A stretch of 61,967 bases of DNA, the filler included, from Diploschistes diacapsis (taxonomy: Eukaryota): NCBI GenBank assembly GCA_023645945.1. It is 16 parts of 16 records of this genome, joined end to end, with 100 filler letters (N's around TTAATTAATTAA, not from the genome) between each part and the next. Parts side by side here need not be neighbours in the genome. Positions count along the whole stretch, not along the records: positions 25,170 to 27,546 come from JALAIB010002233.1; 15 more parts are not named here. The stretch is one strand, 5' to 3'. This document shows positions 1-61,967 of this stretch, one piece after another. A program made the position numbers and the translations under genes. Below the pieces are notes generated by a model, which did no database searches, had not been told where the DNA came from, and saw nothing but the letters and a program-made list of their open reading frames with translations. Each line of letters begins with the position of its first letter. Positions within the stretch are counted from its first letter, which is position 1.

Positions 1-277
1 GACGTGATAATTCCAGAATTATTAAAATTAAAAAAATATTTTAAAGTGTTTCGATAAATGCACGGACACGGATACCGCAATAAAAATTTTCTCGACACGG
101 ATACTGACACGGATACTGTATTGTAGTAAAAGCACGGACACGGATATTATTAAAAATTTTAAAATATTAATATTAATACGGATACTGCATTTCCGTGAAT
201 CCACGGACACGGACACTGCAGCTAAAAAATCTAAAACACTGACACTGACAGTGTCAGTGTCAGTGACGGCCAGCCTA
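1..277. mobile_element. End of DNA-transposon-like element with subterminal ACACGGA(C/T) arrays and terminus ...ACGGCCAGCCTA
   Basis: Repeated acacggacac/acacggatac units ending in acggccagccta (266-277). The same terminus occurs at 46296 (reverse complement), 52550 and 52816. Confidence 0.7.
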
Positions 278-646
278 CTATAAAAGGCTTCTCACCTTCT
301 AACTTTCATAGATATCACCTTCAACCTCTTCAATATCTTTACTGTATAATAGTCAGCTACCAGGCTAGGCAGGCTAGGGATTATTTCCTAGTTAGGACTA
401 GCTGCAGAATACATTCTTAGTCATCAGTTACCTATTAGGAACTTCCACCACTTTCAATATAAAATAAATTAAATTTCGATAAGTTCAAATAACTAAATTT
501 CCCGGGTTCTTCCAGTAAACCTCTTAGAATCCAGACAAGCTCACAGCCATGCCTTCCGTCTGCCTGCTTAACAAAATACATTTTACGAAAATACAAGGAT
601 TGTGTTCCGCTTAATGGTATGTTCCGTTTCGTGGTGAAACACGTTA
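278..646 (-). mobile_element. Degenerate DNA transposon fragment ending in a Fot1/pogo-type TIR
   Basis: Ends gtggtgaaacacgt-TA, like the TIRs at 32651/32861, 48297 and 48758. 278-470 aligns by eye to 49945-50140. Confidence 0.5.
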
Positions 647-1267
647 AGCTGTAGATCAAGGCTTTATCACACCGCATCAAAGGAATTGCAGCATGCTTTA
701 GTTTATATATCTTCAGATTAGCGCGTTGCGGAGGCCTCGCACGGTTCTCATTAGTGACAATGGTGGTGTCCTTAGGCTTCCCATTCATGGCAACGGGGAC
801 ACCCTCCAGAGTTCCTACACACATGCTCCGAATAATCATGAGTTAGCTCCACAGCGTTCTCGCATGTCAGGGCACGGTATGTAGGTTGACAGACTGGCAG
901 GGGACAAGGCGGTGCGTGTGGTAGGATGCAAGTTGTCAGCATCGGAAAAACCCTAATTCCGAGCCAGCGCTCTTGCTTGGCACGCATACCTTCATCCCTG
1001 TCACGCTATGTTCAACATGATGCTCGATTCAGCACTGCCCAATACTGCTCTTTCCCTCGTTATGCCCATGATTATCACCTGCACCCATCCCAGCCGTGTG
1101 CCACTCGGTGTGAAATGTTTATGCAATCAAGAGAGAAGATGGCTTTGTTGATAATTCGGTGAGCAATGGAGGCGGATCCTTGTACAAGAAGCTACCTGGG
1201 ATGCGGGCATATAAATCTAGCCTAGAACCAGGCCAGAGACCCGGATCCTTCCCTTACTTACTGATAT

Positions 1268-1650
1268 GCAGCGCTGGGAGTACCTGTTATATTGATTCTT
1301 GAATGACGAGACTGTACTCAAATATCCTTTGAGCAATAAGTATAGTGACGTTGTTGCGGTCGAGGCGCAGATTTTTGGTGCATTGGGCTACCATCCCAAC
1401 ATATTGAAGTACTATGGCAAGAATGATCGCGGTTTTATGCTCGAGTATGCCGCGAACGGATCTGTCAAACAGTATCTCGCAAAGCATTTTTCTACGAAAA
1501 CGAAGCAAAGGGTCACGGGAACTGGTCGAAGCTGTCGTGTACATGCATTCCAAGTACGTATTGCATTGCAACATCTCCGCTAGCAATTTGTTACTGGACA
1601 AAAACCTCTTGTCCAGACTCGCGGATTTCCAAGGAATTCTGAGGGATCAT
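1268..1650 (+). pseudogene. Frameshifted, truncated Ser/Thr protein kinase fragment
   Basis: DETVLKYP...HPNILKYYG...FMLEYAANGSV in one frame, then LVEAVVYMHSKYVLHCNISASNLLLD...RLADFQG in another. The catalytic Asp is replaced by Asn, and there is no kinase sequence after DFQG. Confidence 0.8.
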
Positions 1651-4118
1651 GTCTTACTTGCTCCATTCATTTCTTGCGTGTGCCGTCTTCCTGCCGTTGC
1701 TACCCACCATTTTCATCGGCTGACCCCCTTCAGTCCGCCTGCGTCCACATTCCCTGCCCTTTTCTCCCCTTTGGCCTTTCTTCTTTGAACCTACCCCCTG
1801 AATCTGTGATGCTCAGCCGTTGTCTTACATCTCATTATCCTGTGCTACTTAGTCTTTATCCTTTGGCCCTTCTCTTTGGACTAGATCATCTCCTATCCAA
1901 GAGAGAATCGGTTGAGAGTGCATCGATATGGAAAGGAGCCCGAATGATCCAACTGGAGAGGGAAAGGAGATACTTCCTCCAGCAATCTGGCGAATTGTCT
2001 CACAAAGCCAACTTGCCCAGCGATCCGAATATAACTAATAATGGGGTGGCGCGTAAGGTGACGTATCCTAGCAGCCTGCACACGAATCCACTAAGTATGT
2101 AGCGGCGCTACTGTCTTCCCGTCTGGGGCTTGACCTTGTTTCAAAGATACCTTGGAGCCTTGAGATGTCAGCCGTCCAAGATTCATTGGACTAGCTCACT
2201 TGTAGCCTTGGAAGCAACGCGAAGGATGCGGCGGAGAGAAGGGGAGCAAGGGTCGATGCCAGACTTCGAGAGCTCTATGCGCGGTATAATCGGCTAATAG
2301 AGCACTTCAAAATGGCTTAGGTGGGCCTAGTCCCTGAATTAGGTAGCCCCCGTGTCTCAGAAGGTATCATCTGTGAAGGCTTGCCATCCTGTAGCTTCAG
2401 ATATTGCCGGTCTGGATGGGTACGGGTGTGAGAGGCCATCAAATAGGTTGAATCCCTACTGACGCCAATATCGCGATACCTATAAAGCTCCTTAGTAATA
2501 TACATAAACAGGTCTCAGCTTTAGAAAAATCACTCATAGTTCATAGAAAAGGGCAGCTAGTCTAGTCTTTTAAAGGATAAAATAAAAAGGGGCAAGGTCA
2601 TGAGCACCTTTGAGCGTGCGGTATTTTAGGATAGCGTAGGTTTTTATTATTTATTAAGAGACTTTGAAGCCGAGTAGCATAACGATTCGGTAGTAGAGCT
2701 TTGATCTCCTTAACCACGGGCCCGGATAAAACTTAGAACGAAAAGCCCCTAAAACATACAGAGGCTGCTAGTACAGGAAATCTCCCGAGAGTACTAGCAG
2801 CTTCATACTTAGGGAACGTGTTGTTCTCGTCTACTTTGTCTACGCGCTAGAACTGGGTCCAGCTTCAATCACTGCCGCCGGACACGTAGCGTGTGTTAGG
2901 TTAGACAGCGGAAGGCTACAGAGCTTGAATGGCTTGGGCAAGCCAGCCGGATATCTGCTTTCACGCTGGCTGCAGATTTCGGTAGGTTTCCACGATTTCA
3001 TTTCATTTCACGTGAGCCATCGCCCTTTTCTATATCCCCATGAATTTTGCCAAACAGGAAATATCTTTCTTCTTTATCCCGCCCAACATGTTGTCCTGGT
3101 CATCTTCCAAAGCGGGCTCCCGTGTCCAGTAACATTTGCTTCCCTAGGGACACTTGTGCAGCCTAGTGATCTCTTTTCAGCGTCCGTCCAACTCTTCCCG
3201 CTCGGATAGGAGCGTAGACCGTCGAACGTGGAACCCACGATGTTTGAAAAGATCGAAACGAATTCATCTATTACATAATCCAATTCACTCGTGTCTGATT
3301 TTGCGAGGTTTCCGCCACTTCCTCCTAGTGACCGCTCATGAACTGTCAAAAAGGATAGCTGCTTCCCTCTCTCTTTCCCGGCCATTCTCACCGTGCGTAG
3401 TTGCTGCGAAAGATCAGACTCCACAGGTCAACGGCTGTTCCCCACTTCGGGATAAGGAAAAGCGATGAAAAGCCGCCGATATACGATATACGAGAGAAAG
3501 CGTTGTTCCAGATTTGAGGCCACGCAGCGGTCAGATCGATCTACTTGCTTAATCATCGTTGCTCCTGTCTTCTTTTGACATCATTATGCTTTATGAAGCT
3601 ACACATTTCATGCCATTACCCGACCGTAGCGCTCCAGGCGGCATCTATGTTTGTCACTCAAAGCCGCATCTCTCATTCGTGGAGCAACAAACAAGATCGC
3701 CACCTGGCAGGCTTGTCTTGTTTAGGCAATTTATAACTTTAACTATTTCCTTGTGTGCAGGATGGGTAGCTTCTCCAAAGCTTGAATACGACTCCTGCCG
3801 AGATAGTTGTTTGCTTTGTCCTCGGGGATGGATTGTACATTCAATCTACTCGACGAAGCTCGATATGCCTCGATTGTCTTAGGAAGTTTCAAAACGTACT
3901 ACGCTGCTCCCTTCTTTCTCGAAAAACTGTAATATGCGCTGCAAACTGGGGTGCAGGCGATCTGCATACCGATTGCGATATTCTAGCTTCCAGCTTAAGC
4001 TCACAGTTGTGCTATGGGACGGCTATTGCCTATGCGCATCAACAGGGATGCTGCCGCTTCATGATAAACGCCCTCCTATCCGACCGGGTTCAAAGACATC
4101 ATACATAAATTATGCGAC

Positions 4119-5213
4119 ATGACTCAAATACTACCGGAAGGGATCTATTATGATACACTGAGGACCTTGCGTACACTTTGCGAAAATACAACAAACCGGA
4201 CGAGATGCTGTCCCCATCAGCGCTTGATGCAAGTAGCTACGACGAACTTGTGTGTTAAATATCAAAGTGCTGACTGCAAAAAGGCTCTGGCATGGTCTCT
4301 TACATCGGTTGCTGCTGTGCTCACGAGTGGCCGACTCTGGCTTCGATGGAGGAAATCCAAAACACTACGGCTGGACGATAATCTGAATGGCCTTGCGCTC
4401 CTGGCCCTACTAGGCAGCATGGCGACTCTCAGTGCCTATATGCCCATTTTCTACTCAGCTGTGTACTATGACATGGGCCTCAATAACTCGCCGCCGTCGG
4501 ATAATCAGCAGATCGTCGAGGGGCAACTGTCGCTGGCTTCTAAAATGCAGTTCTGGGTGACCATTTACGCAGTGAAAGGTTCTTTCCTTGGAACGTATTA
4601 TCATGTCTTCAAGATCTCGGGCAACTTTCGCAAAGCATGGTGGTTCGCAGCAGCGTGCACAGGCTGTTCATTCCTAGCCACTTTTCTTTCGCCACTGTGG
4701 TACTGTGGCAGTCCATCCCAACTCCTGAATCTCGAAGCCTGCGCTGAAACGCCAGTGCAGTTCTTCATCACTCTGGAGATATTTTGGTTCATCTTAAACG
4801 TATCCAGTGACATTCTGTTGATTTCTCTACCCATGGCAATGGTACGCGGCCTCAAGCTACCCAAATCCCAAAAAATCGGACTGGGCGCAATCTTCGCCAT
4901 TGTCGCCCTTGACGTACTGTTCGACTGTCTCCGCACCGTCTATGCGCTCACCGACTACCTGGGCACCTACTATGATGCTGGCTTTGCGTGGGATATCTGC
5001 GAGGCTACATTCGCCGTCATCATATGCGCACTACCTCCCTACCGCTCGGTACTCTTCCCTTCGCAGTCAAAGAGACCAGCAGTGTCTTACAGCTCTCCAC
5101 AAAGGGGCCCCGTACAGACCTACACGCCACCGTCGCCGAAGCGCCAACAGCACAACCAGGACATAGAGCTGGATTCAATCCACGTCGAACATGCCACGCA
5201 TAGCTACGTTTGA
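4119..5213 (+). CDS. PTH11-like (fungal rhodopsin-domain) integral membrane protein without CFEM domain
   Basis: About 7 hydrophobic segments with family motifs LRLDD, IYAVKGSFL.Y..F, NVSSDILLISLP...L.LP..QKIGL..IF and W..CE...AVII..LP. A probable in-frame intron ends near 4283 (gctgac...aag); its donor is unclear. Confidence 0.85.
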   Translation: MTQILPEGIYYDTLRTLRTLCENTTNRTRCCPHQRLMQVATTNLCVKYQSADCKKALAWSLTSVAAVLTSGRLWLRWRKSKTLRLDDNLNGLALLALLGSMATLSAYMPIFYSAVYYDMGLNNSPPSDNQQIVEGQLSLASKMQFWVTIYAVKGSFLGTYYHVFKISGNFRKAWWFAAACTGCSFLATFLSPLWYCGSPSQLLNLEACAETPVQFFITLEIFWFILNVSSDILLISLPMAMVRGLKLPKSQKIGLGAIFAIVALDVLFDCLRTVYALTDYLGTYYDAGFAWDICEATFAVIICALPPYRSVLFPSQSKRPAVSYSSPQRGPVQTYTPPSPKRQQHNQDIELDSIHVEHATHSYV

Positions 5214-6616
5214 CTGGGGCGCGAATGCATCATTGCATGAACTCAGAGCTCACAGAGTGAGAGCTACTACAAGTAGTTATTGGTAAGATTTGATAGCTTC
5301 CACCATGAGAATGCCAGACTGCTGTCCCTATCATATCATCAACGGACTCGAAGTGTTGCGTGCTTGTCCTATTGTCTCTTGTTTACACACCCATTCCCTA
5401 ATTTTTTCTGGATCTGTTCGCTGAAAGTCCTACCACCGTACCTCTTGGCAAAGCTTGCTGATAAGATTGAAACGATGACAAACAACGAAGGCAAGCCCGA
5501 TGCTTCCCCACAAATTGCGATGCTGCATATAACCCACGTTTAGTATTAGCATCAGTCCCCGTCGTTGTTGTTCGTGGTGCTAGTTACACCCGCCTGAATT
5601 TCGGTCGTACACACGTCCAGCAATCGGCACATGGGTACAGACGTGTGCTACCACACGAGACTCTAAACACGAGCCGCAGCGAGACGGCCCGCCCGCCAAC
5701 GTGGCAGCCGTCGCAAATGGGCCTACCACAAAAGGGGTTCGAAAATAAACCCCCTTTTTTTTGTACGCCAAGCATGCAATGTCGATTCGCGCATTTGCCC
5801 GCGGCGATCTTTCCCCATGCCACCCTGTTTTTTACATACTAATGTAGCCCCATGTCCCACCATCATCGTCTAAGCGGGTGAAGCTTGGGATAGGGGTTGC
5901 GAACAGGATAGGATGTTGAGAGGGAGTAACGGGATTGGGGAGGTTACTGGTGCTGATTCACTGTAGACTACTACCGTTCGAAGGCACAGCTGTTTTGTTT
6001 GTGCAGCTTTTCCGCATCGTTGCCTGCATGTATGCTTTGCCCTTCCCACCGTTGACCCTCCCCTCGCGGTGGCCCCGTCCGTCTTCGCGGGCGTGTTTGA
6101 GGGTCTTGACGGTCTGGGGTTGGAGCTGCGTGGGCAGACCTTGGATCTGTCATGGATAGGCTGATTTTTGGGGAGCATTTTGGTACAAATAGGCAGTAGG
6201 GTGTGAAGTGTCTCGATTATTGGATCATGGTTCGGGGAGACCTTCATCACTAGTTATAGGTGGCTGGGGTGTTCCGGAGCACCGCATGCATCACATGATG
6301 TGTCACATGACACGTCACATGGTCGGATTTTCCTGCTTCAACAGGAGTAGAAGTATGGACGGGATTTGCCGCTGGATTGTGTAGCTATGCGGCGTCAAGG
6401 GTTGTAGCAACAAGTCCGTGTTTCGCACTGGGGGTAATACCCTTTTGGCAGCGAGTGTTTACATGGTGAAGAACTTTTTGAAATGGCCAGAATATTGTTC
6501 TTATGATGTCTTGAAAGGAATGCAGCCATTCATCTCGCACGCTCGATCCAGCTTTCTTTTTGATATTCTCACCATATTCTGACCCCACAGCAGCTGGTTC
6601 CTGATCGAGTCAGGAC

Positions 6617-7528
6617 CTAAAGTGCGAAATAAACCTCTATGCTCGCACTCTCAATATTATTCACCCACTCAGGGAAGAAGGCGTGCGCCCAAAGTGTCAC
6701 GCAATCACCACGCTGCAGCTTCCGCACCAGCCTGCCATCTCCAGTGAATGCCCCTCTCCCCTTCGGTTCCAGCTCGTCCCTGGCCCGGTCCGACTCGGGA
6801 TCGATGTCGTCCATCCAGTCCCACACAATGGTATGTTCGGTCGTCGCACGCTTTGCCTGCACGTTGACTTGCACCTGCATATCACCGTTTGCCCAACCTT
6901 TCCGTGGCCAGATTGGCGGATTGGGCACAGCATAGTGTGCCTTGTCCGGATGTTCCAATGGCGGGCCCCATGCGTCTGGTTTAGTTGCGCCCGGCCATTC
7001 TTGTGCGAGCGGCTCTCCGTAGGCATTATACGTCGTCGGTCCCAGCCAAGCGGCAAGGTATTCGGACGATGTCCAGTGATTGTGCGGGGTGGACTCTGCT
7101 CCCTGCGCAGGATGGAAGCGTTCGACGCCGGGGTCGAAGCCGGTATAAGAGTAAGTGTATGTGCCCTTGGTGTGCGCTGCTTCACCCGAGAAGCCTTGAT
7201 CGTGGCTTCGAATCGTCCAGATCACGCGCCGGGTTGGGTACTCAAGGGCTGGCTCGGAAGCGTCGCCTTGCTCAACTTCGGCGTGGAAAGTTTCGCAAGC
7301 GCCAATGCAAAGTGGTTTGGAGCGCATGACAAACACGTGTTCCTTCGTTCGTCCTCTAGCTTGTGTGCCGGTCGACATGGTAGTCCGAGTATGAGGCCAA
7401 TAGAAAGCATCATCGATGATTTGATCGATGATGTCTATCGGTAAACCAGATCGTAAACTGTCCAAGTACCTCTTGACCAATCGTACATCATTGACGCTTG
7501 GCTTGTATTCCAGCTTTGTCGAGGTCAT
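6617..7528 (-). CDS. Conserved fungal hypothetical protein with F-box-like N-terminus
   Basis: 303-aa ORF with LP.DIID.I.D.A.YWP, WTIRSHDQG, WDW.DD and GDG..V..L..GD.V.LWA.A.FP.WVN motifs. Confidence 0.75.
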   Translation of the reverse strand: MTSTKLEYKPSVNDVRLVKRYLDSLRSGLPIDIIDQIIDDAFYWPHTRTTMSTGTQARGRTKEHVFVMRSKPLCIGACETFHAEVEQGDASEPALEYPTRRVIWTIRSHDQGFSGEAAHTKGTYTYSYTGFDPGVERFHPAQGAESTPHNHWTSSEYLAAWLGPTTYNAYGEPLAQEWPGATKPDAWGPPLEHPDKAHYAVPNPPIWPRKGWANGDMQVQVNVQAKRATTEHTIVWDWMDDIDPESDRARDELEPKGRGAFTGDGRLVRKLQRGDCVTLWAHAFFPEWVNNIESASIEVYFAL

Positions 7529-8233
7529 TTTTTGAGGAGCTACTCAGGTTTCGTGTAGTGGCTCCAATGCAACCTGCTATCAAGGCTGTAGGTTGATTAA
7601 AGTGCCTGCAGTAAGACTGAGGAGGTCAATATATCTTCGCCAAGGCTGTGGCCTTAAGGTAGTCCTATAAGAACAACTTGGTGTTCGAAAGGTCTTATTG
7701 GACAACCACTAAACCGAGAGCATTCCTCAATACCACATTTATAACAGTGAAGACATGGACCAACATATAGAGCTATCAAGAAACAGAATTAATGAACACT
7801 TAGGTACGAGGCGGAGGAAAAGACTCTACCTTTGCAGCTGCTTCTGGCTAAGGAAGGTTGTGGATGCCCGTCTAGATGGGTGGGGAAGGACGCTGATTGG
7901 AAAGCGCCTTCTGATGAATGTCTTCCTATTGACACATGAGGTTCTTTATGGGAGTCGAGGTTCCTCTTCAGCGACGGGGTTTAATTCGATTGTGTGGCTC
8001 TAAGTAAAAGAGAGTTGCAAAGTATAGACTGGGGACATATGGGGCGATTAGCAAGGTATATTCTGCTGGAACATATTTAGACGCTAGTAGACGCTAAAGA
8101 GAAGCGGACAGCAAGCTTAACTAACCTTCCATTCGCTATCTTCCCCAATGTACAAGGCTGGCCTTTGGCTTTGTGATTATGCTTCACGAACTATTTCCAG
8201 TGTGCCTTTCAGCTCCTCCTGCCTTGCTACGGA

Positions 8234-11200
8234 ATGTCGCTTGATACCGCGGGAAGTTTGATCGCTTTGCTGCAAGCTACCAAGGCTTGCATCGATTATA
8301 TCAAGGATGTCAGGGACGCGAAAGAAGAGAAGCGCGCTCTTCTGGACGAGCTGCTCTCGGCACATACTCTGCTCAATACCATCCAGCTGTTCGCGAATCC
8401 TGATACAGGACAAACTTATCTTGCCGCCACCAGGGATTTGATTTCTAAAGGCGGTCTGGATCTATACAAAGATAGTCTGGAGGAGCTGCAACGGCTCGCG
8501 GGGAAGAATAGGTTCAAGTGGCCTTTTCAAAAGAAGGACGTTGAAAAGCATCTTGCCACAGTTGAGAGGGCAAAGTCGCTGTTGACTTTGGTCATACAGG
8601 GCGATCATGTGAAGCTTTCTAGTGCTATCTACGAAGAAGTGCAACGCATGACAGAGTCGTTAAAGAATGCCGAGCATATCTCTCGCACAGATGCCGAGAG
8701 AGGAGTACTCGATTGGATCAGCCGTTCAACGCCAGAACTGGACCACCAGCGAATCGCCAAAGCTAGACTCCCGGGAACGGGAGAATGGTTTCTTCAAAGG
8801 AAAGAATTTGCGGAATGGCACAGGAACTCCGAGCCTTCCGGCCTTTGGACCGTGGGACATCCAGGAGTGGGAAAGACCATCCTCTCATCTTTGGTGATAG
8901 ATGAATTACTGGAAATCGAGCTCGAAAATGGCGCCGGCGTAGCATACTTTTACTTTGACTATACAAAGAGGGGCGCTCATACTGCAGACTATCTTCTTCG
9001 AAGCATTATCAGACAGTTGTCTGCTCTTAAGACGCCTTTGCCGAGAGCTCTTCTTGATTTTTACAAGGCTTACTCTTCCAGGCCTATCTTTGCTAGCGTT
9101 CTGGCCTCCGTTCTTAGTTTGGTTGTGCAAGAGTTCACAGACGTCTTCGTAGTCGTAGATGCACTTGATGAATTCGAGGAAGGAGCGGAACGTGTTGAGC
9201 TCTTGGAATATCTAACGACCTTGTCACAGAACTCGTTCAAGCTATTGGTGACCAGCCGTCCTCATCCTAACGATATCAAGCGGAAGCTGAGTGCTTTTCG
9301 CTCTCTCGAAGTAGAGGCAAGCGCCGACGACATCAGAGCGTTTCTCAGCCAGACCATTGAGAAAGATTCCGAAGCGGTTGAGGTGATGGAGGAAGACGAG
9401 GACTTGAGGGAGGATATTGTTAATACATTAATGGAGAGGGCAAAGGGAATGTAAGCTACTGAAACACACTTGCGATCCTTGACCAACCATACCTCTAGGT
9501 TTCTTCTCCCAAAGCTACAAATCCGAGGCATACTCCAACAGCAGTCTTCGCGTGATATGAGAGAGGCGCTAGAAGAGCTTCCGGATCAACTTGACCTCGA
9601 ATTCGACAAAACTTGGGAACGGATTCAGAGTCAGCACAAGTCACGGATTGCTTTGGCCGAGAAGACCTTGACGTGGCTTTGCTTTGCTAGGACGGCGCTT
9701 AGGATTGATGACATCCGAGATGCTCTCAGCATCAGACCCAATGATGTCTGTCCAGACATCAAAGGCCGCCCAAATCCAAAGGGCATTGCAAACTGTTGCT
9801 TCGGATTGGTAACCCTAGACACTACCCACGACGTGATTCGTTTCGTCCATTACAGTGTTCAGGAATACTTCAGGGGTTCCAGAGCGCAAAAGAACTTCCC
9901 TGAAGGACAGGCGCTTATTGCTCAGACGTGCATCACATACCTCACGTTTAAAAATTTTTCGCAGCCATGCAAGAATCGGCAGGTGCTCGACCAACGACTG
10001 CAGGAGTACCCATTCTTGCAGTATGTCGCTTGCCACTGGGGCTATCATTGCAGCCAGAGCGAAGATGAAGATACGAACGATCAGGCATACGAGAAGATCA
10101 TTGAGAGTCCAGCCGTGTATCAATCAATGCTGCAAGCCCTATGCAGCTTCGAAGGAAACTGGGGGTTAGATCGCGATGACGTTGTGCAGGGTTATATCAC
10201 TTTAATTAGTAGGTATCATTTTGCCGCAGCTTTCGGGCTTGTGTCTGTACTTTTAAAGTTATTCGAGTCCCAGAATGCCGAAGTAACCATGCTGTGTGAT
10301 GCGAGGGGGCGATTCCCTATTCACTATGCGGCAGCTAATGGCCACGAAGGCATGGTCACTCTACTTTCCAGCATGGGTATGGCAGATTTGACAGCCATGG
10401 ACGACGATGGGAGAACTCCCGTTGCCCTTGCTGCAGAGGCAGGACATAAAGCTGTTACAAAATTACTTTTGGAGGAAGAGGGTGTTAAAATCGATAGTAA
10501 AGATAAGAATGGCGAAACGCCGCTGTTCTTAGCCGCTCGAGGAGGACACGTTGCAATTATCGAGATGCTACTCCAGAAAGGCTCGATAGATTTGAACCCT
10601 AGGCAGATGTTCAATGGAACCACGCCTATAATGGAGGCGGCTGTGCATGGCCACGACAAGGCCGTCAGAGTCATGGCAGAACACGATGGGATCGCAGTGG
10701 ATGCAATGGATAGCGTGCGGCGAACACCGCTCTCTTTGGCCGCGGAGAGAAATTACGTTGAAACTGCTCAAGTCTTGCTCGAATGTCCCCAAGTCAACAT
10801 CAACTCGGAAGATGTCCGCGGCCATACGCCATTATTTCATGCTGCCTGGGCTGGCGCATTTGAGATGCTCCGGTATCTCATCTCACGTAGGAAGATAGAC
10901 ATCAACCACAGAAGCCATTTCGGAGAAACCCCCTTGTCTATAGCTGCACGCTCTGGATACGACTCTTGCGTACGTCTTCTGCTTTCAGATACACGAACCG
11001 AAGTCAATACTCAAGATTTCGAACTACGGTCTCCCTTGGAACATGCGGTCCGTAACGGTTACGGAAATGTGGTCCGGCTGTTTCTGCAAGATCCTCGGGT
11101 CAAGCTATCGACGAAGAATGGATGGAGTCGTACACCACTGCACTATGCCATTAGGAGTAAATACGTCGACATTAGTGAAATGCTAGAACAGGAGATGGAG

Positions 11201-11293
11201 CGGCGGCAAAACCGGCTTCCCTATCGATTTTCCAATCCTGTTCAACCGTTTGCCTCAGGGGGACCAGCTGCTCTGCACCGCCTCGAAATATAG
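8234..11293 (+). CDS. NLR-like STAND protein: SesA/HeLo-like N-terminal helical domain + NACHT + winged helix + ankyrin repeats; intron 9451-9498
   Basis: GTGEWF, Walker A GHPGVGKT, YFYFDY, Walker B VVVDALDE and LLVTSRP. A GT..AG intron restores GMFLL. About 9-10 TPLxxAAxxG ankyrin repeats follow. Confidence 0.92.
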
Positions 11294-14200
11294 GGCGTCA
11301 TTGGCATATATATATTGGATATATCAACGTAGTTCACAGAAAGTTGATTCAAATGAAGAGAGTCTACGTTAGGGCGCGAATGGGCTTACACTTTCAGCTT
11401 TACAGAGTTTGTATCCCTTTCTCTTCTCCTGCTTAACTTACTTCCATTCACATTTTTTAGTCTGATTGTCATCTGCTTGAACTCTTGAAGCTCTCCCCTG
11501 GCTTCTCGCAACATCAATATCACCTATCTGGCTGGATCTCAGCCTTCCTCAAATAGAAGCAACGGAGTTAGATTGCGGCTCTGGTACTCGGCTGATGTGT
11601 CGTCCACTGTATAGATGGTCGTCGCAGTGTTTTGATTTCTTTGTGCAAGTAGCTGCCTTTTTCTTCAGGCGTGAAAGCTACGACGACCCCCCCACCTGTA
11701 GTAGAGCGGAAGCGTCGGCAGCGGGAAAGCATCAACAAAATACCAAGTCGAATGGGCCCGATACAGATGACCTTGCCCGCTTTGAATCCCTGACCAAGGA
11801 GCGCTTGGACGATATAGGATGTCCATCCATCACAAGTTGACGGAGACGGTTTCATTTTTTACATGCTTGCTGAACGGTAGCTCACCAGGGAAACAGGTAA
11901 CACCAAACTTCTATGCCAAAACTACCGTCTCACAAAGTCCCCCCGCCTATGGAGCCAACCCCTTATCCGCCCCTTCAAGCTAAGCACACAAATCCTAATC
12001 CAATTCCCCTGCCCTCTACACAGCCTATCCTAACCGGCGTCGCCTACATCGTCGAAACAACACAGTGTTTGGGTTATGGGTGAGTGAATACCATCATGGC
12101 GGCTGTGAACGTGGCGGTGGGCTGGCCTGCGCCATAGGTATTGTGGAGGCTTGGAAAGCTACGCTGAGGAAGAGGAGAAGGTTTGTTGCTGCTGGAAGGG
12201 AAGGAGGAAGGCAGAGGTGACATAAACGCCAGAGCGAGATGCGAGGATTGAGGATCCCAGTAACCCTGAGAGGAGCACGTCTTAGTGCGATACTTGAGAA
12301 GACTGTCCCTCTAAGTGTGCTGGGACTAGTATAGGAGGTCTCAGACAACAGACTGATATGATTGGAAAGGGCCGTCTCTCAAACTTCACTAGCGCGGTCT
12401 GGAAGATCTACAGTGCATGCATGCATGCACGGAATATCCACTAATGCTTTCTGCAACCTGAAGATCTCCCGCAAGATCTCCAGCGCCTCTTCCGAGATCC
12501 ATGATGAATGCCCCACATTGGCGAGATCTAGCTGACGGTCCGAGGATGGTGTGTACCCGACGGACTCTTTGCTGAAGAGGGTTTCCTGCGCTTTTTCACA
12601 CTGGTGCTGCCCGACATGCGGTAGCTCGTGTCACCTACCATTTTCAGCAGTTGGTCCCATGCAATGTTTGACCCTGCGGCTTCGGCGACCAGATGTGAGA
12701 AGAGTAAACCAAGCGATAAAGTGCATGTCGTAGCTCGTTTGCCTGGAGGGGGTTGCATGTGCGATATTGATCGGTATACGTCCTCGACGATCGCTCGGCG
12801 TTGGCCATGGAAACATGCTGCTTGGTTCGCTGCTCGGCCATGTGAAGGGGGTCACGGTGGAAACGGAAGTTGCGACCCGGCCATAGTGTTGTCTTTTCTT
12901 TTTCTTTTCGTTACTATGGGATAGATCTACAGGATGAAGATCTCCATGCAGGAAGGAAACTTCGAGATGGGAGAGACGGCGATCCGCACGGACCACATTA
13001 ACACGTCAGACAAAGTATACTATTGCTAGACCAGCAGCAATCTTCTTAGACGGGAGCTTTTAAAGCTCTTAAGTGCCAACGCCGTCTGCTGCAGATCGGG
13101 AACCTTCCAAGAGAACAACCCGAGTCATCCAACTTAGGAGTACTTCGGATTACGAATAAACTACAATCGACCATGGCGACATACAGAAGGTAATTAGCCG
13201 GTGTACAGTGACGCTCGATTTGCTGCTCCTCACACGGGTTGTGGAAATGCTTGTGGAACTTTCTGCACAGCATTGCCAATCACAAAAGCTTGGATAGAAA
13301 ACAGCCGCCGCTGACGATTTGCAGGCTGCGTGTATGATTGAGCAGATTGGCCATGCGCGTACTGAAATCACCAAGAGCATAAATGAAGCTTATAAATCGG
13401 TCCATTCTTACCTTTCTAAATAGTAATTGGGTGAAATGGGGGCAATATTGAATCGTCTGTAAACGAGCTAGACTTCGGAAGCATCAAAGAATCTCGCTCG
13501 GTCAGTGTAAGTATTTATAGCCAGCGGCAAATAGCTCACACACGTTGCATAGACAGCAAGACGGAGTCCTTCCCACAAGATTTTCATCAGTGGAGCCGCC
13601 CGCGAGTATCGTTACCGTGAAAACCGGAACAGAACGGGCTATAGCTGAACTGCTTCTCACCTCAAGACGGACATCCTTCTTCTAGAGAACGCCAATCCTT
13701 CTCCTCCATTGAACACTTTTACTTGTGCACTTATTGGGCGCTTGGAGAGGCACCATATTAATTAACTCAGAAGCTCCAAGACTCCCATCGATTACGGGAA
13801 GAATCTATATTTCTCCAAAGAGGCAGATTCTTCTCGGCCGATCTAGTTTTTATCCATTAAGCTACCTATCACTGATCCGCGACAAAATAACCATCTCAAA
13901 ACAAGGCCCTTCCCAATATCGTCGATTGCAAATTGCTCTGCTGACCGACAGTGCGAGTGGTTGCGGACCACCAAGTCAGGGCCGCGCTTATGATTAAGGC
14001 TTAAGAAGCTTATTGCACCGGACTTTGCACGGTCTTTAATAACGATCCGCTTGCACAGTGAATCCTGAATGGAGCATGTAGGCAGCATGGTTAGGCAGCT
14101 GAAGCATAAGACACCATGTCCGATGCTTAGGAACCTTCGGGGATAATGGATGTAAACACTATTTCCGCTCTATTAGGGACACTAGAGCGTTAATAGCATC

Positions 14201-14363
14201 AAGTTAATGATGTTTGGCCTGTATATGAAACAATTCAAAAGATTGGTACATGTTCAATGAAAGAATATATAAACACCCCATGAGAAAGCTTTCAAGTCTA
14301 ATAAACAAAATTTAACTTGCATGTCTCATAGCAACAAGTGCCACACAAGCCTCCTATTGAACA

Positions 14364-15269
14364 ATGTCTTCTCAACCAAGAAAAATAGTCTTCGTCTCAG
14401 GGGCAAATCAAGGATTGGGTTTTGAGATCATCCATGTCACCGCTCTCCGCGAGCCGTCATCCGTGTACATAGTTGCCTGCAGAAAATTCGAAAATGGAGA
14501 GGGGGCTGTGAAGCAACTGAGAGAGCTTGGTGTCGAGTCCCAGATCGAAATTCTGCAACTTGACGTTACCAATGACGACCAGATCATGGATGCTGTCAAG
14601 CACGTAGAGACCAAGCACGGAAGGCTAGATGGTAAGAGCACGTTCCTACCTTGAGGGCCTGCAGAGCAGCCGTAACTACGTCCTTGAGGTGTTCTTGGAG
14701 CTAACTGAGATCTAGTTCTTGTCAATAACGCGGGAGCTTTGATTTTTCCAAAAGACGATTCTCTCAAAGCCTTGCGAGAGGCTTACAACGCCCTCGCTGA
14801 CCTTCATATATCATCGGTGGCAGTTCTGAGCACCGCTTTCTTGCCGCTGTTGCAAAAAGCACCTCAGCTAAGGGTAATCAACATCTCATCTGGTCTTGGT
14901 AGCATGACAAATCAGAAGATAAGGAAAGTTGGTCGATTTCCTGTATACGGAGTTAGTAAAGTCGGCGAAAATGGGGTCACCGTACACATGCAGGTTGCGG
15001 AGAACGATCGCAACCAAGAGCCAATCGAGAAAGGAAGTAAAGTAGAAGGTAGAATCAAGTTCTATACGGTCATGCCTGGTGTCCTCAAAACTGCTGGCTT
15101 TTCCAAGCCACTTGGCTTGAAGCCCAGCTTCAAATGGCCAACTCACGCCAAAGATGCCAAGGAAGGAGCAGAGGTAATAACACGGCTCATAACAGCCCCA
15201 GAAGGTACATACGAGGGTGGAACGTTTTGGGAGTTCGAAGGGGGCGAGATGAGAGTAGCTCCCTGGTAA
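14364..15269 (+). CDS. Short-chain dehydrogenase/reductase; intron 14632-14715
   Basis: SGANQGLG Rossmann motif, spliced LDVLVNNAG, NISSGLGS and catalytic YGVSK. Confidence 0.9.
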
Positions 15270-16344
15270 AATCAGGTCACGTACAATTCCCTCGAGCCAT
15301 CCATTCGTAAGATGTATCTATCACTGCATCAATAATCGAGAAATATCGCTGCAGGAAGAGCTTCAAGTTCATCAGATACCATAACGCAATTTAGGAGTCG
15401 CTCATTATCGTGCCACATCACTTGGGATGCAACAGACTCAGTGCTTGACTCTATGTAATGGGTATTCATCACATGAACGTACTGCACCCGGCTGGTTTGA
15501 CCCAACAGCTTGTATTCTGAAAGAGCATTACCCAATGAGAGTTTGCAGGCAACTCTACTCAGCTCAAGCGACGGGTGGTGGTAAAGAACTGGACTCCTCG
15601 CCTCAAGAATAAGCCCCATCGAGTAACCTGGTGCTGATACAAATTAACTGCAAAGAACCAAGGCAATCGCATAACTATCCAGCTCGACGAAGAACATCCG
15701 ACCACACCCAAGTCCCTTCCGTTATTGGCGCAAACTTAAGCCCAAACTTTCCGTTCCGCAAGCTTCAGCTACCGGACATCAGGTAATGGAAGCTCGGACT
15801 CATATCATCGTCACAAAGGTCTTCCAGCCATCTTGCCTAGCCTCGAGTTGCAGAACGGAGAGCGATACAGCAAAAGTACGCCAATGCTAGTTGGGAGGTG
15901 AGAAGGACTAAGCCGCGAAGATTGCTTTTATGGCGGCGCATCACTGCATGGTTCGACTCGAAGAGTTCGAAGATGTCCGGGGACTTTCTCCCAAAGCTGA
16001 TCTATAGAAGAGACTAGAAAGGACTTGTCTCTGTTTGTAAGCTTTGATAGCGATTTTTTGAGCGAGGAGTGTAGAAGGAGAGAAGCATTGAGTTTGAAAA
16101 TTTTGAAAGTTTTATCCTTGGTAACACAAAATATGCACCAATCGGGCTTAAGATTGCCGCAAGCTTGCTCCATGCCAACCTTCAACTGCGCAACAAGCAC
16201 AACTACTCAAGTATAGCTCAAGCCTTGTATAGACCTACGCTTAGGAAGTTGATTCTAAGGTCCCAAGACATTCGGTCTTAATCCACTATCACTGCTCTTA
16301 TTCTTCACTTCAGGCTCAAGCTGAGACAACCGAAGCTTGTCAGT

Positions 16345-17549
16345 ATGGCCGGCCTCTTCGGCACCGCAGCACAAACGAACACCCAAGGCGAGATCAAGAA
16401 CGACGTAGCGCTCAACCAACCACCAGAAGACAGCATCTCGCACATCAGCTTCTCACCTCAGAGCGAGCACCTCGCCGTCTCGTCGTGGGACAAAAAAGTC
16501 CGGATCTACGAAATCGCCAGCAATGGCCAAAGCGAAGGCAAGGCTCTGTTCGACCACGAGGCTCCAGTCCTGAGCTGCTGCTGGGCACCGGTACGTTCCT
16601 GACCAACTCTTCAACCTCGACCAGCCCGGCTAAAGCAATAGACATAGGACGGCAAGAAAGTCATCGGAGCCGGCGCCGACAAAGCAGCGCGCATGCTCGA
16701 CCTCGGCGCCAACAGCTCCTCCGCCCAACAAGTCGCCGCACACGACGCCCCGATCCGATGCTGCACCTTCGTCGACGCCGGCGCCGGCAGCCCCATACTC
16801 GTGACCGGCGGCTGGGACAAGAAGGTGAAGTACTGGGACCTGCGAACGTCCGCGCCCATCGCTACGCTGGAGTGCCAGGAACGCATCTACGCGCTCGACG
16901 CGCGGCAGAAGCTAATGGTCATCGGCACAGCGGACCGGTACATCAACATCGTGGATCTGAACAGCCCGCAGAAATTCTTCAAAACAATGCAGAGCCCGCT
17001 GAAGTGGCAGACGCGGTGCGTGACATGCTTCACAGATGCGTCGGGCTTCGCAATAGGCAGCATCGAGGGCCGGTGCGCGATTCAGTACGTGGATGATAAG
17101 GACTCTGCGTAGGTTCACTCCCCTCCCAGCCTCTTTGCGCCCGGAGAAATGCGTTTACTAAACCCCACCTCCGTCCCAGATCCAACTTCTCCTTCAAATG
17201 CCACCGCCAATCGCCCCCCAACACGCGCGACCAGAGCAACGTCTACAGCGTCAACGCCATCTCCTTCCATCCGGAGCACGGCACCTTCAGCACCGCCGGC
17301 TCCGACGGCACCTTCCACTTCTGGGACAAGGACGCCAAGCATAGGCTCAAGGGCTACCCGGAGGTCGGCGGGCCCATCGTTTCCACGGCGTTCAACCGCA
17401 ACGGCAATATCTTTGCGTATGCAATCAGCTATGATTGGAGCCAGGGGTACTCGCAGAACACCCAGCAAAAGGTGACCAAGGTCATGCTGCATAGCGTGGC
17501 CCCGGACGAGTGTAAGCCCAGACCAAAGACCGCGGGGACCAAGAGGTGA
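16345..17549 (+). CDS. RAE1: Poly(A)+ RNA export WD40 protein Rae1/Gle2; introns 16591-16647 and 17109-17179
   Basis: PPEDSIS, SSWDKKVRIYE, SPLKWQTR, GSIEGRCAIQY, spliced NFSFKCHR, FHPEHGTFSTAGSDG, WDKDAKHRLK and YDWSQG. Confidence 0.96.
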
Positions 17550-17680
17550 GACTTGACTCAGCGTGGATTATGTGGATGGAGAAGTTTCCGATGCTACTAA
17601 GGTCTAGATGATCGGAGAGGCTTATTCTAGTGGAAAAGGGACGTCAGGAAATATTTCGTTGATCATGCATGCATTTGAGC

Positions 17681-17706
17681 TGGGCGACTGGGCGACTGGG
17701 CGACTG
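17681..17706. repeat. 8-bp tandem repeat (TGGGCGAC)x3 between the convergent RAE1 and KEX1 3' ends
   Basis: tgggcgactgggcgactgggcgactg read directly. Confidence 0.8.
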
Positions 17707-17918
17707 CCATCTGATGGCAAGGCTGGCTGAATTTTCCGAATATAGAGCAGAAAGGGGCTGTAAACATTACTGGAAAAGAAAAAATCCAACTTTCAATCAG
17801 AACTCCCACTCATGCTCACCTTAACAAGGTTCAGCTATAGATGGCGCCATATGTATGGTTTCAACTCCATGCGCCAAAGAGAAGCCTATCATGCTGAAAC
17901 GCAGGTCGGGCCTATGCA

Positions 17919-19864
17919 CTATGTCCTCCCATTCGGCCCCTTCCTATGCCCTCCTTCATCTTCTTCGTCGCTGCTCATTCCACCCAGGCTGTATCTCGGT
18001 GCACCCTCTCGCTCTTCGCGCAAGCTATCAAGCTCATTATTATCGACACCGAACGCCGAAGCCTCGAGGTCGCCGCGCATTGACCCCTGCGACATGAATG
18101 GTCTCGAAGTGTCCGCCCCAACCAGGCCACGGTAGCCTCTTCTGCGGCGACGATCCTGCCAAACGTACCAGCCAAAGCAGACAGCGAGAATGGCGACAAT
18201 GACGAGAGCGATAGATCCTGAGCGATAGTATGCCGACCATCGCTCTTTGCTAAGCGTCTCTTCGGCCTGCTTCTCTGCCTGTGTGCTGTTCGGGTGGCCA
18301 CCAACGCTGGTCTGTGGCACCTTTTCGCCATTAATACGGGAATCGGCTGGCTCGCCGCCCACGCTGCCAATATCGACGCCCATGAATCGGTCAAGCATGT
18401 CTCGCGTTCTTCTCGGGTAGTCAAATGGCACCATATGGGAAGCGTTGTAGAAGAGGACGTAGGTGAGGTTACGAGCTTCTTGGTAGTACCCTGCCGGCTC
18501 TCCCTCGAATGTCCAATCTTGGCGTGGTGCCCATGTTCCGGGCGTGAGCTCGAAACCCTTTCCCCCATTCCATTCCATGTTGTGGATAAGACTCTCTGTA
18601 CCATAGTGACTGCAAATCAAATCCTGGTCACCAGAGAACAGAAGAATCGGTACCTGCTCGAGGATGTTGGGCAAAATGTCCACGGATGGTTTAGAGTGCC
18701 GGGCTTTAAAAGCTCCTCCCACAGCGCCATTGCATTCACTCCAACCAGTCTTTTTCTCCGGGTTTATGTGGAGAGCTTTAACAACATCCTGGCGACGAAG
18801 ATAAGAGGTAATCTGCTTCAAATCCGGAGGCCAATTCATCCCACAGCTTGGATATGTATCGTCCAACCGAGTGTCGTACATGTTGACGCATCGTCCGTCC
18901 TTGACTGTGAGCTTCAAGATCTGGTGCAAGATCTTCTCACAACTCGGATAGCTGACCTGCAGGTCCGTGCCGGCGCTGTCAAGCTCACCCTTACAGAGGC
19001 TCTGTTGAGACTCGAGTTGTTTTGCGATATCGGAGTTTTTGGCGACTATATTCGACTTGTACGCGTACTCGAGGTAAGCGAACGATTGTTCTTTTGGCGA
19101 GACCCATCCGTTGCCAATTAACAGACCCTGAAGGTTCCACTTCTGCTGAGTATTTAACTCGGCATTTTTGTCTAAAATGGCTTGGGCGATATAGGGGATA
19201 TGCTGACCAGCGTATGATTCACCAGCAATATACAACTATATGGCTCTTAGCAAAGTAGGCATGAAAGAGAAAAGAAACGCACATCATTTGACTCTTGCTC
19301 AGGGAACAGAGCAAAGTACTTTTCTAAGAATTCGATGAACTGGTCAGACATTTCACTTAGTTCGTGAAGGTAGCTGTCACTGTCGACGTAACTGAATCCC
19401 GTTCCAATGGGGTTGTCGACAAATAACAAGTTGGCAAATTCGTCCCAAGAGCCCGGGTTGTACTCTAGCTTATCATTATCTTTCACCCTATACGGCCCGA
19501 TTTCCATCAATGCTCCATCTAAAGAGCTGCATCCTGGCCCGCCATTCAGCCAAATAACGGTTCGGTGCCTGTTCGCCAGGTGCTTATTCTCGAAATGCCA
19601 GAAGAAAAGATTGCCGTGATGCTCAGGAGCAACTTCGATGTGGCTACATAACAGATGAGTCAATGTGTGCTGCAACAAGGATAAAATAACTTACCCAGCA
19701 TGCATCCGTAAAGGTGGTCCATCAGGCTGGCCGGGAAGCGACTGGATATAGTAATCCGCAGCTGTCTTTGCAGATACTAATGGACTCCATAATACAGCGA
19801 ATGTAAAGAGTGATAAGGGCAGAATTGAATGCAAGGCAGAGAAACTTCGTAATGGGTCAACCAT
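17919..19864 (-). CDS. KEX1: Pheromone-processing serine carboxypeptidase Kex1 (S10); introns 19644-19694 and 19236-19282
   Basis: Signal peptide, [26 protein letters not shown] nucleophile, [16 protein letters not shown], and a C-terminal TM helix with acidic tail. The start codon could be slightly upstream. Confidence 0.95.
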
Positions 19865-20221
19865 CTCTCGAGATCGCAGGCACCTGGATTGCTTCAATCC
19901 AGAACCGCAAATAGATGAGCTGGAGGCAGCTGATTCTATCAAATCATCAAAGCATCCCGAATCTTAACGATTTCGGACTCGGAGTTCGCAAAAGCAGGAA
20001 AGAAAAATGTCAGGTTATGGAGACGTTTGCTCAAAAAGTGTTCGCTTGATGATCACCAACGGTGAACCGCAGTTAGTCAGTTTATTAATTACTATTTCTC
20101 ACGGTCTCGGTATCGGGGAAACGAAAAGACCGGCCGTTCTATTTCGAGCAGAGAATAAGCTTTCCCAACCATCTCCCAAACAGAAATACCTACAGCATCT
20201 GGACTTGCTTGCATCTTCCCC

Positions 20222-21057
20222 TCAAAACAGCTCACCAAATCCTTTCTCCGAATCTTTCTTGATCAGTTCCAACATTCCCTAGAGTTTCCGTTGAGTCTCG
20301 TTGAGTACAAAATCTATCTTGCTTCTCCTTACCTCTGGCATTACTGGCTCTCCATTTGCTCCCTTGATGTACCTAAAGGGCATCTGAGTGCTCTCATGCC
20401 TGTTGATTTTGAGCTCCGGGTGGTCTACGTAGGAGAGCTGGTCAAGGGACACTCGAAGAGTCATTGCTGCACTTGGCCTACACGCGGTCTGCTTACCTTG
20501 TTTTGTCCAGACAACCTCACGTGTTACGCGAACTGCAGTATCTGTGGTCATTTGCACGGGTCCTAGTCGACGTCCCTGGAAGCCCTTCTTGCGCAGTTCC
20601 GACGTGCGGTCTGTACAAATCAATGGATCATGTCTCGGGTGGATACTACACAACCAGCTCACCTCGTGGTGGATCATCGCCTATGATTTTCATGAGCAAA
20701 ATGTCTAGGCAATAATTATTGGATGAACGTGCCTAAGATTCCGCCAAAGAGGAAAACGTCGAAGTCCAAGGCGTCTGAAGGGTCTAGCTCCTTTTCTGCC
20801 GCCGGATCGAGCAGACAGACACGCTCCTTATTTGAGGCATAAATGTCTTCGACTCCTTGATGCTCAACTACAAAGCCAGTAGTCTCGATGAGAGCAGTCG
20901 GAAGACGCAAGCTTGAAGGTACCGAGGAGAGACAGAATTTCACACCCGCTTGCGCTGATTCCTTAGCTATGGATGCATATTCCAAAGCAGACCAGTCTCC
21001 TAGTTCGGGATCTAAGTGTTCAACGACAAAGGTTAGGGTCGAGCCTCTTTGGATCAT
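20222..21057 (-). CDS. SFM1: SPOUT-family protein arginine methyltransferase Sfm1 (DUF431); introns 20681-20732 (GC-AG), 20611-20662, probable 20452-20496, 20279-20332
   Basis: VVEHLDPE..W..LEY, CLLDP.A, FLFGGILGDDPPRDRT.ELR, RRLG..QMTTDTAVRVT, D.PE and MPFRY. Confidence 0.9.
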
Positions 21058-21426
21058 GGCAGGTTGTTGCAGCGCAGAACTGTGATAGAACGCCCAAGGC
21101 GGAATGCTCTTGGTGATGCAGGTAAATTGGTATTTTTTGAGGAACTATAGAAAAGACACGAGCTTGCAACTGTACCAAAGTCGACTTCTAAATAATTGCA
21201 AATATAGTGCAAGTAGTTGGAATCACTCACCACTTTGTGTTTAGAGTTGCTCTTACCGAGGCCGTTTTATTTCCGTAAAGTCCCGCGCATCAACGGGGAA
21301 TTTGCTCCACATACCCACCACCTCACCTTCATGCTTCGAACCAGAGGGTCTGCGTTGTGTTGACAATGCTCGATGTCCAATTGAAGGCCACGCCTCATTG
21401 GCATCGACAAGATCCACCCTAAAAGA

Positions 21427-22717
21427 ATGAAAGCTCTCAATAACTCATCACGCTTCGCCGGCCCATCGATGCGCTTCCCCATACAGAACATATGCCCAGC
21501 GTGCCGGCGCCGGACCAACGCACTCCCCATCCGCCAAACACGGCGCAGACATGCGTCAACAGCTACGCCCAAGCGCTCGAAGACCGCACTATTTTTTCCA
21601 GGTAGCTCCAGCTCCTGTGCTATCTCGTTGCGGGTACTAATCGGCTGCAGGCCAGGGAGTCCAGCGCGTCGGCATGGCCACGGACTGGGTGGAGGCCTTT
21701 CCCCGAACATGCAAACCCTTCCTCGAGGAGATGGACGAGCACCTACAGGTCCCGCTATCGCGGATCATTGCCGAGGGTCCAAATTCCAAGCTCAACGCCA
21801 CCGAGAATTCTCAGCCCGCCATCATGGCAGTCAGTATTATGGTTCTAAGGGTACTTGAACAAGAGTTTGGCTTCAAGACCGCGGAAAGGGTAGACGTCAC
21901 GCTCGGTCATTCGTTGGGCGAGTTTGCCGCCATCGTGGCCGGAGGCTTTCTGGACTACAAGGACTCGCTCCGAATCATCAGGCGAAGGGCAGAAGCCATG
22001 AAGCAGTGCACGCAGGACGCCATCGTGGCAGGCAACGGAGCCGAATACGGCATGGTCGCGCTCATAGTCGAGCCGCACCAACTGGGCTCCCTCATCAGCG
22101 TCATCGAGGAATTTCTAGGTTATACGCCATTCCCTTCGGCCGGCTCGAACGTCGACGAGGATGCGAACATACCCACGATCCAGCAGGTAAGAATTGCAAA
22201 CGTCAACAGCAAGAACCAGATTGTCCTCAGCGGAGATGTCGCGCGGATATTATCGCTGCTGGTACAACTGCGCCAGTTTGGTGGGCATTACCCGCGAGCT
22301 GTGAGATTGAACAGCGATTCGCCGTTCCATTCACCCATCATGATGCCTGCGAAGGCCGTGATGGCTAATATGATGGCCAAGGCGAACATCAAGTTTCCGG
22401 GCCAGTCTGAATGCATCATGAACGTAACAGGGAAAACGGTAGGGAGCGCACAGGAGATAAAGGATCTTCTTGCAAGACAGTGTGTGGAGACCGTGCAGTG
22501 GTGGGACAGTATCAAGTTCGCAGATCAAGAACTGGGCGTTCGGAGATGGGTGGGTCTGGGACCGGGCAAGGTTGGAAGGAATTTGGTTGGTAAAGAGGTG
22601 GGAATGAAGGGCAGAGATACTATCAAAGGAGGAGGTGTCTGGGGAATTACGAGTCCATTCGAGGTCGATGACGTCTTGGCGGCATTGGAAGAGACTGAAG
22701 TGATAGAGCAGGATTGA
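21427..22717 (+). CDS. MCT1: Mitochondrial malonyl-CoA:ACP transacylase (FabD-like); intron 21602-21650
   Basis: Arg-rich presequence, spliced FFPGQG.Q, QPAI, GHSLGE nucleophile, ANVNS..QIVLSG and PFHS. Start may be 21427 or 21469. Confidence 0.93.
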
Positions 22718-22988
22718 GATGCCAGGTACAGGCTAAAAGCGCTTAGTGCTGGTTGAGCAATACCGAATGTGCCTGACCAGCATAACGTGGTTCCGTTCTT
22801 GTTCGATAACATATATATGACCGTCACAATTATTCGCCATGAATGCCTTAGCTATCCGAATCCCTTTCTCGGAGAGAAACGAAGAAAACCAGTTCTCTAC
22901 CGAAATCTATACAGTGAATGCAACCGCTTCGCTCACTGGTCCTCCTAAGAATTGCCTGGAAAACATCCCTCAGAAACAGCCATCGACT

Positions 22989-23799
22989 CTACTTCCTGTA
23001 CCACATCCTCGTAATCTTCGTATGCCTCATCTTTTTCTGCAGCTGGAAGATACCATACATCAGCGCCTCGCTCGTAGGTGGACATCCCGGTACATAGATA
23101 TCCACCGGTACAATCCTATCGCATCCTCTGGTCACGCTATAACTGTAGTGATAGTAGCCGCCGCCATTGGCGCAGGAGCCCATACTGATCACCCACCGCG
23201 GGTCTGGCATCTGATCGTACACCTGCCGCAGAGCGGGCGCCATCTTATTTGTAAGAGTACCTGCAACGATCATGACGTCCGACTGTCGCGGCGAGGCGCG
23301 GAAGATTATGCCCAGTCTGTCTTGATCGTAGCGGGGTGTGGAGAGGTGCATCATTTCGACGGCACAGCAGGCGAGGCCGAAGGTCATGGGCCAGAGGGAA
23401 GACTGGCGAGCCCAGTTTGTTATTTGGTCGAGTGTTGTTCTGTTATAACAGATCAGTATTGATATAACGTGGGGAGTTCTCGAAGCTCATCGTACAGTGC
23501 GTATTGCATGACACCTTCTTTCTTCTCCTGGCTTGGCAGTGGCACCTCTCGCCGTGGCTTTCCTGTAACACCGAGCGGCGGACCATCTTTCGACTGTGTC
23601 TGCAGCGCCGTTGCGGATTTGGAGGATGAGGATGAGATGAATGCAGCGGGACCAGTCGCGCGGAATGGGATGAGGGCTGCTGAGGGTTTGGCTGCAGGGT
23701 TGTTAGCTGTTGTGACAGAGATGAACGATAAGGCATTGAGTGTAGTTGCATACCTCGCAAAGCTAGAGAAGCCGTTGATCTCAGCGATGAGGCGAACAT
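22989..23799 (-). CDS. NDUFS7: NADH:ubiquinone oxidoreductase 20-kDa/PSST subunit; introns 23692-23753 and 23440-23495
   Basis: [42 protein letters not shown] and YVPGCPPT. Confidence 0.97.
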
Positions 23800-25069
23800 G
23801 GTGGCTGAGTGGGAATCACGATGAGAGGGAGAAGGATTGAGGTGGCGCGGGAATACGCTGCAGAGTAGATGGTGGGAGGCAAGATTTAGGTCGGTGATGT
23901 ATTGACTTCAGCTCGACGTTGATTGGTCGGTGATGACCTTGTACAGGGCTGAGAGTACTTCAGAACTAGATCAGATAGATGCACTGGGCATCAACCAGAT
24001 GCTCAAGTGGATGTACGGAAGCAGGAGATCTTTGCTGTATCTTATCCTATCGCTACACTACTTCGCTGCTTTAAGGAACGTTCCTTTGAATCAAGTCACC
24101 TTCAACAGCATGTGGCGCTGGGAAACAACCCACTTTACACCCTATTGTACTAGCATGCTCCCCACTACTGTTGTCCTACCTATCTATTCTTCATCATTCG
24201 ATTGACTTCACGAAGTTACTGCTTCATTACTTTAACTTCGAGACCTTTGCCTCGGGTCCTTGAGTCGGATCCTCTAGGACCAATGCCTCGCGTATACTTT
24301 GCACATAAATTCGCGCAGTGCATCAAAGGTCACAGCATTCCCATTCCATCTACACAACAGATTTCCAAGTACTCAGCCTAACAGCTATGAGACGTGCCTT
24401 TTTCATGATGGCTTATCAGTCTCTTCACATGCGTCTGATTCCGTAGTCGAGCCACACAACTTCCCGATGCAGATTGACCACACCTGCTCCACTATATAAA
24501 CTGCCTCATGCGTAGGATCTATGGTCTCTTCAATGCTCAATGGGCCAGGCTGCATGATGAGCACCCTTTTCCAGCCAAGTCGTCTCTGGTATATTCATTT
24601 TCCCATCCTGGCCACGCAAGCGTTACCGAACGAGGAAGCCTGTTCATATAGCGTTCAAAGGTACCACATTACCGCGGTCTTTCGAGAAATGAATCAACCC
24701 TGTCTGCAAGCTGTAGTCTGCATTCTAAGCCCACGGGATCTTTTCGAAAAGAACCGTTTCCGCGCCGGTTAAGATATGTGGTAATCCTTCGTTCGGTACT
24801 GGTGAGATGCGTCATCTCTAATAGGTACCTGCGTCCTTCCATGGTAAAGAGTTTTCCAAGGTCCAGAAGCGAAGAACCCAATGATACAGTTAATGACAAG
24901 CTGGCTTTTTGCAAGCCACTCGCGTACTCACACACCTTCCTTCATCCACCAAGACAATGCTCATCTCTCGAGACTCGTAACCCCCGGCTTCCACCCCATC
25001 CCAATCCTCTCCACCTCGCCCACGAACTTCCTATTCCTAATCATTCCGCCCCTCTTCCCACTCTTCCCA

Positions 25070-25169
25070 NNNNNNNNNNNNNNNNNNNNNNNNNNNNNNN
25101 NNNNNNNNNNNNNTTAATTAATTAANNNNNNNNNNNNNNNNNNNNNNNNNNNNNNNNNNNNNNNNNNNN
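25070..25169. other. Artificial contig spacer (44N-TTAATTAATTAA-44N); further copies start at 27547, 30022, 32497, 34960, 37421, 39882, 42342, 44802, 47259, 49716, 52172, 54628, 57077, 59523
   Basis: 15 identical 100-nt spacers with an all-frame-stop linker; intervening contig lengths never increase. Confidence 0.98.
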
Positions 25170-25499
25170 TAATCTTTAATAGCTTGGCTTGGCGCGGTTC
25201 TTTTGTTATGTAATTTAACCGCCTGCTCAGCGCGTTAGCCCGTTCGTTTACTTTATTTATGATTCGTTTAATCGTGAAACGATATCGTTCGAAATTTTTT
25301 AATCAGCGAAACTATTTTAAATAAAAATTTCTTATTATCGTGAACTTTAATAAGTTTATATGGTTTATATAGATTTCGGTTTCTATTACTTCGTGAATAT
25401 AGATATATTATTCGTTTAAAATAACGATTCTGGCGAGTAATTCCTGATCGCCGATATCGTAATTGATTTCTACTGGTAACATCTTTCTTAAATAACAGG

Positions 25500-27546
25500 T
25501 TATCAGCCGCCACTTACTGCTGTCGTTAGGTTATAATAGATTTTCGAGAATTTATAGTAGTTATGAATGTCTTGGAAGATTAATACGAACAGTATTTAGT
25601 GGTACGACGGAAGTTATAGATTCTTACGGAGAAGATATGGGATTATATACGACAATATTATGATCTATCGGAGTACGGATATGGGGGTATTACGAATATT
25701 ATTAAAGTTATTTAACGAAACTGTTATTTCGAAGGAATGAAGAAATAAGTTACGGACTTTATTAAATAATACGAGAGCTGTTAGAAAAATAAACATTCTA
25801 CGTATAGAAAATATAGGATTCTATAAATTATTAAGAAACCAGATTAATTATAAAAAACAATAACGATGGATTTTATAATCAAATTATTAATATCTAAGGA
25901 TCCAGTAATAGATGTTTCATATAATAATATTTAGGTCATAATAAATAAGTTTAATAATAAACCTTACTACATATCTTTTAGAAAAGACTATAATGTAAGA
26001 TAATTATATCACATATAGATAGATCGAATTGTGAGAATTTATAAATATTTAAAAAAAATTATTAACGATAAAAATAAGTTCTTTATTTTAAAATATTGGA
26101 AAATCATGATAGAAGTATTCGGCACGAAGTTAAAGCATTTAAACGTTTATTACTTATAAATAGACGGTTAAATAGAAAGAATAAACTAGATTTTTAAATA
26201 GTATTTACGGCATTACGTTAATTAAAATATGGATAACTAGGTTAAATTGTAATTAAACGCTCAATATTACCTTAACAACAGATATAGAGAAATTAAGAAG
26301 ATTTAAAATATATAATTACTCAACGACAAGGCATTGAATAATATTAAAAGACTAGAAATCTTAAGGAAGAATCCTTAGCTAAAAAAGAAGAATAAGGTCT
26401 ATTTGTATACGAATAATTTCAAGACACGTAAACCTTTTAAGAAACTCGATCACGTTAAAATTAAACTTTTCTTTATCGATAAATAACCCGTTATACCGAA
26501 TAAAATTAAACGAGTTAATTATCGACTTAAGTTATTAAAGGACGCGAAAGTTTATCTAATGTTTTATTCCCGATATCTCGAATTAACATATCTAGATATA
26601 CCGTTATAAAAAATCTTTTATTTCGAATTAAATAACGAGAACGAATACGAAATCGAAAGAATTCTGAATGATGGTTTTAAGAGATTTCTTGTTAAGTAGA
26701 AAGGATACTTAGCGGAGTAGAATATATGGGAATCTTTAGAAAACCTGAGTAACTATAGAAATAAGATAAAGAAATATTATAAACTTATTTAATTTGGAGG
26801 GATAAGAGCTTTATTCTTTAAAAATTAATTTAACTAAACCGGCGATATTGTAGTTAATTTTGATAATTCTGGACCAAATTCCGAAGGCACGTCTTTCTAA
26901 ACGTTCGCGTACGTTTCGAACGATTTTAAATCTAGTTCTTTCGTTAAATATTTCGTTTACGCGTCCGTACGATCTTTCGTTAATTTAAAAACTTTTCGAT
27001 TACGACGAATACGACATTTACGTTAGAGACAACGATCTTTAATCTCACGAAGTTATTTTTTTAATTTTTTCTTTTATTTATTATCCTCGTTAATAAGTTT
27101 TTTATCTTTATCGATCTCGTCTTTTTTCGAAAGGATGGTCCGTTTAATTACCTTTTATGTAATAGAAATACAGTTCTTCTTACCGGACTTAATATAACGG
27201 ACGCATTTTATTAAGATAGAAGGTATTTTGATATAATCGTGAGAAAATAAGTAATGATTATAAAATAATATGTTTAGAAAACTTCGAAGACGAATGATAA
27301 AGTTTAAACGTTTCTTTTGTATTAAAGATAAAGAAGACATCGTTTTTCTACGATTTAGGATTCTCTTTTGTTTAGTATTTATATTAATTTTTCGGTGCTT
27401 GTCGGGTCGATAAAGTTGAAGGAAGGGGATAATATTACGATCTAAGGTACTAGTCTGGAATACTTAGCACGTAATAGTTAGTCGAGTACTTCCCAATCAT
27501 TTCTTATATATAGTTTAATTAGGGTAATACAGGTCACGTGACGAGT
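25500..27546 (+). mobile_element. RIP-degraded Ty3/Gypsy chromovirus 3' half (integrase, chromodomain, PPT, start of 3' LTR at 27433)
   Basis: TMDFI; YYL*IDG*IER (= YHPQTDGQTER); chromodomain EYEIERIL..FLVK*KGY..NIWE..ENL; PPT gaaggaaggggataa followed by tattacgatc (RIP form of TGTTACGATC). Confidence 0.9.
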
Positions 27547-27646
27547 NNNNNNNNNNNNNNNNNNNNNNNNNNNNNNNNNNNNNNNNNNNNTTAATTAATT
27601 AANNNNNNNNNNNNNNNNNNNNNNNNNNNNNNNNNNNNNNNNNNNN

Positions 27647-28729
27647 GTTACAACTTTCGATAATCTTTTCTAACGATTAATCGAATATTCTTATCTATTT
27701 ATCGATTATTTAATCGTTTAAATAGATTTTCGACGGAAATTACTCGATTAATCGAATTTTTATCGATAAAGGTTTTTACTTAATTAAAGGTTATTTTTTT
27801 GAAACGAGAGATTATATACGTTATCTTATCTTCGGCCCCGTTAAACCTATCTTCGTTCATCCTTAGCTTATCCTTAATCAGGCGACGCCACTACTTGTAA
27901 ATAAAATCATCTTTAATATCTATCGAAAACTAAGGTGGGTTTAATAACTTGTACGAAAAGAAACGTTTACCGTTATTAATCTCGATAGTTAGATTTATAA
28001 ATACTCGTTGATTTCGAAGCTCTTCGTTCGATGTTCGTAGATCGATAATTTCGTTAATTAAACGTATCCGGGTCTTTTGTTCCCTATCTAGTAGTTATTT
28101 TAGTTCGTTTCTTTTATCTAAATCTTTCTCGAATTATTATTAGAACCGTTAAATCTTTCGTTCGTTTTATTGATTCGTTTCTTTTACGGTTATTACGTAA
28201 ATACGAATTAATTTTATTAATTTAATTAATTCTTCTTTCGTTCGTTAATAGATTTTTTTTACTCGTTCTTATGATTATAAATCTATCACGTTCTCGATAA
28301 CTACGTTTTAATTAATAAATTCTTTTATTAGATTTCTAAACGAGGATCTTCTTCGTTTAATATTATTACGGGAATCTAATTAGGCGCGTCCCGGTATTAA
28401 TTTTTCGTTAACGTTAAATCCTTCGAAAATCCCTAGCGTTAATGATTATAACGCGGGATATTTGATGGATTATTCTTTAATTAACGATTCATTTATTGAA
28501 TCGTATTTTTTAACCGATGGCATCTCGGTTAATTCTTTAAAAAACGGAAGTATGATCGATTTTTTTTTTCTCTTTTAATCCTTTCTATTAACGAAAATTA
28601 TTATTTATAATGATTCGGTAGCGGGTAATACTTTCGAGTTCGGTTATCGTGGACTTACTCGAATATTTAATTCGATTAACGTTTTAAATTCTCGTCACGA
28701 ATGCGAAGGTAAAATAAGCTTTTCGAATA
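27647..28729 (-). mobile_element. RIP-degraded Ty3/Gypsy gag and 5' leader
   Basis: DKITYIISRFK-like gag motif. Homologous to 40390-40567; the leader is homologous to 39696-39881. Confidence 0.75.
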
Positions 28730-29010
28730 TGAAACGCCAGCGTAGATATAGGATATTATATTATCGGAGGTTAAACCTGATCTGAAGGGATTACGTGTAA
28801 CTAGGCATCTATAAATAAAAGATCTCGATTCGAAAAGCTAGAAAAGAAACTATCTAAATAAGAGGGTGGTAGGAATAAATAATGTGTGGGTGCCAGCCCT
28901 ACAGGGTTCGGGTCCTACTCGCCTACACAGCCACCCCCTAACATCCTTGGCACGGTTGGTACCCGTCGTGTGACCCTGGTGGCTTGGCACGCCTGGGCTG
29001 ATCTGTCTCA
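28730..29010 (-). mobile_element. LTR family A (TGAGAC...GTTTCA), 5' LTR
   Basis: TG..CA termini; homologous to 39329-39695 and 43809-44108. Confidence 0.85.
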
Positions 29011-30121
29011 GGTATAAGAGTTTGCATGTAGACTATTCCTTCTAGTTAGATCTCTAGATATCTAGACTTCAATACATGCGTTGCCCAAAAATAAGATCGA
29101 TTATATCGATAATATTTAACGAGATGTTCTTCTTTTTAACATTCCTTAAATGCTTAAATTTTATTTTCTGATCCTAATATTTGTCCGATATAAGATAAGC
29201 ATATAACTTAATCTTAAAAGATCAAGTCTTATTATAACTCTTACACGTGATTATTATTTTTGGCTTTAAATCCGATTAACTAACGTTTACGTTATAGAAA
29301 TCCTAATTATCGTTAAGGTACGTAACGGATTCGCTAATATCAAGAAATTGCTATTCTAATGCTTCTTTATTGGCTAGTTTTTAGTAATAGGTAACTTTCT
29401 TCTGATTATTTTGAAGGTAACTTCTTATTGGCTCTTCCGAAGATATTTTTGGTTTATTATTTTTATTTATCCTAATATTATAGGCTCGGATAAGTCTTTT
29501 ATTCGTCCCGTAAATACTAATATTAATAATATAAATATCTCGATTATTATTATTATAATTACTATAATTCCCGTATTTATTATTAAATTATACGGCGTTT
29601 AGGGCGGTTATATTTAATTATTATCGTCCATCGGATAAAGTCTTTACGGATACTTATATAATTAATAATTACGATATCGAACTTTAATTAACTCTGTTTT
29701 AAAAATTCTAAAAAGAATTAAAACTTGGTACATTATAATAAAAAAAATAAGTCTAAGAAAAAAAAGAACGAAAAAGAACCGAAAAACGATAACCATATCC
29801 GGTACTTCTAATAACATCTCTGTTATAATAGGGACTATAAAATAAAAAAAAGGACGAAAAAGAAAATAATTAAAGAAAATATAAAAAACGTTAATTCGAC
29901 CTATTATACTAATCTAGGTTAAGCGTTTATAACGGTCGATATAATTTATTCTATAGACCTAACGGCTGTATTAATTAACGGCGAAAAATTTGCTATTGAT
30001 CGCGATTTAATCTCGATTATGNNNNNNNNNNNNNNNNNNNNNNNNNNNNNNNNNNNNNNNNNNNNTTAATTAATTAANNNNNNNNNNNNNNNNNNNNNNN
30101 NNNNNNNNNNNNNNNNNNNNN

Positions 30122-30263
30122 GTAGCGCTATCCCACTGAGCCAAAAGACTAACACAATGCTTTCAGGAACCCCGAAGCACTGTTTCCCTATTACACTATA
30201 TGTAGGTGCGTGGCTGTGGCAGCAGGGGGACCTGAACCCCAGGGCGCACCTTTGGGCGTTACA
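30122..30263 (-). mobile_element. LTR family C (partial)
   Basis: Reverse complement of 35785-35948 and 54855-55013 (core gtgtaatagggaaacagtgcttcggggttc). Confidence 0.85.
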
Positions 30264-31689
30264 GGGTCGATGTCGCGGAATCTTCGGCGCAGTATATTTT
30301 TATTAATAAACGAGATATCGAGTAATTTAGATCATTTAGATTTTAAATAACGTCTGGCCGTTCGATAAAATCTATTTTCTTGATTTTCGGACGTTATTCG
30401 AGGTCTTTCGGAACGCTTTAGATTATTTTAATCTTTATCACGTTCTGAAACCTTTACTATTATCTTTTTAGTTGTAGAATAAGGAATATTTAATTTATTG
30501 ACTGCATTTTTTAGGATAGTACTTGATCTGTATGCGTTTATAAGCTTAGAGCGCTCCTAGAGCTTCAAACGACGATATGGTGGCATTATTGTAGAAATAA
30601 TAGTAGGCATTTATTGTTTATTTGCACCGATTTAACCGAGGGACCATTACTTTTGGACTAGTACTGTAGGAAGTAAAGGTAGTCTACATCAAACTATTTT
30701 GCCGTTATGTGGCAGCATGTTGGGCACGCCTGAAGTAGTCAGGTTAGTATATTGGTTCTTTTCCCAGGCTACAAAAACGGCTTCGAGGCCTTGCGGGATT
30801 GAAGAGATCGTCAATTTAAAGAGCGCTAGACATGCCTTTGACTGATTCATAACCTGACCAAACGTGCTTGAGGACTGATCTCGCTGTGTTGTGAAATCAG
30901 GGATTGCCGAGGAATACTAAATAAGATGGCTGTCCTTGCTCATGCTTTCCGTTCGATCACATTGCCTTGAGGGCATCAGTTGGCGTGCTGAACCATGATA
31001 AGACTGCTAGGATGTATTTTGATTTGCAAGGCTCTGCACTGAGTCTCTCAGATGTGACGATACGAAACTAGCAGACCATGAATACAATGCTTTCAATGGG
31101 AATTTTCGTACTTTATGTGGAAGCCACCCTCTCTATAGCTAGAATCGGAATCACGCCATTACCTGTATTAACTAGAGAGCCAAAATGATCGCTACTCCAT
31201 GCATCGAATTCGATACAATCGAGCTTTCTCACAGGCAGCCAGCTTAACACTGCCAGTCTAGCAGCCCATTATTCTCAGGAACAGACCTCGACCTGGTAGC
31301 GTCCCTATTGATGATGGCACAGCACCCAAACATGTACACCCACACAGATAGCCATGCTCTCAATTCGAAGAATAGAATTGAGCTTCCGAATGTCCACGAT
31401 CTGCTTAGGCGAGCCCGGCATGCTTGGACGCTAGCCCTTCCAGGTAGCATCAGCCTCTGACCAGTCCTAAAAAAGTAAGGCGTCAAGCTAGGACGGTGGA
31501 GAGATCTTGAGCCTTGAGGAGAGTTTCTTTGCACGATACACTTCCCAGCAGGCCATGGTCTAGAGTGTTGCCCTTAGTAACCGAACGGACCCTAGTAATC
31601 GAACATTTACAAGCGCTTTTTATACCTAAAATGCCTTCTCTTTTTTCATTTATTGTAAGCTCCATATATTTTTTTATTTTCTACTAATC

Positions 31690-32496
31690 TAAATCTAGAT
31701 ACTCTCGATGATGGAAAATGCTTTTATCGAGGCGAAAACTCGATCCTTTTCGTTGTCGTTTTACGAAATCGCTCGACGTAACGGCGTTTCTTTTTTTTTT
31801 TTTTATAATAAGCTTGGTGGCCGTTTTGGGAGATTTGTTGATTATTAATCGTAGTAGTTTTTAATTATTAAATAAGAGAGTGTTTTCGCGAGATATATGG
31901 AACGTTTATAGGCCGGAAGATTCTTTATTTTTATTGTAATATTTAAAAGTTTAACGACGGAAATCTAGAATGTTTCCGAATCGAATAATTAGCGTTAGTT
32001 AGATCGTAATTGGCCGTAACGTTTTTTAAAAAGATATTTAAAGCTGGGTATAATTTGGAGTAGTTTTTTTTTAAGTAAGAAAGCCGACGCCGCGGCGTCG
32101 AGAATTTTATATTCGTTTTTAGAACGTTTTTAGGAACTCCGCGTCTAGTACGACGTTATTTTTAAAAATATTTAAAATATAGACGAGAAAGGGATCCAGC
32201 TCGGCGTTAAAAAATGTATAAAGGTCGTCGTATATATTCTTTATTATCAGGCCGATCGCTAGCGTTTAATCGCGGGTAATTAAGATTTAGCGACGATAGT
32301 CGAGACGGTTTCGATTAGAAAAGAATAGCTTTTTCTTTTAATTATTTTTAAAGATAAAGAATTATAAATAAAATAAATAAAGAGTATTATCCCTTTAAAT
32401 AAGTTTACGCTTTAATATTTATAGATTTATTAATAATTTTATAAATATAAAGATTTATATATTTTTTAATAGATATAATATTATTTCGTTCTATTT
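31690..32496 (+). mobile_element. RIP-degraded Fot1/pogo DDE transposase
   Basis: LDRNWP*RFLKRY (GKNWxxRFLxRH) and YDVIFKNI*NIDEKGIQLG (NIWNMDEKG, first catalytic D). Confidence 0.8.
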
Positions 32497-32650
32497 NNNN
32501 NNNNNNNNNNNNNNNNNNNNNNNNNNNNNNNNNNNNNNNNTTAATTAATTAANNNNNNNNNNNNNNNNNNNNNNNNNNNNNNNNNNNNNNNNNNNNTTAT
32601 TGTAGTTTTATTATTGTATCACGTGCTCGGTTACTAGGGTCACGACTATA

Positions 32651-32861
32651 ACGTGTTTCATCACACAACGGCCCACCCCCATGAAGCGGCTCACAATCCC
32701 TGCATTTTCGTAAAATGGATTTTTTAACATTTTTATCTTTCGTATAAATAATTTTATGTGTGGTTATGGGGTTCAAAAGCTCGCTTAAAACTATCTAGCG
32801 TAATTATATTATAATGTAGTGAACCGCTTTGTGGGGTGATTCGTTATGTGGTAGAACACGT
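32651..32861. mobile_element. Fot1/pogo-derived MITE, 211 bp, TA target-site duplication
   Basis: Imperfect ~45-bp TIRs (acgtgtttcatcacacaacgg...aagcggctcac / gtgaaccgcttt...gtggtagaacacgt), TA on both sides, AT-rich core. Confidence 0.85.
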
Positions 32862-33581
32862 TAGCCTCTGTGTCTTGATCCAAGGCGGCTTACATTAGCA
32901 GTGACGTGTAGTTAAGAGGGACAAAGTCACTGCCACAGAGGCAAGGCGCTTAGGAAAGGGCAAAGGGACGGAACTTCCACGCAAGTGAGCCCTGTGAACT
33001 TCATTGACTCGACCGCATTCATCATTCGTCCATCCACATCTTATACTACATATCGAGCATTCCGTATATTCCAGTCCCTCGTATATTTATGTTAGAGGAG
33101 ACACTGTTACTTTGATTTAATCTCTTCAATCTATAATTTGTATTCCCCATCCAATATAACACCTGCAGCTAGAAAGCACTCAACGCAACGTAAAGCGAAC
33201 AAGACTTCCGTAAACCAGCAACCAGCTATTAATAAGATAATTTATACATAATTCGATTGCAACTATCCGCGCTTCCCCTTCCTGCATCTACCATATTTCT
33301 CATAGCTTCCACGTGCACCCGAAGCTTTCTCTATCTCTTTCTATCCCAGCCCCCACCATTCATCCCGAAGACTTCGTCCTGCTCTTTCGAGGAGCGTGGC
33401 AAGCTTCCTACGAGCGGAAAGCACTTTTTGCGGTAGTCCTACCGCGAACCTATTCCGTGGGTACTCTCGAGGGACTCCGTGCTATATCTTAAATTAACAG
33501 TCTCAGTAGGGTACACAATAAATCTGATTAATAGTCATTACCTTCTTGCTAGCTGCTGCAGCCGTTTGCGCTTCGTAAATC

Positions 33582-34185
33582 ATGGCTGATAGAAGAGGCG
33601 GAGGCAGAGGCAGAGGCGAATATAGAGGTAGAGGCGACGACGGCAGAGGAGGCGGTGGCGGCGGTGGTCGGGGCCGAGGAAGCTATGAAGGCAGCCGTGG
33701 GAGCTTTGATAGAGGCGGTCGTGGGGGCTTCGACAGAGGAGGCGGTGGCGGTGGTAGAGGAGGCGGTGGCGGCGGTGGTTGGGGCCGAGGAAGCTATGAA
33801 GGCGGTCGTGGGGGCTTTGATAGAGGCGGTCGCGGAACCTTCGACAGAGGAGACGGTGGCGGTGGTAGAGGAGGCGGCCGAGGTGGGCCGAGAGAAAATG
33901 ATCGTTTATTCGTAAATACAATGATCCGGGTTGGAATATAGAACCTAAGCTGACATGTTTCTAGGCGTCAAGATGGCGGACAACCGACCTACGATTCCAA
34001 GGTTAATACTATCGAGGAGGCCTATATCAAGCGTGGGCAGGCCGAGATGCCGGACCTCAGCAAGCTCTCGCTGGCAGAGACCTTCCCCCTACGACCGGCT
34101 TACGGAACAGAAGATTATGTCTAGATTAACTATTTTGCTCTCTATTTTCCTATAAAGCTTTCCGTCTACTACAGTTTACGTTAAA
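33582..34185 (+). pseudogene. 5' relic of a QDE-2-like Argonaute (RGG-rich N-terminus plus start of N domain)
   Basis: RGG tract; intron 33912-33964 (gtaaat..gctgac..ctag); then ...LSLAETFPLRPAYGTE..V*INYF, matching the Argonaute PxRPxxGTxG...LWANYF motif. One extra A near 33897, a premature TAG, and truncation by an LTR at ~34230. Confidence 0.75.
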
Positions 34186-34229
34186 ATAAGGTCTTTTTGC
34201 GATATAAAGCTTTTTTTTCCAGCGTTAGA

Positions 34230-34959
34230 TTTAGAACGCCCCTACAGGAATACTACACAACCAGGGGCTAGGAGGCCTAATCTGGAAGGATCACGTGTAG
34301 CTGCAATCTGTAGGCTGAATGGTTCAGATTCGAAAAGGTGAAAAAGGAACTATCTAGGTGGAAGCAGGGCACATATAAATAATCTAAATGCCAGCCCTAT
34401 CAGCCCTACTAAAATTCAACTCCTAAACCCATAATCGTTCAGAATATTCTACTATCCCCCTTTTCAAACTATTACTGTCCTTTAACAACAAAATAAAACA
34501 AAACAAAACCCTTATTCTTTCTTTCTTAATTCGGATATCTGCTCCTAGTCCTCCCATACCTTAATACTCTTTTCGGCCTAATCCAGTCTCTTTTTCCTTT
34601 ATTCTCTTCAACCCGTACTATACGTAAACACGTGCCCGATCTTATTCCTCTTAAGTTTCGGCGTCGTAAATGGATATTATTAGACCAATAGTACTAAAAA
34701 CAGGCGACTCCCAGGGCGAAAAGCAGTAATAACAGCAATAGACGTGGCAGCAGAAACCGCTTTCGAAAAATAACGAATAAAAATTTATTTATCGATAAAA
34801 TAAAGGTTCGAAAGGCTCAAAAGATATATTTAATTTATATAAAACCCTAAACTCTTTTATTATAATTAATTAAATCGTAATTTCTAATTCGTCGATTTAT
34901 TTATCGTAGATTCTTCGTAAGAGCTTTTCGTCGTTCTAGATAAATATCGTACGTAAATC
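34230..34959 (-). mobile_element. LTR family D (34230-34452) with adjacent PPT and retroelement 3' internal region
   Basis: LTR matches 57808-58026. ctatcccccttttc is a reverse PPT. 34613-34959 matches 57177-57512. Confidence 0.8.
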
Positions 34960-35200
34960 NNNNNNNNNNNNNNNNNNNNNNNNNNNNNNNNNNNNNNNNN
35001 NNNTTAATTAATTAANNNNNNNNNNNNNNNNNNNNNNNNNNNNNNNNNNNNNNNNNNNNGGAATAGTCTGCATGTAAGTTCTTATACCAATAAGATCCAT
35101 TAAGCCCTATAGACTTGCACTACTCCCGATTAGGATTAGCAGGAACCCCAGTAGGTTCAGCTGAACTTCCCAGCCATGCATTCTGCCTGCCTGCTCAACA

Positions 35201-35784
35201 GATAGGTTATATAGTAACCTATATAGGGGTTTTTTTTCTTTTATATCGATTATATGATCGCTAGGTTTGTGCCTCGGTAAACTTACGGCTAAATTCCCGT
35301 TAAATACGTCCCTGTAATCAAAGATACAAAAAAATAAAATATGTTTTATATTTATATTCCCGAGACGTATCGACACGGTTTCGATAAAAGTACGTTTATA
35401 TCTCGTATTAAATAAAACGAGTATAAAAACATTTAGATTTTCGACGGTAATTTTATAAAATTCTTTCGGCGGTAATAATTCATGCTTCTCGCTAGCGAGA
35501 ACAAAACGTTAGATACGATTATAATTATAATTAATTTAAGCTATTTCTAGCCCTAAGATATTTAAAGTAATCGGATTTCTTATCTTATCGATAAAATAAT
35601 AAATAATTTCGAATTTTTTTTTCACTTCGTATTCGTTTCGTATAACGACTATAACGCGGTATATCCCGTAATATTATAATTTAGATTCGTTTATAAATTT
35701 TGGATGCGGTAGGTCTACGTTTAGTAACCGTATAAGTTACGTTTTAATTACGAACTTTTCGTTAATGATATTATATTCCATTTT
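35201..35784 (-). mobile_element. Ty3/Gypsy protease-to-RT junction, RIP-degraded; interrupted at 35200 by a probable Copia-type LTR start (TGTTG..)
   Basis: DYRDVF....SLPRHKPSDHIIDI...PLY..LYNLS is the typical pre-RT motif. The upstream part resembles 54560-54627. Confidence 0.75.
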
Positions 35785-35948
35785 TGTAAGGCCTGCGGGG
35801 TTACACATCTGCCACCTACTGCCACAGCCACGCACCTATATATAGTGTAATAGGGAAACAGTGCTTCGGGGTTCTTGAAAGTATTATGGTTAGTCTTTTG
35901 GTTCAGTGGAATAGCGCTATCTATTAAACACTAACTCCCGCTGTTATA
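35785..35948 (+). mobile_element. LTR family C
   Basis: TGTAAG...TGTTATA (RIP form of TGTTACA); homologous to 54855-55013. Confidence 0.85.
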
Positions 35949-37619
35949 GTTATGCTTTTAGTTCCCAAATCGTTGGTTCGAGCACAGCGTTGGTTATCTA
36001 TGTGAGTCGAATTAATTACGCATTATTATTACTTACGGGTGTGGATCTGTTCGAGAACGTAATGAACATGTCTAGGGGCCTCTGAGTTATTGTAGATAAT
36101 TACGATAAACGGCTTAGGATATCCAACATACCCGGAGCGTTATATGAGACGTAATAGTATAAACACAAGGCGCGCTGTCTAGGGAGACTTCCCTTGCTGT
36201 AGTAGGTAGGTAGTCGCAGGTGGTGTAGTAGGGGAATGTAATGTGATCTCGTAGTCAACAACATACCTAGGTAGGACATTTATGAAATATAGAATGCATT
36301 CCTTGTCTAAAGCTACCTAATAGACCTCCTTATATAGAACTACTCTGAAAAACTCGCCCTTCACTAAATCTATAATTTACTTTTATATTTATATACGACC
36401 CCCCCCTTAATAATTCGCTACCCTATAACGAATTCTATACAAGTCTCATTAGTAAGAAATCTAAATCCCGCCACCTTTTTATCCTAATATAGTCCTATAC
36501 CTTCCAAGCAACGGTAATATCTAGAAGTTTATCCTCTTTAATACTTCCTTCTCGACGTAACAGTGCTCCTAGACGTAACAACGCTACTAAATTTAATTTC
36601 CTGTATTCCACTTTCTCGAATCACGAGGACAGAAGAACGATAATTATTTAAAGATATCTTCAACTTCCATCGTATCTATACTATACTCCGTTCTACCAGC
36701 TAGACAATAAAATGATGATTATTTAAAATTATCCCCAACTTCCGCTGTATTTATCCCATCCATAGATATTCTTTTAGGCAGTTATATCAGGCAGCACGTC
36801 CGCCGCTTTCCTTTCTCTCCCATCTCTTCTCCGATTATACCTCTTAAACAAACGATAGTAAGCAAGTAAGCAAGAGGCAGGCAGGTAGATCAATATATAA
36901 ACATAAAGCAAGCTAGAAAGCATAAAGTAGAAAAATTAATCATATAAAAAAATAAATAAACAAACATATAAATAAATACTAGATAAATAAGCAAAAAAGT
37001 AAACCTGTTATGAAACTAATAGACCAATCAGCCAGTAAGCAGCCGAACGGTTATATAAACAAATAAATAGATTTTATCTTATTCTATCTTATCATAATTA
37101 TAGGCCCTTAAAGTTTTATGATATTCACTCTTCTCCTCACGTTACTTACTTTTTTTTTTCCTTTTCTTCTTCTTTTTTTTCCTCTTTCTTTTCTTTTTTT
37201 TTTTATTTCCTCTTCCTTTTTTTCTACTTTTTCCTCTTCCTTCTCTTTCATCTCTTTTACTTCTTTTTTCTTTATTTCTTCTATTTTTTTTTCCTCGTTC
37301 GGAGGAGGCGCTTTTTTTAATGCCGTTTAGTAATCGAATTACGTTTTTATAAGAATTAAGAAGAAGTTTTTATTCTAACCGTGAAACGCGGCGTATTTTT
37401 TTAATATATTGCTATATAATNNNNNNNNNNNNNNNNNNNNNNNNNNNNNNNNNNNNNNNNNNNNTTAATTAATTAANNNNNNNNNNNNNNNNNNNNNNNN
37501 NNNNNNNNNNNNNNNNNNNNATTAAATATCTATCAATTACGTAACCCGCGTCACCCCGGTTAGCCTATATATAAAAAAGCTGGGACGTGTTAAGTCTGAT
37601 ACTTGGATCGTAATAGATA

Positions 37620-38215
37620 ACTTTTTTAAAGATAAAGATAATTCGATTAAATTTAAACCCGAATCTGAACCTTAATTAAAATATAATAATAAAAATTAAT
37701 AATACGGTAATAAATATTATTATTAAAAATAAAATTATTTTTATTAAATAGATTGGTGATACTAACGTTTTATTACATATGACTAATTAGCTGCATTTAT
37801 TTAGAAAATTGATTCCTATTCGAAAACGACGAATTAAAATCGAGGAAAGAATACTTTATTTAAATTACGTTAAGAAAATTAAGATATAATATAATAATAA
37901 TATTTTACATTTAGGATATATTATGTATGTTTTAGGATTGAAAGCGAACCTCATATCGGGGTAAAAGTTATATAAAATAAACTTACGGGGAAGTTTTGAT
38001 CAAGATGGCTTGTATCTACATAATGGCGAAGGACGGATCATTCTTACGTGCAAGAAGAAGAATGGAGTCTATTATACAAGCAAAATTACTAAAGAAGAAT
38101 ATGTATATACTGCAAAAGCGTACCTAGCAAAAATAACTAAACATGAACTAAACCTAAAAGTTCAGTTGAATAAAATTAGTTATTAACTATAACATGCACG
38201 TATTACCTATATAGT
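37620..38215 (+). mobile_element. RIP-degraded Ty1/Copia protease and GAG-pre-integrase
   Basis: *IGDTNVLLHMT (WxxDSGASxHMT), YVLGLKANLIS and L*HAR. Homologous to 59380-59522. Confidence 0.8.
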
Positions 38216-39328
38216 GTCAGTTATATTGTAGTTGAGAAGAAGGATTGTATTATTCTGCAAGAGATGTCTGTAAGCGGATTATATATATTCTGTATGACTA
38301 ATCATGTCCCCCTGCTCCTGCTCCTTCTCACACTCTCCTTAATTCGGTTGTATTGCATCTTCGTATACTCCTTCTAAAAAGTCTGAGATATCCGATGCAG
38401 CTTCCTCTTCGGGGAGCTTCGCCCTAGGCCTAAGTCCCAAACGGGTTCTCTTTCTTTTATTCTTTTTTATCCTTACTATTTTCCTATCCTCTTTTATCTT
38501 CAGGCTCTTATAACCTTTATTACCGAAATATTTGAATGTCGTTTTAACGTTAGAAGGATCCTTTAAGTATGTTTAAGTAATAGTATCTATATTCGGTAAT
38601 ATTATGCCAGTAATACCTTTAAATTCCTCATATTTCCTTTTCCAATTGCTACACTCAGCTTTAAGTCGCAATATCTCTTAACTCTAAAGGTTCATTTTTG
38701 CTTCGACTAAGGTCACGACGTATTTAATAAACTAGAAATCGCTAGCTAGTGTGGTTTCACTACGGAGTTAAGCCCTAAATCCGAAAAGACTTGGCAGAAT
38801 ACTTTTTATTTGTAAATCTGTAGCTAGACAATTTGAACACACCATACAATCGAATCACATATGGTAGCAACGAAAAGGTAACTCACCTAAGGAGTTCTAA
38901 CCTCGGCCAGATTCTAAAGGTCGAGTTTCGAAGAAGATAGATCCTCTTTCGATCGAAACGATTCGATTCGTTTATACTATTCGAATTATTAAGATTTAGG
39001 ATATAGATCACGTGATAAAAATGTTTTTACCGTATTTTCTTACCGCTCAACCCCCCAAAAATTTTTTTACAAACCATTATAAAGATTATCGTTTTCGTTT
39101 ATTAAGAAATTAAAAGAACTTCTGAAATACACGTTATCCTTTTTCGAGTTCTTTAAAAATCTAATATTATCGATCAGATATTATTATGGCCGGAAGAAAA
39201 TTAACCGACCCTATTAAGAAAAAATAGAATCCCGATAGTTAGTCTAATATACCGTAGACGCCGGTAATGCCAGAAAATTGGCGTCTATATCTTTAAAATA
39301 TAGATATTCGGTAAAAAGAACAACAAAT

Positions 39329-39695
39329 TGAGACAGCCCAGCCCAGGGGCCTGCCAAGCTGGGCCTGCCAAGCCACGGCAGGGTCAATGCCCAGGTGCTT
39401 GCCAAGCCACGGCAGGGTCAATGCCCAGGTGCTTGCCAAGCCACGGCAGGGTCAATGCCCAGGTGCTTGCCAAGACACGGCAGGGTCAGGAGGTGGCTGT
39501 GTAGATGAATAGTCCCCGAACCCCGGTAAGCTAGCACCCACACTACTTAACGGTACCCTCCTCCCATCTAGATAATTTCTTTTTCAGCTTTTCGAATCGA
39601 GACCTTTTATTTATAAATACTTAAGCTATATTTAATCCTTCCGAATCAGATCTAACCCTTAATAAAGTAATATCCTTTCTTACGCTAGCGTTTTA
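39329..39695 (+). mobile_element. LTR family A with internal 34-bp tandem array
   Basis: TGAGAC start and gcgtttta (RIP of CA) end. The unit gccaagccacggcagggtcaatgcccaggtgctt starts at 39367, 39401 and 39435, with a partial copy at 39469. Confidence 0.85.
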
Positions 39696-39981
39696 TATTC
39701 GAAAAGTTTATTTTACCTTCGTACTCGTAACGAGAGTTTAAAACGTTAATCGAACATTAAATATTCGAATAAATCCACGATAACCGGAACTCGAAAGTAT
39801 TATTTACCGACTTATTATAAATAATGGCTCTCGTTGATAGAAAGGATTAAAAAAGAAAGAAAAAATCGATAATATTTCCGTNNNNNNNNNNNNNNNNNNN
39901 NNNNNNNNNNNNNNNNNNNNNNNNNTTAATTAATTAANNNNNNNNNNNNNNNNNNNNNNNNNNNNNNNNNNNNNNNNNNNN

Positions 39982-40567
39982 TTTATAGTAATTATAGCAG
40001 GTTTTATTATTAATTTATTCTTTAATGGATATAGTTAGTTTTTCGCTGATTATTTCGGTAGAAATCTTGGTTTCTTTTTTGCCACGATCCTTGTAAGTCC
40101 GCCGGGGGCGAGGGGTGTACGAACTATTGTTTCGGGTATTGACCGCGAAAGTAATTATCTTGTTATAATTATTTACTTTTATATATCGGTCGAGTATATA
40201 TAGTTTATCTTTTATTTCCCGGATCGTTCTAAGGTTTCGATTATAAAAAATAATTTAAAAACGATAGGCTAACTTCTTTCTTATATCTAACACTTGATCT
40301 TCCTCGGGGATCCTTGCCTCGATTATAAGTACCGTGAACTAAATTAAAAATTCGTTAAATTCGTTATTACCTTATTATAGCTTCCGGTAATTATTTCTAA
40401 CGATTAACCGAGTATTTTTATCTATCTATCGATTATCTAGTCGTTTAAATAATATTTCAAGAAAAGTAATTCGACTAATCGAATCTTTATCCGTAAAAAC
40501 TTTTACATAACTAAAGGCTATACCCTTAAAACGAAAGATTATATACGTTATCTTATCGTCGGTTTCG
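39982..40567 (-). mobile_element. RIP-degraded Gypsy gag, interrupted by a family-B element
   Basis: DKITYIIFRFKGIAFSYVK; homologous to 27660-27840. Confidence 0.75.
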
Positions 40568-42341
40568 TGTTATGATCTCTATCTATACAAGGTATACACG
40601 AGTAGGATCAAGGTGGGTTTGGTCTCTGTTAGAAGAGGAGTGTGGTAGGAAAAGAAGATAAAGCAGTTATAGGTTTTAGACTATTTTTAGAAAGAAGGCT
40701 TTAAAATGATAAAAATAACGAATATAAATTGATCCCGAGCAATAATTAGGAATATTTATAAAAATAAATATACTTTCTTTTACGAAAGTAGAGTCGTGTT
40801 TATATATAATTAATTCGCTCGTCGTTTATCGTAAGTTTAGCGAGCGGTATTCTCGAGACTCGCCGTTTATAAGAATAAACGCGACCGTCGAGCGATAACG
40901 AAAGCTTGCTCGCCGCTTATAAGAATAAGTATGAGTAATAAACGCATTACGTGATCCTTAGTCCCGTGATTGATTTATTTATAAAATTAGGACGTGTTAA
41001 GTTTAATATTTGGATCGTAATATTATCCTTTTTTTTTAATATTATCGGCCCGATAATTCGCCGAAGGGTCTAATATAAATATTAAATAAAAGAGAATCTT
41101 AAGTCGTGAGATAACGATATCTTTTTTAACTTCTCGTAATCGGTCCGTTAAACGAATCTAATTTTCCCGTTCTATCGCTCGTTATAAAATCCTTATTATT
41201 TTTTTTTATAAATATTATTCTTTTAACGATAAGTTTTATTTCGTTATACCGTTTGGTTCTAAAGTTTTAAAATATTCGAAATATGTACGCCGTGATCGTC
41301 CTTGCGTGGAAATGTTATAAACTCGCTTAAAACGGACATAAAATGTATTAAAGCGGTTTATATAAAAGGATATTAACCGGTTTTTTAAACTTATTCGTCG
41401 TATCGAGCGGAATAAACTTCTTTTATAAAAAACATAAACCCGTGTTAATATAAAGATAGAATATCTGGCTGAATTATTGGCTGTAAAAAACAAAAACTTA
41501 AATCGTATTATGATTAATATGTCGATGTTTGAGGCGAAGATTCTTAACGGAAATCCATCCTTTTTCGTTAATGATCCCGGGGAGTTGTCTTCGTTGAATG
41601 GAGGTGCCGCTACTTAACTAGCTGGTTTATTTGGCTGGTAAGTCTGCGGTATTTTTTTAACTTGCTCCCGCAGTTGCTCAAGTTTTCTAGGAGTTCCCAC
41701 GTGTTCTATTCTGACGGATATCTTTTTTATTTAATAAGGAATCTTTTAAAACTATTATTTAAAATTTTCTCGATTTCGTATTCGTTTTTATTATTAGGTT
41801 CGAAGTAGAAAATTTTTTATAATAGTATATCTGGATGTGCTAGTTCGAGATATCGCGAATGAAATATTGGATAAATTCTCGCGTTTTTTGGTAGCTTGAA
41901 TCGATAATTAACTCGTTTAATTTCGTCCGGTATGACGGGTTGTTTATCGATAAGAAAGGGTCCGATTTTAACGTAATCGAGTTTCTTAAAGGGTTTGCGT
42001 GTTCTGAAATTGTTTGTGTATAAATAGACCTTATTTTCTTTTTTTAATTAAGGATTCTTCTTTAAGATCGCGTGTCTTCTAATATCATTCAGTATCTCGT
42101 TATTAAGTGATCGTGTATTTTAAATCTTTTTAACTTCTTTATATTTGTTGTTAAGGCAGTATTCGGTATTTGATAATAGTTCAACCTAATTATTTATATT
42201 CTGGTTAACGTAATGCCGTAAGTATTATTCGAGAATTTAATTTTTTTTTTTATCTAATCGTTTGTTTATAGGTAATAAACGTTTAAATACTTTAGCTTCC
42301 TGTCGGACGTTTTTATTATAATTTTCTAGTATCTTTAGATA
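40568..42341 (-). mobile_element. Chromovirus 3' end: integrase, chromodomain, PPT and 3' LTR family B (40568-41022)
   Basis: EYEIEKIL..RFLIK*K.YPSE*NTWE..ENLSNC; reverse PPT ttatcctttt after the LTR; LTR matches 48935-49389 and 61473-61927. Confidence 0.9.
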
Positions 42342-42441
42342 NNNNNNNNNNNNNNNNNNNNNNNNNNNNNNNNNNNNNNNNNNNNTTAATTAATTAANNN
42401 NNNNNNNNNNNNNNNNNNNNNNNNNNNNNNNNNNNNNNNNN

Positions 42442-43197
42442 AAGAAAATATTTATATAATATAATAAATATATTTATTATATTTATTATTCAACGGTTAT
42501 ATTCTTGAACATTTTTTTTTATAAAAGTGATAATTTATTTAATTTAATATCGCGATAACGGTTTATAATATCTAAATAATCCTAGTTTGCTTATCGCTTA
42601 TGTATTATTTCGACTATTAATACCGTTTTAATAATAGTTTTTTTATTTTCTCGACGAGGGTATCTTTTCTTGCTTTTATTATTTAGTTTTTTTTAAGCTT
42701 TATATCTTGTCTTATTTTTAATAATATGGTTTTCACTATTTCTGATATATTCTTTAATATAGATTCGAAATCATCTTCTTATTTTAACGATTCGTTTATT
42801 AATATTTTATTCTTAAATTACGAGTCTCGTTCTTATTACGGGATATAATCTAAATCTTCTTTATTAAATAGAATAATTTTAGATCGTTTATTTCTTTCTT
42901 TTCTTTCACTTTCTTTTATTTTAATTTAATTGCGCGGGTTTACCCTACGTGTACGTTATAAAGAACGTGTTATCTTATCGGATCGTCGTCTTTAAAAAAG
43001 ATAAAATAATTAAAACTATAAAAAATAGAATAGGACAATATAGCAAGATAACTATACGCAAGGCAGGTTCATACTAGGACTAATTATTAAAGAAAAAAAG
43101 AGAGTAAGAAGGAAAAAATCCCCCTTTAAGTACCAGCAAGCCAAGACCCTGAACGCCGCTTGTCCGACTCTTGGCATGCTCCTCGCTTGGCCTTACA
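42442..43197 (-). mobile_element. Gypsy 5' LTR family E (43017-43197) plus gag start
   Basis: Reverse-complement homolog of 52987-53745, differing mainly by C>T/G>A transitions. Confidence 0.85.
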
Positions 43198-44473
43198 GTA
43201 AGCACCGCGCTGTTGTTCGGGTTTTTAGCCGCCTCCGTTTCTTCGTTTAGTTGATCAGTAAGGTACTTCGCTTGTTTTATAGATTTCTTTTCGATTAATT
43301 TAAGAATCTTTCGTAATCATTTTATCCGGGCCTTATGTTCCATTAGTTGAAAGAAAAGCTTTCGTCTTTTCTCTTCTTTTAATTCTAATCTAGACTTCGC
43401 CTAAGTACACATCCTATTTATAATCTTTTAAGATGTCGATACATAGTTCTTCCGACCAAAACAAGTACACCTTTCATAACGGGAAGAAATGGACGGTATG
43501 ATAATATAACGGTAAGAAACAGAATAGTAAAAATAAAAGAAGTTAACGATTTTGTTTACTCGAAGGATTCGATCGGCAAGTTTATGGTTGCGAGAAGTTA
43601 AAAAAGATATCGTTGTTTTACGATTTAAGATTCTTTTTTGTTTAGTATTTATATTTATTTTTCGGAACTTGTCGGGCCGATAAGACTGAAGAAAAAATAT
43701 AGTATTACGATTTAAATAATTAAATAATAGTTTATTTAATATTTTATAATTAATCGGGCACTTCTTAATTTTTTCATATATATAGCTAATCACGGATATT
43801 AAATTACGTGAGACAGCTCAGCCCAGGGGCCTGCCAAGCTGGGGCTGCCAAGCCACGGCGGGGTCAATGCCCAGGTGCTTGCCAAGACACGGCAGGGTCA
43901 GGGGGTGGCTGTGTAGACGGGTAGTCCCCGAACCCCAGTAGGTCTAACATCCATACTACTTAACGGTGCCTTCCTCCCACCTAAATAGTTTCTTCTTCAG
44001 CTTTTCGAATCGAGACCTTTTACCTGTAGATGCTCAGCTACACATAATCCTTCCGGATCAGGCCCAGCCCCCGGTAGTGTAGTATCTCATTCCTGCGCTG
44101 GCGTTTCATTCCGTGATTGATAGATGTTCGATGATAAATGTTTATTAAAACGAATTTACCCGAGCAGTTATTTATTAGTAATAGTTCTATCGTGACAGCT
44201 TTGTTATCGGCAATCAGCTGTCGTTTTAAATTATATAAAAACATCATTATGGTTCCTGTAAGTCGCGGTGTGTTTATTTCTATAGATATCTTTAATTCTT
44301 ACACGAGATCAATTTATATTCGTTATTTCTATTATTTTAAAGCTTTTTTCCAGAGATCAGTACCGATTTATAATTGATCTACTTCTTTATCTATTTGCAT
44401 TCCTTTTCTATACGAGACCAAACCTACCTTGATCAATACCTCGTGTCTACCTTGTAGAGATAGAGATCATGAC
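43198..44473 (+). mobile_element. Chromovirus 3' region and B-related 3' LTR (43703-44473) containing a nested family-A solo LTR (43809-44108)
   Basis: Homologous to 27150-27546. The outer LTR ends ...gagatcatgac. The inner LTR runs TGAGAC..GTTTCA, with flanks ttacg/ttccg. Confidence 0.8.
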
Positions 44474-44901
44474 GTATTAAACCGGAACGATACGAATATT
44501 ATATATACATTATCGAATCATGTTTAGTTAAGTCTGATTATCGATTACGACGGTAATAATATCTATAATATCGACATCAGCCTTAGAAATCTAACGAAAT
44601 ATTTTTTATATAACTCGAATTTAAAGCTATCTCGACTAACCCGAAGAAGCTTAAATCGAAGCTAAATAACGGAATTACAGTTTACGGACATAAACATTAA
44701 GTAATGAAGTTATAACGGCTTATCGATAGTTATCTTAATCTATTTATTAATACCGACAATATCAATATATCAGAGCGATTAAAGATCTTATTAATCAGCG
44801 TNNNNNNNNNNNNNNNNNNNNNNNNNNNNNNNNNNNNNNNNNNNNTTAATTAATTAANNNNNNNNNNNNNNNNNNNNNNNNNNNNNNNNNNNNNNNNNNN
44901 N

Positions 44902-46295
44902 TTATTAAAATGAATATCCGCGTCATGCTAAAAAAACCGTAATAAGGATACGCCTTTTAAAATTATATAACGATAACTTAATGCTATATTAAAAATATAA
45001 TTATAATTAAATCTGAATTAAACGGTTCATTTATAACACCTAAAGAACATTAAATAGGAAAAAAGCCGTCAATAGATCACTTCCGCGTCTAAAAATTAAA
45101 ATATTATAACTATATAAATCCAAAATTATTACCTAAACGACAAAATAAGCTAATAAATAGAACAAAATTCTATATATTAATTAAATACACCGACACCGAT
45201 AGATAGTATAAGATCTAAGTATTAAATCTTTAAAAAATCATTAGAACGAGTTCGATCAGATTTAAAAAAGATAAAACGTTTAATCTTTAAGAACTGAAAC
45301 TTCCCGAAAATTATAAGGAAAACGATAACATAATACCTATCCGAAAGTTAATAGAACGACTAACCGCTGACCCAGTACATAATATCGGAGAAATAAATAT
45401 CTCGTCAATAATAAACGGCAATAACACGTCAATCACGAGCGATAACAGAGCATCAATAATACAAAAACAGGGAATTTAAACGAATATACTGAACCATCTA
45501 AATCAATAATAAATCACAACATCCTAAAGACCAATACTCCAGCTAAAAGATCTAAACCAATAATAGATTACGGCACCCTAGAGACCGATATTCCAGTCAA
45601 AAAGTTCCTCCGAATAAAAATTTTAAAAAAAAATACTAAACTTAAATTCAATCTTAAACCTAAATTCCGCCCTAAACCTGAACCCGCCAAGATAGACGAA
45701 AAAAATACTCCAATAATAATAACTATATATCAGAATAAAGAGCTATTTAACACGACCCTTGTTACTAACAAACAAGAACGGGATAATAAAAAGTACTCGT
45801 CGATTAAAACCTTAAAGAATCTTATCGCACTAATCGCCAGCGAATAAGAAATAACCAGCAATATTAAGCTAAAATTATCTCGAATTAGTATTCTAAAAAG
45901 CTATAAAAAAGCCGTCAATAACCCAATTTTTAAAAGGGAATAAAAGGAAGCAATAAGGAAGAAGATCGATTCTTTACTCCTAAATTAAACCTGAACTGAA
46001 CTACCTAAACCAAAGAATACTAACATAATAAGCTCCAGATGGGTATTCGACGTAAAATACAATCTTAATAGCGATATTAAGAAGTTTAAGGCTAGACTAA
46101 TCGCAAAAAGGTTCTCGTATAAACAAAAAATCGACTTTAATGAGATATTTACTCTTATTATTCGAACGGATTCCCTACGTATCTTATTAATAATCATCGC
46201 AGCAAAAGATCTAGAATGTCATTAGATAGACGTTAATAACGCGTTCACGGAAACGTCATTAACATATTAGATCTATATGGCGTTATTTGAATTTA
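44902..46295 (+). mobile_element. RIP-degraded Ty1/Copia integrase C-terminus and reverse transcriptase
   Basis: *KEAI..KIDSL..N*T*, SSRWVFDVKY, KFKARLIAK.FS...IDFNEIF and IDVNNAF. Confidence 0.9.
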
Positions 46296-46570
46296 TAGGC
46301 TGGCCGTTGCGTGCCACGGTCACCGACACGGACATTACCGCGAATGTTTTCTCGGCACGGACACTTCCACGGACACTACCGCGAATGTTTTCTCGGCACG
46401 GACACTTCCACGGACACTACACTACAGTAAAAGCACGGACACGGATACTACAATTAAAAATTTTAAAACACGGATACTTCCACGGACATTACACTACAAT
46501 AAAAACACGAACATAAACACTACGGCTAAAAATTTTAAAACACGGACATTTCCACGAATATTATATTATA
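46296..46570. mobile_element. TAGGCTGGCC-ended element terminus with ACACGGA subterminal arrays, inserted in Copia RT
   Basis: taggctggccgttgcgtgccacgg followed by repeated cacggacac units. Confidence 0.75.
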
Positions 46571-47358
46571 ATACAGTACATCACCCGACACCAACTTGGA
46601 TTAAACTAATTATCCCGTTCTCTTAAGTACTATTAATATATAGCAAATTGAAAAGAAATCGAAATAAAGAAAAGGACTGATATCCTACCGACGAAATACT
46701 TGACAAGCGCCCCCCAGGGCAACAGCGGAGAGATGGCAGCGATGCAACGAGAAGGAGGAGAGTCGCGTCGCGACGCGGTTCATCCTCAGCAGGACCGCGT
46801 AGGCGGGCCGGCGGGGAGCTCGAACGCAAAAAATAAATCAAAAAACGTAATATAAACAATCGAAACATACGTAAAAATAAAATAAAACGAAAAATTAATA
46901 TAATTCTAAATTATAATAACGGAAGCAATACGCAAGAACGGCGCCGACGCGTCGGAACTTAATCGTAAAAAAAACGCGTCGAAATTTAAAAAAAACTAAA
47001 TTCGATTAAAAAAAATATAAAAACGATATAAAATATTATAAAAAAATTAAAAAATAAGTATAATAATATCGGGAATAAAAATTAAATTTAAATAACGAAT
47101 ACTTTTTTCGGAAGAAAGAATAAAATATTAAAAATATTAAAAAAAACGATTAAAAAAATTATAATTCGGTTAAAAAATAAAATATAAACGAGAAAATAAT
47201 AAAATAAATCCGAATTAATAACGGACGCGAAAAAAATCGGGATAAAGAATATTATTATNNNNNNNNNNNNNNNNNNNNNNNNNNNNNNNNNNNNNNNNNN
47301 NNTTAATTAATTAANNNNNNNNNNNNNNNNNNNNNNNNNNNNNNNNNNNNNNNNNNNN

Positions 47359-48225
47359 AATTTAATTGTATTAAAAAATGATTCTTAAACGTACGATTAA
47401 TTTAATCGAATATAATTTTCCGCCGCCATCAAACGATATACGCGATATAACCGATTTAATACGCGTAATTCAAAAGACGCGGCTGGTCGAATCACGATAA
47501 ATATAAGATTTCGTATGAAGGTAAAAAATGTTTAAAATACGATTTTAACGTAAAATCGATTATTAAAAATATTAATTAAAGATTTACGAATCGTACGAAA
47601 TTGATTCGATCTCGTACGTAACGTAATTAATAAATATGATATTTTCGATTCGGATATTTATAATTTCGATGAAACCGGCTTTTCTTATAAGAATATTAAA
47701 TTATATAAAGGTCGTAATTACTTTAGATCGTAAAAATAGATTTCGTACGAAATAATCCGGTAATCGAGACTAAATTTTTATTATTTAAATTATTTACGCG
47801 GACGATTATACGTTAAATAATAATTCTGAAATCGAGATCAAGACACTTCGTACGGCGAATAAAGTACTTAACAAACGAAAAAAGATTAAAAAAACGCGCG
47901 TACGAGTTAAAAAATCACTTAAGGTATTAGAAATAATCGTAATATAGTTTTCAAAGATCGAAATTCGTATAAAGGAATCTGATATATCTGAAAATAAAGG
48001 TCGTACGAATGAAATCGGATTACGCGTACGACGTTATAATAAATATAATTAGTCCGGGTATAATGCGCGAACTTACGAAATAGAATCTATAACTTTTAAA
48101 GAAGATATTAATATTTAATAGAATAAATTATCGTAAGAATTGATTTCGTAAATGTAGTTGTAATTCGTACGAATCGAGAAGGATGTCCGCTCGCTATGAG
48201 TGTCCGCTCGTTATGCATATACGTT
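47359..48225 (+). mobile_element. RIP-degraded Fot1/pogo transposase with 3' TIR
   Basis: YDIFDSDIYNFDETGF; RVRRYNKYN*SGYNARTY (RRCxxCxxxGHNARTC); bipartite TIR gtccgctcg..gtccgctcg..atacgt-TA. Confidence 0.85.
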
Positions 48226-48296
48226 ATATCTTTTATAAAATAAAAAATAAGGAAATAAAAATTAAAGTAATAATTTAATTATTTTATAAATATATA

Positions 48297-48934
48297 ACGT
48301 GTTTCACGGGTCAGCTCGGCCATCCCCAAAGCTCGGCCACCTTACATTCCGATATTCATCATTCGTTCGGTTTTCCTTGATAATAACCGCTTCGCATCGA
48401 AATAACTTAATATTATTAAAATCGGATATTAACGACTGTTTACAGGTTTTAAATTTTAAATAATATATTAGCATTCGAGCGGTCGTTCGCGCTTTTAAAG
48501 TTTCTCGATCGACCGTTATGGATCGATTTAATAAAAGATAATTTAATTTTAATAGCCACGAATCGGCTTAAATCTTCTTAAATTTAAAAGAAAAGATATT
48601 AATACGAAAGATTATACGTTTTATATTAACCGGCTTTCCTATATTGCTTACGTTTATAATAAATATGGCCGAAAAGATTCGACGCGAACGACTTCGATTT
48701 AGATCGAATTTAGAAATTATAATCGCGAATCTTTAATTTATCGATAAATATTAGATAACGTGTTTCACGGTCATCTGGGCCACCCCCCCATCTAGGCCAC
48801 CTCAAATCACTACCGTTAATATTCTACGGTTTTTAGATACAACCTATTCGTCATAATTAGAATCTAATCGATCTGAATCGAATCTATTTTCCTTTTCTTT
48901 ATCTTTCTCGATTTTAAAAACGTGACGACGTTTT
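48297..48934 (+). mobile_element. Two nested Fot1/pogo 5' ends (TIRs at ~48297 and ~48758) with degraded HTH region
   Basis: TA-acgtgtttcacgg..ggcca..ggccacc occurs twice; SIRAVVRAFKVSRSTVMDR is a psq-HTH-like segment. Confidence 0.75.
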
Positions 48935-49715
48935 TGTTATGATCTCTATCTATACAAGGTATACACGAGTAGGATCAAGGTGGGTTTGGTCTCTGTTAGA
49001 AGAGGAATGTGGCAGGAGAAGAAGATAGAGTAGTTATAAATCTTAGACTATTTTTGATAAAAAGGCTCTAAAATAATAGAAATAACGAATATAAATTGAT
49101 CCCGAGTAATCGTTAAAGATATTTATAAAAATAAACACGCCCTTTTTCACGAAGGTAAAGTCGTGCTTATATATAATTAACTCGTTCGCCGCTTACCGTA
49201 AGCTTAACGAGCGGTGTTTTCGAGACTCGCCGCTTATAAGAATAAACGCGACCGTCGAACGGTAACGAAAGCCCGTTCGCCGTTCATAAGAATAAGCGCG
49301 AGTAGTGAGCGTATTACGTGATCTCTAATCCCGTGATTGATTTATATATAAAATTAGGACGTATTAAGTCTGGTATTTAGATCGTAATATTATCCTTTTC
49401 CTTCAATATTATCGGCCCGATGATTCGCCGAAAAATCTAATATAAGTATTAAATAAAAAAGAATCTCAAATCGTAAAATAATGATGTTTTTTTTAACTTC
49501 TCGCAATCGGTCCGTTGAACGAATCTAATTTTCTCGTTTTATCGCTCGTTATAAAATCCTTATTACTTTTTTTTATAAATATTATTCTTTTAACGACAAG
49601 TTTTGTTTCGTTATGTTATTTGGTTCTAAGATCCTGAAATATTCGGAATATGTACGCCGTGATCGTTCTTACGTGGAAATATTATAAACTCGTTTAGAAC
49701 GGACATAAGATATAT
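48935..49715 (-). mobile_element. Chromovirus 3' LTR family B (48935-49389), PPT and 3' region
   Basis: Near-identical to 40568-41350 apart from transitions. Confidence 0.9.
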
Positions 49716-49815
49716 NNNNNNNNNNNNNNNNNNNNNNNNNNNNNNNNNNNNNNNNNNNNTTAATTAATTAANNNNNNNNNNNNNNNNNNNNNNNNNNNNN
49801 NNNNNNNNNNNNNNN

Positions 49816-50264
49816 TTTAAGTTAGTATTCTGACAAATATAATAAATATCATCGAATATTCGGCTTAGTAATACATGAAATATTTTAAAGGGGTAACGAA
49901 TATTCTAGATTAAATAATTATTAAGTACACTAGCGTGAAATGTGCCTATAAAATGCCTCTCACTTCTCATTGTTCATAGTTATAACCTTCATCATCTTCA
50001 ATATTAATATTAAATAATAGTCAGTTAGGTAGACTAGCCAGCCTAGGAATTGTTTCTTAGTTAAGATTAATTCCGAATATATCTTAGCCTCTTATAGTTT
50101 ATATCGGGAAACTTCCACTACTTTTAACAGGAATAAAAAGCTTATAATAAATTTTTAAAACGCTCGAAAAATACTTCTAAATCAGTATAATACACTAGCT
50201 ATTATTTTAAAAAAAAGGTGCTAAGACGCCAAGACAAATCGATTAACTTTTGTAACGTACTATA
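49816..50264. mobile_element. Degenerate DNA element ending in a Tc1-like TIR
   Basis: Ends ttaacttttgtaacgtacta-TA; a mirror-image terminus lies at ~51898. Confidence 0.55.
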
Positions 50265-50498
50265 TGTTTAGAGAATTGATCTCAACGTCTTATAATTAGT
50301 AAGTCTGTTTTATTATTTATTTCTACAATACGTGGCTCTGGCACCAATCAATTTCATATGTCAATCTGTTTTATGAGTAGTAGCCAGATAAACCACTATC
50401 CCTTAAAATACATTGACCATAAACGTCATTGTATTTACTTAATCATATCAGTATCGATTGTGAAACGTGCCTTATAAGTAAGATGTTTATTAATGCGT

Positions 50499-51695
50499 TC
50501 ATTGTAGTCTTGGTCGCTTGATCTTATGATTCTTCCCTGTCACCAGCCCACGGACCTTGCTGTCCTTAGGCTGACCGCCGTTGTGCAATACGCCTTCCAA
50601 GGTAGCCTCTTCACTACCGTTATCATTTTTTAGGCTTGGTGTTCCTTCATCACTCCTATTGTCTAATCTCGTCAGGCCATCTCCATGCCGCTCTCTTTTC
50701 AGACCCTTCATTTTACGTGTTTGTAAATCTTGTAGTTCCTGCCGTCCAAGATGTATTCGGCCTATCTTGTCCCCAATCAGGTCTGTTCCGAGATTCTTCT
50801 TCGGCCGAGCCTATAAGCAAAAGGATGTTAATGCCTGCTAAAAGGTGCAAATTGCTCAGATGCTTTCGCCTTACCTCTGCCACTCTACCCTTTTTCAGAG
50901 CCGTTTTCAGCAGGGCTGAGTCCGGCTGCCTCACCCTTCCCAACCTGAAGTCAATCCGAGGTCCCATCTCTTCGAGTTCCACTCGTGGCAGCCTTTGACC
51001 ACTTCTTTTAGTAACTACACGCCATACACGCATGTAGACAAACTCCTGTTTCTCAACGGTCTGTGATTCCAACTCCGAAGCTGTAAATGTAATGATCATT
51101 TGAAGCGCTTCAATATCTAATTCTCCTGCTTCTTCACCTCTAAAGAAATCCACTAATATGTTTTTTGCAATAACGAACTTATTGCTAGGATCTGCGTCTT
51201 CAAATTGGGATCCAGAGAAGCTCAGGAGCGGCTTTATCCCAATATTACATTTGGGACCACCGAATTGGTGCAAGGCTCGAGCTGTGTCTTGTTGTACAAG
51301 ACACTCTAGCATGTCCAGTACCCTCCCCCCAAAGCACCGAACAAACGTGATGCAATGAGGCCTTTTTTTACTGTGACTAGAGAAGCAAATAAGGCTCGTG
51401 TCATTCTTCTCGCTAAAAAACTCCAGAGAAGAGGGGTCTTCGAATGGGTGAATGGTATTTTTCCTAGAGAATCGCACAGCTAGTGGACGCTTCAGAGTAA
51501 AGATGTCCGTGACTAGCGAATTCAGAAGAGATGATGTAGTCGTTGATCGAAGGAATAGAGTAGTCTTAGGATTTTCAATAAGCTGAGGAGCTTTTTTCGC
51601 AAGAGCCCGAGCAGATCGTGCATTTTTCGGTTTTCTTTTTCCCCTTGAGCAGGAGAACGTGTGGATCGCAAATATACTTACACTTCTCGCAACAT
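50499..51695 (-). CDS. RPF2: Ribosome biogenesis Brix-domain protein Rpf2; introns 51635-51681 and 50811-50874
   Basis: MLREVKPKNARSARAL...PQLIENPK, KNTIHPFED.SSLEFFSEKND.SL, SHSKKRPH, LPRVELEEMGPRIDF, and spliced KKN...D.IGDKIGRIHLGRQ.L..LQTRKMKGLK. Confidence 0.95.
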
Positions 51696-51897
51696 CTCGA
51701 TGCTTAGCCTTTACTTAAGATATCTTTGTTGATTTGAAGACCGACGTAACGTTCTGCAACCAGTGTAGCATAACTCACCTCAGATGCGGGAAGATGCTAT
51801 ATCGCTTTTGAATAGGCATATCACGATGTCCTAAATTGGGAGGGTGCGCGTGTTTAAGCGAGTACCAAATAATCTCATTAAAGCCCGGAATGGTGTA

Positions 51898-52171
51898 CTG
51901 TACGTTACAAAAGTTAAGAGAATTGGCTTAGCATTTTTTGCGTAAAGCAGCCGATTATTAAATGTTGAGCAAAATAATTACAGAAAGGTTTTTATAAATA
52001 TAGAATAAGCATCACAGGCAATTTAGAATAATAAAATTTGAATTGTAGATATTTTTTTGGTTTTATTTTATCTGTTTAAAATATAAATCTCATATTCCTT
52101 CCGGGGACATGTTTGTCTGAAATATTTATGGTTTTATCTCCGGTCAATTTTGTTATCTCGATATTTTAATG
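51898..52171. mobile_element. Start of a Tc1-like DNA element (TA-ctgtacgttacaaaagttaa)
   Basis: Inverted match to 50218-50262, followed by AT-rich sequence. Confidence 0.55.
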
Positions 52172-52309
52172 NNNNNNNNNNNNNNNNNNNNNNNNNNNNN
52201 NNNNNNNNNNNNNNNTTAATTAATTAANNNNNNNNNNNNNNNNNNNNNNNNNNNNNNNNNNNNNNNNNNNNGTTTTAATAAATTCACGATAATATTTCGG
52301 TGAATTTAT

Positions 52310-52816
52310 TATAATATAATATCCGTGGCAGTATCGTGTTTTAAAATTTTTGGCGGTAATATCCGTAGAAATATCCGTGTTTTAAATTTTTTAGCCGTAA
52401 TGTCCGTGTCCGTGCTTTTATTATAATGTAGTATCCGTAAAAGTGTCCGTGTTTTAAAATTTTAACGGTAATGTCCGTGGCAGTATCGTGTTTTAAAAAT
52501 TTTCTCGGTAGTGTCCGTGGAAGTGTCCGTGGCACGAAACGGCCAGCCTAACCGTAGTGTCAGTATCAATGTTTTAGATTTTTTTGCTGCGGTATCCGTG
52601 TTCGTGGATTTACGGAAATATAATGTCCGTGTTAGTATCCGTGTTTTAAATTTTTTAATTGCGATATCCGTGTCCGTGGATTTATGGAAATATAATATCC
52701 GTGTTAGTATCCGTGTTTAAATATTTTTAGCTGCGGTGTCCGTGTTAGTATCCGTGTTTTAAAATTTTTTGCTGTAGTGTCCGTGTCAGTGTCCGTGGCA
52801 CGAAACGGCCAGCCTA
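52310..52816. mobile_element. Two tandem termini of the TAGGCTGGCC-ended element (ends at 52550 and 52816)
   Basis: gtgtccgtggcacgaaacggccagccta occurs twice, each preceded by (t/g)tccgtg arrays. Confidence 0.75.
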
Positions 52817-52986
52817 TATTTAATATCAGCGAAAAATTAGTACGGGGAGGATTTTAAAAGCGCTCTCGCGACGAATTTAAGCGAAGAATATCTTCGTTTA
52901 AAGATCCGATGAAAAAATAGATCAATCAAAATAACGTTATCGAGAACGTGATAAAGCTGTAATCGTGAAAATAAGTAAAAAAGATT

Positions 52987-54627
52987 TGTAAGGCCAAGCA
53001 AGGAGCATGCCAATAGTCGGACAAGCGGCACTCAGGGTCTTGGCTTGCGGGTACTTGAAGGGGGATTTTGCCCTTCTTACTCTCTCTTCTTCTTTAGTAA
53101 TTAGTCCTAGTATGAATCTGCCCTGCGTATAGCCATCTTGCCATATTATCGTATTTCATCCTTTACAGTTCTAATTACTTTATCTTTCTTAAAAACGACG
53201 ATCCGACAAGATGGCACGTTCTTCGCAACGTAGACGCAGGGTAAACCCACGCAACCAAATTAAAATAAAAGAAAATAAAAGAAGAGAAAGAAATAAACGA
53301 TCTAGAACTACCCTATTTAATAAAAAAGATTTAGATCATATCGAGCAGCAAGAACGAAACTCGCAGTCTAAAGATAAAGCATCAGTAGATAAGTCGCTAG
53401 AATAAGAAGATAGTTTCGAATCTGCATTAAAAGATACACCAGAAACAGTAAAAAACATATTACTAAAAATAAGACAAGATATAAAGCTTGAAGAAAGCCA
53501 GGTAACAGAAGCGAGAAAAGATGCTTTCGTCGAGAAAGTAAAAAGAATTGCTGTTAAAGCAGTATTAATAGCCGAGATGATACATAAGCGATAAGCAAGT
53601 TAGGATCATTTAGATGCCATAAACCGCTACCGCGACATTAAACTAAATAAATTATCATTCTTTTATGGAAAAACTGTTCAAGAACATAACCGTTGGATGG
53701 CAAATATAGAAAGTATGTTTATTATATTATATAAGTATTTTTCCAACGATAAAATTAAGATACGTTTCGTTATGTAATCGCTTATTAACAAAATTAAAGA
53801 AACATAGGTTCTATATTAAAAGAATAAGAACTTTTCTGATTTCATATGGGATTACTTCAAACTATTTCTATTAAATAGAATCAAGGACCCTATTAATCGC
53901 TCGTTATCAGCCTATTAAAACTAAGAATCAACAAGACAGGACTTCTATTAATCGGTTTAGAATTTCGAAGCATATTATATCATACTAGAAGAATAATTAG
54001 ATAATAAGCTACCGGACATAATAAGGATATTAATATTTATAATTAAACTTCGTCTAGAATTCTAATATGAACTCACAAAGGCCTCTTATGATTTTAATAA
54101 CTTCGACGTATTAATATCACTTACGATCCGTTTAAAGAATGTAGGAAAAAGAGCGAAATAATCTTTAACTCGCTACAGGAATGATCCCTCTAGTAGAAAT
54201 CGAGAAAATACGCGACGCTTAAGATTAGAAAAACTTTTCTATCGTTCACGAAAAAGAGATTATCGTAATCGAAATATAAGTTCCGAACAAAATCTTAGTA
54301 CGTATAATGATCTCGTAGATGTATTTTGCTATACGTGTCATAAGAAGGGGTATTACGCGAGTGATTATCTTTAGGATAATAATTTAAATATTACGCCAAT
54401 TATTAACGTAGGAACAATAAAAGATTAAAAAAATTATCGAGATCGATACTAAGGTCCGAGGAGGTCGATTCGATCTCGTTAAAAATAGGATTTATCGTTG
54501 AAATAATAGGGTTACTCGATGATTATAAACCTATAATTATTAAGCTTGACCTCGATACGGGAGTATAATGTAACTTTATTAGCGAGAAGTTCGTAGTCGA
54601 AAATTAATTGACTCGTTTGTCTAACGT
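52987..54627 (+). mobile_element. Ty3/Gypsy 5' half: LTR family E (52987-53167), gag (from 53211) with zinc knuckle, protease
   Basis: LTR TGTAAGG...CCTTTACA; CYTCHKKGYYASDY (CCHC knuckle, RIP-altered) at ~54327; LDLDTGV*CNFISEKF protease site. Confidence 0.88.
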
Positions 54628-54854
54628 NNNNNNNNNNNNNNNNNNNNNNNNNNNNNNNNNNNNNNNNNNNNTTAATTAATTAANNNNNNNNNNNNNNNNN
54701 NNNNNNNNNNNNNNNNNNNNNNNNNNNATCCTTGGCAAAATTAAATTAATTTTAACTCGTTTACGCAAAGCATAAAATGAATAAGACGGATATTATTTTT
54801 TAAATAACGGAATTTATTTAAATTATTTTAAAAATAAGGATTTCGTGATCTGAA

Positions 54855-55013
54855 TGTGACCTACAGGGTCATAGATCCCCCGCTACCACAGCTGCGCACC
54901 TACATATAGTGTAATAGGGAAACAGTGCTTCGGGGTTCCTGAAAGCATTGTGGTTAGTCTTTTGGCTCAGTGGGATAGTGCTACCTAATAGGCACTACCC
55001 CCCCGCTGTTACA
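54855..55013 (+). mobile_element. Family C solo LTR (159 bp) with perfect 5-bp TSD CTGAA
   Basis: ctgaa|TGTGAC...TGTTACA|ctgaa. Confidence 0.92.
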
Positions 55014-56279
55014 CTGAATAAAGAAATTAAAATAAATATTGACGAAGATACGTTATCGTTGTTAAAAATGTTTCACATTAGCATGTCCCCGAAGGGATGA
55101 GCCAAACTATTAAATGACCGTGCTCTCGATAGCCGAGTTTAGTGAATTTCACTCGGACAATTTTGTCAAGAGAGCAGGCTGCTAAACCTATCATCCCGAA
55201 CTTCCCGGTGCCCTAGCGCTCGAGCCTAACTCGGCTATGTGTTGATTGGCTCTTAGCGCAATGACTTTCATGGCTGCCAAAGCAATTCACGCGCCTCCCG
55301 AAACCATACCCTAACCGTCTCTTCCAGCCGCCGGCGGCAAGTCCTGTAAAGCGTCATCCGCTCACGGTCCACATTCAACGATGTTCCGATACCGAACAAC
55401 ACCTTGTATGCTTTCCTCCACTATACGTACCATTCCGTAAGGATACAATATTGTATGCATGGACTGCAGCACGGGGAAACGGGAGAAAAGAGCATTGCAT
55501 AATTCGCGAAGTTGGGCCATATAGGAAAACCTGGCGTAGGGCCTTGCAAAATCCGACGCCGGGGAAGGCAATTTGTTCGTGCCGACGGACAACAATCGGC
55601 ATGATGCCATATGCCATCCGCGATCTGTGAGAGCGCGTTGGACGTCTATAAAGTCGACTTCAGGAGCACTATCATTTGGGCCATCTCCCGCCATCCCATG
55701 CTTTCACTCCCTTTGCTCAGCACATGTACCCGAATTCCTCATCATCCTCCAACGAACGAGTCCTCGGACGAAAGCTTCGAACACTCCACTCGTCACGATT
55801 CTGGACTTTCCGTATCATCCATCATTGCAGTGTACCGCGGTTTGCTGCTATCAGCAAGCTCTCGGTGGACCGGTGTACTGTCAATCCCCGGATCTGTCCT
55901 CAGAGAGCCCATCCTGTATAGCCGCCTCGATCTGACCATCTGGGCCACCCTTCTTCCGACCTCGTTTTTCAGGCTGGGTACTCATGGTTTGCAGGGTGCC
56001 AACTGTACCGAAGTGGAGGCTGAAGTGGAAAAGAGAAAAGGCGGTATTGTGGGAGGGATGAGAGATGGGACGAGAAGGTGAGAGGGAGGTCGGCCATTCT
56101 TGTAGAACAGCGCGCTCCACGCCAACGACGACGACAAGGCCAGAAGACAATCATCCCTGGAAAGGAGCTTGAACCCTCGAGGCTGCGAAGCCGCATAGAG
56201 TCTCATTTCATGAACCCTAAAGCCTGACGGTTTCTGACGAGGTACTTCAGGGACTGCGCCGTCGACGGGTGAGCATGGT

Positions 56280-56340
56280 GAGCAGACCTGAGCCGACCTG
56301 AGCCGACCTGAGCCGAAGCTTAGCCGGGCCTGAGCCGACA
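56280..56340. repeat. Degenerate 10-bp tandem repeat (CCTGAGCCGA), about 5-6 units
   Basis: gagcagacctgagccgacctgagccgacctgagccgaagcttagccgggcctgagccgac. Confidence 0.8.
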
Positions 56341-57807
56341 GCAGTGTAGGGTCACGTGAGTGAAGGGGGGCTGGCGGCGTGTGGATTGGGGTGGTGAAAC
56401 ACTAGACACAAGAAGAGTTCAGGATGCCCTATCATCTAATATATCTGTCCCGAAAACAATGCATGTTTCAAAAGAATCCAAGGCCGTGGCAGCCCAAAGT
56501 AGTAGGATAGTACATTTCCCCTTTCCCACTTTTGCCGCCCCCAGAGGGGAGCGGTATAGAAAGGAATAATACTGCAAAGCCCACTGCAAACCTCCGCCTG
56601 GCACGAATTCCACCTACCCTAGGGACTTTTCCCCAAATTTGCACACGATTCAATACCCGTGGCGAGCGAGGAAGATAAAAATGAAAAGTCTGAGCGTCCA
56701 TCACTGGTAGTTTGGGGGAGGGGATGCCGCTTGGGTGAGTAGTTGATTGACCGAGGGAAAAGATGGGACATCCAACGCAAAGCAAAGCACGGAACACAGC
56801 CCATGGCCAGGGCCGAGAGAGGGGAGCGGCGGAGGCGATCGTGAGAACTGCCGCTTCGCTCACTTTTTGCACTACGCTAGGGGTGGGTGATAAAAGAAGG
56901 GGCACGGAGAAAGTCGATCCGATGGAGATAAACTCCATTATCCACTGAAACCAATCTTGCTCGATAGAATCGACTTCTCGACATGGTACGGCTAGCTAGC
57001 TTGGCAGTGACAAGGGAGATTCCGTTATTGGTATATTGCATATTGTGTATTATCCCATTCCCCCTCCGCCTCCCCCNNNNNNNNNNNNNNNNNNNNNNNN
57101 NNNNNNNNNNNNNNNNNNNNTTAATTAATTAANNNNNNNNNNNNNNNNNNNNNNNNNNNNNNNNNNNNNNNNNNNNCCGTATTACACGTAGATACGTGCC
57201 CGATCTTACTTCTTTCAAGTTTCAGCGTCGTAAATGGATGCTATTAGACTAATAATACTAAAAATAGGCGACTTCTAAGGCGAAAAATAATAATAATAAT
57301 AATAGTATAATAACAGAAATCGCTTTCGAAAGATAGCAATAAAGGTTTATTTATTAATTAAATAAAGGTTCGATTAATTTAAAAACTTATATAAAATCCT
57401 AAGCTTTTTTATCGTAATTAATTAGATCGTAATTTTTAATTCGTCGATTTACTTATTGTAATTTTTCGTAAAAATTTTTTGTCGTTTTAAATAAATATGT
57501 CGTGCGTAGATTTATTATTATTAAATTATTCGTTTAGATAATATTTTATCGCGATAGATAAGATTAGATCTAATATTTCAGTTATAATTATAATTAAAGA
57601 TTAATTAAATCGAAGGTTCTGATTAATCGATCTTTTATTTGTCGTAAGAGGTTTTCGTCGCTTTTAGGTGTCGTAAACTTTTATTTTTAAAAACGCGTCA
57701 GCTCGCGTAGGCAGTATGAGATAAGATTAGGTCTAGATTCTTTCTATAGGTAGGTTGAATATTTTAGGTTTTGAGCCGAGTAGGTAGGCCTGAAGGACCT
57801 TTTTGAA

Positions 57808-58026
57808 TGTAGAACGCCCTTACAGGAATATTATACAATTAGGGGCTGAGCCTGATCTGGAAGGATCACGTGTAGCTGCAATCTGTAGGCTGAATGGTTC
57901 AGATTTGAAAAGGTGAAGAAGGAACTATCTAGGTGGGAGCAGGGCACAAATAAATAATCTGGGTGCCAGCCCTACTGCCCTACCAGGGTTCAACCCTTGA
58001 TCCCACAAACGTTCAGGATGTTCCAA
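57808..58026. mobile_element. LTR family D
   Basis: TGTAGAAC start; homologous to 34230-34452. Confidence 0.82.
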
Positions 58027-58029
58027 AAA

Positions 58030-59522
58030 CCGTTATTTACGTTACTGAATCTAGTCGAAAACCTCGTTAACTGTTGAAGTTCAGCTAAACCCTTACTGAG
58101 CTTAACCGACATCTGTCAATCACCGAGATCTAACCGAACTGCTTCTAGACCCATTCGACCACTCGTTAACCATCGAAGTTCAGATAAACCGCTGGTGAAT
58201 CTAATCGATTACTTTCGTTTTTATTACAAAAGATCACCTTCTGTATTATTATTAAATTATTAATTATTAATTATTTATTTACTTTTGGAAACAGTAATAA
58301 TATAAATAATAATTTATTTAAGAAACGGGTTGTTCCCATCCTAAAAAAAAGAATCAACAGTAATAGTTCGAACATATATCTTAATAATAAAGAGATGGAC
58401 TACGTCCTCGATAATTAACCACCGTCGTTCATTGTAGTCATCCTAGATGACTTTATATTATTTATTCTTACCCGTTCAGGTTCAGTTTTGGACAAAACAT
58501 CTAAACAGTAGAAGAAAGATTAATCGAAAACAACTATTAGATTGTAATCTATACGGGAAAGATCGATCAAGAACGTCTTCGTGATTTACCTATTATAAAA
58601 ACCAGATGGGATTCTTTATAGGTAAAATACTAGACGGTTATTGAACTTAAACGTCGATATTTGAACCTTGAATTCGCCAATTATAAACTTAAGAAAGATA
58701 CGACGATTTAGGAGGTATAGACACATCTGATCAAACTTTCGAAAAAGTTATCGTATAAACGAACAAAATACGCCCTAAAGATTCCCTTTTAATATTACTT
58801 ACAATACTACCGCCTAATTACGTAGTTATTATCGACGCTATCGACATATAAATTGATGATGTTTTATCCGTCAATATCGACTACGATAAATGGCTTAACA
58901 GGCTATCCGATAAACAGGAGAAGTTAATAGAAGAAATTATAATATATTTCTTTCGTTAGATATCATCTCGTACTTATTAAGGACGATCTAACGAAAAGCG
59001 ACGTCGCTGTTCCAGCCTAAGAAACTTATCTGAAGGATATCTATTTATAATGATGATGATTATTTCGCGTTATAATGCAAGCTCGCCAAAAAGTTCGGAA
59101 AAATAATTATTATAATAAAAGATAGGAAGCGAAAGAAGAAATCCCGAGATATCGATAATAAACAAAAGGGTAAGAATAAACGCGCCTATAATATAGAAAG
59201 TTCAGATAATAAAAGTTTAAAAACCGATACTGAATTTGAACCTGAACCTAAACCCCAATTAAGACTGATTAGCTTATCTATCTAGATGTTTAACTCCCAT
59301 TCGAAGACGACGAATCGAAATCGAGAAAGAAATAATCTATTTAAATTACTTTACGTTACGTTGGGAAGATTAGGTTCCGATATTCTATATTTGGGATATA
59401 TACGTCCCCGAACTGAAAGTAATCTCACATCGAAATAAAAGTTATATAAAACAGAATTACGAGGAAGTTTTAATCAAAATGGCTTGTATTTACACGATAA
59501 CGACGGACGAATCATTCTTATA
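58030..59522 (+). mobile_element. RIP-degraded Ty1/Copia gag-protease region
   Basis: ILLTILPPNY..IIDAID gag motif. The 3' end matches the Copia protease region 37900-38050. An upstream ggttttgagcc (~57767) resembles a fungal Copia PBS region. Confidence 0.7.
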
Positions 59523-59622
59523 NNNNNNNNNNNNNNNNNNNNNNNNNNNNNNNNNNNNNNNNNNNNTTAATTAATTAANNNNNNNNNNNNNNNNNNNNNN
59601 NNNNNNNNNNNNNNNNNNNNNN

Positions 59623-61472
59623 ATTATAGATCTAAAAATAAAATTATTAAAAAAAACACCTTAATCGCGATAAATCATTATCTTAACGTAATTATAATTA
59701 TTCTTATAGAAAACTATCCGACCGACGAACAACCTTAAAAGGAAATCACAGCTAAATCGGATACCATAGTTTAATAAGGCGATACCGACGATTCTATTGA
59801 TAAAGATACCGAAATCACGCCTTTACTAACTTTAACATCAATAAACGAAATTTCGAAAAACAACGACATTCCGGAAGATACAACGGAATATAAAAAAAAA
59901 TAAGATAATTACTCGCGGAAATATAGACATATTATTCGATCCTTAAAGCTAAATTAAGCACCCGAAAACCTTTAGACAACAATTTAAACAAAGATACATC
60001 GTACGAGTTTCGCGTTGGTAACCTTGTTATTATTAAAAAAAATACTTTCAGAGGAAAGCTCTCGTTACTAATAATCGGAATTATTTAGACCACGAGTATT
60101 TAAACGAATGTGGGAATTTCCGCTACGAATACTTAACATATCAAAACGAGAAGTATATTCTATACGATAAATTAATTATAGACGTAACGTTTGAACGATA
60201 TTACGAATATATTTTACATGATATTTAATATTAGGATTATAGCTTTATGTACGATTACATCGATAAAAACTATAGAACTTATTTATATAATAATAATAAA
60301 ATGGGAGGACCATTATTAATAGTATTATTAAAGGAATAGAAAGTTATACCAAAAGTTTATTTCGTTTATTAGACGTGTTTGTATAGAAAGTATAAGCATC
60401 CGTTTTATTTCATATATATAAACCTAAGGAACTGTCGAGATAAAGAATGCATAATTTCAGCGCATCACGACTAGAAACTCAGAAACGGTATAGCTCAACG
60501 ACTTAATTTATCTGATAAAGACCCCATATACCCAGCATATGCTCTATGGAATTATCGCTTTTACAGAGCTGCAAGCTGTAAATACCACGACAAAGGATCC
60601 TACCCAACCAACAAAGAGATTATAAAAAAAGCCAGAACTTTTCAATTATGAGCCAAACTAGAAAGCTATATGCCACAATCATAAGCACTAGCACAACGGC
60701 TTTAGAAGAACGACGAATCTAAACTACCTTCGAGATCGGACCGGATCGACATACTATATGGGCACTAATCGATCCAGATATCATAATAAACGCTATTTCA
60801 ACCATTTATATATAACGGTCGAAGATGAAGAGTTACGAACTTATACGAAAATATATATTCGGAATCGTAATAACACGTAACGTTATATAGATTATTAAAT
60901 ATACGTTACCGTTAATAATCAGGATCTTAGAATATATTAAAAAACTTATTTTCGATTTAATAGATATAATTATTTACGACGTCATTTTCGGAGATCTTTA
61001 ATTGAATATTTATAATTTAACGATCAATTTCAAGATACGGACTTTTAAGTTAAACGGATATACGTGTATTAATATATTTCGTTTACGCGTAGTCATGACG
61101 ATTACGATAGATAAAAAGAAAATATTATGCGATACTTCCCGAACCGGAATTAAGAAAAATCTTAATCAACAGATTCAGATACGAGAAGTAAAAACTCGTA
61201 CTAATAAGAATATTAATAATTTGGATTTACGAATGTATCCTTTTTTAAATATTTTTTAAAGATATTGTTTAAGGAATTTTAATTTTATCGCTAATATTTT
61301 ATAAAAAGGTTTAAATTTTAAGATTTTTCCGTCCATAAGTTCGATAATATAGTTTTAAGGTTTATACTTAAGTAGTATTCGTAAACCTATTTCTTTTTAA
61401 AAGAAATACAATTACTGATAATACTTTTCAGAAATCTTTAAAAGATAATCATTTCTTTTTTTATCAGTATTC
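59623..61472 (+). mobile_element. RIP-degraded Ty3/Gypsy pol region (aspartic protease)
   Basis: WALIDPDIIINAIS (ALIDSGAxxNxIS) at ~60760; YDVIFGDL*LNIYNLTINF (YDVILGxPWLxxHNPxIxW) at ~60975. Confidence 0.72.
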
Positions 61473-61927
61473 TGTTACGATCCAAGTACCAGACTTGGCC
61501 CGTCCCAGCTTTGTATATAGGTCAGTCACGAGACCAGGGGTCACGTGATGCGCTTATTGCTCGCGCTCGCTTCCGTAAGCGGCGAACGGGTTTTCGCCAT
61601 CGCTCGATGATCGCGTTTATTTTTATAAACGGCGAACCTCGAGAATATCGTTCGTTAAACTTGCGGTAAACGGCGAGCGAGCTGATTATATATAAACACG
61701 ATTCTATTTTCGTAAAAAAGGACGTGTTTACTTTTATAAATATTTTTAATTATTATTCGGAATGAATTTATATTCGTTATTTTTATTATTAAAGAGCTTT
61801 TTTTTTAAAAATAATTTAAAATCTATAATTATTTTATTTTCTTTTTTTATCATACTCCTTTTTTAATAGAAATTAAACCCATCTTAATCTTACTCGTGTA
61901 TATCTTATATAAATAAAAATTATAACA
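61473..61927 (+). mobile_element. LTR family B
   Basis: TGTTACGATC...ATAACA; reverse complement of 40568-41022 and 48935-49389. Confidence 0.88.
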
Positions 61928-61967
61928 CTTAAACATCTTTAAAAATAAATATTATTAATAATATAAC

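Follow-up and report, generated by a model that had tools for sequence, protein, structure and literature searches.

The arrangement described here is already known from brtn of Boty, an antisense open reading frame (ORF) in an ascomycete that lies between a chromodomain-bearing pol and the 3' LTR and is present across copies (PMC8365987, PMC7264820, PMC4227169, PMC5987419). Compared by description, the present ORF shares these features; unlike it, brtn is given no domain, function or U3 link in the excerpts available from those four sources. Excerpts of one source describe antisense ORFs in this position, between pol and the 3' LTR, as long known but without a function, and plant Ty3/gypsy elements carry such aORFs (gene23 of Grande, and those of RIRE2 and Retand) with a promoter of their own and a proposed regulatory role (PMC7264820). 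The plant aORFs and the 3'-LTR-driven antisense genes of retroviruses resemble the present gene in position, orientation, a promoter of their own (a candidate one here) and proposed regulatory role, but in the same excerpts no zinc-cluster motif is reported for them and their function is unknown (PMC7264820). The closest working analogy is VANC of the Arabidopsis VANDAL transposons, which, in the parts of its description available, is a protein encoded by the element and matched to short, family-specific words that stand in repeated arrays and vary from one related element to the next, and whose binding and demethylation have been demonstrated (PMC5735166). VANC belongs to a plant DNA transposon; for the accessory protein here, activity is a prediction from sequence. 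Among the papers listed by full-text searches, none treats a zinc-cluster accessory gene of fungal elements, its pairing with U3, or a self-regulation of fungal LTR retrotransposons of the Tax/Tas or VANC kind. The DNA analysed here adds a test against linkage, a heptad rule with a seventh cysteine, and a variant with five residues (x5) between the second and third cysteines.

The antisense gene, its degraded copies and its intact relatives

The window, the whole stretch of 61,967 nucleotides analysed from Diploschistes diacapsis, begins with a single gene-like contig (1-25069). From 25070 to 59622 it consists of short contigs concatenated via N44-TTAATTAATTAA-N44 spacers, so that neighbours across a spacer are not real neighbours. 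The bulk of the window beyond 25069 is A+T-rich with RIP-type composition, and its contigs contain only the 3' part of a chromovirus element. On the 27-kb contig, a plus-strand Ty3/gypsy pol 3' end with a chromodomain is followed by the antisense frame, a spacer and the start of the 3' LTR (Table 1); the spacer, 95 bases with the polypurine tract, separates the antisense ATG from the LTR. Both the 27-kb and the 43.5-kb copies lack the type-specific U3 block, the first because its contig stops before it and the second through an insertion. Tandem repeats in the window include a G+C-rich 111-base unit at 33645-33877 (two copies, 92%), related arrays of 41- and 72-base period with CACGGACAC-like words (49-250, 46294-46573, 52297-52818), and a ten-base repeat, TGAGCCGACC, with 5.9 copies in a G+C-rich stretch at 56279-56339, which resembles the GCTCA-type U3 words described below and may be another such array.

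Table 1. Features of the three element types in the window
Feature	Position	Strand	Basis or remark
Type A pol 3' end (integrase C-terminal part and chromodomain), RIP-degraded	25752..26792	+	tblastn with intact pol, E 4e-33; Pfam Chromo 28.1 bits, above cut-off 25.1
Type A antisense accessory ORF, stop-broken, 3' end approximate	26819..27340	-	70/137 residues (51%) identical to intact P0153, no gaps; ATG at 27340
Type A six-Cys motif, spacing 2-5-9-2-7	27170..27262	-	C4 and C6 kept in the 27-kb copy
Type A seventh conserved Cys column, coiled-coil end, 74 residues past C6	26948..26950	-	Tyr in the 27-kb copy
TATA-like word, candidate promoter, ~36 bases upstream of antisense ATG	27376..27383	-	sequence
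Polypurine tract	27418..27429	+	sequence
Type A 3' LTR start (U3 segment 1)	27433..27546	+	CACGTG box 27535-27541
Type B antisense ORF, same Cys spacing as A, coil shorter	43191..43610	-	sequence; tail cut near 43195 by other DNA
Type B copy 3' LTR start	43703..43808	+	another repeat interrupts at CACGTG-like box
Type C antisense ORF, spacing 2-6-11-2-6	41117..41596	+	element on minus strand
Type C TATA-proximal U3 block, repeated GCGAGC/GCTCGC words	40815..40947	-	sequence
Type C pol 3' end	41643..42272	-	near-identical in transversions to type A pol; 77% DNA identity to 26084-26776
Second type C ORF copy, cut by contig end	49484..49715	+	sequence

The original prediction had drawn two antisense six-cysteine peptides from this DNA, at 27 kb and 43.5 kb, and both are present letter for letter. 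Within the RIP-affected DNA of the window their x2-x5-x9-x2-x7 pattern is found two times, against none in each of 200 shuffles. The span first given is too short, the ORF running to about 170 codons with a seventh conserved Cys column (Cys in 5/16 type A copies where it was located), and the peptides do not form one subfamily: they are 29% identical, with coils of 74 vs 60 residues, and so represent distinct types, A and B. DNA-level searches of the D. diacapsis genome, covering 65 loci of 121 matches, divide the ORFs into three types: A, as at 27 kb, and B, as at 43.5 kb, share their spacing, and C is the type at 41 and 49 kb.

The motif was located in 19/20 A, 14/20 B and 19/25 C loci. From the first column to the sixth, Cys is found in 2, 5, 7, 5, 2 and 12 of the 19 type A copies and in 6, 6, 6, 5, 9 and 3 of the 14 type B copies; column 1 of type C holds Cys in 0/19. 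The presence of Cys in these columns stands, but the claim that every column is Tyr or Cys is circular, because the copies were picked with the C/Y pattern. The two original copies have Cys in only three of the six columns, and other copies supply the remainder; the columns read Y,Y,Y,C,Y,C at 27262, 27253, 27235, 27205, 27196 and 27172 in type A and Y,Y,Y,Y,C,Y at 43535-43445 in type B. The stop in place of the expected Trp is a TAA in both (27157 and 43430), in a column where intact relatives carry Trp and which is TGG in 4/19 type A and 2/14 type B copies. The repeat that interrupts the type B LTR exactly at its CACGTG-like box (43809-44109) also occurs at 39329-39696 and has a 34-base tandem unit (3.6 copies at 39366-39488).

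The ORF frame holds 7.1 (A), 3.9 (B) and 5.2 (C) stops per copy in 15, 10 and 6 frameshift-free copies respectively, against 9.3-14.4, 6.5-12.3 and 4.7-14.3 in the other five frames. Transversions are changes that RIP does not produce, and the sites at which they occur fall on third codon positions in 14/17 cases for A and 19/27 for B (together 33/44, p 2e-8). In the D. diacapsis assembly, 87/87 matches to an intact relative hold stops.

Intact homologs, on whose existence the original prediction had staked the gene, do exist and were found by the profile search it proposed. A profile of 31 natural copies, with stops read as X, matches 160 proteins at E 0.001 or better and 40 at 1e-10. Among the 150 matches listed of these 160, 69 have all six Cys; 63 of the 69 have six residues (x6) between C2 and C3, as does type C, five have the 2-5-9-2-7 spacing and one has x8. 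The homolog matches are named only 'hypothetical protein', save for one phage capsid-like label, and none is named BRTN. A metagenome scan yielded 22 loci: in 17 a chromodomain-ending pol stands tail-to-tail with the ORF, four end within 170 bases, and one is a 29-residue match in G+C-rich DNA. Pfam Chromo scores above its cut-off in four intact loci, and L072 is a whole element with gag and pol, in the order gag, protease, RT, RNase H, integrase, with LTRs. A single pol family accounts for 15 of the 17 intact contexts, which are thus not independent; they derive from metagenome assemblies, in which chimeras may occur. The accessory ORF is under purifying selection among these relatives: of 105 pairs of 15 loci, themselves not independent, 98 have dN/dS of 0.42 or less (98/101 computable), four are saturated, and three close pairs lie at 0.62-1.14.

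It is very improbable that the frame is a by-product, either because the antisense RNA is what matters or because the pattern is RIP composition. RIP does generate Tyr and Lys codons, one opposite-strand frame of type C has as few stops as the ORF frame (4.7 vs 5.2 per copy), and a word-index search with degraded copies gave no match. Against this stand heptad-only length changes together with the third-position bias, dN/dS and intact homologs with all six Cys, and as regards protein coding the by-product reading is refuted; the antisense RNA may have an additional role alongside the protein. Both peptides represent RIP-degraded copies of a genuine gene of fungal Ty3/gypsy chromoviruses, which runs antisense and lies between the chromodomain end of pol and the 3' LTR. 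In two more distant relatives (L085:309-530, L086:590-859), a short first frame precedes a second one with coil and tail, and these split frames suggest an intron in both ORFs.

The gene does not simply follow the pol of its element. In a comparison of 4 A, 2 B and 4 C copies, the transversion rate per site between A and C is 0.02-0.04 for pol, as within a type, and 0.02 for the spacer, but 0.16-0.21 for the ORF, as high as in a shuffled control (0.21). Because the pol of A and C is near-identical, the ORF types are swappable cassettes. In intact relatives, dS of pol vs ORF is 0.13 vs 1.05 (L069/L072), 0.29 vs 1.53 (L072/L075) and 0.38 vs 1.62 (L070/L071), and the ORF tree and the pol tree of 15 intact loci are mutually rejected (AU p 2e-42 and 1e-5). 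The case for a selected accessory protein is upheld by third-position bias, intact homologs and dN/dS, but not for the reason first advanced, retention across divergent subfamilies, which fails on the A and C comparison and the conflicting trees. The proposed comparison with the RT/IN phylogeny has the same outcome: the ORF does not follow integrase and has been exchanged between backbones. In L066-L082 the ORF tail overlaps or abuts the last chromodomain codons on the opposite strand, a fixed junction for cassette exchange.

Architecture of the accessory protein

The protein starts with a basic helix, continues with a Zn2Cys6-like head of six Cys and a coiled coil in strict heptads that ends in a seventh Cys, and closes with an acidic tail. 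In 55 homologs the six Cys hardly vary, and neither do the Ser-Trp that follows C6 and the seventh Cys. In the P0002 model (pLDDT 89.9), a helix at the N-terminus is followed by the Cys region and a single helix spanning 62-149. The seventh Cys, found in 90 of 110 sequences examined, lies 53, 60, 67, 74 or 88 residues past C6 in 90/90, distances that all equal 4 mod 7 (A 74, B 60, C 53). A two-copy model of P0002 1-150 scores 0.48 vs 0.03 for the best control, with 76% contact agreement and pLDDT of at least 68, where the homodimer mark is reached by 21/30 solved homodimers and 0/23 single chains; the score may reflect memory of coiled coils. The predicted dimer is antiparallel, with contacts such as 114 with 76, and places the seventh-Cys region near the partner's head. 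A coiled-coil homodimer after the cluster is thus predicted, from the heptad-only lengths and an antiparallel model that passes the mark.

Gal4, Leu3, Hap1 and Ppr1 (Pfam PF00172) likewise have six Cys, with C-x2-C pairs, and then a helical coil. Fold matches to the head are weak, the best structural rows being the Zn2Cys6 proteins Hap1, Ppr1 and Leu3. Pfam Zn_clus does not reach its cut-off of 21 bits: its weak rows, the best at 18.7 bits, appear in 5/29 intact homologs and in none of 31 degraded copies. The PF00172 spacing C-x2-C-x6-C-x5..16-C-x2-C-x6..8-C does not accommodate types A and B, with their x5 between C2 and C3. Unlike those regulators, the accessory protein has a coil of 53-88 residues and a seventh Cys in about 170 residues in all; its dimer model is antiparallel with heads far apart, unlike Gal4, and the U3 words of its elements are not CGG triplets. 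It also lacks an equivalent of Gal4 Lys18. At position 4 of the C2-C3 loop, to which we take Lys18 to map, K or R is found in 4/64, and the loop has a net charge of 0.06; across 71 homologs the C5-C6 loop and N-terminal helix are basic and the C2-C3 loop neutral. As excerpts of one study describe them, Lys18 makes the CGG contact of Gal4, and Pho7, without its equivalent, still binds DNA at a site that is not a CGG pair (PMC5559640).

Pairing of the gene with the TATA-proximal U3 block

The LTR was split at the shared CACGTG box and at the TATA box; 3/52 copies were dropped and 40 were long enough for the distal block. The new finding is that the TATA-proximal U3 block, absent from all three first queries, clusters exactly by ORF type in 40/40 copies (ARI 1.00), while the spacer (0.58), U3 start (0.63) and R (0.68) do not match it. 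Correlation with ORF distance, computed from RIP-immune distances in 42 copies, is 0.99 for the block; spacer, U3 start and R are listed as 0.64, 0.80 and 0.59. Type B ORFs pair with an A-like, C-like or own U3 start but always with the B block, and L032 combines ORF B, spacer A, U3 start A, block B and R A. A search with the blocks returned 75 LTRs: 12 adjoin an ORF and 12/12 are matched (3 previously uncounted), 53 are without an ORF and 10 are too short. Since the spacer and U3 start between ORF and block recombine freely, plain linkage is no explanation; the gene keeps the block of its own type even as the DNA that separates and surrounds the two is exchanged. The 40 copies represent about seven lineages, so that independent exchanges number only two or three.

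GCGAG[CT] occurs 3.5 times per C copy and never in A and B, and GACAG[AC] 1.3 times per B copy and never in the other two types; the word of type A is less distinct. Depending on ORF type, the last 110 U3 bases of intact relatives carry GTCGA, GCACG, GCTCG, GGAC[AG]C or GCTCA. The enrichment relative to shuffles has P < 0.05 in 9/11, and none of these relatives shows word enrichment in the first 70 bases. Four of the words sit on one lattice with a 9-base period and spans of 14, 23 and 32; this lattice is retained among intact relatives, and its word changes with the ORF. L070 and L072 share an ORF clade and a word despite different pol and R-U5 backbones. Protein type is paired with a family-specific repeated word, as for VANC, over few independent lineages, and the travelling of each gene version with its own word version suggests that the elements make a dedicated regulator. 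The CACGTG box, which the three types have in common in U3 and which distant intact relatives (L067, L085, L086) also carry there, marks the junction between U3 modules and is a possible host bHLH site.

A real gene whose product does not act on U3 is a doubtful account of this pairing. Host factors would bind the repeats, ORF and block would be joined by descent, patch-like gene conversion would replace only the segment between them, and the protein would have its job elsewhere, for example in the particle, in nuclear import or at the integration step. Each module is bordered by short homologies (spacer, CACGTG box, TATA), so that a middle patch can move alone, and the few independent events and the missing Gal4-type lysine also favour this account. 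The same homologies, however, would also allow the U3 block, or the ORF, to be transferred by itself, which is seen in 0/40 and 0/12, and when the word differs between intact relatives, it does so at all lattice positions together.

Possible self-regulation and its significance

The best reading, to which we assign about an even chance, is a predicted element-encoded regulator paired with its own U3 array. An antisense transcript would start near the polypurine tract, from the 3' LTR side. The TATA-like word in the 27-kb copy is a weak promoter candidate, the DNA being A+T-rich after RIP; TATAWA occurs in 27/50 spacers, and similar words are present in the spacers of intact relatives. The protein would dimerise via its coil and the dimer would bind repeated half-sites of its own U3 block. 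Each element type would regulate its own LTR, most likely activating it or keeping it open, and recombinants with mismatched gene and U3 would fail to amplify. The chances appear evenly balanced that such an antisense-made protein raises or protects LTR transcription in this way. The C2-C3 loop without its lysine, the sub-threshold Zn_clus score, the dimer geometry unlike that of Gal4, the few independent exchanges, the predominance of one pol family among the intact contexts and the missing U3 block of the 27-kb and 43.5-kb copies count against it. So do L077/L080, whose ORF is 75-76% identical to that of L070 with an N-domain only slightly more distant (37-39/56 vs 42/56), yet which use another U3 word.

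A protein that binds its own U3 array against host silencing, as VANC does, or as a copy-number repressor, in place of a classical activator, is unlikely. Its long coil and seventh Cys are un-Gal4-like, and the VANC pattern, as far as excerpts of that work describe it, is one of short family-specific words that form repeated arrays and change from one related element to another (PMC5735166), but an acidic tail and an array directly upstream of the TATA box suit an activator.

With regulation by an element-encoded protein as the preferred reading, a broader proposal falls a little short of an even chance: that one widespread group among the fungal chromoviruses encodes a sequence-specific DNA-binding regulator of its own, and that regulator and U3 word diversify as swappable specificity pairs. 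With the same slight reserve, the regulator would be a zinc-cluster protein of divergent type, its heptad coil antiparallel and its Cys numbering seven, engaged in self-regulation by analogy with Tax/Tas or VANC. The family permits a direct test, as it includes several intact proteins from nature and a cognate U3 word can be predicted for each. If the proposal is true, many fungal genes annotated as 'hypothetical' or Zn2Cys6 would be element parts, the family would constitute a natural library in which small DNA-binding domains differ in their specificity, and a fungal LTR retrotransposon would possess a private transcriptional switch, as complex retroviruses do.

Follow-up and report, generated by a model that had tools for sequence, protein, structure and literature searches.

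The window analysed here is a stretch of 61,967 nucleotides from the genome assembly of Diploschistes diacapsis. Positions 1-25069 are ordinary ascomycete gene-rich DNA of ~50% G+C, while positions 25070-61967 consist of 15 small contigs of 2345-2377 bp each, placed in order of descending size with N44-TTAATTAATTAA-N44 linkers between them. Because this second portion is a concatenation of unplaced small contigs, apparent neighbourhoods across the linkers are artefacts. The AT-rich pieces of the window bear the signature of RIP: in most of them, TpA/ApT is 0.97-1.23 and (CpA+TpG)/(ApC+GpT) is 0.46-0.78, against 0.74 and 1.29, respectively, in the gene-rich 25 kb. The un-RIPped 25 kb harbors an NLR-like gene with NACHT/NPHP3_N and ankyrin repeats (8774-10945, plus strand), a Fung_rhodopsin-domain gene (4332-5054, plus), a two-exon serine carboxypeptidase S10 (17922-19690, minus), an SFM1-like arginine methyltransferase (20719-21144, minus), a gene with an acyltransferase domain (21641-22714, plus), and a short-chain dehydrogenase (14709-15266, plus); a Zn_clus gene was looked for in positions 1-25069 and none was found. 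Among the small contigs, one with 38% G+C contains a 333-aa open frame (50716-51714, minus) with a full Brix domain (E 7.9e-41). Another, at 54728-57076, has 50% G+C, no RIP signature, and several open frames of 113-175 aa, of which the 175- and 158-aa frames match no Pfam family.

Four of the small contigs contain the junction between a retrotransposon LTR and its purine tract, and all four of these junctions bear the antisense open reading frame (ORF) that is the subject of this study. Each copy (here c41, c49, p25, and p42) lies on its own 2.4-kb contig. On the minus strand of the c41 piece, Pfam recovers SH3_Tf2-1 (41844-42032) and, at the C-terminus of pol, a chromodomain (41646-41768; Chromo, E 8.1e-7, passing the cut-off), with the stop of the pol frame near 41590. 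The p25 element encodes a chromodomain on the plus strand (26658-26783; Pfam, E 8.4e-6, likewise passing the cut-off) and an Integrase_H2C2 domain at about 25635-25799 on the same contig. The host element is a Ty3/gypsy chromovirus, as defined by an integrase with a C-terminal chromodomain. Pfam detects no pol domain on the p42 contig. The p25 contig also has a fragment of RT_RNaseH (25336-25530, minus) that runs in the opposite direction to its integrase and chromodomain, which points to a nested or rearranged element.

The putative 3' LTR of the c41 element spans 40568-41116 on the minus strand; its outer end starts TGTTATGATC, and its flanks differ between copies. Its equivalent in the c49 element, a repeat common to both, spans 48935-49483. 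The outer end of the LTR starts with TG in three copies, with unrelated flanking sequence, and the inner end does not show a clean CA/TG. Because the contigs are only 2.4 kb long, the window contains no element with LTRs at both ends. The polypurine tract of the c41 element lies at 41121-41135 (minus), and comparison of the sequences places its equivalents at 49488-49499 in c49, 43595-43606 in p42, and 27325-27336 in p25; the tract is conserved in 4/4 copies. The junctions of p25 (27325-27385) and p42 (43599-43655) belong to elements on the plus strand.

The ORF occupies the interval between the pol stop and the 3' LTR and is antisense to gag-pol, the arrangement termed aORF-3R (PMC7264820). 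In c41, the LTR ends at ~41116, the ORF extends from 41117 to 41440, and the stop of pol falls near 41590; p25 has the same layout in mirror image. The start codon stands at the inner edge of the LTR, and the codons that follow are the complement of the purine tract, which in this way encodes the first residues of the product. The ORF and pol converge tail to tail, and in c41 ~340 bases separate the end of the cysteine motif described below from the chromodomain. Orientation relative to pol can be seen in two of the four copies, c41 and p25, which have pol domains on the same contig; c49 is cut by its contig end and p42 is the copy without a pol domain. The placement proposed in an earlier, sequence-only reading of this DNA, in which the frame runs antisense to pol between the polypurine tract/3' LTR and the chromodomain, is borne out by the matches on the opposite strand, to Chromo and SH3_Tf2-1 in c41 and to Chromo and Integrase_H2C2 in p25. 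A 125-aa sense-strand open frame (41239-41613, minus) begins just downstream of the chromodomain in a register other than that of pol and overlaps the antisense ORF; it matches no Pfam family, and the other copies do not preserve its register.

All four copies are relics inactivated by RIP. The c49 copy (49484-49714, plus) retains its ATG, has TAA at codons 15, 68, and 75, and is truncated by the contig end at 49715. Its six-position Cys/Tyr motif (49574-49672, plus; spacing 2-6-11-2-6) preserves Cys3 as TGT, with TAT or TAC at the remaining five positions, and a TAA derived from a Trp codon follows at 49685-49687. In the c41 copy (41117-41440, plus; downstream end approximate), the start is degraded to ATA and six TAA codons fall in frame; the motif (41207-41305, plus) has the same 2-6-11-2-6 spacing, Cys6 intact as TGC, TAT at the other five positions, and the Trp-derived TAA at 41318-41320. 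The peptide strings given for these two loci in the sequence-only reading were reproduced letter for letter on the plus strand. The p25 copy (26957-27340, minus) starts with ATG and, counted from this Met, stays open over 61 codons, within a stop-to-stop frame of 102 aa (27158-27463, minus); its motif (27170-27262, minus; spacing 2-5-9-2-7) has Cys4 as TGC and Cys6 as TGT, and the Trp-derived TAA lies at 27155-27157. Finally, the p42 copy (43269-43610, minus) has ATA for a start and a stop-to-stop frame of 129 aa (43431-43817, minus), with Cys5 intact as TGT in a motif (43443-43535, minus) of the same 2-5-9-2-7 spacing, and the Trp-derived TAA at 43428-43430. The start codon is thus ATG in c49 and p25 and ATA in c41 and p42, and in every window copy a TAA stands four codons past position 6.

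The c41 and c49 copies are closely related, with 87% identity over 416-781 bases, and p25 and p42 are far more diverged than this pair. Across 81 aligned codons, c41 and c49 differ by 29 transitions and 0 transversions; changes outside the CpA context, of the sort required to turn a Trp codon into TAA, are also seen (GGG versus AAA, TT versus CC). Short contigs of this family number in the thousands in read sets X1-X3, and nearly all of their changes are transitions. Among the variants listed (40 of 870), a G>A change at 41304, within Cys6 of c41, occurs in most X1 contigs, and no variation at four of the Tyr codons appears among those listed across X1-X3.

Relatives beyond this pair (p25, p42, and two database proteins) provide what we regard as the decisive support for reading these relics as a former gene. 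A profile of the four copies, searched with HMMER against 1.84 billion representative proteins, recovered two proteins at E<0.001: P0001 (118 aa, E 1.6e-4) and P0002 (89 aa, E 6.3e-4). Both are singleton ORF calls without protein names from metagenome assemblies (ENA), on contigs of 2139 bp for P0001 and 20875 bp for P0002, and we assume that they too lie antisense in LTR elements. P0002 carries cysteine at each of the six positions, with spacing 2-5-9-2-7, a His inside each of its two C-x-H-C knuckles, and a Trp in place of the TAA found in all four window copies. It starts Met-Met, the second Met coinciding with the conserved start position at the edge of the polypurine tract. P0001 keeps Cys at positions 1 and 4, as well as the Trp; its first residues are kept too, which may be because these codons overlap the purine tract. 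In BLASTP comparisons, P0002 aligns with p25 at 35% identity over 54 residues without gaps (E 1e-9), P0001 aligns with p42 (E 2e-7), and P0001 and P0002 align with each other (E 1e-7); identity between ORF lineages is only 26-37%. The codons after the TAA, which lay outside the search profile, also align ungapped with P0002 (E 6e-4) and P0001 (E 1e-8). This homology, continuing in frame past the TAA, implies that the TAA is a doubly mutated Trp codon and that the ORF ran on into the charged helix.

These comparisons uphold the reconstruction on which the sequence-only reading rested. It had reversed RIP to turn Tyr into Cys at six positions, and each position is indeed Cys in at least one of the six homologous sequences. 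It had also taken the TAA after the motif for a former Trp, which both database relatives carry at that place, and had posited a charged helical segment beyond it, which the continuations of P0002 and P0001 match.

Further searches returned little beyond these two proteins. A word-indexed protein search with the four-copy alignment gave 0 matches, and similar searches with P0002 and with the six-sequence alignment returned only P0001 and P0002; no named protein was found among the relatives of the ORF in protein database searches. Scans of metagenomes yielded 0 loci with an R/Y-coded junction pattern and 116 pattern matches with P0002, no relative being among them, and no relative was found in viral contigs searched with P0002 and P0001. 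A 25-residue match to P0002 in a bacterial MAG (L001), from a search of genome contigs, was taken as spurious. By ESM, recognition of P0002 was 2414, above the mark of 2300, and the clusters closest to it hold unnamed Ascomycota proteins 76-106 aa long; an ankyrin-like assignment of the p42 ORF in the ESM Atlas (recognition 1622, clusters at 0.88) was judged a composition artefact. The relatives vary in where they end: P0002 ends at the position of the second TAA of p25, P0001 ends at that of the fifth (window 26957-27076, minus), and P0001 and p42 lack the ~18 codons between the two. These differing ends could be alternative C-termini or could reflect a small intron; no splice signals are readable in the RIPped DNA at the second TAA of p25, where P0002 ends.

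It might be argued that no gene was ever present, and that the conservation reflects chance or sense-strand functions such as the polypurine tract and 3' untranslated RNA, with the Cys/Tyr pattern a by-product of RIP in AT-rich DNA. Considered alone, the pattern would not exclude this. The stop-free form [CY]x2[CY]x6[CY]x5-12[CY]x2[CY]x6-8[CY] occurs only at the c41 and c49 loci in six frames of ~35 kb of AT-rich DNA, and its expected chance rate is a mean of 0.047 per window, with at least one occurrence in a fraction 0.043 of 300 second-order Markov simulations; yet, with so many windows scanned, this is no more than suggestive. Moreover, the polypurine tract has reasons of its own to be conserved and covers the first six codons, and sense-strand open frames do exist here (125 aa in c41, 70 aa in p42). 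Those sense frames, however, fall in different registers between copies, and in the comparison of p25 with p42, 8-10 codon pairs include a stop in each of the other frames, as against 1 in the antisense frame. This comparison also gives the antisense frame a BLOSUM score of 139, versus 71-100 in the other five frames, and 10/51 synonymous changes among differing codons, versus 3/44 in the complementary register; the protein-guided alignments lean slightly toward the antisense frame. Transversions at codon positions 1, 2, and 3 number 19, 7, and 25, and at a G+C content of 28-32% the p25 and p42 frames remain open over 102 and 129 codons. A shuffle test rejects a pattern without a reading frame: among 3000 column shuffles of p25 versus p42, a BLOSUM score at least as high as observed arose in a fraction 0.006, zero stop pairs (stops as few as observed) in a fraction 0.0007, and high BLOSUM jointly with few stops in 0/3000. 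The in-frame homology past the TAA, and the existence of an independent protein, P0002, with six Cys, Trp, and a Met start at a database-wide E of 6.3e-4, argue further against the absence of a gene, which is already disfavoured and which we consider scarcely credible. Alternatively, the ORF could once have been real and yet a passenger, a captured fragment of a host gene with no role for the element. One source discussed for such ORFs is the capture of genes by retroelements (PMC7264820), and p42 retains the ORF without detectable pol. But no host protein family matches the ORF in Pfam or in protein searches, and the frame, start, six Cys, and Trp are kept between lineages as dissimilar as those compared above. 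In addition, offsets inside the ORF are all multiples of three (0, -12, -15, and -18 between c41 and p42; 0, -3, and -45 between p25 and p42), and a 2-base indel separates copies just upstream of it. These offsets were read from diagonals, with a few off-chain matches taken as noise, in place of global DNA alignments, which past the polypurine tract are too noisy for indel counts. The retention of frame, Cys, and Trp, together with indels in multiples of three, argues for selection during the spread of the family, and a passenger origin appears improbable to us.

A different question is whether the motif truly belongs to the Gal4-type Zn(II)2Cys6 family (PF00172), such that the element would encode its own dimeric DNA-binding transcription factor. 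Several features would suit this assignment: the host is an ascomycete, the sequence has six Cys, with both C-x2-C knuckles invariant in 6/6 sequences (c41, c49, p25, p42, P0001, and P0002), the motif lies near the N-terminus, and in P0002 Cys1 is preceded by Pro. Both c41 and c49 have the exact spacing 2-6-11-2-6, and the x9 and x7 loops of the other sequences are within family ranges. A long helix also follows the motif. In an AlphaFold model from the six-sequence alignment (pLDDT 58, all helix, low confidence), the helix block after the motif scores 67-73 and its residue pattern is amphipathic, while the Cys region scores about 48-54 and is unreliable. In Gal4-type Zn(II)2Cys6 proteins, the loop between Cys2 and Cys3 is basic; here, however, it contains 0-1 Lys/Arg in each of the six sequences, and in four of the six, including the only intact one (P0002), its length is x5 instead of x6, within the overall spacing 2-5-9-2-7. 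The Pro two residues before Cys4 is absent. The Zn_clus (PF00172) scan, which the sequence-only reading had put forward as a check, gave no match to P0002 or P0001 (hmmscan, E up to 10) or to the window copies (E up to 0.1-1), with the caveat that HMMER filters may drop a match broken up by changes in loop length. At E up to 10, P0002 matches no Pfam family at all and P0001 matches LPD11 alone, weakly; neither protein matches DUF3716, a fungal domain rich in cysteine. Sequence searches of the PDB returned no Gal4-type chain, and the matches that they did return, coiled-coil peptides at E about 1 and a zinc-finger stretch of coronavirus nsp2 at E 0.67, were dismissed. Canonical Zn(II)2Cys6 identity, as the sequence-only reading had it, is therefore not shown by these sequences, and we would regard true membership as a tentative proposition with the balance leaning against it. 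Of the broader claim of an accessory gene resembling a transcription factor, the conserved antisense accessory gene stands, and a canonical Gal4-type cluster is not supported.

We consider it very likely, then, that the ORF is a dead copy, mutated by RIP, of a genuine small gene, one that a family of Ty3/gypsy chromoviruses carried antisense between the pol stop and the 3' LTR. The ORF with its position, orientation, and conservation, and its six Cys and Trp, can be read directly from the copies and their relatives; the properties of the product are proposed more conditionally. The gene would start with the ATG at the inner edge of the LTR, with its first codons on the complement of the polypurine tract, and would run toward pol. 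Its product would be a protein of ~90-120 residues, beginning with a basic, hydrophobic head of ~27 residues and continuing into a core of C-x2-C-x5/6-C-x9/11-C-x2-C-x6/7-C, a Trp four residues later, and then a charged amphipathic helix. By analogy, the six cysteines would very probably bind zinc in some form. The protein may have been made from an antisense transcript starting within the U3 part of the 3' LTR or next to it, and it may pair through its helix. Analogy also suggests a nuclear location and a regulatory role, in which the protein would serve as an accessory regulator acting on the element's own DNA or RNA. It is conceivable, if rather unlikely, that the product was a miniature Gal4-like regulator, with a divergent binuclear zinc cluster and a pairing helix, that was expressed from an antisense 3'-LTR transcript and bound the LTR to tune transcription or counter silencing. 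Were such a regulator of chromoviruses real, these elements could have fed the very large Zn2Cys6 families of ascomycetes, or have drawn on them.

Minus-strand genes read from a 3' LTR are also found in retroviruses, as in HBZ of HTLV-1, which is a bZIP protein, and ASP of HIV-1. The ORF described here resembles these genes in adjoining the 3' LTR on the minus strand, with the LTR as the likely source of an antisense promoter (here predicted), but has no likeness to them in sequence or domain. A comparison with retroviral antisense genes has been made before for antisense ORFs of LTR retrotransposons (PMC7264820).

An antisense gene with this placement is already in print for Botrytis: brtn, located between pol and the 3' LTR of Boty-like elements (Zhao et al. 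2011, Virology 417:248; cited in PMC7264820, PMC8365987, and PMC4227169). Boty is, like the present element, a gypsy retrotransposon of a fungal host whose pol has a chromodomain (PMC4227169), and brtn is likewise an extra gene between pol and the 3' LTR, antisense to gag-pol (PMC7264820). In contrast to brtn, the four copies here are all RIP-dead, and their host appears from run labels to be an ascomycete associated with lichens or rock; the likeness is one of position and orientation. In plants, PMC7264820 and PMC11963269 list antisense ORFs between pol and the 3' LTR in Grande (gene23), RIRE2, Retand (TRP28), and PvRetro13. Gene23 of Grande is described there as encoding a nuclear protein and as having an upstream promoter of its own (PMC7264820), and TRP28 of Retand is predicted to bind DNA (PMC7264820, PMC11963269). 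The plant ORFs share the position and orientation of ours, are conserved within element lineages, and are suspected of a nuclear or DNA-binding accessory role; unlike the ~450 bp here, however, their regions are kilobases long, their hosts are plants, and their domains are TRP28, SMC-like, or absent. The word "zinc" appears 0 times in the review PMC7264820, and both "zinc" and "cysteine" appear 0 times in the Retand paper. Zhao et al. 2011 aside, full-text searches turned up no paper that describes a zinc-cluster or cysteine motif in an antisense gene between pol and the 3' LTR. The PF00172 domain itself offers a partial parallel, with six Cys arranged as two C-x2-C knuckles and two single Cys, an N-terminal position, a helix after the cluster, and a fungal host; one further difference is that the whole protein here is only ~90-120 residues long and lacks the middle domain of fungal transcription factors.

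LTR retrotransposons seldom carry accessory genes, and those known are poorly understood; the review PMC7264820 describes the functions of antisense genes between pol and the 3' LTR as still unknown. The combination of a six-Cys motif and a helix offers a testable handle on such functions, through metal content, binding to DNA or RNA, cellular location, and influence on LTR activity. Reading RIP backwards, from Tyr to Cys and from stop to Trp, can recover a hidden gene; it did so here because P0002, a less mutated relative, confirmed every inferred residue. Among the four relics, the p42 antisense frame is nearly open to ~43035, with 3 stops in its first 176 codons (43035-43610), and crosses a patch that looks, by eye from the translation, less AT-rich; p42 may be a non-autonomous derivative that retains the accessory gene.
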